Assembly (NCBI GenBank): GCA_022813865.1
Contig: JALDZX010000010.1
Coordinates: 62,001 to 126,000 of the forward strand
Length of the DNA: 64,000 nt
Direction of reading: 5' to 3'
DNA from: Xylographa opegraphella
Lineage: Eukaryota
In this document: in pieces, positions 1-64,000 of the stretch
Layout: each line of letters begins with the position of its first letter
Numbering within the stretch: the stretch's first letter is position 1
Notes under the pieces: generated by a model
The model's database searches: none
Told to the model about the DNA's origin: nothing
Seen by the model: the letters and a program-made list of their open reading frames with translations, nothing else
Position numbers and translations under genes: made by a program

Positions 1-85
1 ACTCCAAGTCTCCGGTGCTTGACCGACGAGTTCCACACGCAATTCCCTCCCACAAAGCCGCTAATCGCCCTCGAACCATTTCACC

Positions 86-1273
86 ATGACCGCCCCCGAA
101 GACCCCTCCACCTGGCGCCTCACAGAGGAGCAGAAGCAATTCTTCCTCGACAACGGTTACCTCCACATCGAGAACTGCTTCTCGCGCGCCCAGGTCGCCG
201 AATGGACGAAGCACCTCTGGACGCGGCTGGGCTTCGACCCGAACGACAAACGCACCTGGACGCGCGAGCGCACCAACATGCCCTTCCACCGCGCCGTCGA
301 CGTGCACGACTTCGCGCCCAAGGCGTGGGCGTACATCACGCAGCTGTGCGGCGGCGAGGAGCGCATCGCGCCCAGCGGCCGCGACTGCCAGGCCGACGAC
401 CACGCGAAGCAGGTCATCCGCGAGGCGGGTGCCGACCGCCATCTGTGGACGGACAACATGATCGTCAACCTGGGCACGCCGGAGGGCGAGGGCAAGACCG
501 TGCACGGCAGGGATCTGCAGGGCTGGCACGTCGACGGCGACAACTTCGTCCACTACCTCGATAGCCCGGAGCAGGGCTTGCTGGTGACGCCGCTCTTCTC
601 GGACGTGCTGCCCAACGGCGGCGGGACGATGCTGTGCCCGGACAGCATCGCCCCGATGGCCCGGCATCTGGTGCGTCTTCCCTAACTCACTCCTTTCCTC
701 CCGTCCCCCTACCAGCCCCCCCACCCCTCTCAGTCGCCACGCCCGAACGCACACTGACCCTCCCGCGTGTAGTACGCGCACCCCGAAGGCGTCAGCCCAC
801 GCTACACGCCGCGCGGCGACAACCCAACCTTCGACTTCTCCGCCCCAGGCGGGACCTTCTACGCCGACACGATTGCGCGGTACGGGCGGCGTTTCGAGCA
901 GGCGACGGGCGCGTGCGGGGACGTGTACCTCATCCACCCGCTGATGCTGCACACGCACAGCAACAACAGCCTGCGCGCGGTGCGCATCATCATCAACCCG
1001 CCCGTGACGCTGCGCGAGCCCTTCGGCTTCGACCGCCCCGCCGGCGACTACAGCCTCGTCGAGCGCGCGACCCTCAGGGCGCTGGGTAGGGAGTCTTTGC
1101 CTGGATGGCGCATTACGGTGCCGAGGCAGCAGCTTGTGCCGCCGCGGTTGGAGCGTATGGCCAGGATGAAGAGGGAGGAGTTTGAGAGGTTGGAGAGGGA
1201 GAGGGTGGGGGGGGAGGTGAAGGGGGAGGGGGGTAAGGGGTGGGAGGGGGTGCAGCGGGGGATTGTGGTGTAG
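86..1273 (+). CDS. Phytanoyl-CoA dioxygenase (PhyH)-like Fe(II)/2-oxoglutarate dioxygenase, 2 exons (86-670, 773-1273)
   Basis: N-terminal 'LTEEQKQFFLDNGYLHIENCF', metal-binding 'WHVDGD' and distal 'HPLMLH'. Intron 671-772 (GTGCGT...CTGAC...TAG) joins ORF 86..685 in frame with ORF 923..1273. Confidence 0.75.
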
Positions 1274-1588
1274 ATGAAGGGGGAGGATGGGAGGATGGGG
1301 GTGACGGAGGAGATGGGAAGTTGGGAAGTGGGGGAGGTGGGTGGGTGGGTAGATGACTCAATGGATCAATAGGACAGATTGTTATACAGGCCGATACGTG
1401 ATGTTTCTTGACTGAAATACATGCTGAAATACAGACCGAAAAGGGGTATCTGCAGCGTAGTCTACAAAGCAAAGCAAAGACGCCATCGCTTTTCCCACAC
1501 CACTTCGCAGAGTCCCAACGGCCAAGTCGCAAAACGCACTCCACCTCCCCACCCTCTCCCCCTCTCACCACCCCTTCCCCAATCCCCT

Positions 1589-2315
1589 CTACGCATACGT
1601 CACACCCACAGGCTGCTGCTTGCCCATCCCCACCCCTTGTCCCGACCCCATGGCGGCACCACCACCCATGCGGCGCTCCTTGCGGAAGCGGTGAAAGATG
1701 ACGGAGGCGTAGATGAGGGTGCCGAGGAAGAGCAGCTCGACGACGACGTTGACGACGAGGCTGAGGACGTAGGTGCCGTAGAGGGCGGCGTTGGCGATGC
1801 CGACGACGAAGAGGGCTGTCCAGGCGAGGAACTTGAGCAGGTTGGAGACGAAGTACTTGGTCGGTGTGAGGTGGTGGCGGGCGAAGAGGATGATTTCCGC
1901 CAGGCTGAAGAGGAGGCCGAGGAGGGCGATGGTGAGGATGATGGCGTAGAGGCTGTTTTGGGGAGAGGGGTTAGTAAAGTTTGGGGGCAAGGGATTTTAA
2001 AAGGGGTGGGGGAAGGGAATTTGCGTACGCGATGACGGCCGTGTTGTTGTAGGTGTAGGTGTAGGTGCCGCCGTTGGTGGAGACGTAGCCGGAGCTGTCG
2101 ACGCTGCCAGTGGTGTATGTGGTGGTGTTGGAGTTGTTGTCGGTGTACACGGTCGTGCTGGAGATGGCGCTCACGGCGGTGTTCCAGTAGATGCCGAGGG
2201 AGGCGCTGGCGACTTGGATGGCCATGAAGATGATCTGCAGGACCCAGAAGGGGATGAGCACGCGCTTGTGCCAGGGCCGGCCGTTGCCGTGTTCGATGTA
2301 CTGCGCGCCGGACAT
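1589..2315 (-). CDS. Small multi-pass membrane protein (MARVEL-like), 2 exons
   Basis: 'PWHKRVLIPFWVLQIIFM' followed by three more hydrophobic segments. One GTACGC...CAG intron (~2028-1953) joins ORFs 1971..2315 and 1589..1990 in frame. Confidence 0.6.
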
Positions 2316-5300
2316 GGTCGGGTGAGAGGGAAGCGAAGAAAGCTTTTTGATTGTTTGAAGAAGAGGAAATGTGTGTCTTGGGAAGGAGATGGAGGGAGAG
2401 CGCGGTGAAGGGGAGTATTATATTCAGAGAAAATCGGAGACGCGCACACACAGAAGCGGACTGCAGATGGGGACTTGTTGGCGTGAGAGAGTGGGTGGTG
2501 GGAGTGCAATATAAAGCAGCTCAAGGTTGGACTTATACGTGCACCAACCACCCTCCCATCCTACTATCTTCAGACCATGTTGCTATGGACATCAGCATCC
2601 TAACCAGCCCTGCAACACGGTAGCTTTTCCAACAGCATGGCCCCGGCCGGCAGGGCAGAAGCAACAGCCAGTGAGCGCAGCGCTCCAGATCCAAGTCGGG
2701 TCAACATCAACACGAAACGATGGAGTCTGACAGCCAGCTAGGGTTTCAAGGCCTGCTCCGAGCAAGATGCTGTGGTGGATGTGGTGAAGGTATGAGCCAC
2801 TCCTAAAGATAAAAATCTGACAACGTGGTAAGATCCTCGCTAACCATAAGGCGTCCTCTCCCCCCCCGGACACAAGCGAATCAGCAGCCACAACAGGGGC
2901 CGAGCCGGCGGAACGATGAGCTCTAGCGCCGTAAGCACAGGGCGGTGAGCCCGCTAATTTGCAGAGAGAGCCCCTGTCGCTCCCGCCGTCGTAGCGTGCT
3001 GCTCCACGGGGAAGGGCACAGCCGACGCTCAGGTACGAAGTATTTCTGGTTGATACACGCCACAAGGTCCGCCAGCATGAAGTGGTGAGAAAGTCACGCC
3101 GAGCTGACAGCGGTCGCTGCTACCTTTGCCATTGCTCTCATACCCGCCCTCACAGGCCGGGGAAGGCTACGCAAGGTGTGCGGCTGTGCCGGACGGAGCG
3201 ACGGTACGTATCAGAGACGAGTGGTACAGCAGCAGGGAGAACCGCTATTTCGTGGACGATGCCTCGACGATTGGATGGAGGTATCTACGGACCAAATGCT
3301 GGGGGAAAGCGTGGTGTCGCGGCCGATCGCATCTTCTCGTGTCGGAGTCCTCCGTCGTCACCTCGCTTCAATGGTCGGAGCCTAGATCTCACCGGCCGAG
3401 GAGCTGGATACCTGGATCGAGACGCGGTGGAAATTAAGTGGGTGTACAATGTGAATGTACCGCGTTAGCTTACGTTCCAGGTGTGGTGCTTTTGCACCGG
3501 AGGGTTTTGAATGATTGACCTGCTTCATGCTGCGGATCCTGCTTCCGCGGAGTATACCATGTGCTGAGAAGGGAGAGATAGGCAGAGCTGGAGATCTGAT
3601 TGGCAAAATGGACCCACGTTCCTCGAGCAACGTGCAGATGAAAGACCTCAAAGCAAGGGCCAATGAATAGCTGTAGGCAATGACGATTGTTGAAATCGAA
3701 AAAAAAAACACGCTTTCTCCTCGTTCTCTATCGCAACCAAAGTTCCCAACTTGCGCCGATGATTGCCATCTTGTGTATCCCGAACCCATCCAGATGGCCA
3801 CCCCGTTTCTGACACCCTTGACCGCCACACTGCTCACCTCGACGGAGCTCGTCCCGGTCCACGCTGTCCTCCAATGACTACCCGGTGGCCGCAGCGAGGG
3901 TTGTTGCACTGGACGTAGGTGAAGCCCTTTCCGCCACAGGTCGTGCACGCCGGTCCCCTGTCCACCGACGGCTGTCAGCGATGATGGTCACCCCCAGATT
4001 GCTGTCCTCTCCCTACCTGCGAGGGTTTCCTGCGCAAGATACACAGTTTACAATGACGAGTCCTCCCACGCATGGCGCCAAGTCATCGGGTCGGGACATG
4101 GCTTTCTGCTCGGGCATATAGCCGTGTATGGGGTACGATGTCTGATCTGTGTGAACATCAGCCGTCTTTTCTTATTAGGATCATGTATTCAAAGGAAGAA
4201 CAAGACTCAGTACAATTGACTGTTTGTAACGATTTAGGAAATAGCGAATGTATCCAGGACTTGAAGATCTGGGTGGCCTCGAGAGGGTATGCGTGTACCT
4301 GCTTCTTATATACCGTCCTGCTTCTTATATACCGACGACATGCTTTGATAGGTCTGCGGGCACGTCTCTAGAAATGCTTTGCTATGCACTCGCCACCAAC
4401 GAGCGTCGCCCTGAAAAGAAATGGACTTTGTTGCTCTTTCTCATTCGATGCCCTTAATCTGGTAGGAACATGATCTGTATCACCGGGGTTGTGCCCTCAT
4501 TATCTCCGAGAGGACATGGCAGAGAGGCTTTTGATCGTACTCGAAGTCGGTACGTGGCTGTATTTGCAAGGTGATACATTATGGTATGACAAGCTGAAAG
4601 TGAAAATCATTGATCTTCACTATCATAGCCCTCGACAGACGTCAGCATTCCAAAGGTCTAATGATCCCCGTCGGTTAGTGATATGAGTGGTGAAAGTATT
4701 AGCCAGAAAAGCTGAGAAATGGAGCAAGCGCGGATATGGAAATTACTCCGACGACAGTTTCAACATAGATGATTGAAGAAGCCAGACACGACACACAGCA
4801 TAGACGACGGTATTCGTCGAATATATCAGGATGCTGTGCTACCAACCTTTCGGCTGCCCTGCCTAACGTACCTCACCATCCGATCCAGCCGCCGGTGCTC
4901 TGAGCGGGCATTTGTGACAGATCAATTAGCACAATAGCTATGGTCAACCTAACGGCAAACCAGAATAAATGATGTTATAACAAGAAAGAAAAAGTCGTCT
5001 TGCCCCAAGCCATACGAGCGATAATATCCAAGTAAAGAAAAGCCAGAGAACCATATACGTCACCTTGCGGAATGACTGATCATAGCTCATGGCAAGTACG
5101 AAAATAGAGTGTACAATTCAAACTCGGAGCAGCAAGCTTCCAGGAAATCCCAAACCAGTCGACGTAACACACCCAGTGGCTTCTTTCAGCTCATGACCTC
5201 CGGACGCCTTTCAGCAAACGTTCCACGGACGCAAGGCAGAGAAAAGATAATGAAGTGACCGCAACCCTGAGCGCTGTGAAGTGGATCATGGTCTCGACAC

Positions 5301-6097
5301 TCGAGCTAACTTGACTGCGAGTCGACGTTGGTGAGATATAGATGCAGGTTCCACGCTTTCATAAATGTTGTGTTGCTTGACAGGGACCCGACTGATGACA
5401 TGCTTCGAACCAAGATATCACATCGCAGGGATGGCGGTGTGAAGCTCGTATCGCAACATAACAACGGCTTTCCCTGCTAATTATCAGCTGCATCCAAGGG
5501 TATGACGAATTCCCGTGATGAAACATGCGGCAATCTGGACTTGAAGGTCGTTGTCAGACACTTCGGATTCTCGGTTCGCTGAGTTCCACGTGATCACATC
5601 ATTCGGTCTCCATACGGGAGTACAGCATAATTGACACGTATATCGTAGATACCTTACCCAGCTACAATACTAGCTAAGGTAGGTCGGTGTACGAGAAAAT
5701 CCAGCTCATCCCCGTAATTTGCCGGTAACCATCAAACACCCGGTGACACAAATCCATGAAGCCGTGAAACTCAGATCCGCATATAAAGCCCTTCACCTAG
5801 GTAATTTCCGGCCAAGAACACCTTGAAGCTTAGTCTATCGGCCATGCGCCTTTCAAAGCCACTCAAATCCGTCCATTTCAGTAGACTCCCCGCTCTCAGC
5901 AATAGCCCCATAGCAAACTGTAAACGCGTCCGCAACATTTACCTTTGACCGACGAACATGTGGGAATAGAGAGCATGATTTCCAACGTCCGCAACCAACC
6001 CGGGAACTTGGTCATTGAGAAGCACAGTTATTATCGCCTCATCCTATATCTTGCCGGCGTTTCGCCAGTCTTTTGATTTGTCGAAGAGTGCAGAGAC

Positions 6098-8860
6098 CTA
6101 GAATTCTCGAAGCGCCTCAGCCTTGACAGCGTCGGGAATCGTGGCAATGAATGCTGCACATGCCCCAGCCAAGCCAATGCATCCGACGAGCATTCCGGAA
6201 AAGAAAGCCTTTACAGGCTTGGAGCCTCCACCAGAAGCTCGTATTCTCTTGCGAGCTGGTTCACCCCTCACCAATGTCTGACTCGATGCGGAAGTGGTCT
6301 GTGATGCTTCGGCTATGGGCTGGAGAACATTGTCCTGCAGAGTACTATCTGAGGTACCAAGATCTTCACGAGGTTGTGCATCTGGCAAGCAGGAATCTTG
6401 AGAATCTACCTTCGAATTGGTTGTATGGGGCCGAGGTGATGAATCTTCTGGCTCTGCAACACTTATCTCATCTGCTTTTCTCTTCAACGTAGGCACGGAA
6501 GCGTTGATCTGAGAAGCGGCCTTATTGACAATATCTGAGATTGGTAGCTTTGAAGACTTCACACTGCTTGTGTCTGGCAAATGAACCAGAGGGTTGGAAT
6601 GTGAGTGTGGTTGTGCAGGCAGCACAGGGTACGACATCCACGGCATAGAAGAACCGGCATTCTCTCGGTTGCTGTTCATTCTTACTTCGTACTGGTCGCT
6701 AGCGGAAGGATATCCCGCAAAAGTCACCGCCGGCATGTGTGACTTGTGACTGGATATGTTTAGGTTGCTGGGGTTACCACCGCCCATGTGATTTGCTGGT
6801 AGATAAGACCAACCGCTGAAAGGTCCATCATCATAAAGTGGGAGGCAGCGGTCCAGGTTCTCGAAATATTCATCGGTGCCAAGGGAGTTGTACGGAGCAG
6901 ACATGGCCTGAGCGGGATGTGCCCATGGTCCCGCATGTGGGGTGTATGCTCTTATATCGCTACTCTGAAGTCCATGGTCTTCGCGATGAGATCCTTGCCA
7001 CATGGTGACATCCGCTGAATGACGCTTAGAATTGCTCTTTCCATTATCGTCTACAGGTGGCACTCTCGCGTATGGAGGTTTTGCCAAAGCAGCATCCGAT
7101 GGACTTGGAGCACGAGGCAACGGCTCGTACCATTGCGTCGCTGCTACACCGGTAGGTTTACTCACGTCGAGCTCTCCAGCAGTATCTACTCGACATTGGG
7201 GTGGCGTCAATAGTTGGCTGTCTTTGACAAGAACGTGCGCCGACTGTACCGAAGTATTTGCCTTAGCGCCTGCGGAGTCGAAGTGAATGTTATCGACGTT
7301 GACGACCGGCAGTGAATGAATAGGTTTGCCCTCCATCTCGAACTTCTCCCAGACGTCTTCATCATCGCTGAAATCGTCGGACCAGTTATGCTCGTCTGTT
7401 CCTCCGCAATCAATGTCCGAATTGGGTCCAAGCTCATCTTCAGACGTCGAATAGTCGATGTCGGAACCTGAGGTCTCAATGTCACTATCCGCAATCATGG
7501 CCTTGCTAGAGGCCCGCTTCTCAATGTCTCTCTGAACATTATTATTCGCGGTCATTGCAGCATCAACCATCGCGCTATAATATCTGAATGGATCCGCAGA
7601 AAATGGAGCAGGTAGAGCTTTTAGAGATGCCTGACTTGTTGAAAGTATTTCTGGGGGTTCATCATCGCTATCGCTGACGATCTCTCGTGGTGCATCTCTT
7701 TGTGGTGCATCTCCTTGTGCACCTTCTAAGTCTATAGGGTTTGCTTGAGACGAGCCCACGCTGTTGGGCTTCAATTTCGGATCTTCAACGGACCTAGCCT
7801 CGTCCGTCATTGTCAAATCGTAATTCACCTGATGACGATGTCCGGATTGGGTATTGTTCTGTGCCGGAGTATCGCCCGAAATAATACTGTGCTTTGATTG
7901 AAGAGGGACCGGGTGCTGATTTACAGTGCTCAAAGACACCTTGGTGGCAGACAGAACCTCATTATCAAGGGCTTTGGTGCCTTTGGCTGATAGGATATTC
8001 GGAAGGGCCACGGAGGGAGTCACAAGCTCAACCGATGCCTCATGAGAAATATCATCTTCCGAATCCTCGTCTTCATAGTCGTACGGAACATGGAAGCCTG
8101 GTTCTACCATCTTCGATCGGTTTTCAGGACTGGTAACTGGAGTTGGATTGCTGCCTGAAGCGTTAGTGTGAATTCCAATGAATCACCATGGCCAACTCAA
8201 ACCTCCACTGCTGCCACTGATACTCGATAACAAAATCTTTAGCGGGATATGTGGCTGGAAATAATTAGCCGAGTCAATGAGTCATCCCAGCTGGACGTGC
8301 CCAGCTGCAGAATCGGAGCTTGGGCAGAGAACATACTGGTGCCACTGGTAACCCTCTGGCCAAATGTGATTGTATCCCCATTCTTGACAGGATAGTCGAC
8401 TTCAGAATCCAGCCTCTTGCTTCCGAGGAAAGTTCCGTGCGTCGATTGGAGATCCTTCAGATGAAGAACCTAAGCACACATGAGTAATTTCTACTATGTA
8501 ATTTGTCCAGCTTACGCACCCGTTCGGGGCCGGTCACGAGGGTAAGCTCGGCATGACTCCTAGACATTATAGGACTTTCAAACCAGGCATTATCCTTGGC
8601 AGCCGCAAGGCCTTTACTAGCAGTCTTCGAGGCTCGACCGATTTCGATAAAGCTCTTTGCTGGATTGAGCTGAAATGTCCTCTCGAGGCTGTAGTCGAGG
8701 GGTTTCAGTGTGATGAGGACTATCGATATTTGTCAGTACGCTATTATAGTATTGTATACCGATCTTGAGGTAATCGGTAATTTGAGTTTTGGATTGTGGG
8801 AAGTGGTGCAGCAGGCGATTTCGCAACGGGGAGGATGCTACCTTCGAGTGCCGAATTCAT
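6098..8860 (-). CDS. FHA-domain protein with long low-complexity middle and C-terminal hydrophobic anchor, ~5 exons
   Basis: Short upstream exons translate to 'IEIGRASK...DNAWFESPIMSRSHA...LKDLQSTHGTF...NGDTITFGQRV' (FHA GR/SRxH/STxGT motifs) and splice to ORF 6098..8110, which ends 'FFSGMLVGCIGLAGACAAFIA'. The start at 8860 (MNSALE|V) is tentative. Confidence 0.8.
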
Positions 8861-9144
8861 GGCGAATGTACCAGCAGATACTCCGGATAGAGGATGATCG
8901 ATATCGTTGAACAGTCGGCCACACGGTCTCAATGTGCGAGCCTCGAGTCAGGCGGAGGGGGTGGAACAGCTCAGCCGAGCATGCAGTCCACACTTGTCCT
9001 CCGTAGGTTTCTCTACAGTGGTGACGGGATAGGGAGGAAAAGATGGAAGTAACGGAACAGATAGGTCGACGATGCGCAGAACGTAGGAGCCCGACAGTCC
9101 CAAGCTGATCGAGAAGACCGACTGTATGCAGGTCTGCGAAGACG

Positions 9145-9190
9145 GTGAGGTTCCAAGTGTGAGGTTCCAAGGTGAGGTTCAAGGGCGAGG
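9145..9190. repeat. Short tandem repeat, ~3.5 copies of GTGAGGTTCCAAG
   Basis: Copies at 9145-9157 and 9159-9171, one lacking a C at 9172-9183, and a partial copy at 9185-9190. Lies ~300 bp upstream of the FHA gene start. Confidence 0.7.
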
Positions 9191-9824
9191 CAGCAGTCCG
9201 ACTAGCGGGGTAATCCTGTAATCACGAGAACTATCGATAAGGTTTGACCATGAAGCCGGGTCCATCGTAAAGGCTTGAACCTTTGTATCCTTGCACCTCC
9301 GAGACTATTGGAACCTGTGGTTAGAGGTACAATAAATCTACTGAGCGCTTGCATTGTTTATCGACTGCTGTCCTAGGCCTGCGCTGGGATAACGCGGCAG
9401 CCCTTTCGTGGTATGGGTGGAGAGGTTGGTTATATATAGATCTGGATGGGTATCTACTGTTTGTCGGATAAGCATAGGGGATGGACCATCCTTGACGTAT
9501 TTATCAGACAAATCCCCAATAGGAGATGTTGCATGGAACCAAAGGAATTACTATCCACAGAGGAGCTGTCAGAAGAATCTCCGCAACACGTTCCTCAAAC
9601 GCCAAAGGGAAATGCAAGATTGATACAGGTTGCACGACCAGGAGCTCCAAACAAACGTCTCAGCCCGCGCGACAAAACAAACGAGAAAACAGCGCTGGTG
9701 CCAGGCATCGAAGGCCTATATAATCTTTATCGGATACAGGTTCCCAGCCATCTAGCCGCCCTCCAGATCCAAGGATGTTTATGCACAAAACCTCGCAGTA
9801 CCGCACGTCCCGTCATGATTCATT

Positions 9825-12240
9825 TCAGCGATCGTAGCCAGCACCACGTTGCCAAGGACCGGCATTGGCTTGTGGTCGGTAGCTCGTGTCTTGGCTGCTA
9901 AGGTTGCCTGATCCATTGTATTGGGTGTAGTTGCCGCGAGGTGCAGGCGATCCGTTCCTTGCTCCGCCATATCCACTATCGCTGTAGCTATTACCGCTGT
10001 AGTTAGAGTAACCAGTGGTGGGGGGACCATGTCGTGGAGCACCAGCACTCGGAATGAATGGCTGAGATGGATCGATTGGCGAATGTGGGGGTTCGTATTG
10101 AGCCACATTCCGGGCTGAAGCTGACGTTGACGGCGGTAGAGGAACCCCTGAAGCATCATATTGCTGACGTCCCATTGAGCCGGAAGAGAGGGAGTCGCTG
10201 TCGTCGTCGAGATCCCTAGTTTTCATCTTCATATCGCCCCGTGCCGTCGCTCCAAGAGCGTCTAGCTCCGTGTTCAGATTGTTCTGGGACTTGATGAAAG
10301 AGCCACGATCATCCCTCATAGGGTGATATCTTGTGTCGGGATTCTTCGAAAAGATGGCAATGACGGATGTTACGAGGACCATGAGGATCAGTACCAGAGA
10401 GAATGCCGCGTTGTAGACGAAGAATATGACTCCCATTATCCCAGTGACGATGTACTACGGCATAGTTAGAATTTGCCGAACGGAGATTGTGATTCGAGAC
10501 TTACTGGCTGATTGAATACACCTGTAAACATTAGGAGGAATATAACGTTAATGAAGTTGATCACAGCAATCGCAATGTTGAAGGTGTTGGTCTTTTTGTC
10601 CATCCACGGTCGAAGAATGCTAACGGCGACGAGGAAGACGGCTTCCACGACCACAAGTCCGATAGTCTGAGGAATCGGAGCACTCTGAGCAAAAGCCACA
10701 AACAAAGCCTTCAGAAGAATGTACAAAAGTCCAGGAAATATGAAGTAATACGCCGTCGCGCGAAACTGAACGTAGAGGAATCCCCATTTGTTGAGAGCGG
10801 CAGGGTCGGAGTAGAGGATATAAGCTGGATTGCTGTGCATTTGGACGGAACGTCTAGCTATACGGACGACCTTGAGGGCAGCCCACAGAAGTGCAAGACT
10901 CATTGCTCCGAAGTAGAAAAGCGACAGTACCACTTCGGCTGCCGAATCACGCACTGTGAGCTCCCACAAACAGAGGATGGCCATTTGTGGATATCCGATG
11001 AGTATCTGGTAGGTATCAATGAATTGTCCTGAATGGTGTCGATATCAGCACTTACCAAACGGAACAGGATGCCTTTCAGGACTATTTTCCAGCCATTTCG
11101 GAAATCTTCAAACTTGTCTGACTTGAGCCATCCGGCCTTAACAGCTACTTCACACAACCCTTTGAATAAGGCGACACAGAGGGCCACAATAACGACGAAG
11201 GCCACAAAGAACCCCAATCCAGTGAGGAATATATTTGTAGGCTCAACATTAGAACGGAAGCCAACTCGATCGATCCCGTAGATGTCTATGACAGAAGACG
11301 AGGCGTCAGTGGTATCCGTTGAATCTCTTTTGATAACATAATCAAGCGTATCGAGACCTCGACGGGCGAGTTTCATAGCGAATTCCATCGACCGCTTTTG
11401 GACGTTCACCGACTGTGAATTGACGTTGGTCAAGACGGTAGATGGTGTTCCTCCTGTAGCCATCTGATACCATGTGCAAACGCTCTGCATGAAGCCAATG
11501 CTAACGATACCCATGCTCCACTGAAAGTTCTGGGTCCATGCCTCAACCATGGGTGGCATGTGGACACCCGTCATACCAATCATGGCTTGTGCTTGGAAGA
11601 ATCCAAACAGTGACAAGGTATTCGCAGCTATGTGGGCGGCTGTGTTGGAGTGGCCCAGGCCAGAAGTCACGGCAGAAACGACCAATGCAAGACCGGCAAT
11701 CACAGCGATCACCCACGAAACCGCAGCCTGATCAACGGTTTTGCCATTGGAGAGATTCGCCTGGACACAGGCGATCTCGGCGCCGGTAGTGGTGTTTAAC
11801 AGAAATACCTTGATCGTCCCGTCGAGATCGGGAAAGGTGTACGCTATCCATGGAATCTGACTGACGACACTTTGCGAAAACACAGACGAAGAGTTGATGG
11901 GGATTTGTCCAGGATTCAGAGGACAAAGCGCAACCAGGTCTGCATCCTGGCAAGGATTTATCGTCTTATTGAACACTGTGATTCCATAAGCCTCCGCCTG
12001 AATCTGGAACGTGACGAATCCGGTGATTGTTGAATCTGCGTTTATGTCGTACGTGAGAGTCCTATCGTCAGGTGTGAATACGACATCGAACACGGTCGCC
12101 GTGAAGCCTGGATTGGGGTTGGAGGAGCAATCGAGGAGAGAATTGGACGAGATTTCGCGCTGTGCGGCCACTAGAGAAAGTAAAGAACTGGTGACGGTCA
12201 CGAGCAGAAGCACAGGCGTCGACACCGATGGTAAACGCAT
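9825..12240 (-). CDS. Flavin carrier / TRP-like membrane protein (FLC/Pkd2/spray family), 3 exons
   Basis: Signal peptide, ML-like domain ('CVQANLSNGKTV'), 'AWTQNFQWSMGI', 'KWGFLYVQFRA', 'RPWMDKKTN'. Two GTAAGT...AG introns (~11054-11006 and ~10505-10455) link the three ORFs. Confidence 0.9.
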
Positions 12241-14267
12241 GTTGTTCGATGAGACTCAGATATCTGGCAGCAGTGCGAGATCCTTTGCTCTTATTGATCT
12301 GAGAGCCTTTGTTGTGGAAGACTCTGCGACGGTGGTTTTCGCACAGGGAGGAGAATCAAGTGTGTCGCATTCGAAAGACCGGATAACGAAGGTGAAAGTA
12401 TAGATATGCGTGAAGTCACCGCGATCCCTGGCTACGGAGGGAGTGGCAAGCGACGGACGGAACAAGTTATGTCGTGAATGAAAAGGTGTGGAGAAATGAG
12501 CGGAAAGCAAGCGAGCGTGATTTGCCTTTCCACAATGTTCTGATGACTTGTCCACGACTCGACCGAGGACGTGGGATGGCAGAGAGGCGTCCGACGAGGG
12601 TGGAAGTGTTGATGGTGAAATGAGAGTTCGCAGGACGGGGAATGCTTTTCCAGTTAGTTTCAGCGTGGGTAATGCGTAAGTCGACCTTGTGTACGGTTAG
12701 GGGGGGAGGGAAAACTGGGCTGGCAACCAGGCTAGGACGAGACTGGAAAAGCTCGGTCCTAAAATAGGCCACAATACGAATGTGACAGCCAAGCTTTCAG
12801 CCGGAGGACGGAGGAACTCGAAGGCTTGGCAGGAGGGCAGCAAGTCAGCATTCCGACCAACGGCGAATGTTCCCTCGATCATCAGCGTGAACGATCATTA
12901 TTCTTGTTGATGAATTGTAAATTTCTTTGCCTTGCACTGGAGTTTCATGTCGCGACGTCAAAGAGCTACCGCCGACAGAAGCACCATACGCGGAGAGCCT
13001 TACCATACAGGGTCACTGTATCATGCATGAAGAAGCTCGACGAGCTCCGGTTGGCCCAAGCAGCTTGACCTTCTCACTCCCCATCAACTGGCTCCCAGCC
13101 AATGTTACAGAAACTTCCGTGTCTCATCATCACCTCCCACTCTCCATGATCCTTGATTTGCGAGCCCGAAGCCTCTCTATTTTCCGCCCAGCTGTACGAC
13201 AACGGTATCGTCCTGTTTTGCCCACACGGATATTGTAGTATACTGGTCTTTCCTGGCCACGTAGTCTTCGCTTCGGTGATGGAACAAGAGGCCCCAGTTG
13301 ATCAGCTTGGTGCGCAGGATAGCGACTGCAGCGGACTGTGGCCGATTCGATTAGATTCCGTCCAGCCTTGCATTGGCTCGGAGAGCGTTTGCTGTCCCCG
13401 TCAACAGATCCGACGGGAGAGGATTTTCTCTTTGGACCCGGGAGCACGTAGTCCATGCCGCGCCTTCGAAATCACCCAATCCGAAGCGTGAGATCGACCC
13501 GTAAGGTACATACTCCATAAGTACCTCCGTACCATACAGTAGATAACGTCTTAGAGCAGCACAGGAGCCGCGCAAGGATTGGTGTTGGCCGTTCCTTTGG
13601 TCGGCCAATGATCTTTCGCTGGTGGCCGCCCAGCCCGTGCTTCCCGCCACCTCTTCTAGCGCCGCGTCGCAAAGACCGGGAAGTGTGTTTTTGTTATGGT
13701 TGGTCGACCTGCTGGAGTCCAAGGAGGTCAGCTAGAAAAGAAGCTCCCCCGCTGGCGGTGGCACCCGCTGTACCTCCGTAGCACCTTCTTGTTTCTGGAG
13801 AAACCACTTCTCATTAGGCACTCAAGTCCAATTCGATATCTAGGAATCACCGTTGATAACGTAGCCCTAGATAGGCTTACCTGCTCTTACTTGCTCTTAC
13901 CTGATCGCGAGGGACGAGTACCTGACACAATACTTCCATGCATGCCAGCTTCAAAGATTGAGTGATGGTGGTGCAAGGCTGGGAGCTTCCCGACATTCAC
14001 CCTGACGCGAGCCTCTCAACCCGTTGCTTGTCACCGGCGACTCTTCCTACCATTCGGCGAACCTACCTTCTATGAAACCATCTCCTCGTGCGTTGTGTCG
14101 CAAAAACATTCTCCACGGTCGCTTCATTCGCATTGCCGAAAGTTTGGGGCACAGCATTCACGAGCTGAGAACCCGCTTTCCAACTGCTCCATCATTGTCT
14201 ATAGAGACTACTTCTGGTCGATCGCATTACATCGCCTCCATGAACACTTGAGCACTGCCTCATCATA

Positions 14268-17200
14268 ATGGGTGTCGATACACATAGACCTCCCTTACCT
14301 GCCCCGACCGAATCCTCAACGCTCCAGACCTCTCACGAAGACGTGACTGCCACCGATTTCGCAACCGACCTCTCCCATCGTACCGACCATACATCATATT
14401 CGATCCCGGACGACGGTAGTCCAATCACCATATCTACAAACACAGGGAACGGCAGCAAGAGCAAGGAACGGGGGAATATATTGGCACGAACCACCCATCA
14501 ATCACAAACTTCCCTGTTGATTGAATACTTCGAAGGTGGAAAGGGGCCTAATGTGCACGCAAGGCCTAGTGTTCGAGTAAAGGTTACACCATCGTCAGCG
14601 CGCAAGTCCAAGGATACCAAGGATCACATCCAAATCACCGAAGCAGGTGGGCATCGCAAACCTTTGTACACCCGACGTATATCGTTGGGCCCGAGAGGTA
14701 CTGGAGAACTACGCGGAGTGGATAGTGACGAGCGTAGCATCAGCTCCTACACATCAGCCGCGGAAGATTCCAGCTTAGCGGGACGACGACCACCAGTGGA
14801 GATTGAGGTTTTGCACAAGGACCAAGGAAGCGACCTATCTACCGTAAATCGCCCAGGAGAGCACCAGTATATTGTACAGAACGCTTCCGATATCTCATCG
14901 ATGCCTCCAGACAGTATGCTGGAAGGGAACCTTGCGAGCACCGGTCCTCGCCGGAATAGAAGTCGAAGTGTGACCAGGGATAGGGTTATAGCGACCAACG
15001 ACACCCTGAAAACTCCAAGTCGGCGTCGCAGCAGAAGTCTGAGTCGTGAAAGGATCACCAAGAAAGTCATCGAAAAGCTTGGCAACAAATCGCCAAATGT
15101 GAGCAGTCACAAGCTCAAGCACGGAAGCAAGAGTCGGAGCCGAAGTATATCGAAGGAACAGATCTTGGAGACCGTCCCATCTCCGAAGAGGCGGTCTAGT
15201 AGACATCACAACGTTGAAGAACTGCCAAGTGCTACCGAGTCCAGTCTGTTGACAGCATCTCAAGTGTCTGAGAAGCGCAGGTCTGGAGACCAATACTCCT
15301 TCAGATCAGGAACTTCTAAGTCATCTATTAACAATCCCAAGCTACTCGAGACTGTAGAGGATGCTATTCGTCGCCTCATCCTACCAGAGCTAACGGCGCT
15401 CAAAATCGAGCAGAAAACACAACAGAACCGGTCTAATTTTGATAGTGGGCGCAGAGGTTCCTTGGCATCTGCCGGTAGCAGTCAATCGCGAGAGGACATC
15501 ACACGACGTGTGTCCAAACATGCGAGTGCGCCAGACATCTCTGGCAAGCCGAAAGTTGTGCTAAATAGAGATTCACAAAACCCAGGTACGATCTTATCTG
15601 GTAATTCTCTGAAAGGCAGAAAAGATCGTCGAAGGGAGAAAGATTATGAATCGCCTTCGGAACGGAGCTTCGATCGAGGCATGTCTGAAGAAACAGTTGT
15701 TCGTGATGGAGGGAATGTGTCCCGTCGACGAAGCAAGGGGCTAAAAGAAGTTGCCGCTGGAGCTTTGATTGGCGGCGTACTCACACATGCAGCTCTCAAG
15801 CACCATGACTCCAAATCCAGTATCGATCGGCGAGAACGTAGGAAAAAGCGTAGCAAAAGTCATAGCCGAAGTGACAGTCTTGTTGAGAGCACCGAGGAGA
15901 TATTCCATCGCCATGACGTCCCTCCCATGCCAATGAGCAGCGAAATCACGGACTCGGACCTGACAAGAGACTCCATTCTTTCAGAACGTACATCGACACC
16001 GACCTCTGAACGCCGAAGAGCAGAAATCCGTTATGTCGCTCGGGGTTCGCCACGAGAAATCATCTCACCTACATCAAGAACTCCTACAAGATCCCCTGGA
16101 GGGCCACGAGGCCTTAATACATATCGCGAAAATGTTTCGGAAGGCGCGATTGGTTACCAAACTTCGCACCGAGGGAAAGATGCATCGGAGACGATTCATC
16201 ATGGGAGACATCTCGATGCCGCCTTAGCTGGTGCAGCAACTGCTACCGCAGGCGTTCTTGCTGCTGAGCATATGCTTGAGCAACACGATAGCAACAACGA
16301 ACGCTCTTATGCTCACGGACGCGGTCTGAGTCCAATTCAAAGCGTCGCAACCGATCGAGATGAGAGTGAGCCACCTAATCGAGATTCTTTCCGACATACT
16401 CATAGTTCGGAATCTCTTTCTTCGGCCGAAGGTAGCCGTGAAAGGGACAACGCCGTTTCGATCAAGTCACTTTCATCTATACCGAGTACAGATTTTGCTC
16501 GCTCGAGACGACCGAAAGGAATCAGTCTCGAGACTGGGGAAGAAATACTTGAGCCGCATGAAGAGGAAGATACGGATATAGAGCAGGAAAAGCAACAAGC
16601 AATGGATGCGTGGTACGAGCAGCAACATGAAGAAAATGAACGATATCGTGATTCTCTTGGAAACGACAGTTTTAGGGATTCTAAGATCGATATCAGGCAT
16701 TTGACCAATTATACCGATGATAGTATGGACGCTCCGTACATCGATAAGGTGACGGCGGCACAGCACATTCGGGGCATAGGTGCAAATGCAGAGTATATCC
16801 ATACACCTCTTGCGGTCGAGTCGGCTGTGGCCTCTTTACACGATTCATCGGTTCTGGACGTTCGGTCCACTCAGTCAGGCGTGTCCAGACGCGAAGAACA
16901 ATCATATTTGGATTCTCCAAATGATGACGATGTCGAACATCCCGAGGAATTGGCTAAGAGTAATCGCGGCATACGAATTGGTAGTCCTCTCAAAAATGAA
17001 TACCGTGGCGTAAGCAATGAGTTTGAATCTGCACCTCTGTCCGAGACGTCTTACACCGGGAGGGCGACTTCAAAATCACCAGCCCAAGACGCAACCCGGT
17101 CTGTAAGAGACCAAGATGAGCCTGTGAAGATGACAGCCAGTGGAATCCCCCTTGCGGATTCTCCACTTCCCGAAATCGGGCATGGACTCGACTCCAAATC

Positions 17201-19594
17201 TGATATCAGTACAAATCCATCGATCATCCAAGGACCCTCAGGCGGTGTCCCCATGGAAAACCGCACTCATTGGCCATATCAACCGACTCCGCCTCAATCG
17301 AAGGGTGATCTACTTATTCGATCTAACAACAATAGTGCTCATGAAAGTCTCAAAGCCGCCGCAGCCAATTTTCTTAGTGCTGCGGCTGCAGCCAGTGGTA
17401 AGAAAGAGCGTAACGTGAACGAAACTGAACGAGATATTACTGGAAATTTACAAGGCTCCCAGAACATCAAGGGAGATGGTTATCAAGTCGAAACGGCCGA
17501 AGACTTCAGTCCTCAACACCCCTATCTGAACGATCAAGCGGTTCCTACACCTCTTACAGCTAACCTGGCAAAAGACGAAGGATATGTGTCTGCTGCCAAT
17601 CCTCGGTCCGCTGGCGCACTCACTCCGGACTATCGGAAGAAAGGAGTTGGCCTCTTCGATGATGATGGAATGGGAAGTGTCAATGAGTTGATAGGTGGCG
17701 AAGACCCGTTTTTTAGCAAGAGCCATCTGAGGCACCTCAGCGGTGATTCGCACGGTATGGCGTCACCACTTTACGACAGTGCTACCGGACGAGGTAAGGA
17801 TAGGATACAGTCCAAGGATGTCGTTGCTTTAATGGATCACGTAAGTAGTTAAATTGGTACGTTCTTCATGTTCTGAGCTAATTTTGTCACAGCTTACAGT
17901 TCGTGATTTTCAGCGTAATGCACGGGACACGGAAATCCTGGTGACTTTGGTCAGAACTGCAGCCGAAATGCGCAACTCGTTTGAAGATATGAAACGATTC
18001 ATTGCTGAGCAAGATGAGATGCTCATTGATGTGGGTGGTAAACAGCATGATCGAACAGCTCAAAAGATCATAGGGGGGCCTCGTCCTCAGCCTCTTGGTA
18101 CTCCTCGAATTCCTCGTCGTAGCTCAGCCGACGATGATACCATCGATGAACCCACCAAACGGCGCAGTGTCTTTAGGCGAGCATTGAAGGGTCTCGGCGG
18201 CCGCAGCTCCAACGATCTTGCCAGAATTGAAGACATGCTCGTTCATCTATTGGGCGAAGTGGAAGAGCTGAAGGTGGGTAAAGAGTTGAGACCCAGTCCT
18301 GTAGGCCCCCCAAGAAACAGCTACAACTCCTATGAAAACATGCGTGATGTAGCACCAGAAGGGTACGAGCCGGAGGGGCAGGCGGGGACGTCATCGACAG
18401 GCAATCAATCTGGATACTTTTCAAATCCGCCTTCACGACAAGCGAATAGACAACGAGGACTTGACGGCATTCGTGGGTCGCAGAACCGGGTTAGCACGGT
18501 CCTTGAAGGAGACGAAGAACCTGAGACTTTGATTGAGGATCACGAGCAAAATGTGCTGGACAACCAATTTGAGAACAATGAGCAGCTACTGACCCCTACC
18601 CGAGATATGCCTCGTGGGGGATCAGTACCATTAGGTACGCCACCTGCGATACACATTCCAACAGGCGCGCAGAGCAATGAGAACACACCTAAAACCAGTA
18701 CGGACAAGAGCCGCAAGCACAAATCGAGTAGCTCGTCTTTCTTCCCTAAGATCTCTCGTTGGTCGAAAACCACCGCCTCTACCATCGCAGACAACGTTCG
18801 TGGCAGTGGTCGCCAAGAACGGCCTTATTCGCAAGTTTCCAGATCAGGCTCCGATCTGAATTACAATATTGCGGACCACTATGATCCGCACGGAGACGAT
18901 CGCATCCGCTCAACGGATTTTGGTGACCAGGACCGCCCTCCGTCCCCGTTGATTCCGTCACAAGTATCGGAAAAGCCAGCATATCAGGCCCACCGTGATT
19001 CGCTCAACCTTCAGCACCCACAACCTCGCCCAGGTCCTACTGCTCGCTACCAAAACCATCTCGAATCCCAGGCGCAGACACTCAACTCCCCGATCTCACC
19101 TTCGTCTGATCAATTCGGATCGAATCCAATCCTCGCACGGTACGCTCCCGGTGCTGGAAATCGCCTCAGTGGTGGTGCTGGCAACCTGTCCCCTATATCG
19201 GATGCCGCTTTCTCCGAGGTATCACAACGAAGCGGTCCACCACGCCCTCCGAAAGTTCGGGATGACGGCCCTCTTGTACCCCAGAGACCGCCGAAGGTCG
19301 CTACTGAGGAAAATCACCTTTCATTCGCGGAAAGGTCAGCCGCGGCTGCCGAGCTACCCCATGGACATGAACAGGTACGTCATTCCCCATTTCGGATACT
19401 TCGAACGGATCGCTGACCAAGCAAAGGCAAACGGCTCCCCACGCTCAGCATCCAGTCAACGGAAGCCGACGGGGCCCAGACCCATCGCCACTTCGGGCAA
19501 CTGGAGCTCCGACAACTTGGCGCAGGTCAAGCAGAATCGATATCGAGGATCGCCGAACCATATCGCTTCTTCGGAGGAGGATTTCACGTTCTAG
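14268..19594 (+). CDS. Large (~1700 aa) Ser/Arg-rich, largely disordered fungal protein of unknown function, 3 exons
   Basis: ORFs 14268..17852, 17854..19416 and the tail to 19594 join in frame via introns 17841-17892 (GTAAGT...CAG) and ~19375-19427 (GTACGT...AAG). Ordered-looking islands include 'SLLIEYFEGGK', 'LLETVEDAIRRLILPEL' and 'DVVALMDHLTVRD'. Confidence 0.8.
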
Positions 19595-21037
19595 ATTGAA
19601 ACACTTGTTTTTCTGGTAACATACGATTTAGGGGGAGAATAATGACGGACTTTGCAAAAAAAGTGTTTTCGGCGACTTCGCATTGTATGTGGCTGTGCAC
19701 AGTTTTGGGGGTCCTCCGTGATGATCGGGAGCATGGTATGCGCCACTTTGATTGACGAATGTGATGATTGAATGGGGTGAATATAGTCGAGCATCGGGTC
19801 CCAGATAATGAGATTCATTATTGCTAAATTTTTCATGCTTGCGTGACATGTTACTGTGGTTGGAAGTGTGCATGCCGTCGAAGATGGAGCGGGGGAGGTG
19901 CTGGGCTACGTTTATATAGCTGTTCAGAAATATCACAAGCACGATCGCCGTTTTTTCGGTAGCAGTGAATAAGCGCAATGCGGCATTGTTCTAGTTTCCG
20001 GTGTCTTTGCTCCTAGGCTACAGATTTGGAGTGTCCATCCTTGCTTTTATACCGTATTCCAGGGGCTTGTCAAATAGGTAATACGCGGCTTTAAACGAGA
20101 CCCCCAACACCAAACAGGTACATAGCGTTCGTTGAACGTGGGGACCTCTCCGGCGGCGTCGACGATCTCCTCTTCGGACATGGGATTGTTAATGTCCTCA
20201 TTGCCTGCTATGCGGCCGTCGAAGCTGATACCTACACTCTCCGAGCGCTGCTGTTATCCTGCAAGGACCCCGACTACGGCCGAAATGGTTATTTTCTTCC
20301 ACGTGTACAATTCCCGCGCCGTTAGGAGCGGCTTGACGAAAGAGACGAGATATGGTCGCCCCGCTCAAATCGATACCCGCGGCTTCTGCAGCCGAGCACC
20401 ACGGAGTGCGTGGAGGACTCTGGGGTCTGGGGTCGCTTCAGGAGTGGAGTGGCATGGTGCTGGGCGTGAAGCCTATCGGTGTACTGCTGCATAGACGATA
20501 TACCGCAAACGTCAATAGGCTGCTTGGGTCTGAATAGTCGTTCCTGCCTCTGTCAAAGCCAGGTGGGAATCGGGGAACGGGATAGATAGTCTTGGAGGAA
20601 GCGAGCGCGGCGCACTGCTTGGTAGCTGGGAAGGCCTAGAGGGGATCTCAGAAGAGCCAGGTAGGTTCTGTAGGTGAAGCAGTAGAGGATACAGGCTCCC
20701 AGTGCCGTCATGCACCGACGGCACTGGCTGCAGTTTGTTGCGATTTGGTTCGAGTGTTTGTGGCTGGACCCGACCAGATTTCCCATTGCACAGAGTCGCA
20801 TGGCAGTTTTGCAATGAATACTTTGTAGATCGACGAATATTCTCGGCCTTGTAGCATGGACTTATTTGCTGTTGGCATTACTCAATTGAGGAGAGCGACT
20901 GGGCTTGATAATACTAGCCTACCTTGATGTTCCAGGGCTACCACCAAATGGTTTCAACAAATGGTCACCGTTGCTCATTTCCTTTGTCAAAATGAACAAT
21001 ATTATGCTGAGCAATAGATTTATGTTTGATTCATGCA

Positions 21038-21818
21038 TCATCTCCTATTGGTAGAGCCGGGAGTCCACGCTGCTGGTTGCCAATCTTCGCCTGGATTCCC
21101 CTTTCTTGTTTTCCAAGGATTATCTTTCCCTTTATACTGTTGTGTTACCTTACTGTCATTGTTCGACTCCACCATGTCGTCGACGCCCGCCACAAGATTT
21201 CTAACTCCTTCCTTCTCATCAGGCTCAGTCTGACCGACGTAGCCACCCGGGTCTCGCGGCAGGGTAGCAGGTCCAGGTTGCGATCTTTCCTTTGGAGCAT
21301 CAAGAAAGGAAGGCTTGGCAGCCCATCTCTCATCTGCCAGTCGAGCGAGTTGCTTCAGTTGAGCTTGACGCTGGATATCTAACTGTTGTTCTTCTAAGCT
21401 GGGTGGATCAGCGCGGGTATGTCGGAGCCATTGATGCCACTGGGCTGTGAACATTGTTAGCTTTGGTGCGAAGCTCATAGATTCTTCAAAAGGGGAGTGC
21501 TGGCATACGAGATAACTTGATGTCCGAATAATGAACCCTCGGGTCTGCCTCGGCGATGCGTCGGAGACGGCCGGCGGTCAAGCTGTCCTTGAACTCCCAA
21601 AACGTGTTCCCGGAGAGATCCGAACCTAATCATTGAGGTATGGGTTAGTATACTGTACATATAAACAAGAAACGGAGCGGACATTGGCCGGCGTAGTACC
21701 AGCGATTGAAGTGCAGGAGGAAAACCATACCCACGAGCCATCTCCTCCGCCACGGGAGTTTGAGACTCCTCCACTTGAAATATAGGCGTCTTATGGGTCC
21801 TACTGTATGAGACGACAT
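21038..21818 (-). CDS. NDUFA12-family complex I assembly factor (NDUFAF2/B17.2L-like), 3 exons
   Basis: The spliced product reads 'LPWRRRWLVGSDLSGNTFWEF...RLRRI...SPQWHQWLRHTRADPPS...WQPAAWTP', the NDUFA12 family pattern. Two GT-AG introns with CTAAC branch points. Confidence 0.85.
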
Positions 21819-22170
21819 CGTGAAAATGGTGAATGTTGGTGGAGAAAGAAACACCCGGGAGGTTGATAGTTCGCGTCAACGTCATTGTACCTCAAGACGA
21901 GTATGAGATGCACGATTTTGGAAATTCCTCATTCCTCTGCCACAATCGTGTAGCAGTCATACCGCAGACAGTACAAGTTCCTAAGTTTCGTGAACGCGCC
22001 GCAGTTAATGTCTGTATCATTGGGAGACGACTTGTATCCTCGGATGTCTCAAATATAACCAAACACACCCCGCTGAGCTTACGCCCCGCCATTGAGATCA
22101 CAAAAACAATTGTTTGCATCACCCTTCTTTGTATTACTATACTAGAGCTAAAAGAATTTGACCTCTCACT

Positions 22171-24239
22171 ATGGCGTCTGTATCGTCCCTTGATAGAGAT
22201 CTGCGCAACATGCGCCTAGAGAAATACACCCCTCGCCTTGCGAAAGAGGCTCGGGAGTGGATAGAAGAAGTATTAGGGGAGCGATTGAAAGCAGGGGATC
22301 TCTTGGATGCTTTAAAAAGCGGAGTGGCCCTTTGCAAGTCAGTGGTAATTCTTCTGCCAGTTCCGAAGTCATATTGACCTGCCATTATAGGCTCATGAAC
22401 CTAGCAATAGGGTCCCCAGGTCTACGGTATAAGGATTCGACAATGCCATTCGTACAGATGGAAAACATCTCACACTTCCTGAAGGCATGTCAAAGCCCAC
22501 CCATAAACTTACCTCCGCACGATGTCTTCCTCACAGTTGATCTCTACGAAGCCAAAGATCCGGCGCAGGTGTTACAATGCCTTGGAGCATTCAGTCGCCG
22601 TGCGAGTGCGATTCAGCCAGCCAGATTTCCGAGAGCGTTAGGAAAGATTAAGGCGGGTGTAATAAGTCCTCAGAGTACTGGGACTAGCCACGATGGGTAC
22701 ACCGGTCCTTCAAATGCGACCTATCAGCGCACTAGAGGCACAAGTAATGCTAGTGAGACTAGCACGTCGATACACAATCCCCCCTCACAGACCTTTGGCG
22801 GAAAAACAGGTCCGATGAAGAATGGTGGAACAACTTCGCCCTCCGGAGGTACCAGCAGCTGGAGCAAGAGAGCCGACGAAGGGGCTACTATGCCAGCATG
22901 GAACATTGCGCAATATGGCTATATGGGAGGCGCTAGTCAGGGAAATCAAGGAATCACTTTTGGAGGGCGAAGGCAGATTACAACCCCCGCTCCGAAAGTA
23001 CCTAGCTTGGCCGAAAAAGAGCGGAAACGACGGGAGGAGGAGGCGGAAACAGAAAGACTACGCATTCAGGCAGAGGAAGCCGAGCATAAACGACGAGTGC
23101 AGAGGGCAGCAGAGGAAGAGAGAGACAGGATAGCGGAGGAGAGGAGGTGGGAAGAAGAAACAAGAAAACAGAGGGAAAAGGAACGGAAGGAAGTAGAGGA
23201 AGAGAAATTGAGATGGGAAGAAGAAGAGAGGAGGTGGAAGAACGAGGAAGAACAACGATTGCGGGAAGAGAAAGAGCTAGAGGCTCACTTGGAGAAAGAG
23301 CGCCAAAGAAAAAGAGCCGGGAGTGACGCCCGCCTCAAAGGCCAGTTTCTCAGTCAATATCAAGCAGAGCAGGGCCATCTACCCATGAGTACTGGTAGAG
23401 ACGATCCAGCTCGGACCAAGGAGCATGAACGTGTAAAGGATCTTGAGAGGCAATTAGAAGAAGCAAAAGAACGAGAACGGCAATATGTGCGTGAGCGTCA
23501 GGGCTCAAAGTTACCGAGCAAGCCTGACGGGAATATATCGCCCAGCATTAGTTCTTTGCATCGCAGTACAGAGACTTCTAGCAACATGCCTGAGCAGAAT
23601 CCTTGGCAAGGCAAGGTTCCGCAACAGGACCTTTTACAATCTGACATACCGCCACGTCAACCGCCTCGCCCGCTTCCAGATCCAGCTGAAATACCTCCAT
23701 TACAGCCGCCTCGACCGTTACCGACACCCCAATCGACCCTCTCTCACTCCTTCGGCGACCCCCCAAGCCCCTTCCACGACGAACAGCCTTCTTTACCGGC
23801 ACGCCCGCTCCCCGACCCGACAGCCTATACCCCCAACTCTTCGCGCACCGATCGATTTCTGTCCACGAACCCAGCGCCCACTCCCCGCCAGCCGACCTCA
23901 CACCTCCCCTCGGAAGCATCCCACTCCACCACATCCGAGAAAGACGCCGAAACCGCGCGCCGGCTCGCATCCCAAACGAAGACGAAAGCCGGCGGCTTCG
24001 CCGCCAAAAGCATATTGGAGAGGGAGATGGAGAACGAGCGGATACGGCAGAAGGAGTGGGAGGAAGCACAGAAGGCGACCAAGGACGCGGCTCAGAGAGG
24101 GGTCAAGGCAGGGGGCTCCGGGCCGGGGGAGAGCTGGGATGTCCATCAGTACGGGTACATGGGTGGAGATAGTCAGAATAAGGTGGGCCCGGGGTTGGGA
24201 GGCAGGAGGCAGATTCTGGGACCGAGGCCACCACGATGA
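22171..24239 (+). CDS. Calponin-homology (transgelin/Scp1-like) actin-binding protein with long C-terminal extension, 2 exons
   Basis: 'EAREWIEEVLGERL...LKSGVALCKL...PFVQMENISHFL...FLTVDLYEAKD' CH domain and two calponin-like 'QYGYMGG.SQ...GGRRQI' repeats. Intron ~22338-22390. Confidence 0.85.
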
Positions 24240-24559
24240 GGGGTGTCACTTGTGGCTTGTGATGCAGAGATGCGGGTTGTTGTTACTGTATTAATCGGCA
24301 GTATGCCAAAGGGAGATATCCATTGGGAAGGGTAGACTCTATTTGTTATTGTAAATCAGATAGCAAGTGCTCTACAGCGCGAGAAGCACACTGTGTTGAG
24401 CCAATCCTATAAGACTAGAGGATAGAGCGCAGAATTTCATCTCGAATGCACTATGAAGCTTCCATCTCAAATCGAGCCACAAGTCCAGAGGCCGGATTAT
24501 CGGAAACTCCGAAGATAGAAAACGCCTTCTACAACCCCTTCTCCATAACTGTCACAATC

Positions 24560-25420
24560 CTACCGCCGATCTCCACCGCCGCCGAATGGTGGTGGCCCAA
24601 ACCCGCCCTGTCCACCAGGACTTGGACCCATACCTTGCGGCGGACCGAATTGTGGCGGAGGAAATCTAAAGTCTGGCGGTGGCATACCAGCAGGAAAAGG
24701 CATCCCACCGGGTAACGGTGGCATCCCGCCGGCTACGTTGGGTGGGAAGGGTGGGAAGGGCATGCCGTTTCCAGGCAGAGGTGCTAGAATTCATATATCA
24801 GAAATCTTTAATGCTTGCCAGATTCGTGGGTAGGATCATAAACAGTAAAGACTTACGAGGAAATCCTCCAGGGCCTCCAGCAGGCATACCGAATGGGGGC
24901 ATCATACCACCTGAAAATTATCTCCGTCAGTGATGCTTCTAAACTTTGGCTCAAGGGTGGTCTGAGACAATCGTACCGGGAAAGCCAAACGGCGGCGGGG
25001 GGAACGGCTGGCCAGGCCCGGGGTGTTGTCCCAGCATAGGGTTTGCGCCGGCCTGCCCTTCGGCGGCATAGGAAGAGGTAATAGAGTCGATCACAGACTG
25101 TGCTTTCTCGTGGCCGATTTCTGTGTTCAAGTCCCCGTCAGCAATGCTATCGTTTCGCAAGGATTTTATAGCGCAGAAACGTATTCTACGTACGTTGGTA
25201 GTAGTCAACCACATTTCGCAGGTGGTTCTTCCCGGTATTGTGCGCTTTCCGGACGCTCATGGAGTCGTGCGTGAGGTAGACATCGCAGTAGTCACCTTCC
25301 GAGGATTAGGCAAGCAGCTCTGGACTGTGGAGCGCGGGCCGGCGAGAGGAAACCTACAGAAGAGTGGATGGTTGTTAGTGAGGTACAGAACGTTGAGAGG
25401 TATAACTTATATTTTGGCAT
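24560..25420 (-). CDS. SNRPC: U1 snRNP protein C (U1-C, Yhc1/SNRPC orthologue), 6 exons: 25420-25411, 25363-25358, 25295-25194, 25120-24977, 24910-24857, 24783-24560
   Basis: Spliced translation '[61 protein letters not shown]' (matrin-type zinc finger) followed by a Pro/Gly-rich tail. Intron 1 is AT-AC, introns 2-5 are GT-AG. Confidence 0.95.
25364..25410 (-). other. Non-canonical AT-AC intron (47 nt, U2-type signals) in the U1-C gene
   Basis: Minus strand reads ATGCCAAAAT|ATAAGT...CACTAACAACCATCCAC|TCTTCT|GTAGGT. Its removal restores MPKFFC exactly. Branch point CTAAC at 25378-25374. Confidence 0.85.
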
Positions 25421-25729
25421 CTTGAGGCAGTCACTTCATGGACCCAACAAAATGGATGTGGCTGTAGTGACCTTGAATGTGGAGCGAATGCGGTGGAAGT
25501 CGCCAAACTTTCAGCCTTACGATGGAGCTGATGGAAATGGTCTAGCGCGAATGCCTTAACTTTCCTCTGAAATTGGGCTGACATTTCGTGATTGCGTCCA
25601 TATGAATAATGCTTGAAGCGGGCTTGTATGCGTTTGATGTCTGGAAAATATTATTCTAACTAATACTAAAACTACATTTCGGGGTATATTGCTGTCGACT
25701 GCCTCCATGATCCATAAAAGTACAGTCTA

Positions 25730-27271
25730 TCAAATCAATAGGCCCTCCTTCCTGAGCGCCTCCACATCACCTCCCGCTTCCATGACAGCCTTAGCAGCAG
25801 CCTCACTAAGTTTCCTTCGCCGGTCAGAAGCTTCCTTTTCCCTTCTAGCTTTTGTTTTCGAGCTCCCACTCGGTGCCACACCAGTCAGAATCTTGCGGCT
25901 ATCAGATGGTGTATAATTGACGAATCCTACTGCTCCAACTCCAACCGTTGGTGTCTTGGGCGTCTTGGGCGTCTTGGGCGTGCTACAGCTTGAGGATTTC
26001 CCACGAGAGTGCCGAGAATATCTTCGCGACTTCGATAAGTGGAGCGGAGTGTTCGGTGGAGAGGGTGACTGCGACCGATATTGTGACTGTATGTTGTGCA
26101 TACGTGGTACAGTAGTAGCAGGTGTGAGTTCTGACGAGTATCTTTCATCCTCTTCTATTGTGGCGTCGATGTGAAATGGGTCGAATGCAGACGCAAGGTA
26201 TTCCTTCGAAGGCTGCATGTCCTGAAATGGATCGTCGAATGGTCCACACTGGATCATCAAGCCTTGGTTGGCACAATCCGTAGGCATTTGCAAGAAGTCC
26301 ATTGATTGCATTTGTGTTTGGCTGTGCGATTGTAGTTCTTGTTCGTAAAGCGGCAATGGTTGTGGGAAGTCTGTCAAATCAGGCTGAAGATCGGCAGAGA
26401 AATCGAAATTTGAGTTTGACAACCACATGGAGGAGTTGCGGGTTTCCTCCATGGTCGGAGTGTATGAATTGCCTGCAGACACCCGAGACTGCTTTTGAAT
26501 TCTTGCTGAATTTTGGACAACAGTAGTAGGTGATATCGGGGACAAGGCTTCGAAGTCATGGTCAGAGAGGGTAAGCGTGGAAGATTGAGGTTGTTGCGGT
26601 AACACAGCAGACGAAGAAAGGGAGAGAGGAAAATTTTGAGGCGGTGTTTGAAGACTAAAATGTTGGAACCGTTCCGTCCACTCAGCAGATAAAGGTGAAT
26701 CCTGCCTTGCATAAAAAGAAGGTCGCATCATCTTTGGTGTTGCAGATGTTTTGGAAACCCGGTGAGCACTTCGCGTGGGCGTGACCGGGCTACCTGAACG
26801 GGAGCTTTGCTTTACCCGGCGTGGTGTGTAGGGCGGAGTATTCGGCTTCGAGAATGGAGTGGAGAGATCTGCTTGTTGGAGTTGTGCTTTGCCTTCGAGG
26901 TTAAGGAGCTCGTTACCAGAAATCGCGACACCATCAGGTCTCATACGGTGGACGACCTTCTGGCTTTGTGGGACTGGGGTGATCTTGTGTTGGCGCCACG
27001 CATTAGCTCTCCAAGAGTGCAGTGGTTGGTATTGTGGCGAAGAGGCTTTGGTAGCTGACTGCTCATCCAAAGAGACATCTCCTGACAAGCCTGCGCTGAG
27101 GTCTTCAAAGAAATTCGACTCATTGGAATTGTCGCTTGAGTCTGGAAAGTCTTCTTCCTGGCTGAAATACTGATCAAAGAAGTTGTCGAAAGAATGGTCC
27201 AAAGATGGTGAGAGGACACCCAGATCTTTGTCTTCGAATGGTGGAAAGTCGATTGAACCATCGATAGACAT
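25730..27271 (-). CDS. wetA: WetA developmental (spore maturation) regulator
   Basis: C-terminal ESC1/WetA domain 'GFVNYTPSDSRKILTGVAPSGSSKTKARREKEA' and N-terminal 'DHSFDNFFDQY'. ATG at 27271 sits in a GCCACCATG context. Confidence 0.92.
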   Translation of the reverse strand: MSIDGSIDFPPFEDKDLGVLSPSLDHSFDNFFDQYFSQEEDFPDSSDNSNESNFFEDLSAGLSGDVSLDEQSATKASSPQYQPLHSWRANAWRQHKITPVPQSQKVVHRMRPDGVAISGNELLNLEGKAQLQQADLSTPFSKPNTPPYTPRRVKQSSRSGSPVTPTRSAHRVSKTSATPKMMRPSFYARQDSPLSAEWTERFQHFSLQTPPQNFPLSLSSSAVLPQQPQSSTLTLSDHDFEALSPISPTTVVQNSARIQKQSRVSAGNSYTPTMEETRNSSMWLSNSNFDFSADLQPDLTDFPQPLPLYEQELQSHSQTQMQSMDFLQMPTDCANQGLMIQCGPFDDPFQDMQPSKEYLASAFDPFHIDATIEEDERYSSELTPATTVPRMHNIQSQYRSQSPSPPNTPLHLSKSRRYSRHSRGKSSSCSTPKTPKTPKTPTVGVGAVGFVNYTPSDSRKILTGVAPSGSSKTKARREKEASDRRRKLSEAAAKAVMEAGGDVEALRKEGLLI

Positions 27272-27481
27272 GGTGGCGCCCGAACTTGTTACTAGTTGCA
27301 ACTAGAGCCGCAGAATAGGTCAGTACCTTGCAGGAGCACACAGATGTTGAAGATGCAAGCTAATGCACGATGATGGATGCACAAACAGTACAAAACATTG
27401 GCGTAAGGAGAACAATTTATCACTTCCTGGCAGATCATTTTGTCCAGCCACTCAATGCTCGTCGAGGACCCTGAGAACACA

Positions 27482-27615
27482 GGAATGGAGCCAGTAAATG
27501 GAGCCAGAGACTTGAAATTTGCCTGGATAGAGTACCAGCAAAAGTCGTAATGCGGATAGACATTCCATTGCTGTCCGTTTGCAGGAATGCTGGTTGGTAT
27601 GGGGACGGTTGCGGC
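27482..27615. promoter_or_regulatory. Cluster of AbaA/TEA-type sites (CATTCC x3) and two WetA-response-element-like motifs upstream of wetA
   Basis: GGAATG at 27482-27487, CATTCC at 27561-27566 and GGAATG at 27584-27589. CCGTTTGCAGG (27575-27585) and ACGGTTGCGGC (27605-27615) each match CCGYTTGCGGC at 9/11 positions. Confidence 0.55.
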
Positions 27616-27873
27616 CATCTTTTGGTATGATAGGCTTGTCTTTTTTAGTGAACAATAATTCGAGTGTGGCTCTATTCCTCACAAAGGCTATTTGCTTGTA
27701 GGACAATAAAACCCGGACAAAAAGAGAAAAAGTGATCACACAATGCCTGATGCTTTTTAGGATGATCTTCACAAAAAGTTGGAATTCAAAGACAACGTGT
27801 ATCTCAATACTCGAAAAAACGAACATTGCTTTTCATTAGCATGGTCTTGCATGGTAATTTGAGCTAGCAATGA

Positions 27874-28893
27874 TCACACATCAAAATTCTGAACCTCAGG
27901 CATGCGCCCTAATCCGCCGCCTCCTGTGCCTCGAACGCCTTGTGCGAGGCCCTTCCCGTCTACTTGTGCCATCGGCTCTTCATGCACCCCTCCAGCACTC
28001 CTATCGATAACGTGTTTCCTCAACATCGCTAAAATTTCACTGTTCTTCCACCTTGCTGGGACAGGTCTGTATGCCGGCTTAAACGTACCTACTGTCTGCG
28101 CCCATTCACCACTTCTAGGCGCTCCTTTTCGCCATGCATCTGTTTCCGGTATCTCCATCTCTTTGCCTCTCGCAGCAGGAGTTGACATGTCAGACCCTCC
28201 ACCTTCGGCAGTCTCGTGTGAAGTAGGAGCTGGTTCTTGTGTGGCCCAATAGTAAATGTCCCAATCGTTCTCATCAAGGAAAAGATCATATTGCTGAAGT
28301 TGTTTCATCGACATCGTGGAAAGGTTAGTATCGGCAAAGGTGGAGAGTAGTAGATCGCTTTCAAGAGTTCCCCTTTTGCGGCTCTGATCTGGCGGACATC
28401 GCAAAGGAGTCAGCTTTCAAGTCACTTCCGATACTTCAAAACAGAGATATGACGGACATAACAACCTAGCACGAATGGTATTTCCATCTTCACCCGTCCT
28501 TCGCAGCGGCTCTACCTTGAATTTTGCTCCTTCCATCTCACCAACGTCAAGCTCTGCATTGGCACCATCCTCAGGAGCGCCTTTTTGAGTTCCCCCAGTC
28601 ATACGTTCCGTATTTTCTGGAACAGAGTCCTTTGGCACAAAGTCGGGGTCCACGGAGGTAAGAAGTTCTGGTGGTGCTTTATCCGCGCCAACACTCGGCA
28701 TCTCATTTGAGATAGTGGAATTTGTGTTTGTCATGTGTGGGCCCGTCGGTTTCGATTTCTGCGTTTCACGCCATTCAGGCGTTGTGTCGTGCATACGCTC
28801 ATTTGCATAATAGCGAGGGATTGAGGTGGATAGAAGTCGGGAAGTATGAGGAGTGGCTCGACCAACGTTTATTATCAACCGTTGCAGAGACAT
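27874..28893 (-). CDS. SDH5: Succinate dehydrogenase assembly factor 2 (Sdh5/Emi5), 2 exons
   Basis: Spliced '[24 protein letters not shown]...[17 protein letters not shown]' and an Arg/Ser-rich mitochondrial presequence. GTCCGT...CTGAC...CAG intron. Confidence 0.93.
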
Positions 28894-29521
28894 GGTTACG
28901 GAAGAAGTGAGTTGAAGACAGACGATATACCCAGATTGTATAGGAACGCGCAGCGAGAAATATGTTGCGGTATGCGAATCGTGATAATTGTAGCAATGGT
29001 GAAGCTCAGCGGTGTGTAGACTCCTCGTCCCTCGGTCATCGACGTCATTTTCAAGCGAGGCACTTTTGACTTCGCAGGGCCGAGGGCTACTGTAGTCTCA
29101 TCCGTACCTACATAAATATGAACTACTATGAGTGGTGACAAGCCATACCTAAGGTACCTAGGCAAATGATGGACTTAGTGACTAACGTTAGGAGCGTATG
29201 CCATCCAACTTAATCTGAAAGACGTCTCTCAACCAATTGAGTGACAGGGCCTAAGACCACTTGTTGACCTTGTCGCTGTCCAGCGAGTAATCTACCGTGC
29301 TGCGGTACAAGTGAGAGACGACTGAATAGCATGTGCAAGGTACCAAATGCTCGGACCCTAAGGATTGAACTTTCAGTTAAGCTCCGTGCTGTTCTTAGAC
29401 TCAGGCCTGGCGCAACTGATGGGTACAGAACGTCAACCATCATCAACAGGAACAGACCAGTACAGAGTAGCTTCAAAGACTAATATTGCATTAGCCGCTA
29501 AGACCTGTCCATAATGAAAAA

Positions 29522-29878
29522 CTGGACCGTCTGTTCCTCAGATACCCGGGTCCTCTCAGCCGATCACAACCCGGTCCCTCACGGCGTCAGACTCACGCAA
29601 AGTAGGATTCTTCAGATGCGCCCTAACTTTCATCCGAGGATCTTCCAGGGTATCTGATGCCATACGGTAAGGGCCACAGGCGCCATTTCGCGAAGCAGGT
29701 TATCATAAGTACTCTCGCGGTTATGGTGACACTCTTTAATATTGAACCCCCCGAGACCGGCGCCGGCAGAGTGCGACCAGATGTGGATGGCTTTGGAACG
29801 GGAGCTTGGAAACCAAAGGTGAAGGTTGGAGCAAGGATCCGGCGGAGGAAGCTTTTGATAATGCCCTTCGGGCCATGA
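29522..29878 (+). pseudogene. Cytochrome P450 C-terminal relic
   Basis: One frame reads 'LDRLFLRYPGP...*...*LSSEDLPGYLMPYGKGHRRHFAKQVIISTLAVMVTLFNIE...GFGTGAWKPKVKVGARIRRRK'. The heme signature PYGxG...RHFA lacks its CPG. Stops at 29603 (TAG) and 29624 (TAA), and no N-terminal part nearby. Confidence 0.7.
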
Positions 29879-30375
29879 TTGAGCCTGCAAGGAGCCCATC
29901 TTCTTCTGGTACAGAGGCCCACAATGGAGCGTGGACGACTTATGGCTATGTTATCATAGTAGCGATAACGAATCTCGCAAAACATTCCAATATACCTCAA
30001 GCTTTATACATGAGTTGCGCTTGAAGACCACAAAGTGTGTCAATAGTCGTAAGGAGCAAATGCCTGTCTCTTTGGAGAGGCAATGATAGATGCCTCGGAT
30101 GACGACTCGCGGAAGATACACAATTAAAATAACTCCGAGTACAGTTGAGCATATTTGATTATTGTTTGAGGTAACGCCTTTCACCCAAACATGCTCTCGA
30201 GTGGAATGCTATATTTGTAAAATTACAAATAGAAACAATATTGACTCGTAAAAGTTGAGAAGTTTGATATCATAGAGAGACTTGGGATTGCATTTCACGT
30301 AATGTGCCCGTCGTGCAAGGAATTCCGATGTTTATGAACCCGCTCAGCTATCATAGCACAAAAGAAAATGCTGCC

Positions 30376-31202
30376 CTAAATTAGATGCTTTGACCTATAA
30401 CGACATTGTTAGCCATGCCCCCGGACGAGGTGGAAAACGAACTTACCTGAAGTACGCGCGAAGATAAACAACCTGCCAAGCTCCCAACCCGACGAGCATA
30501 CCCATCGTGCCGAACGCGAACCATTTGACCCGCTCGTTCGTGCTCTCGTTCGTGTCCCTCAGCTTTTGCTCGCGGGTTCTCAGGTAGTCCATTTCGCTGA
30601 CAATCTCGCCGACCATCTCCTCGATCCTCCGCAACTCGGTCTCCACAGGTCTGAGCTTCTCCGCCGCTTGTACAGCAGACCAGTCTTTGGCATCGGCGCC
30701 GATGTCGATGTCGAGCTCGATATGCCGGGAAGGATTTGGCGCTGCGGCTTCGGTTTGTTAGCTGGGTTCAATTGATCGGCAGGAGGAGCTCCTACTTCTG
30801 CCTTTCAGGATGTTCTCGAAGCAGACGTCAAAGGCGGCATCGGCGTGCGAAGTGAATGCCAGCCTGGTCTCTCCGACAATGTCCTTCGGTCGCCCGTACT
30901 CGTTGTCGTTGGTGTCTTTAATCTGCATGAAGTGGTCAGCAACTACCGTTGTTTCGACCGGGCAAGAAACTGACGAGCATATTGACCACTTGTCCGTCGC
31001 CCTTCGTTCCGCTCACAGTGGCCGTAACCACAACTAATGTTTCTCGCGAAACAAAATTCCGTATGCATCTTGGGTATTTGCCGCCGCTGCCTGTATGTGC
31101 TTGTAGATCAAATCGAAGTGCACATATCGATGGCAGCAGGATGTACCAAGCATAACAGACAAAAAGAAATGAGCGGGAGAGACTTGAAATCATTATGGTC
31201 AT
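30376..31202 (-). CDS. ERV25: p24 cargo receptor, delta subfamily (Erv25), 4 exons
   Basis: Signal peptide, 'RCIRNFV', 'AFDVCFEN', '[26 protein letters not shown]', a TM segment and C-terminal 'YLRAYFRSKHLI*'. Three GT-AG introns. Confidence 0.93.
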
Positions 31203-31576
31203 GGGTGCTTTATACAAAGGGGTTACCATATTTTGAGGGCTTATTCGGTGTTCTGAATATGTCCTCGCGGCAAAACCTTCCGCCGGCTTTCACGCGTCGG
31301 CCAATGTTTGTATTCGAGACCGTCTTATTAAAGTAGTTAACACAAGGGGCTACCTACCTGGCTGAGGTATTGTCCTTTCATATCTCTTATGCTCCTCATG
31401 CCGTATTACTTACCATTCGAAGCCCACACTATATCTCATCTTCCTTCCCGTCATACCTGGCGGTTGACAAGCAGTATGAGTTTCGGAACTACGGAAACAA
31501 TGAACATATGGCAACAGGTATAGCCTGTCGTCCAAATTCTGCTAAGCTGCTACATGCTGAACCAAGAACAAAACAG

Positions 31577-31957
31577 ATGTCGTATGTCCCTCCTCGAGGC
31601 CCTTGTGGCTTCAAATCTTCACTCATGACTCCCGCTTGTGCCTGCCTCCGTTTTATGATCCATCCTGTCAAAGCGGCCACAAGCTTCGAATGCGACGGCT
31701 GTAGTCACCATGCGAGTTATCATAAGATGGAGAACAAGGCCGAGGACGAGATTATTGCGCGTTGGAAAGTTACAGATAGCACCGTTGAACAGGAGGGATA
31801 TCGCAAAGACGACGAGGACCAAAGCCGGCCGAAGCGCAGGCGGTTAGAGATCACACAAGGAACAGTTCTCAATGCAGACCTTGGGATGCCCGAAAAGGCA
31901 CGCAGTACTCTTGTAGGACCTGGCCGAAAGAGGACCAAGTCGCAGAAAACGCTATGA
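31577..31957 (+). CDS. Small hypothetical protein with Cys/His (probable zinc-binding) motif and basic C-terminus
   Basis: 'MSYVPPRGPCGFK...CACLRFM...FECDGCSHHASYH' and NLS-like 'RPKRRR'. The start could alternatively be the in-frame ATG at 31508. Confidence 0.65.
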   Translation: MSYVPPRGPCGFKSSLMTPACACLRFMIHPVKAATSFECDGCSHHASYHKMENKAEDEIIARWKVTDSTVEQEGYRKDDEDQSRPKRRRLEITQGTVLNADLGMPEKARSTLVGPGRKRTKSQKTL

Positions 31958-32915
31958 TTGTGCACCGAGGCAGGCAACCTCAACGATTGTCGATCACTCC
32001 ATAGAGGAAATCAATGGTATTAACGAACCTGGAGACTCCTACCATGCCAACTCAGTCAGTCTCGGCGAGCATCCTGAGGCACATGAATCATTCCATCGAG
32101 ATGTGCCACTGAAGATAGGTTGGGACCAAGATTATTGAAAGAACAGTAAGTCGTCTCTTTTGAGGACATCGATCGCCCTGCTGAATAGGGATACCCAGGC
32201 TTTTCACGAAGTTGCTTCAAGTGTGGCGTTGAAAATTGCTTCCAGGTGGTTAAGGTTTCGCCGAAGGTTAGGGCTGCCAATTGTTTCAAACCGTAAAAGA
32301 GCCGCTTCAGCCGTCAGAATGATTTACTCGTTATTTGATAGCACTGCAATGATGACCTGCGACAATTTCCTAAGGACTCCTAATGCAAGGCTGCCGGCAG
32401 ATGTCGTTGTGAGCTGTACACCGTAGTGCCCATCCCTGTTTACCAAGTATTACGCGCAATAAAAAGAAAGTTGCAGTTCCCTGGAACCTTTCCAACGGAC
32501 TTCATGTCCTAGAAGCGGGTAGCAGTCCATAGAAGACACGGCCTCGAGAGTACACGTTCTTCGCACAAAGTATTATTGTAATCAATAGGGTCAATATGCT
32601 GCGCGATGATCGAATATTAGCCAAGGTTTCGGTTGGCGCCACAGACTAGTATGAGCCAATGACGTCGCGGCCCGTTGTTGTGAGCAACTCGTCATCATCC
32701 ATCACCTGCTTGTGGCATGTTTTTCTTCCACACGCATCCGCGTTCACTCCCAGGCAATTCCTATTAAAACCTTCTACCGCTCTGGCTGCCCTCCTCTTCC
32801 TACACCACAACTGCAGAAGATATCCGCTATTTCACCGCCACCCAACGCCCTACTCTATCTAAACGATTAGACATCACTCCTTTCGCTATCAAACGTCGAA
32901 TCAGCTTCATTAGCA

Positions 32916-33536
32916 ATGCCATCCAAGATTATCGGCCTCGGCCTTCGGGGACTCCAGGTATGTGAAGCTTTCGCAACTCCCTGTAGAACTACATCTAAAA
33001 ACTTACATAGTTCTTCTGGACCCTTCTTATTATGGCGCTTGTCGGAAACATGATCCACGAAGCCATAGGAGGCAATCCTTCAATCATTAATTATGTTATG
33101 TTTGTGGCCGTCATCTCGATGTTGTCGCTCTTCTACCTCATTGCGGCCACGATCAACGAAGGGTTTGTCATCATTCCGATACTTCCTGTCGTCGTGGACG
33201 CCCTGAACACGCTTTTTTTCCTCATTGGCGGTATTGCGCTTGCCGCTTACCTCGGAGTCCACAGCTGCGGTAACAATGTAAGCAAATCCTGCGACCATTT
33301 TTCAATCCACTCATACTAACATTTTGAAGGCATATGTTACTTCAAACAGCGTCACAAGCGGTTCAACTGATGACACAAAGAGATGCCATGAGGGACAGGC
33401 TGTCTGTGCCTTTTTATGGTTCGGATTTGTTACATATCTGGCTTCGCTCGCGTTTTCAGCAATGGAAGCACGAGGTGGATCTACAAGCTTCCGCGGCGGA
33501 ATCCGCAGAGGTGGGCCGTCCATGTCCCAGGTCTAG
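32916..33536 (+). CDS. NCE102: Nce102 MARVEL-domain eisosome/MCC protein, 3 exons
   Basis: Spliced 'LGLRGLQFFWTLLIMALVGNMI...NPSIINYVMFV...GVHSCGN..Y...RCHEGQAVCAFLWF...GPSMSQV'. Introns 32958-33010 and ~33278-33329. Confidence 0.92.
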
Positions 33537-35156
33537 GTCACGAGCGTGTCGCTGAGGCAGTTATCCTGCTTGTTCTGAGGGCGAGTCAGTGTCAGCTGGT
33601 GCTGTGTTGGCACAGCTTAGATGGTCTGGAATCAATGCGGTGAGCGAATATGGTGACCGCCAACCCCATTGCGACCGGCGTATCGGTGGAAGTTCAACAT
33701 TTGGACACCACGGCAGTGGACTTTGAACTTTAGCGTGGTTGTCGACATTATACTGTATCAATATAGAAAAGCTGCTGAAGGAGACAACTAATGATAATCG
33801 TTGAATAATAATATTCTTCGCAATGCATTATTGAGGGACAACTGCCTGCTTAGGTACTTGCACAAGGTACAATGAATAAGTGCCCCATGTCCCAACTACT
33901 CTATTTCGGATCTTGTTCGGCGGGGCTCATCAATTACTCGTCAACCACACACGCCGACCACACACACCGACCGTCAAGCAGAATTCATTTCATTTCTAAA
34001 TAATCCTCTATAACCAATGATTTGCACCCTCAAGGTTGTGTCGCCGTGCATTCAGAGAGCCTAGGCTGACACCGACCACGTCGGGTACCATTGCGTCCAC
34101 CCTCACGTCTTGGTATTGCTCGCCGCATCCCGTTATGGACACCGCGGCGACGGAACAGACACACAATTCGCACGAGCTACTCACCGGCACGATGCCTTCT
34201 TTTGCCTCAAAGATGAGGGAGACGGGAGGATCCCAGGCATTCCCCCCAGCATTTGTACCTTAAGAACGAGCGCGCTCTCGTCGAACTGTCCTTGATCGTC
34301 CATCCATTCAATGCGGATAATAATCGACCTACCAAAGTGATCTTCTTTTCGCGTTTCCCACAGTTCCTACCCAACCCGTTGGTGCAAGGCTTTACTGCAC
34401 GGACCTACGGTGCAGCCTGGACTCCTCTTTGCCAGGGAACCTGCGTCTCAATCTGCCGCTCCGCGAGGAATTACCGGTCGCGTTGAGAGCCTTGGGAGAT
34501 CAACCTCCAATTCCTTGTGAGTTTCAATCGTCGTTCGCATTGGACTCCACGAGCCTGGCCGCTAGTACCTGAAGTGCCGCAAGTGGAATGAGCGGTGCTT
34601 GATGTACTTCGCTGGATTTTGGTACACTACAATAAGAAAGCCCTAAAGTTTAACGGTGTGTCCTATCAATCATATCCGGTCCGGTGCGACCTTCGCTCCT
34701 CGGTGGGATTACTTATCATAGACGCCTTCCAATCGTACGGCCTGAGTTGCACTAGGATCCAAAGTCTTTGGGGAGGCCCACTTACTTGTTTCGGAACTGG
34801 ATTTTGTTCGCGATTGGGGATTGGTCCACTCCTCGGGATTGTAAATTGACCTTGGATGGTCCATCCAACTACCAGAGTCCTCAAGTCTATCGTTATTTTC
34901 GAAGCAGTCCAGAAGAAGGCCCTCCTTTTTGCCGTATTTCTGTCGTAGAGGCTGTCTGTTCAGTAGTCTTTTCGAAGTACGGCGGGAAGGACCCGTATAC
35001 CATACAGCAGCGATATTGGAGGCTTAATTGTGTGCCAGGCCACTCAGGTCCGAAATCTGGTCTCGTTGGTTTTGCAAAATTTCCGCTTGGCCAGAAAGGC
35101 CGAGGATAAGGACAAACCCTTCCATTAAGGATATCTCTAAGGTAAGGTTGGAGGAA

Positions 35157-36621
35157 ATGAACCCAACTGGAACCCTCACACGTCCTCATGAAGGATCGAA
35201 AAGACCCTGTGATACTGCGCCGAATGTGCTCTCTGGAACCCTTGAATCGGCTTATTCAACACCTGCTGAAGCTCCACGCTTTTATTTCATGGACCCCGAG
35301 GATCCATCTTTGACTACACCGAACCTGCAAATGGCTCCATTGCGAACTTCGAATATGTCCTATCCGGTAGGCTCTGGCTCTGTCGCAGCATCTGCTTCCT
35401 ATCACGATAATAGCCCCGTTCCTGGCCAGCAATGGAGGGGGACTTCACAATACGAAACGTATGGCAGTACTCCCAGGTTACGTGACACATACAATGTCGA
35501 ACTCTTGAATAATCGATGTGGAACTTACTTGTATGCTCAAGGAAGTGACACATTTCAGTCGGGAAGCGGTCTATATATGAAACAGGTGACTGCTGTTCCA
35601 GGATTCTATTCAAAATGGGAATCCAGTTATCCAACCACATGGGCTCCTAACAAATTCGGACCATTGGCACCGTCTGGATCGTATCAGCCGTCCCGGGACA
35701 GAGCGAGCCTGGCCTCAGTAGAGATGCAACGCCAACCGGCCAATATTGGATATGAAGTTTGGCCTGACCAGAGACAGGATCCCAGCAACTACAATGAATG
35801 GGAGAATTTGCCTTTTGGACATGATACTGGGTACGAGTGTCAACCCTGGCAGTTCCATAGTTCCACTGCGAATCCGGTAGATCGTCGGCATTCGAACATC
35901 GATGATAATTGGTCATTGCTTGGTCTCCCCAGACCAGCATCGATGTCAGTCTCCAATCCGTGGCGTTGAATCTAGGGTTTGCAAGAGTAAAGCTAATGAC
36001 AGGTCTTCTGAAGAGCTCCTGCGGGCACAAAAAAAGTGAGCCCGCCCAACAGCACCTTAATGATGCAGCATGAATACCCGAAAAGTCGTAAGTGTACCAA
36101 GTTCTGTTTTGTCGTATCAGCCGAGCTAAGTAGCCAAAATTTACAGCGCCTACCACTCCTTCGGGAGAGAATGTTAATCTTATAGAATGGGAACAATCGC
36201 TGGAGAGAACTACTCCGTTGTCAAGGACCGTTCGGCTTGGTTCCCGGAAGAGAAGCACAGAGACTGGTCCAGACCCAAAGCAGCATCTATTGAGCCCTGG
36301 TGAACAATTTTCAAGTCCTTCTGGATCAAATTCAAATCCTCCAATTAATCCCACCGGTCATTTTTTGGTATATGACGTCACTACTGGGAATCGGATATCC
36401 AAAAGGAGGACGAAGAATATGTCGCCTGAGGAAAAAGTCCATGCGGCTCGTGTGCGAAGGCATCCAGGAGGAGCTTGCCCATTGTGCAAGCATTCAAAAC
36501 ACAAGGTACGAACATGGAGGTCCCATTAATACAGAGTACACTGACGGATCGTCTAAAGTGCGTCCACGTTCTGGAAGAGGATAAACCGGAAGCTTCATTC
36601 GAACCCCGAAATCACCGATGA
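35157..36621 (+). pseudogene. Putative transcription-factor-like gene (C-terminal 'GACPLCKHSKHKCVH' degenerate Zn cluster) interrupted by a 1-nt frameshift
   Basis: Introns 35945-36002, 36088-36146 and ~36506-36558 have good signals. The frame is continuous only if the A7 run at 36029-36035 is read as A8, otherwise it stops at TGA 36037. Confidence 0.5.
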
Positions 36622-37445
36622 GACGGCTGAATGATGAGCTCTCAGCATCTTCGAGGAGAAAGCCTGGCTATGAAACTGGAATCCACTCGTCAAATGGCAG
36701 GTCTTGACTTTAGTCACATTTCATTCACCAAAGGTTTCCTTGAAAGTAATCCATACACTCTCCTTCGTTATCTCTCCGCAAGGACCACTCATGTTGGTGG
36801 AATCAGATGTGGCCGGTCCACTGCCATATAGCCAAGTGTTGGGACCATTTCCAGTCCACTTAAGCCATCATCTGCGATCCACGGATCGATTTGGACATTC
36901 TGAGAGCGCAACCGGGGCCAACCTCCACCATGTATAAGCGACAAAGACAGCATTGTCTTCCAGCGTCATCTTCAAGCGCATCGAAATCTCCATTCAATTT
37001 TTGTTCTAGTTAATATTTGTGAGGTCATTTTCAGTTAATGTTGCAATACTTTTTAGGTTTTTCACATATGGCGGATCTGGAGAGGAGATCGATACAGACC
37101 ATAACAACAGGACCAGTGAGACTTGCCGTCTGGACAACCATCTCCCGGTAAACCACCGGCAGAACTCTTCGGTCATTTCTATCATTTCTGCATATAACCC
37201 CCTTCAGCATACATATAGAGTCACTTGCACATTCCACTGAATGGAGCAAAGTGCATCTCGTTCTCTGCAACAGTTGGCAGCTTCATATGATTGTAGGTAG
37301 GGCCGCTAGGAGGTCCAAGCAGAAAGTCTGCTGGATCGGGGGTTTCTGTGATTTAATAACGCCTGAGTAATTGATGGAACTGCGAACTTTTCTATTCGGA
37401 CAGTCACTGTCTAGACCTGTTGCCGCGGGTTTCCAGCACATAACT

Positions 37446-37856
37446 TCATAGCATTGCTGCGGCCTCGATAGCACCGGCGGCTCTGAACGACTTTTTGCTT
37501 GTAATGACCACCTCAACAGGGTATTTCCACTCCATGAATTTGGCCCAACCTGTCAAAACAACCAATTTAGCCTTGTCTTATGCATCCCGGAGTGCTGAGA
37601 TCTTACCCCAGTATGCACATTTTCTTCCGAAGTACTTGCCCATGTAAGGTACGACAACCATCGTCAAGAGCAGCTCCAGCTGCTGCAGACTTTCTTTCCA
37701 CTCCCTTTCAGCGTCCGATTCTTCCAACTCATCCTCTTCAGAATCAATGTCATCGCTTTCTGCTGAGTCCGGAAGGGAATCCACAGATTCGAGATCGTCT
37801 GTAGTAGTAGCCGAGCTCTCTTCTTCGATATATGATTGAGAAACACTTTCGGACAT
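37446..37856 (-). CDS. MIM2: Mitochondrial import protein Mim2, 2 exons
   Basis: Acidic N-terminus followed by 'SDAEREWKESLQQLELLLTMVVVPYMGKYFGRKCAYWGWAKFMEW'. GTAAGA...CAG intron. Confidence 0.88.
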
Positions 37857-38214
37857 AATGATTTAGCAAGGCGCTCAGATGCGTTTGAGTGAGGACAGTA
37901 GACACTGCTACCAATAGGGCTGTGTGTTCAGCATCGAGTTTATGAGTGGCCGAACTGTAGAAATCTAACGTGTATCTGTGTTTGTCTGTGACCGCCTGTG
38001 ATATGATTAGCCAGCGGAATCTGATCGTCAAGGCTCAAGCTGGAGTTTAGCGTCACTTTGTCCGAATATAGCTAGCGTATCTACCTCTCGTCTTCGAAGC
38101 TTGAATCAGCAACAGGAACAACTCTCTTTACTTCGTACTCACGACTGCCTCTGGTCCATCGCGTTCCAGAAGACTCTGAAATCTCGAACTGCCGTCATTA
38201 TCTCTACTTCCAAG

Positions 38215-38704
38215 ATGCCAGTCAAGCCGATTACTGGGGTAAGGTTCACCTCCGTGTGCTTTGTTACCAGCGCTGTATTATAGCCAGTTATCTCAGCTTT
38301 GTTACCTACTGCCATGCAAAATACCCCTGGTCTATGTTGCGATGCTGATATGTCCTGTGCAGATGTTGCGAAGAGGACTAGTTCTTGATCTGAGTATCGC
38401 TTTTGGTCAGTCAGAAATCAAAGACGTCCACTAAAACCCACATCCTACATCAATTTGAACGCGGAAATGGGAGTGATGCAGAATACACACTGACTATTCC
38501 CAAACAGGTCTTGGTACTTCATTTGGATATCTCTACTGGTACGGTATGTAATTGCTAACACGCTTTGACACCACCAGGATCTCTGGGAATTTTAGTGCAG
38601 TGTACTCACATCAAGCAGGCTACCACATTCCCGCGACTCGGAGACGCGATATCTTCTACGCAAAGTTGGAGGAGCAAAGGGCAGAGGCCGCGGGTGTAGT
38701 CTAG
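38215..38704 (+). CDS. COX9: Cytochrome c oxidase subunit Cox9 (VIIa), 4 exons (38215-38238, 38363-38405, 38508-38543, 38619-38704), not represented correctly in the ORF track
   Basis: Spliced 'MPVKPITGMLRRGLVLDLSIAFGLGTSFGYLYWYGYHIPATRRRDIFYAKLEEQRAEAAGVV*'. All three introns are GT-AG. Confidence 0.93.
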
Positions 38705-39585
38705 GAACCCTATGGGAGCTCCAGGATGGAAAATTGAAACGTATGAGAGGAGTGGATGAGTTCTACGGACCCACGTCTTGTTGTACATACGGAGTCTTGG
38801 TGCGGCACAATTATATCACAAGCATATTTCGATTTTGGATTACGTTGTCTTTTTACATGTTCTTAAACTGCATTGCGCTATGAGCGGAAGGTTCGTGTGG
38901 CAGCATATTGGTCAACATCCCCATCAATGCTCGGGCTTCATATTATTACTAGTAAGTGACTCAACGAACTTTTCTCTTACGCCATTCTTATTTCTATTAT
39001 TGTTCTCGCCTGTTTGGAGCTTCTTCTTGTTGCCTTCCAAAGCATACTCACACACTACGGATGACTACAGGGGATTGCTAAAATGACATATTAACAGGAA
39101 TACTAGTATTCGTGTACTCCTATATTGTAGGTAAGAGTTTTCAGTACTGTAGCCCGCTCTACCTGCACAGCATGGTCTGGGATCAATAGCGGAAAAGAGC
39201 TGGATTCGAGTAATTGTTATGTGAAGATCGAATTCAAGCTGTAAGGAGGATGAGACTTGTTCGGCATATACAGAACTACGAATAGGTCTGTGCAGTCATA
39301 GTTAGCTAAGGTTATGAAAATTTATGAAATTTCAACACCCTATTTAGTCCTCGGCTTGTTCATGATTCTCCTAAAACATTCTTATCACCACGAACTTCTC
39401 GCCTAAATCGCCTAGCGCTCCCACAAAACCGACCTAGGGTTTCCGCCGCGGAAAGCAGCGTCAATCTTCAGACCTGCCCACCAAGTACCGGAAGCACTCC
39501 AGTAAGCCTTGGAAGACTTCACTCATCTACACAAAAAGCTCACCACTACTTCTTTACTAGACGTGCAGAAATCTCTTTGCCCAGC

Positions 39586-40846
39586 ATGACGGAGCAATTG
39601 GTGATGCGTGGTACCCTTGTGGGCCACAGCGGCTGGGTGACCAGCTTAGCTACCTCGCTGGAGAAGTACGAAGCTGTGCAAGTAACGCATTCAATGTGGG
39701 CTCATACTAACATGTCGATAGCCCAAATATGCTCCTTTCCGGAAGTCGCGACAAGTCGCTCATCATCTGGACTCTTACCCGCGACGAGCAGAACTATGGA
39801 TACCCAAAACGAAGCTTACACGGTCACTCCCACATCGTCTCAGATTGCGTATGCTTAATTCAATCTTGACATTTGTTCGAAGCTTTAGCTAAGCTATGCT
39901 GCGCAGGTCATATCCTCCGATGGTGCCTACGCTTTATCCGCATCTTGGGACAAGACCCTTCGTCTCTGGGAACTCTCTACTGGTGCTACAACCCGCCGAT
40001 TCGTTGGCCACACCAATGACGTTCTCTCTGTTTCCTTCTCTGCAGATAACCGACAAATTGTTTCTGGCTCGCGCGACCGTACCATCAAGTTGTGGAACAC
40101 ACTGGGAGACTGCAAATTTACCATCACAGACAAAGGGCATACCGAGTGGGTCTCGTGTGTGCGATTTAGTCCTAACCCCTCCAACCCTGTCATTGTCAGT
40201 GCTGGATGGGATAAACTTGTAAAGGTATGCTCTTAGACAAATCCAGGAAGAGTAGATCTTCTGTTCGTTCACAGGATGCTTTGCTATCTACAAGTATTTG
40301 CTACTTCAGAGCTCTAGGGCCATGAGACAACTATTCACCAATGCACTGATGAGTTTTTTCCACTACTTCTCTTTTTGAATCTCTACAGACGATTTGGGTC
40401 TAACAGGTAAAATCAATCAGGTCTGGGAATTAGCCTCTTGCCGCATTCAAACCGACCATATTGGACACACCGGCTACATAAACACCGTTACCATCTCCCC
40501 TGATGGCTCGCTTTGCGCGTCTGGAGGCAAAGATGGAACTACAATGCTCTGGGACCTTAACGAGTCAAAACATCTCTACTCTCTGTCTGCAGGTGACGAG
40601 ATCCACGCCCTAGTCTTCTCACCCAACCGATATTGGCTGTGCGCAGCCACATCGAGCAGCATCATCATCTTCGATCTTGAGAAAAAGAGTAAGGTCGATG
40701 AGCTAAAGCCTGAATACACAGCAGTTGGAAAGAAGAGCCGGGAGCCTGAATGTGTGAGTTTGGCGTGGAGTGCGGATGGTCAAACCTTGTTCGCAGGGTA
40801 CACGGACAATATGATTCGTGCATGGGGTGTTATGTCAAGGGCGTAG
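39586..40846 (+). CDS. cpc2: RACK1 / G-beta-like 40S ribosomal WD40 protein (Cpc2/Asc1/CpcB), 4 exons
   Basis: '[24 protein letters not shown]...[13 protein letters not shown]...[17 protein letters not shown]...[25 protein letters not shown]'. Confidence 0.97.
40268..40353 (+). ncRNA. snR24: U24 (snR24) box C/D snoRNA in intron 3 of RACK1
   Basis: Guide TATTTGCTACTT plus box D' CAGA (40295-40310), C'-like ATGAGAC (40322-40328), box D CTGA (40346-40349) and a short TCA/TGA terminal stem. The guide is complementary to the conserved LSU rRNA segment GTAGCAAATA. U24 is known to reside in ASC1/cpcB introns. Confidence 0.88.
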
Positions 40847-41429
40847 TGGAGAATGGACAAAGTAGGTTTAGGCAGAGCGATCGGCTTGAAGGACAATGGG
40901 AGAGCTACTGGCGCGGGCAGATAGCACTGCTTCAAAGTAGCTTCTCGATGTCCTTCACAACCTTGTTTCCTCAAAAAATGGAACAAAAGTACGGGAACAC
41001 TTGTCATGGATCTTGAAGTACTGAGAACCAAAGTTTTATTGTAATCACTCGACTCCATTCACTCGCCTCTGCCAGCAATGTATGTATGAAGCGAATATTT
41101 CGATGTAGTAAGGTGCCAGTAAAGCCATGCTGATAGCCTAACTGAACATTCGTACCTCCGTACATATCAAGAGTTGCAACAAAACGCAATGGCTCGTGGG
41201 GCATATGGATTATGGTTCTAGGGTATCTTCCAAAAAAAATGGTGGTTCGCAACTCATGCCTCAAGAATCTGATATGCTCATGCCCTTCTATATCCACTCA
41301 TGCTATGCTGCAAAGAACTATACCTTCATGATTGACACCCAGCAATGCGCACTCAACTCTGCCCCTATATAGGCACACTCCCACAATGCCTGGCCTGGAC
41401 CGTAGATTCATCAGTGCCATCATCTCTGA

Positions 41430-42254
41430 TCAATTTGGACGACTCCGCTTTCCAGCGGGTGGACCCAAGTCCTTACTATCTCCCAGGTTGCTTATGTCAA
41501 AAAAGTCTCCGAAGGTCACTCTCCTTTTCGAACCTGCCCCTGATCCTAAGGTGCGTACAGATGTGCTTGAACGGTTGATATGTCTATTCGATAGATTGCT
41601 ATGCCGTAGAGCTGTTCGGGAACTTCGAGGAGTAAATTCAACTCGAACGGCAGGGGCACCTGGGTCTGTTTGAGTGTTCGGGTTTTGGGCCGCGTCTCCT
41701 GATTGCATGTCGGTGTCTTGTGGTAGCTGGTGTACTGATCGAAAAGTGAAGCAATCGGTTGGGGCTTGAAAAGTAGCGGGCGGAGGTACAGATAGTGGAG
41801 GCGGTGGAGCGCTCGCATCTTCCGGTCGTGCTGGTGAACTTGACCTGCTCGGTGATCTTCGCTGAGTTGATTCCGGAATGTGTTTCTGTCGTAGCACAGG
41901 CGATGAGCTCCCGGTCCTCTTCTCTGGCTCAGCTCGATCCTCGTCGCTGTCGCTACCAGTAGGAGCTGGAGGCGTGCCGTCCAGCCTCTCTGTAGCCCAT
42001 TGTCTAACCCGCCAGCCCTCTCCGTCTCCCAGGCCGAGGTTTTCCTTGTCGAGGAACACCAATAGGTCATCTAACGCATCTTGGTAGCCCGACTGACGTG
42101 CCTCCTTTTGTTCTACAGCTGCTGTTTTGTAAAGGTTTGTCATCGATAAGGCGGCAGTTCTGAAGGCTTGAAGTAGTGATTCAGGTGGGGTAACCATTCG
42201 AGGTTTTGGAGAAGCAGGTGGCAGAGATTTGTTGAGGCTCCTCATCGAATCCAT
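41430..42254 (-). CDS. Conserved hypothetical protein with N-terminal helical motif resembling the HAPSTR1/C16orf72 family
   Basis: Single-exon 274-aa ORF with 'LLQAFRTAALSMTNLYK...GYQDALDDLL' and C-terminal basic 'GSKRR'/'KRSR'. Confidence 0.75.
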   Translation of the reverse strand: MDSMRSLNKSLPPASPKPRMVTPPESLLQAFRTAALSMTNLYKTAAVEQKEARQSGYQDALDDLLVFLDKENLGLGDGEGWRVRQWATERLDGTPPAPTGSDSDEDRAEPEKRTGSSSPVLRQKHIPESTQRRSPSRSSSPARPEDASAPPPPLSVPPPATFQAPTDCFTFRSVHQLPQDTDMQSGDAAQNPNTQTDPGAPAVRVEFTPRSSRTALRHSNLSNRHINRSSTSVRTLGSGAGSKRRVTFGDFFDISNLGDSKDLGPPAGKRSRPN

Positions 42255-42821
42255 CTTGGTCTCTCGGACCTCGCGATGTCTGTTTCGTGAGTATCAGAGT
42301 CATATAACAGAAGCCCAGCTTTTTACATAGTAGATGCTTACCGATAAGCGGCCGATTAATGGGTTGCAAGGAGAGTCCTGGGTTCGGAAGGGTCCGTAAT
42401 CGAGAAGGACAGCAGATCACCCTCTTAGTATCACGCAAGCAGATCGTAAAGAACCGAGACGCAGATGAGAATAGTATGGAAATAAGATATAAATGTCAGG
42501 CGCCTCCAATCTTGTCATGCCCGGCGAATCTAGGGCACAGTTTCATTTTCGCTTAACCGTGCCGAGCGCGCTAGCTTGAATTCAATACCATGGACTATGC
42601 CTATGGAGTACAGGAGCGACATAAATCCTTCTCCTCACACCATCGACACATCCCGGATGAGACCGCCCTCGACTCATCATCATTTCCATACAATACTAGC
42701 AGTAGCAGCACAATATACCTCCTCCACACCACACGCGTCTTCAATATAAAGTTCACGCGCTTGAAGCTACTGGTGGAGTTCGAATAGCTCAGAGAGCCCA
42801 GGAGCCTGTCAGTCGGGCAAC

Positions 42822-45800
42822 ATGGCTCCCGCGAAGGCTCGACGCTCAGACTCGCATGCTACAACGCCGTCAGACACTTCCATGACTGAAGCCGATAACC
42901 ATGTCACCGAGCGAAACGCTGCCGGAAATGACACTCTTGTATGTTCAACGCCCTTCACCAATGTTCCGGGTATCTTTTGCATCTATTTCATACTACTGAC
43001 CTGATGATAACCTGGGCTAATGGACCTACGAGTAGGGCTATCAGGACACGCCGGATTACACCGTATGTCGGCTATCCCAGCTTGTTACAAACTGTATCTA
43101 AGAAACCAGAGCTGACTGATGTGATTGAAGGACTCCGATACCAATCCCAATACTACAGAAAGCAGCATAGCTGGTGATAATTTGCATCCGGATGGGCGAA
43201 AGAAAAGGTCGGAGGCCACACAATTGCGCAAGAGTGTGTTCGGGAAGAAGCACAATAGACTCGATGAATCAAAGGTATGTATTTGATCTCATTTACACGT
43301 ATACACTATGTGTTCCCTTACAGTCATTTAGGAAGATGATACGTTACGAAGATTCCGCTATTTACTGGGTCTCACTGATTTGTTCCGCCACTTCATCGAC
43401 ACAAATCCAAATCCAAGAATCAGGGAGATCATGTCAGAAATTGACCGACAAAATGATGAAGATTCTTCAAAGTCTAAGAAAGGAATTGCTAGAGCAGGAG
43501 GGGCAGCTGCAGAGCGGCGGAGGAGGACGGAGCAGGAGGAAGACGCCGAGCTCCTAAAGGACGAGAAACGCGGTGTCCAAGGCGAGACAATATTTCGTGA
43601 ATCACCCCCTTTCATCCAGAACGGTGTAATGCGAGACTATCAGGTTTCGGGGCTGAATTGGCTTGTGTCGCTACATGAGAACGGTATCTCAGGTATCCTC
43701 GCAGATGAGATGGGTTTGGGCAAAACTCTGCAGACCATCGCATTCCTAGGTTACCTTCGGCACATCTGTGATATTACTGGTCCTCATCTGATTGTTGTAC
43801 CGAAGTCTACTCTGGACAACTGGAAGCGCGAGTTTATCATGTGGACCCCAGAAGTCAACGTGCTCGTCCTCCAAGGCGCTAAAGAGGAGCGACATCAACT
43901 TATCAATGACCGACTGATTGATGAGAAGTTTGATGTTTGTATTACTAGCTATGAGATGATTCTCCGAGAGAAGGCTCATTTAAAGAAGTTTGCTTGGGAA
44001 TACATTATCATTGATGAAGCTCATCGTATTAAGAATGAGGAGTCCTCGTTAGCGCAGATCATCCGCCTTTTCAACTCTCGAAACCGTCTTCTGATCACTG
44101 GTACTCCTCTTCAGAACAACCTTCACGAACTGTGGGCTTTACTCAATTTCCTGCTTCCCGATGTCTTTGGCGATTCGGAGGCTTTCGATCAGTGGTTCTC
44201 GAACCAGGATGCAGATCAAGATACAGTAGTGCAACAACTACATAGAGTCCTGAGGCCTTTCTTGCTGCGAAGAATCAAGAGCGATGTCGAGAAGAACCTA
44301 TTGCCCAAGAAGGAAGTTAATCTTTACATCGGTATGTCCGACATGCAAGTCAGATGGTATAAGAAGATATTGGAAAAGGACATCGATGCTGTCAACGGAG
44401 CTGCAGGAAAACGAGAGTCAAAAACACGTCTCCTTAACATTGTGATGCAACTCCGCAAGTGTTGCAATCATCCATACCTGTTCGAAGGAGCGGAACCTGG
44501 TCCACCATACACCACGGATGAGCATCTGATATTCAATGCAGGAAAAATGATCATGCTTGATAAGATCCTCGATCGCATGAAGAAGCAGGGAAGCCGTGTC
44601 CTCATCTTCTCTCAAATGAGTCGGGTTCTAGATATCCTCGAGGATTACTGCGTATTTCGAGATCATAAGTACTGCAGAATTGATGGTTCAACCGCCCACG
44701 AAGATCGTATTGCAGCCATTGATGATTACAACAGGCCCGGCTCAGAGAAATTCGTGTTTCTCCTGACCACTCGAGCAGGTGGGTTGGGGATCAACCTAAC
44801 AAGTGCAGACATCGTTGTCCTTTTCGACAGCGACTGGAACCCTCAAGCAGATCTTCAAGCTATGGATCGAGCTCATCGTATAGGACAAACAAAACAGGTT
44901 GTTGTTTACCGATTTATAACGGAACAGGCTATTGAGGAGAAAGTTTTAGAGCGGGCAGCTCAAAAACTCCGGTTAGATCAATTGGTTATCCAGCAGGGAC
45001 GTGCTCAGCAGGCAGCAAAAGCTGCTGCTTCCAAGGACGAGCTTCTGAACATGATTCAACATGGTGCTGAAAAAGTGTTCGAGAGCAAGGGTGCAACAGG
45101 GGTTCTAGGCACTAAGACAGATCTTACAGATGACGATATAGATGCTATCCTGAGGCATGGTGAGGAACGTACCGCTCAGCTTAATGCACGTTATGAGAAG
45201 CTCGGTATCGACGACTTGCAGAAGTTCTCCTCGGAAAATGCTTACGAATGGAACGGCGAGGACTTTACCAAGAGTAAGAAAGACGTTGGTATAAGTTGGA
45301 TTAATCCTGCGAAGCGAGAACGCAAGGAGCAGTCCTACTCGATGGATAAATACTATCGACAAGCTCTTTCGACTGGAGGTCGAACTGTTGACACCAAGCC
45401 AAAAGCACCGCGAGCTCCCAAGCAGGTCCCTGTTCATGACTACCAGTTCTATCCACCATTGCTCCGAGAGTTACAAGACCGTGAGACAGCTTGGTTTCGG
45501 AAGGAGATTGGTTACAAGGTGCCATTGGCAGATCGTGAGGACTTGACAGAGAGCGACAAAGAAGCAGAGCGTTCTCTCGAACAGCAAGAGATTGACGATG
45601 CCACACCTCTCACGGAAGAGGAACAAGCAGATAAAGCTCGTATGTCCGAAAAGGGATTTGTCGACTGGAATCGGCGAGATTTCCAGCAATTCATCAACGG
45701 TTGCGCCAAGCATGGCAGGAGCAACTTTGCTGGGATTGCAACGGAAGTTGATGGTAAGAACGAGAAAGAGGTGCGCGAGTACTCTAAGGTGTTCTGGCAA

Positions 45801-46476
45801 CGCTATACAGAGCTCACCGATTATCCCAAATATCTCGCCACTATCGAAGCCGGAGAGGACAAGGCACGTAAGATTAATCACCAGCGTAAGATGTTGAAGA
45901 GAAAGATGGAAATGTGCCGAGTCCCACTGCAACAAATGAAACTCAACTACTCTGTCTCTACAACCAACAAGAAGGTCTACACTGAAGAGGAAGACCGTTT
46001 CATTCTTGTGATGCTTGACAAGTACGGAATTGATGGGGAAGGTATACACGATAAAATTCGAGATGAGATTCGAGAAAGTCCGCTGTTCCGTTTCGACTGG
46101 TTCTTTCTCAGCCGAACTCCACAAGAAATCGGTCGCAGATGCGCAACTCTCTTGACGACAGTTGCGAAAGAGTTTGAGACAGCTGATGGAAAGTCGACCA
46201 ATGGTAACGGAACTATGAAGGGAAGGCCTCGCGATGAGGAGGAAGAGGAGATTGAGGAGGAAGAAGCTCCCGTCAAGAAAAAAACGAAAGGGGTCAAGGT
46301 TTGTCCGACACATACTGCCTCATTATGATGGATACTAATAGGCGTCTCAGAACAAGCAACTAGACGTCGTCAAGAATGGGACAAAAGCAACCTCGAGCGC
46401 ACAATCTTCCCGAGCCGGTAGTGTGGCATCCAACGGGTCAATCTCGAAGGCGAAAGGAAAGGGCAAGAAGAAATAG
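42822..46476 (+). CDS. ISW2: ISWI chromatin-remodelling ATPase (Isw1/Isw2 family), 5 exons
   Basis: SNF2 motifs '[12 protein letters not shown]', 'DEAH', '[11 protein letters not shown]' and a HAND-SANT-SLIDE C-terminus ('WNRRDFQQF', 'YTEEEDRF', '[11 protein letters not shown]'). Three short 5' exons and one 3' exon flank ORF 43380..46328. Confidence 0.95.
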
Positions 46477-47089
46477 GGGACCACTCTGATGTACTTTAGC
46501 GGGCTTCTCTTGGGAGTTTACAAGGCGGCATGGCTATTGGTTAGACCTTGCATTGGGTCGGCGAATGAGGTGGGATGATTTATCATAACTATATCTTTCT
46601 GCATGACAGTATGAATGGCTTCACGAAAGGTTATTTCAGTCTTGCACTATTTGCTACTGCGCCTCATGCGTCTGTATGAATTCATGCCCAGACAGCCATT
46701 ATGTTTTCATCGTGTGGCAGCTACTTGACGTGGAGCACAGAGATCCGTAATGTCGTACAGGTAGTATCGACCATAAAACGGACCTTTGGGGTTGTCGGCG
46801 AGCATAAAGTTACCAAGAATCCAAAATTTGTCTCCACACTGTATCAGTTCTGTGGGGGATGTCAGCATCGTGGACCTGAGCCAGGGTGTCTCATCAATAT
46901 GAGGGGCGTGTGGCACAAATTCTGATGTGTTACCTTACCTAATCGGGTCTTCCAAAGCGAATGAGACCAGATATTCCAGCTTCTCATGAGTCCCTCGTAC
47001 TTACATCCTCTTCTTTAATGTATATATCTCTCTCTCTCTCTCTAGTTTATACGGTTTGTGTGAATCACATATAGCTACTAGTAACCAAG

Positions 47090-48929
47090 ATGGGCCTCAT
47101 ACCCGACTTTACGGAGACCCCAGTCGAAGCCATTGTACCCATTGTTAGTCGTGTTCGTAACACATTTATCACCCAGAAGACCAAACCTCTAGAGTTTCGA
47201 TTGGTCCAACTACGGAAGCTGTATTGGGCGTGCGTCATCATTTCATAGCTCTCTGGAAAGCTCGTGGTCTACACGTAAGCTGACCATCTAGCATTGGGTG
47301 ACCTCCAGACTCTCCGACAATGAAGCTGCTATTGTTGAAGCATGCAAGAAAGACCTTAATAAATCGGTCTACGAAACCTATCTCTCGGAGATTGACTGGT
47401 GTAGGAACGATGCTCTCTTCGTCTGTAAGAATCTTGAGAAGTGGGCCAAGGACGAAAGTGCGCCGGATATACCATTGATGAACCGGCTAGTGAATCCCAA
47501 GATTAGGAAAGATCCCTTGGGATGTGTTCTCATAATAAGGTATATTGGCCGCAGCTCTCTCATGTGGGTCTTCCGCTTATACCACGCGCGTTTTAGTACT
47601 TACAACTTCCCTGTCCAGCTTGCCATCGGGCCGTTGATTGGGGCCATTGCTGCTGGGTGCGCAGCAATCCTCAAACCAAGTGAAAATGCGCCGTCGGTGG
47701 CCATGGTACTTGAGAAAGTTGTTGCGGCACTAGATCCGGACTGCTATGGATGCATTCAAGGAGGAATCCCACAATCCACTGCCTTGCTTGATCAGAAATG
47801 GGACAAAATATTCTATACTGGTAGTCCTGGAGTAGGGAAAATCATTGCAAAGAAAGCCGCCGAAACTTTGACTCCTGTCACACTGGAACTTGGAGGAAGA
47901 AATCCAGCCATTGTGACCAGAAATGCAGACATCCGGTTGGCTGCCAGGCGACTACTCTGGGGTAAATTTCACAACGCAGGACAAGTGTGCATCAGCCAGA
48001 ATTACACTCTGATTGATCACGAGGTGCTCCCCGGTTTCCTGAAGGAATTGGAAGTAGCCATGAAAGAGTTTTATCCCAATGGAGCGAAGGCTTCTCCTGA
48101 TTATGCACGAATCATCAATAGTCGGCAGTGGAAGAGGCTCAAAGATATGATTGACAATAGTAAAGGCAAAATCTTGATCGGTGGTACAATGGACGAGAAA
48201 GAAAAGTTCTTAGAGCCCACTGTCATACAGGGTATGCCATCATCATGTGACAGGATCGCAAGCATAACTTTTTTGATCATAAGCTAACTCTCTGATGCCA
48301 TAGTCGATGATATTACCGATAGTCTGATTGTGGAAGAAAGCTTCGGTCCAATAATGCCAATTCTTCCGGTCAATGACCTCGACCAGGCTATCCGCATCGC
48401 CAATGAGGTTGACCCTACGCCGCTTGGCGCCTATCCATTCGGCAACAAAGCCGAGACCGATAAAGTGCTTATGAACCTCCGCTCAGGAGGTGCTTCCGTG
48501 AATGACGCTTGGTTCCACGGCTGTATGCCAACCCTTGCGTTTGGTGGAGTTGGCAGCTCGGGTCAGGGGTCTTATAGAGGCAGGGCCTCCTTTGACGCCT
48601 TCACACATCGAAGGAGTGTAACCACTACTCCTGGCTGGATGGAATCGTTGCTTAACGTGCGCTATCCACCTTACAAGGGAAAGTTAGCGCAATTCCAGAA
48701 GATGACGAACGTGAAGCCAAACTTTGACCGCAATGGAAAGGCCAAGTTCAGTCTGGTGAGCTTCTTCCTTACACTCGGGGCTGGGAGTTCATTAGGAGGA
48801 CTAGCGCGATATTTCCTAGTACTACTCAGTGAGTTTTGTTTCAATCTGAGATACAATTGAGCTCTGTTCTGACGCGTGATAGCTGCCATAGGTATCAAGC
48901 AGTACCTTGGGCGCACATCGAAGTTGTGA
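47090..48929 (+). CDS. Class-3 (fatty/apocarotenoid) aldehyde dehydrogenase, Hfd1/CarD/YLO-1-like, 5 exons
   Basis: 'YNFP', 'ILKPSE', 'IFYTGS', 'TLELGGRNP', catalytic 'GQVCIS', 'EESFGP', 'FGGVGSSGQGSYRG', then a C-terminal hydrophobic segment and ...RTSKL*. Confidence 0.92.
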
Positions 48930-50165
48930 TCGGGATGTTGGCGTTTGGGAGAACGATGATATGCAAAATAGTGGATCGAGTACGAAAGATCAGTTTGGCA
49001 AAGATTATCATCTATCGAGATACAGAGAGCTGTTTATTCTTATTTGTGTTTTGATATAGCTAGTTATTATTTCATTTTCTGATCTCACAGGTTGGAGTTC
49101 TCTGCTGGGGCTTCCGCCTATTCATGTGTCTCTGGTAATTTGCCGCCTTCAAAAGTCAACGTCATGCTCCAAGCTTCTTTCCGCTTCATGTCAATTGATC
49201 TTTTCACGGTATCAGTGCTGGGTATCATGGTAGGCTCCGAACATGAGAACGACTAGCAAGCACGAGGGTGCCGAGTACCACCGTAGACTTTTATCACTAT
49301 GGATGAATTCATTGGTAACTGTTAATGCCAGAATTACCACAACGTCACAGGCTATTCTGCTCGAAGAAGTAACTGTGATCAGCGATGCGGAATAATCGAG
49401 AGTTAAGCAAATCATAAGATACTCTGTACGGTGTGCTAGACAGTCGAAGCGCTTTTGCCGCGCGCCTGCCGGCAATCATATTCTCGTCCCGCTTACATCT
49501 CGTTCTTTCCCAGTCTGCTCTTCTCTTATTATGTGGACCACAGAAAGACGCAACACTGATATTATAGTAGAGCTAATGTACGACCATGTGACCGACTCTG
49601 CCATCTCATATGATTCGTATTCTTTTGTTTCTATGGGAATAGTCATCGGCTATTTAGGCTTACCTTGCATAGAGATGAGATATGCGCAAGCCACTTGAAG
49701 ACCAAGCTCATTTCGAGAACTATGCTGAGTCAGACGATTTGTAAGATAATGTAAGGATGTGCTGGAAAAAGCATATCCTATTGTTCGTACATATCGATCA
49801 CTCGAGTGACTGAATCTACTCTCGTGATACTACTGTTACAATGGATTAGAATTTGAGGACCGGTCTCTGAGGCTGCTCACATCCGAACAGAGAAATCTCA
49901 TACTACGTAATTTAGCCGGCGCTTGGGCAGTTCGATCTATTGCATTTGTACGTTATTGTTGGTAAACCACATTCACATGATTAGATTGGAGCTAAGGTTT
50001 TTGTTTCCATCGTCCAATGCAAACCGCGGCTATGAATGTAGATCGTGTTATATCACAGTTTCAGTCTAGTCTACTATGAGCTCTAAACTACAGCGATCGT
50101 GCTTTGTTTCCACAAACATCAGATCAAAGTGGTTCTATTATCAGTGATACTCTCACTTCCAAGCA

Positions 50166-52679
50166 ATGGCAGAGCTACCGAATAATATGCAGATTGTTGA
50201 CTTCAATAGTCCAGAGCGTACGAAACAGCTGGAGATTATTGACAAACTTCATGATCTTGGTGTAGGCAAGGAAATTAGTTTACCAGTGGTTGGTCATCTT
50301 TACTGAAGTTGGGTATCTGTACACTGATACTGACGTCTATAGCTTGTAGTAGTGGGCGATCAGAGCTCTGGAAAGAGTTCTCTACTTGAGGGGCTTACCA
50401 CACTGCCATTTCCTATTGCCAGTCAATTGTGCACACGATTCGCAACACAAGTTTCATTCCGTCGATCTGCCGTCAATGCCCACGATAAGATCGCTGTTTC
50501 GATAGTCCCCAGCAACAGATGCCGCGGATGATTACAAGGCCAAATTGTCCAGGTTCGCGCGGGAGGTAACGGTATTATCTTCCGAAAAGTTCAGTGAAAT
50601 CCTTGCGGAGGTATGGCATCCCCAATATCTCAAAGCGCACTGTTTGAGGATGATAGGCTGCTGTACTGATGGGTCTTCCCTCGACAACTGAGGAATCCGA
50701 GATAGCTTCGAAGCGGTTCTCCCGCGATGTTCTGAAAATCGAGATTGTGGGGCCTCAGCAGAATCACTTGAGCGTGGTGGATGTACCAGGTCAGTGTATC
50801 TCTTCCATTGGATCGTCAAGATCCTGCTGACAATTACGAAAGGGCTATATCACAGTCAGCCTCATAATACGCTACTCCCACTATCTTTCTACTAATCTCA
50901 GGCATAGATCCAATCAAAGCTCAAACCTCGGAGGATCTCGGGATCATTCGGTCGCTCATTGGCGAATACGTCAATGATCCTCGAACGATTATCATGTACG
51001 TATTGCCCGTGACCTGAACGATAGAAGGTAGCAAGCCTTGCTAATTATACCCTAAAGGGCTGTGCTCGATGCTAGAAATAATCTTGCGAACCAAGAAGTC
51101 TTCAAGATCGCTAAAAGTTCCGATGCTCTGGTCGCGCGGACTATCGGTGTCATGACAAAGCTTGATGCTTTGCAGCCAGGTGATGAGAAACCTGTATGGC
51201 AACTACTATGAATCTGTCTTGTTGCTAGCTAAATTGGTGTTAGATCATTGCAATTGCACGTAATGAGGTGGAGACTCTCAAGCATGGGTGGCACTGCGTT
51301 AGAAATAGGTCCACCCAAGATATTAATGATGGCGTGTCAGCCGAGGAGCGGGATAGAAAGGAGAAAGAATTCTTTTCTAAAGCACCATGGAACTCAATCG
51401 AGCCTCAGCGAACGGGTATTGCTCACTTGAAGACCAACTTGGGACGTCTGCTATCAAAACATATCGCACGAGAATTCCCTGATATTCGCAAAGAGATTGA
51501 CGCTCATTACGTTCTCAGCTGTAAGCAGCTTGAGAAGTTGGGTCCACCTCGACAGTCTACGCAAGAGCAACGGCAGCATCTGACCAAGATAGCAACTTTA
51601 TATCAGAGAGCCATTGAAGAGGTATCTAATGGTAGATATAGGAAGGCAGGCAATCACCCATCGAAATTGCGTATGCATTTACAAAATGCAAGCGATTGCT
51701 TCGCCCAGAACATGCAAACTAGTGGCAAAACAATGGAGTTCAAGTCCACGGACGACAAATTTGAAGAATTAAAAGTTGAGTCGGATGAATTGACAGAGAG
51801 TTGTTCAGGGGATGCCAATCTGTCAACTGAGGAGGATTTCGTCGAAGATGGTGCTGAGGTCAAGCCGTCAAATATGTACGAGGAAATTCATTTGCTGTGG
51901 CGCTCTGCGAGAGGCATAGAACTGTTCGGTAGTTATTCCTCGCTTCTTTCATCTTCACCAATGATTAACGACGCTGAGGACATGTGAACCCGTCAGTTGT
52001 GGAAACTCTCTTCAATTTTCAGACATCTAAATGGCCATTGCTTGCTAATAAGCATATGGAAAAGATTATCACGATCATTCAGAAATGCCACAACAATATC
52101 TTGAAAGAGACTTGCTCAGACGAGAGTATCCGAACCAGGCTCTGTGGAAAGATAGACCCGGATGCGGAGTCTGCGTTCGAAGCTGCACGGGCTGAACTGG
52201 CACACCTTCTGGTGGACGAGCGGGACGGCCCTCTGCTCACCAACGACCCCTGCTTCGCCGAGAATCTCGCCAAAGCACGGGCAGATCGCTTCGCTAACGG
52301 CCTCAAGAAACTCGGCTTGAAAGACAAGCAGCCTAACAATTACATCAACTATGACATCATCAAGAACGGCATCCGTTCCAGCAACGAACAAACAGCCATC
52401 TACGACATCCACGACACCCTGAAAGCATACTACGATGTTGCACTGCCGCGCTTTGTCGACAACGTGTCGAACCAGGTCGTGCAGCGCAGCCTCATGGGAC
52501 GCAAGGGACCCGTCAGTATTCTGACGCCGGAGTGGGTGGCCGGTCTCGATGCAGACGATCTGGTCGAGATCGCGGGCGAGAATCCGGCGACGTCCGCTCT
52601 GCGCGAGGAACTCAATGCCGCCATCGGACGCCTACAGAAGGCCAGGAAGCTCTGTTCCGGCAAGACCGACATCTCCTGA
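50166..52679 (+). pseudogene. Mx-like / fungal accessory dynamin-family GTPase with one frameshift (7 introns)
   Basis: G1 'VVGDQSSGKSS', G2 'CTRFAT', G3 'VVDVPG', G4 'TKLD' and GED-like 'AYYDVALPRFVDNV'. An extra C in the run at 50507-50510 leads to TGA at 50529. A 12-nt micro-exon lies at 50843-50854. Confidence 0.8.
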
Positions 52680-53976
52680 TCGAGGTCTCGCGTACGTCTG
52701 CTCTGGGCGAATGAGACCAAGCTCTTCACCAGGAGTCTCTGCAGGCTTTCCGGTAAGTGGAATCGATGGACATGGCCCGCGAAGGAGACTTCCGACGTTG
52801 GAAAGCAGACACTTACCGTGATGGGATCGCCGTGGCATCTGGCATGCCCGGTCTTCCTAACGTACATAGAAGCAGACGCGCTCTAATAACCATGTCCCTC
52901 GCAATCGAGACATTCGACCCCATCCGCAGGCGCCCCACCAGTAAACAAGTTAGCTAGACTGCAGCAAATGAGCATCCAGCCCTTATCGCCTTACAAACAC
53001 CGCTGTGAGGGCTTGACTGTAATACGTGACCAGACCTGTTTTCTGACCGGCGTCTTTCCCCTTACTATCACCTCACCCTTCCTTTTTCCTTTTTTCCTCC
53101 CATCATGCCTTCCTGACGTCTCGCATCCATACGCTTCCCGCCCTTACGCTGATCGCTCGTGTAGCACACACGGACCACCTGCGCTCTTCTCGTACACTTT
53201 CTACCGGTACATACTCTACCGGTACACCTACCCTCCACTCCCAACCCTCTCATCCCAGCTCCTCCTTTCTCTTCCTCCTCGCCCCTCCCCACCCCTCTCC
53301 CCCTCCCCCACGACCCCAACACAATCGCCGAATCCCAACATCTACTGCCTCCATGACGAAACCAACAGCCAAAAACTCCAAAAGGAGGAAGAGTGGTGGA
53401 GGGGTGCAATTAAATCCTCCATTGCACTTCACGTGATTGTGGTAGAAGGGTCGAAGGGAAGCCGTTGAGAAGGGGCGGCAGGGAGGTAGGTGTTGTACGT
53501 GGGTAGTTTTCGCTGCGGGTGGGGGGATTCTAGAGAGATATAGCGGGATGGCAGTAGCGGCATCACAGCTATAGTAAGGGAAAGAGGAGGCCGTTGAGTA
53601 AGATGCGGACGGGGCATTGGGATGCGTGGGTAAGGATACTAGCTGCGGTGTAGTCGAACAGGCTGGGGTCTCTACCGAGCCTTCACCATGGATTCTGATA
53701 TCCGCAGTATTAACAAGGACTTCTGAGATGTGCACTTCTGGAAACACGTCAATGCTTTTATTTATCGGCGGCCTGCCTAGGATATGCTAGTCGTGTCGGG
53801 CGCTAGAAAAGGGTACCCAAAGCCACAACGCGTGTGATACACTGTGGTGCAAACGCAACAGACGGCCCACCCGCTCGCTGGGAGAATTTCTCGAGATGAC
53901 GATGGAGACGAGGTGGGTGGGCAATAACAACGACCGCATTGTCCCCCGTACCATTGTCATCTCAAAGTTTTGCTCC

Positions 53977-55949
53977 TTACCACTGCTGATCGTCATCGTC
54001 GCCGCCGGCCGTGACAGCAGGAGCTACGTAAGCAGGAGTGCTGGACTCGAATCCTCCCGACGGGCCTGCGCCGTAATCACGACCACCGCTATCACTGGCT
54101 TCGTCTTTGGGTGGTGCCTTGCATCTCACTTTCGTATGACCCACTGCGACTGCTATCAGAAGTCATCTCCAAGGCATCAAATGGTATACTGACTCTCGTC
54201 GCAGTTGCTACATTTCACTTTGCTATAGTCCCGTGGTTTGGGACACTCCTTGGAAAAGTGACCCACTGGGAAATGTCAATAACTAGACAGTAACAACGAG
54301 AAAGGAGGAATATACTTACTATCATCGCAGTTGCGGCAAGTCACAGTAGCTGGATTGCGTGGCTTTTCGCACTCTTTGGACATATGTCCCTCCTCCCTAC
54401 GCAGATTTCAGTACGAGTTCGGGATACTTAGCCTCAGAGAAACGCTCACCCGCAATTACGGCAAGCTTGAGGAGGCTTGGTTGGGCAATCCTTTGCAAAG
54501 TGACCCACTACATCGGTATTAGCGTGAGCTGTTTACTTACTGTTCTGTTCTGTTCTGTTCTGCACGTACCCTCTTCGCAAACCTTGCACGTAACATTGGC
54601 AGCAGAACGAGGCTCTGGACAGTCTGTAGCCACGTGGCCCGATTGGCTACAAACATCAGTATCAATCTAACAATAGGCTTCGGGATTGTTCGACATACTT
54701 GCAATTGCGACATGCAAAGCGATCCTTGCGAGCCTGTTTACAGTCACGGGCACGATGGCCTACCTCCTCGCAGTTGACACATTTGACTCCGAGTTGTTCC
54801 CTCTCGACTTTTTCTTGTGGGCAGGCCTTTGCGATGTGACCAAGCTCTGTCTTCGTATAAGCCAAAATCATTCAAAGAAAATAATGTCAAACCTTCGCAA
54901 TTGGAGCATTTTGGGATACCACGCTCAACTGGGACACCGGCATCCTTGAGGCGAATCTGATTCTCTTCGGGATTTCGAGGCCAACCTTCCTTAAGAGAAG
55001 CACGTGGAGGCTTATCGCTGAAGAAGAACCCAACGTGGTACTTACAATCGAGCTTACCGCTAAGGTTCATCAGGGTATACGTATCGGTCATTTCCTTCTC
55101 CTGGATCCAATCCGTGTCAGCTTATACAAAGACAGCCAGTTGCGTGATCATGATCAGCTTACGTATGCGATGACATGCGTTTGGAATCCTAGATGGCGAA
55201 AGGAATTCTCGAGCTGATCATACGTAGTTTCAGGCACCGCTTTGGTGTACTCTTTGAGCGCGTCGCGGAAGTCGTCCAAATCGTGTTCCTTATCAGCAGC
55301 CAGGAGTTTATCCCAGGCCACTTCTGGCTTGAGATCTGCGATGCCTGTCATGTCGATTGCCCGGTTCTCTTTGCATTCGGTTACCTTATGCCCTTCTTTC
55401 TTGCAATTGCGGCATATCTCAGCGGGTTTATCTGGACATTCTGCAGCTGGGTGCCCCTGCTTGTCACAGATACGACAAATACCAGTGAACACTCTAGGAT
55501 TTGTGCAGTCGGCTTTCGAGTGCCTGTGTATCAATGAGCTTCCATGTCCAGAAGGGTAGCAGAGCAAAGCTTACCCTTCCTCGCCACAATTGAAGCAGGC
55601 CCCACCGCCACCGCCTCCCTTCCGCGGTTCGGGACAATCACGAGCGAAGTGGCCCTCTTCTCCACAGCTGTGTACACGGTTAAGAAAGTACAGGCCTCGA
55701 AAGGATGCTTACATACTTGCGGCAGGCACTGTCTCCACCACCACCACCACCACCACCACCATCTCCCTTACCGGTCTCTCCCATCATACGTGCATCGCCA
55801 CCAGAGTACTCTCCTCCATCTTTAGTGTCCCAGGAGTCGGTTGCCTTAGCGGCGACTGGGCCTGAAACTCATTTGGTACATCAGCCAAACATTTATCCAT
55901 TACCTCAAGGAATAAATACAATACCTTCAGCTCCATCATCCCAGGCCAT
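53977..55949 (-). CDS. Multi-zinc-knuckle (11 x CCHC) nucleic-acid-binding protein, CnjB/CNBP-like, 11 exons
   Basis: The spliced product has 11 CX2CX4HX4C motifs (e.g. CRNCGEEGHFARDC, CFNCGEEGHSKADC ... CSNCDEMGHTKVRC) in blocks of 4 and 7. All introns are GT-AG. Confidence 0.9.
54540..54562. repeat. (CTGTT)n microsatellite within an intron
   Basis: Directly visible as ctgttctgttctgttctgttctg. Confidence 0.8.
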
Positions 55950-56941
55950 GATGCTAACTTCTGTGATTAGTGTTATTCAGATGTATGGGCTTGAGAAGGT
56001 CAGTAAGTAGGTCGTGGAGCAGTAAGATTAATGAGGGAGAAGGGCGATAGGCACAGGCAGTGGAGCTTTGACGAGAGCACAGGAAATCAAAGATGTTGGA
56101 TCGACTCACTTGAGGACGTCTCCCACTGACCTTTCCTTTGAAGCTTACTCTTACAGAATAATTAGCCACCACACGGTCATGGGATGATAGGGAATGTTTG
56201 AATGCGAGAAGCGCACGATGAAAGGATGTGCGTACCGAATGACTTATCCGAAGACGCAGCTACCCTCGAGCAGTAGTTGGGTGAACGTGGATACAAACTT
56301 TAGTAAGTGGGAACAAGTGAGAGAGAACACAGCGAAGTGAAGAAGTGCATCTACCTTAGCGTGGGTCCAGACGTTCATTTACTCTCACTGAATGGAAACC
56401 CTTAGCGGCCCGCCTAAGGCGGATTCCAACACATTACGAGACAGCATACCGCCCACCGTAAGATCGGATTGTGCCATTGTTTATTACTACCCTCGACGCA
56501 TAGAGTCAGGGGTCGCCTGAGTGTGCGACAGAAGCACGAGCTAAGACGACTGCACGAGCAAGCATCCGTAACAAGTTCTGGAACATTAGGCTGTCCAGTA
56601 TCAGCGCTGAACAGCAAAGCGTACCTTTAGCGGAAGCTATCGTGGTTGTAGAGCTAGGGGAAAGGACATCATATTGATAAAGCTTAAAAGATAGTAGATT
56701 GATACAATAGTTCTTCCTCTGCTGGTGTGCGAAGGAGTTCATACACTGCTTCCATAGCCAGCTTCAGATTCGAGGGTATCACAACGTCTTGCTCCATTTG
56801 GCACAGACGGTATAACAAACTTGAGGCAGGGTACTTGAGATGCCCACTACCAATTCAGGGGAATCATCGCGAAAACGCTGAATCCAGAGAACAAACTCTT
56901 CCTTACAAGCAATGATATTCGAACAACTCCCCATTTCCGTG

Positions 56942-59088
56942 TCAACGCTCGACCGGTCGGTTCATATGATTGTTATCAATAGCATCATTAGGACCTTTTA
57001 GAGAGTCAAGGTTGCCAATACCATCAGGATCATTTGTTGGCTGCAGAGTATGGTCACCATTTCTCCCATTGGCATTTGGGAGGCCATCAACTCCGTGAAT
57101 CTCCTGATCGATGGTACTACTAGCTATCCTGACGTCTATTGGAAAATTCGTAGGAAGAGTGCCTAGAGCTCTTTGTGCGCTGTCCAGGATTTCGGTGGCT
57201 TGCAAAAGCCGTCCCTCAGCTTCCATAGCTTCATTTACGACATTACTGATCACCTTGCCAATAGCTTTCATGCTCAAGTCCTCTAAGTCATGACTGAGGC
57301 GATCAAGCTTTCGTGTCAGTCCAATATACGCAGATTTTGCGCGGGAAATCGGCTCCACTGTTGAAGCCTGGAGTCCTTTTAGTTGTTGTATTTTCTGCAT
57401 CATCTCCATTCTTGCCTGCTCGGAAAGTCTCAGTTGCTCCTCTTTGTTCGAAAGCTGCTCCTCTAGCTGTGCTGAGGAATCCATGGCGGCGCTCGGTCCT
57501 CCAGGAAGAGCTATGTACTTGCGAGTGACCTCCTGTAATTCGTCTCGTAATGATTGGAGCTCTTCCGCATACGAGTGGTCCTTATCGTCCCGTTCTTTCT
57601 GTAGATTCTGAATGACCCTGTTAAGGGCTTCTGTCTTGAGAACGAAGAGGTCACCACGCTTCTTCTGCTCTCTTTCATAATCCCGCTTTCTGGTTTGCAA
57701 CTCATCCGCTTGCTGCCGCTGCATGAATTTTACCGTTTCCGCATGCTCATAGCTGATGTCGCGTAGCCTCTCTTCGTAGTCGTAGGCGCGCTTGTTCGCT
57801 CGGGAGACCGATGCTTCGAAGATTTGCCTTTGCGAAGATCTCTCCTTTTCATAACACATGCTTGTTGCATATGCCTTTTGACGACCTCGTTCAAGGAGAT
57901 CAAGAACTTCATCCTCGTCAAGCATCAAGTTGGAGAAGGTAACAACGGCGGCTGATGATGGACCTGAGGCTTCAAACTCGTCGCCGGTTCTGGGAGAGTG
58001 CTTCAATCGCTTGTTGGGATACGATGCTTGATTAGCGGTAAAATCATCATCTTCATTGCTCACACTCTTTAGCGGAGAATTGGGACCATTGGACCGCACT
58101 ACATGCGTTGACTGCTGGTAACCAGCCGAGTTGGGGAGATTTGGAAACGTGACAATCTTAGACTTTTGAGGTCGGAACAGTGGATCGGTAGCGCTCCGGA
58201 CGGGTAATGGCGGACGAAATGTCTAGATTGCCTTAGCCTGCATGGACTGCAACAAACCAGCTGCCTGGAAGACGTACTTGAGGAATGTTTGCTTGATCCG
58301 GTTGCCGGTGGTTTATTTCTGCATCGTCGCCGTCCCCAAACTCTCCTAGTCCTGATTCTTCAAAATCCTCATCCTGGGTATCGTCATCTTCCTCAGGCTC
58401 TTCCCATTCCAGTTTCTGCTTATTCACCGATGCCCATTTTTCCCCAGACGGAGTCTTTCGCTTCCGCCCACGGCGATTTGACACCCAAGTACCTTCCGCC
58501 TGCACGATTCAGTGAAAGGTCTTATCGAAGTTTATAAGCATCAAACTTACCACTGCCCTTTGTTTCTTCATCATCTGTTTACCATGAGTCAACATTTGTC
58601 AAATCTGTAAGGGACCGAAAACCTACAGAATATTGTTGTTGCATGGCATGCCGTGACCGGTTGGGGTAGTCCTAGTGTATGGCAAGTCAGCCAATCCAGT
58701 AAGACAAGGGCAACTTCTCAAGGCTAGCGGAGTGATAGTAGACTGTAAAGATCGAGCTGAAATATGAGCGACACAGTTAAAGTGAAAAAAGTGAGGGGTC
58801 AGGCATGGAGGGTTCTGTATATACGCGAAGAGCCTTGGGGTCCAATGAGAAACTGTGAGTGGTACTATGATTTTCTGATTACGCGCCGGAGCCAGAGTGG
58901 AAATCGCAACTCACAGGACAGATAGTCTCCCAACCTTCGCCAGCTTCGCGTCGATTGAACACATCCTCACGAGCTTGCTCAGTCCACACGTTACCAGGCC
59001 GGCGAGGACCGCCGTTGCCACCGCCGACCGATTCATCCGCGTTCTGTACAGCGGCTGGCGTACCCTGAGCGGCGAAGGGTGTCTCCAT
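56942..59088 (-). CDS. Hypothetical nuclear protein with Myb/SANT-like N-terminus and coiled-coil C-terminus, 5 exons
   Basis: Spliced 'VWTEQAREDVFNRREAGEGWETICPDYPNRSRHAMQQQYSMMKKQR', a basic 'RRGRKRK', an acidic tract and heptad-rich ORF 56942..58099. Four in-frame GT-AG introns. Confidence 0.7.
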
Positions 59089-60011
59089 ATGGTTGCTCGA
59101 TCCTGCGATGGATGTCAGCAATATCGCGTTGAGCGCAATAGAGCAGGAAGCAATCGGTACCGAAAATACCAAGTAATGGAAGACCTTAATCCAGTGGACT
59201 CGGACGTGAGATGATGGTTTGAGAATCAAGTCTGTTGGTGCTTATCGTAATATCATTGGAGTGATGAATTCTCCCGTGGGTACCAGCACCGGCATAAGAT
59301 AAGCCAAACAGGTCCGCAATTAAATATACAGAAGTGAACTCAAACATCGATTCAGTACGAAAGAGAGGGGTCGAAAGAAGCCACCGTCGTGAATTGCGAT
59401 CAAAAAAGCCCGTCCAAGAAAAAGGTGGATATCTGCGCAATTTGTGTACCTCGAGACCCTAAAGCAGAACAATGATGCTATGAAGAGAAATCACGAATTA
59501 TAATAGGCTCTGGAGAGTGAACAGGGGCGGGAAAGCGGATGCACTTCGCAATCTGGGCATGCACGGAGAAAATACTGCGGTCTACGGACGAGGGTGTAGA
59601 GAAGATGAATGAGAAAGATTGAGTCGTGATGAGTCGTCGTTCGTCGTACTGACTTTCTCTAGTGGAGAATAATGAGATTACCATCAGGAGAGTAGCTGCA
59701 CGCCAAGCCCGATCGTCGCTATTCTAAGAAACGCGCAACGCCGAAAGTCAGCACAAGCTTCAAGCCACGTATGATTAGGCCCTTTCAGAGCCTGGGTTGG
59801 CTGCAAACTTCGTTGAGTTTTTTACCTTAGAATAGTAGTCTACCTTACCTAATAGTGCACGGAGTACGGGTATGGTCGTATGAAATGCTGCATTAAACTT
59901 CTGTGGAAATCAGGTGATTTAATGTAGATAGTTGGAAGGTAAGGTATTCCTTGATGGATGGATCATTTTACGCATCAACTAAAATCTGCACGCCTGATGA
60001 GTTCATTCAAT

Positions 60012-60985
60012 TCATTTCCCGCCACTCATGGCCTTGATCATGCCGTGGAACGCCTTCTGTCGCTGCGCTTCCCACGTATCGAAGGACTGCTTCGCCGTGC
60101 CGACCGCGACTTGCTCGCTGCCCGCGGCCAGGCCAGCATATGCTTCGTTCGTGAAATCCGCCAGCGGCATCCCAATCTGCGCACCGTTCTTGATGTCTGG
60201 CTGGTGCTTGGCGTCGTGCAACTCCGCTGGCTTGTGTTAGATAGTCGACCGGGACGTTCGTCTATGTGAAACATCACTTACTCTGGACGGCCGGAGGGAA
60301 CAGCTCGATAACCTTGACCTTGGTGTCTTTCATCTGTTCGCGCAGAACCAAGATCCAATGGTGTAACGCGGCCTTACTGGCGCAGTAATTGGCGCATCGC
60401 AGCATGGGGACTAATGCCAAGCCACTGGTGGTGCTAGCCGAGGTGCAATCAGTAGCGCTCGCAATCCTCGCTTTCACGGGCTGCGACTTACAAAATAAGA
60501 GACGACTCCGCTTCCTTGCTCATGAGGAACGGCAGGAATGCCTTTGTCAGAGCAAGGTACGAGAGGTAATTGGTAGTGTATTCGGTTTGAATGCTCGACA
60601 TGTCCACTGACTCGGGCTTCGAGAAATCGAGGCCCCTTTGAATGCCCGAATTCATGAAGACACAGTCGAGGTCGGGAAAGGAACTCGTGATACTGTGACC
60701 CAGTGTCAGCTAACTTTTCAATCTGTCGAAAAGAAGACTCCAAAGCGCAGTAAGTGCTCAAGCTTACTTGGTCACGAAATTGGGGATTTTGTCCATTTCG
60801 GTGATGTCGAAGGGAACGGCGGTGGCATTGTCCTTGCCATGCTTGTGGACGAACTCTTCAAGTTTGTCCTTCCGTCGCCCCACGACGATGACTTTGGAGC
60901 CTTCTTCGACAAAGCGAGCTGCAAGAGCTTCCCCAATACCTGAAGTCCCACCAATAACCAGAACTCTTTTGTATTGGAAAGGCAT
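60012..60985 (-). CDS. Short-chain dehydrogenase/reductase (DltE-like), 4 exons
   Basis: 'VIGGTSGIG', 'NSGIQRG', catalytic 'YCASK' and 'ELFPPAVQTELH'. Confidence 0.9.
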
Positions 60986-61782
60986 GTTGATGATATTATT
61001 GCATTGATAGACTATTGTTTGATCTGCTCAAACGCAGAATTGGAATTTGGCGACGTATATAAAGCCTAGACCGGTTAGTGATAGAAGCCGTGTTTGGTGG
61101 CCGAGGGGCGCACCCTCGTTTGTAAAGTCTGATAAATATGATGATGTAGTTCAGAACGCTAGCACTTTTTCGCAATCGAGACACAAGCGATAAACTCGAC
61201 TTCGATCGCCAACGATTACCGACAACCTCGAAGACAATGGAGACGAGAGAGCCGATAGGAGAGATATATACAGACCATTCATTATGTATTGAAACTTCCT
61301 GTAACAGTCACGGAAACCCGAAATGCTTTTTTCAGGCTCTTCCATATGCACACAGAAGCGTTCTTGCAGGCCAGCTTCGAAGAATTCCCTGCAAAAGTTT
61401 GGGAAAGCTTCTGTCTACACTGGATTCTGTGCACCTGCAGTCAAGCTATGGCCTGCAATAGCCTGGAGATAGATCAGTATCCAGCCACGTATAATCTGAC
61501 CGATGCCCTGGGTGATCGAGAACGCAGTCGCAGCGGACACATTGGCGATAGTTTAACATTATGATAGCAAGATTGAACATAAAATGCGGATCTCACGATG
61601 ATGCAGTACGTGTAGGAGAATTGGAGAATTGGGCGGAAGTTCGTTGATTGCACACACATGATGACTCTGATGGAGAAACAAATTCCAACAACGCCTTGCT
61701 CGAACTCCTCGGCTTGAATATTCTTTGTCACCTCTCGCGCTCACGAACCGCAACACCGATCGTATGAACACATACAACAGAA

Positions 61783-62637
61783 CTAGAAGATGCTGCCGAC
61801 TATCTTGCCTCCAATACTAGCACCGGCACCGAATATAGCTATTGACCAGTATTAGCCATTAATATTACAACTGCACACCCACCGCCCCACAAGTGAGGGT
61901 CTAGAGAATCCCATTGACGATGCTCGAGCCTAGAGTGGCCCCTGCCCCAAATATCGCTGCCAAACCCGTCAGGCACCACCTCACTGAGATATACGAAAAG
62001 AAAAGTTCTGTCAAAACATACCTGCATTTCCAAGCTTCTTGCCAAACTTCTTGCCGTTCTCATCAAATTTGCTCCGTCCTGCACCATCACCTCCCGCCCC
62101 ACTTTGGCTGACGGTCAATGGCATGTTCCCATAGTTATTGTTTTGCTGTGGAGTTGGGGGTGGCGGAGCTGCTGCTCCGGCGTTCTTGTCTTCGAGGATG
62201 TTCACATAGCTGCGTGGAAATATACCCTCGTGGCCGGTTCGTTCGTTATGACCTTTTGCCCAGTCGGCATTCATGAACTCGAGGACCTGTATACGGTCGT
62301 TTGGAAGAAGTGCCAAATCTCCGGTATCTGTAGGCGCATACGCGTATAGAGCCGAGGCTCTGGCGAGACATGGTGGACTTGCGTAGGCAGGCGGTGGCAC
62401 GGGCGAAAGACTGGGCGAATAGAAACTTGAGGGTTGCTTCTCAGATATCGACAGATTGCCGAGGCTGGTGGTGGGAGGTTGCGTGGTAGCAGAGGCCGAC
62501 GAAGAGGGATCTGGAAGCAGAGCTAAGATAGAAGAGAGCTGCGAAGCACTGAGGAGCGAGGTGTCCGCAAGAAATTCGAGTTCAGTACGAATAGTGCGGA
62601 GGGAGCGATTAGCTATCGCTTTGGTCGTCGGGTCCAT
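61783..62637 (-). CDS. SH3-domain protein of the Pin3/Lsb1 family, 2 exons
   Basis: SH3 'ALYAY...DLAL...WAKG...GIFPRSYV', a PPAY motif and the family C-terminus 'GKKFGKKLGNAAIFGAGASIGGKIVGSIF*' after splicing. Confidence 0.9.
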
Positions 62638-63239
62638 ATTAGATCCGATGGTGCAATTTCCGGTAACTACGTTGAAGCAAGCAGATTGGAAGTTTGATAT
62701 GGCAGATACACGAGTTGCGATGTCTTGTTGTAGATGTGAAGAGTGGAAAGAATGAGGACTCGCGTCTCCCTACTGACTGAATAATGGCCAGGTACTTGCC
62801 TATGGCTGTGCACGCTGTTCCTGTTCCTGGTGCAGTGAGGCGCAGCGATCAGCTTAGCCCTGTCCCGATCCGGGATAGCCGCCTTTGCACGTGCCCTCAT
62901 GGAATCGATGGCGGGGTCGTTGCCGGATGGCGTCCCGATTGACCGCAAGAAGACGGCCTCCGCAAATCTTTTGCGACGTGGAGGGGTTCCACTCCACTAA
63001 AATTTGGGGATTCGCAATCAGTTCTGCCTGCGGTATTCGCCTCTCCGAGCGGGATCAGGAGAATTTATTCTGGAACTATAGGATTTACAGCCTAATTGCA
63101 GGCGGGATCGGCCCCACGTCATGTCGCGGCGCAAGTACTTAACAGCAATGGATGCTTCCACCCTTCCCACTCTTCCCCAAGCTTTCATTACATACACAAG
63201 TATTGTCAATTCAGCGAACCTATCAAATCACACTTCAAA

Positions 63240-64000
63240 ATGTCTTCAGATTCAGTCCCAAAGATGGAATATCGTTATCTCGGCCGATCAGGCCTGAAGG
63301 TATCGGCCATCTCCCTTGGAGGTTGGCTCACATACGGTGGCCATGTCGAGAATGGTGATTGACAAGCATCGTGTATCTGGAAGCTTTATGTTTCGCTAAC
63401 GCTAGTTGTAGAGGGCACTTTCAACTGCATGAAGGCAGCATACGACTGCGGTATCAACTTCTTCGATTGTGCCGAAGGATACGCCGGTGGTGAATCCGAG
63501 AAAGTGATGGGCGAGGCAATCAAGAAATTCGGGTATTTATATCTCCTGATGTAATTCTGCAACCACAGTGGCTGACATTGTTGCAGCTGGAAACGCAACG
63601 ACCTCGTCATCTCTACCAAGATCTACTGGGGCGGGGCCAATGGCGACATCAAAGACAACAATGGTGGTCTTTCGCGAAAGCACATCGTCGAGGGTGTCAA
63701 CCTGAGTCTTGAACGTCTACAACTTGAATACGGTCAGTTGGTCTATAGTTATCTCAGAGCGCTCAAGCTGACATGCACAAGTCGACCTAATCTACGCCCA
63801 CCGACCTGACCGTGATACACCAATCGAGGAAACTGTTCGTGCCTTCAACCACATCATCAACACCGGAAAAGCATTCTACTGGGGTACCTCGGAATGGAAT
63901 GCCGACGAAATTGCCACTGCGTGGGGCATCGCCAACAAGCTCAATCTGATCGGGCCAGTAATGGAACAGCCGCAATATAACATGCTCGCTCGCGAGCGTG
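63240..64000 (+). CDS. Aldo-keto reductase, voltage-gated K+ channel beta-subunit type (partial, runs off the window)
   Basis: '[25 protein letters not shown]...[11 protein letters not shown]...[10 protein letters not shown]...[10 protein letters not shown]...YAHRPD...YWGTSEW'. Three introns lie within the window. Confidence 0.93.

Follow-up and report, generated by a model that had tools for sequence, protein, structure and literature searches.

Parker and Siliciano reportedly engineered in 1993 double mutants of a yeast reporter intron, in which the first nucleotide was changed from G to A (G1A) and the last from G to C (G(-1)C), and obtained a partial rescue. The first intron of the U1-C gene of Xylographa opegraphella, which we analyze here, carries the same changes of the first and last nucleotides as a natural and fixed state, and this in a gene presumed to be essential and not in a reporter. 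The covariation of the two ends is natural as well: in 24/24 cases AT is found together with AC, and in 36/36 cases GT or GC together with AG.

According to the consulted sections of two reports (PMC1557818, PMC5029451) the human genes SCN4A and SCN5A contain U2-type AT–AC introns, whose borders are conserved between distant species. The U1-C intron is like them in its termini, its /ATAAGT donor, its U2-type branch site and the conservation of its borders. Unlike the human introns it belongs to filamentous Ascomycota, apparently a group without any minor spliceosome, its host gene is U1-C, it measures only 47–56 nt and adjoins a microexon of 6 nt, and its orthologues in other fungal lineages have GT–AG or GC–AG termini or are absent. 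With regard to fungi the consulted part of Sheth et al. (2006, PMC1557818) offers only a hypothesis concerning xylanase genes.

In the telomerase RNA of Aspergillus the sequence AUAAGU allows the first step of splicing and blocks the second, and the extracts available from this study (Kannan et al. 2015, PMC4299874) give as the cause of the block that the first and the last intron nucleotides interact. The covariation of the termini of the U1-C intron is what such an interaction predicts. Both cases share the hexamer, the affiliation with the Pezizomycotina and a first step by the major spliceosome. They differ in that the second step is blocked in the telomerase RNA, whose 3′ end is produced by the cleavage without ligation, whereas the AC end of the U1-C intron should allow ligation.

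The nested AT–AC event in RPL30 of Saccharomyces cerevisiae is likewise an endogenous junction in an ascomycete without minor spliceosome. As far as the excerpts of the report go (PMC5029451) it concerns about 1–2% of the transcripts, is non-coding and is unlike /ATAAGT; in contrast, the U1-C intron matches /ATAAGT and its removal is required to obtain the protein. With the U12-type AT–AC introns the U1-C intron shares the termini and the short distance between branch site and 3′ end, but it is without the ATATCCTT and TCCTTAAC motifs and its host clade is, judging from the accessible part of the literature, without the corresponding machinery. Our literature search, which covered few of the subscription journals, found no published description of an AT–AC intron in U1-C.

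The U1-C gene of the window

The analysis covered a window of 64 kb, this being the whole stretch of X. opegraphella DNA under study, and the U1-C gene is located on its minus strand (Table 1). The intron and exon positions and the sequence motifs given in the initial annotation were each found at the indicated places. Joining the six exons yields an open frame of 540 nt, which codes for 179 residues and starts with MPKFFCDYC. Cys6, Cys9, His24 and His30, which we take to be the zinc ligands, could be placed in the joined product. The Pfam zf-U1 match on 25293-25195 (E=4.6e-17) begins at profile position 7 of 38, and therefore exactly six residues must precede the matching segment. Introns 2–5 are all of the GT–AG type.

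A homologous-protein search was carried out with exon 4 and a representative-protein search with the 33-residue exon 3. The closest named proteins found with exon 4 as query originate from Xylographa, Icmadophila, Schaereria and Lambiella. The joined product is 92% identical to the Lambiella model and, over the tail, 97% identical to the Xylographa soralifera model. These relationships put the organism of the window within the Ostropomycetidae (Lecanoromycetes) or close to them. In the neighboring open reading frames of the U1-C gene no Pfam family was found.

Table 1. Features of the U1-C gene (positions refer to the window)
Feature	Position	Strand	Remarks
Exon 1	25411..25420	-	ATGCCAAAAT, ATG CCA AAA T, start codon and 7 nt
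Intron 1, 47 nt, AT–AC termini	25364..25410	-	ATAAGT…CACTAAC…CCAC; phase 1, codon 4
Intron 1, 5′ splice site ATAAGT	25405..25410	-	A at +1
Intron 1, branch site CACTAAC	25374..25380	-	presumed branch A 25375, 11 nt from 3′ end
Exon 2, 6-nt microexon TCTTCT	25358..25363	-	
Intron 2, 62 nt	25296..25357	-	GTAGGT…CTAAT…GGAAG; phase 1, Cys6 codon
Exon 3, zf-U1	25194..25295	-	starts GTGACTACTGC; opens with the final two bases of codon Cys6
Intron 3, 73 nt	25121..25193	-	GTACGT…CAG
Exon 4	24977..25120	-	codes for …FGFPG
Intron 4, 66 nt	24911..24976	-	GTACGA…CAG
Exon 5	24857..24910	-	joined product can be aligned with the models from Xylographa and Lambiella
Intron 5, 73 nt	24784..24856	-	GTAAGT…TAG
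Exon 6, Pro/Gly-rich tail	24560..24783	-	stop TAG at 24562-24560
TGA met in the shifted frame on retention of intron 1	25257..25259	-	

Orthologous loci and named gene models

For a comparison of orthologous loci the JGI metagenome contigs were scanned with a U1-C alignment. This gave 239 relatives, and the best 80 entered the comparison. Each locus was parsed into a start codon, an optional intron 1, the six-base word WYTWYT, an optional intron 2 and GY, the ends of intron 1 being left unconstrained. Together with the window 80 of the 81 loci could be parsed with one solution each; the remaining locus, L079, has only 61 nt upstream. The gene start ATGCC.AA.T is present in 79/80 related loci.

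Among these 81 loci intron 1 is present in 60, and it is of the AT–AC class in 24, of the GT–AG class in 33 and of the GC–AG class in 3, being absent in 20. When intron 2 is taken into account, a GT–AG intron 1 without intron 2 (23 of 81) and an AT–AC intron 1 followed by a GT–AG intron 2 (23 of 81, i.e., 22 loci and the window) are found equally often; then follow loci with neither intron (19 of 81), with two GT–AG introns (10 of 81) and with a GC–AG intron 1 and no intron 2 (3 of 81). Single loci (1 of 81 each) have an AT–AC intron 1 without intron 2 (L032), a GT–AG intron 2 without intron 1 (L054) or are the unparsed one. The termini of intron 1 covary throughout this set: AT goes with AC in 24/24 and GT or GC with AG in 36/36, and mixed forms were found nowhere among the best 80 of the 239 relatives and the window. 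In the comparison of orthologues, a check which the initial annotation had proposed, the AT and AC ends are found in 24 loci (the window included), and the orthologues are not uniformly GT–AG.

The AT–AC loci of this set comprise 19 distinct sequences, which fall into 17 clusters at 85% similarity (16 when based on intron 1 alone). In the 17 representatives the intron bodies cannot be aligned, and what is kept is ATAaGT, CT.AC, the AC end, the microexon and the GTAGG of intron 2. The length of the AT–AC intron ranges from 47 to 56 nt, and in every cluster 10–13 nt separate the presumed branch A within CTRAC from the 3′ end. The full donor ATAAGT is present in 14/16 AT–AC clusters from the best 80 of 239 relatives and the window. 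At positions +2 to +6 TAAGT occurs in 14/16 AT clusters versus 9/26 GT/GC clusters (Fisher p=0.0012, the clusters not being phylogenetically independent). This contrast is confounded, however, since the 6 GT–AG clusters with a microexon are equally short and have GTAAGT in 5/6 cases. Among the best 80 of the 239 relatives 32 loci have the same microexon flanked by two introns, 22 of them with an AT–AC and 10 with a GT–AG intron 1. A tree based on 165 coding nt (59 rows; both parts were present in 71/81 sequences) has a poor resolution, and the origins of the AT–AC state are not countable on it. Since many other fungi have preserved the same intron we conclude that the AT–AC intron is genuine and old.

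Named gene models which read through the intron expose its first bases, and a model start of MPKY… means that there is an A at intron position +1. Such starts are found in Xylographa soralifera and Lambiella insularis (MPKYK…; Lecanoromycetes, Ostropomycetidae), in Villophora microphyllina (MPKYR…; Lecanoromycetes, Lecanoromycetidae, Teloschistales) and, among the Dothideomycetes, in an Aureobasidium species (MPKYK…; Dothideales) and in Saccharata proteae (MPKYK…; Botryosphaeriales). The model of Polytolypa hystricis (Eurotiomycetes, Onygenales) starts with MHSSVG…, corresponding to CAY, TCTTCT and GTAGG, and its His codon excludes an AG intron end. Judged by these read-through models, the AT type would be present in Lecanoromycetes, Dothideomycetes and Eurotiomycetes. 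The model P0098 of Hymenoscyphus fraxineus (Leotiomycetes) starts with MPKCDYC, which is what a predictor would produce on linking the donor of a GT–AG intron 1 with the intron 2 acceptor, the microexon being skipped. Sordariomycete models start with MPKFFC and then read through intron 2.

Of 268 proteins collected, 79 have the correct start, 76 begin after DYC, 15 are MPKY read-through products, 7 start with MPKC, 3 with MPKFFC followed by read-through of intron 2, and 88 are otherwise mis-started. The correct start is found in none of the named U1-C models of lichen fungi that we examined; the A. pullulans model P0272, representing a cluster of 61 members, does start with MPKFFCDYC. It is common for public U1-C models of lichen-forming and other fungi to begin at an internal Met (MSVRK…) or to run through the intron, whereby they lose the first two cysteines of the zinc finger. 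Gene finders that are limited to GT–AG and GC–AG introns will go on mis-modelling U1-C.

Naming of the metagenomic loci by tblastn with the tails of named U1-C proteins was attempted and dropped, because the best matches were inconsistent owing to the Pro/Gly-rich tail. For the lineage of L026 no named relative was found.

Splicing of the AT–AC intron

The initial annotation had claimed that only the removal of an AT–AC intron leads to MPKFFCDYC, and we too found no other reading that gives the conserved start. The accompanying statement that a GT–AG solution does not exist has to be narrowed. Two GT–AG solutions in the window are in frame and free of stop codons, with the donors GTACCT at 25386 and GTTTCC at 25353 and a shared acceptor at 25296, but neither yields the conserved start. 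We searched exhaustively for such alternatives in the representatives of the 17 AT–AC clusters (from the best 80 of 239 relatives and the window). No alternative was common to the clusters, none in the 17 representatives gave MPK[FY][FY]C, and 3/17 representatives have no GT–AG alternative at all. We therefore regard the GT–AG alternatives in the window as chance occurrences.

If the organism nevertheless spliced canonically from GTACCT at 25386 to the acceptor at 25296, an N-terminally extended U1-C would result, with an uninterrupted frame and with the Cys directly before DYC kept. However, this donor has no G at +5 and the product is without the conserved MPKFF start, that is, without Pfam profile positions 1–6. 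Cys-preserving GT–AG alternatives are present in 8/17 AT–AC clusters, but their donors and products differ each time. We consider canonical splicing at these sites to be very unlikely.

The composite pattern ATAAGT-N20-40-CTRAC-N7-11-AC has one match when both strands of the window are scanned, and this match is at intron 1. The number of matches expected anywhere in the window is 0.27, and at least one match somewhere was obtained in 23/100 shuffles; a chance placement on both exact frame-restoring boundaries has a far lower probability again. A sequencing or assembly error could only mimic the intron by two separate base changes, as had been argued in the initial annotation from the alteration of both ends. 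The AT–AC state recurs in 22 other loci among the best 80 of the 239 relatives. A Logan contig from run X1 is identical to the window over 25150-25560 with a word depth of 161.5, this run being possibly the source of the assembly itself. The intact U1-C frame of 179 residues speaks against a decaying gene copy. An error or a decaying copy is thus hardly credible. Runs X2 and X3 contained just the conserved exon with loose ends.

As to the type of spliceosome, the major-spliceosome signals attributed to the intron in the initial annotation could be confirmed. The donor ATAAGT matches the U2-type consensus except for the G at +1, and CACTAAC is a U2-type branch site. The consulted parts of two studies describe /ATAAGT as the strong consensus of U2-type AT–AC introns (PMC1557818, PMC5029451), and in one of them an engineered AT–AC intron was spliced in yeast (Gould et al. 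2016, PMC5029451). Removal by the minor spliceosome as a U12-type intron would fit the AT–AC termini and the short and fixed distance of 10–13 nt between branch site and 3′ end. The donor, however, is ATAAGT rather than ATATCC and the branch site CTRAC rather than TCCTTAAC, and both U12-type motifs were absent from intron 1 of the window and from the alignment of the 17 representatives. Moreover, orthologous introns at the same site have ordinary U2-type GT–AG or GC–AG signals, and the available part of a survey covering over 3000 genomes reports that convincing minor introns or snRNAs were not found in Ascomycota. An Rfam scan of the 64-kb window gave 0 matches. We regard a U12-type intron as extremely improbable.

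In our opinion the segment 25410-25364 is very probably a genuine spliceosomal intron of U1-C with AT–AC termini, which is removed by the major (U2-type) spliceosome. Its classification as a U2-type (type II) AT–AC intron, a known rare kind that is deeply conserved here and located beside a 6-nt microexon, is well supported. In the window organism the major spliceosome presumably uses the branch point marked in Table 1, and splicing is presumably constitutive.

Two metagenome contigs related to Aureobasidium bear on the splicing itself. L032 (1045 nt) and L054 (1030 nt) share 97.2% identity over 941 nt. At the 5′ side their ends are at most 18 nt apart, and at the 3′ side they nearly coincide, some 390 nt beyond the stop codon. 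In L032 a 50-nt ATAAGT…CTGAC…AC intron is kept and intron 2 is absent. L054 on the other hand has ATGCCGAAAT followed directly by TCTTCT, so that intron 1 is gone exactly at AAAT|TCTTCT, and keeps a 56-nt intron 2. Neither contig has further introns. The closest named proteins are from Aureobasidium species (93–97% identity). In one Aureobasidium genome model intron 1 is read through, giving the same …LLTFNYSS peptide, after which Val-Gly follows; this means that the genome has both introns. Because of the coincident ends and the complementary intron content we infer that both contigs are partly spliced transcripts, in which case L054 would display the AT–AC junction. As they differ by about 3% they stem from different strains. 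That both are incompletely spliced could point to inefficient or regulated rather than constitutive splicing. As a control, L009 and L011 correspond to L033 minus its 100-nt GT–AG intron, with 99–100% identity on both sides. A search for database proteins with an in-frame 5′ UTR matching AT–AC loci, which would point to fully spliced transcripts, found none; the only matches were to the intron-less loci L063 and L068. On the strength of the contigs and the gene model Aureobasidium appears to carry the AT–AC intron.

Persistence and possible function

The intron position (phase 1, codon 4) is an old one, at which other Pezizomycotina have a GT–AG intron, a GC–AG intron or no intron; in the AT–AC lineages intron 1 is followed by the 6-nt microexon and then by a normal GT–AG intron. 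In the mechanism we propose, positions +2 to +6 of ATAAGT would remain free to pair with U1 and U6, and CACTAAC, at a distance of 11 nt to the 3′ end, would serve as a branch site of the ordinary fungal kind. The usual non-Watson–Crick contact between G1 and G(-1), by which the 3′ site is brought into place for the second step, would be replaced by A1 and C(-1). The AT–AC state could then persist through an epistatic lock, because in a gene presumed to be essential a reversion of one end alone (AT…AG or GT…AC) would be harmful to the second step. Since either single reversion would be expected to stall this step, such a lock is probably the simplest account of the persistence. It is possible, though in our estimate rather unlikely, that the AT–AC pair is under selection and not a frozen accident, be it as a compatibility lock or as a checkpoint limited by the second step.

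A compatibility lock could involve intron 2. Its AG acceptor could not be used to complete splicing from an AT donor, and the AT–AC termini would thus make intron 1 incompatible with intron 2 and prevent in-frame skipping of the microexon. In the window as in related loci skipping does preserve the reading frame; it would give MPKCDYC, a product without Phe4 and Phe5, and exactly this product was made by the gene predictor for H. fraxineus (P0098). Intron 2 and the microexon are present in 16/16 AT clusters versus 6/26 GT/GC clusters (Fisher p=4.8e-7, the clusters not being phylogenetically independent; L032 was scored as having intron 2 from its near-identical partner L054). Furthermore, an A at +1 combined with an AG 3′ end blocks the second step according to the excerpts of the telomerase RNA study (PMC4299874). 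On the other hand, the association of AT–AC termini with the microexon may reflect only shared ancestry, the tree being poorly resolved. Among the best 80 of the 239 relatives the same microexon is located between two GT–AG introns in 10 loci from 6 clusters, so that the lock is not required. We consider protection of the microexon an unlikely explanation.

The initial annotation had computed that retention of the 47-nt intron leads to a TGA with three introns downstream, and this is correct. It had also proposed that the AT–AC intron acts as a sensor, be it for autoregulation or for splicing fidelity. The formation of productive U1-C mRNA would then require recognition of an aberrant 5′ site, the retained form would be degraded by NMD, and U1-C output would track U1-C or spliceosome activity. 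In silico, retention of intron 1 introduces a premature stop, either by frameshift or by a stop within the intron, in 17/17 AT–AC cluster representatives as well as in the window. L032, as a transcript-like contig retaining intron 1, and the incomplete splicing of 2/2 Aureobasidium-like transcript contigs would fit the proposal, as would the preservation of the AT–AC state across three fungal classes. In human cells U1-70K is cross-regulated by alternative splicing in dependence on U1C, according to the consulted part of the report (PMC3798272).

Against a sensor it must be said that any intron at this site would yield a premature stop when retained, and that the alignment of the 17 representatives contains no conserved element beyond the splice signals. 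Of the 79 parsed loci (best 80 of 239) 55 have GT–AG, GC–AG or no intron at the site, which means that the U1-C gene works without an AT–AC intron. The simplest wiring would presumably be a positive feedback and not homeostasis: if weak 5′ sites are assisted by U1-C, a fall in its level would lower the amount of productive U1-C mRNA. In addition the two-mutation lock described above accounts for the persistence without any function. A feedback switch is thus a speculative interpretation, which we hold to be quite improbable.

A checkpoint, if true, would couple U1-C output to how well the spliceosome itself performs, U1-C being a protein that helps in reading 5′ splice sites. Since Aureobasidium, apparently a carrier of the intron, is culturable and yeast-like, the question whether the AT–AC state is a lock, a sensor or an accident is directly testable. 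The U1-C site amounts to a natural version, extending over many lineages, of the classic experiment with the first and last intron nucleotides, and it means that fungi without a minor spliceosome can retain a U2-type AT–AC intron for a very long time in a core spliceosomal gene.

The U1-C locus and public gene models

The features discussed here are collected in the table. Neither of the two long open frames which flank the U1-C gene matched any Pfam family at E<=0.001.

Features at and beside the U1-C gene in the window
Feature	Position	Strand	Remarks
Exon 1 end of U1-C	25411-25414	-	AAAT
6-nt microexon of U1-C	25358-25363	-	TCTTCT; two short introns, one on each side
Open frame of 523 residues beside U1-C	25730-27301	-	long ORF
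Open frame of 680 residues beside U1-C	22197-24239	+	long ORF; Glu/Arg/Lys-rich stretch

In lichen-forming fungi and others, public models of U1-C frequently begin at the internal methionine (MSVRKAHN…), are joined to an adjacent gene or run on through the intron, and these models are devoid of the first two zinc-finger cysteines. Such flaws are found, among others, in the models P0003, P0008, P0011, P0012, P0016, P0033, P0063, P0071 and P0080.

The microexon and its flanking introns

Besides the window, 32 of the 80 best of 239 related loci (e.g., L004 and L013) have kept the microexon, which in some U1-C loci reads TCTTTT or TTTTTT. It is flanked either by an AT-AC and a GT-AG intron or by two GT-AG introns.

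Splicing is incomplete in both Aureobasidium-like, transcript-like contigs L032 and L054, each of which retains one of the microexon-flanking introns, namely the AT-AC intron 1 in L032 and intron 2 in L054. In the Pro-rich tail of L054 there is in addition a one-base gap relative to L032, which leads to a frameshift in the called protein P0276.

The sequencing run X3 of another organism yielded a contig of 230 nt with a loose end at window position 25295. Here …CGCTAAC is followed by 11 nt ending in AC, by TCTTCT and then at once by the zinc-finger exon, intron 2 being absent. This contig represents either an AT-AC lineage without intron 2 or incompletely spliced RNA, the run itself bearing the label of probable DNA.

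Intron 1 termini and the end of exon 1

At the unchanged position in U1-C, intron 1 has GC-AG termini in the loci L016, L029 and L049 (donors GCAAGA, GCACGT and GCAAGC), so that three terminal types occur at one orthologous site. In one further lineage (L005-L008, L017 and L019), the GT-AG intron 1 is extremely rich in C and has a weak donor, GTAACC or GTACCT; the zinc-finger exon of this lineage carries Ile instead of Met (DSISVRK).

All 16 sequence clusters with an AT-AC intron 1 close exon 1 with AAAT, whereas the GT/GC clusters have AAAT in 18 and AAGT in 8 cases (Fisher p=0.016, the clusters not being phylogenetically independent). Since AAGT followed by ATAAGT would place a GT two bases upstream, the AAAT of the AT-AC clusters may reflect the avoidance of a competing donor.
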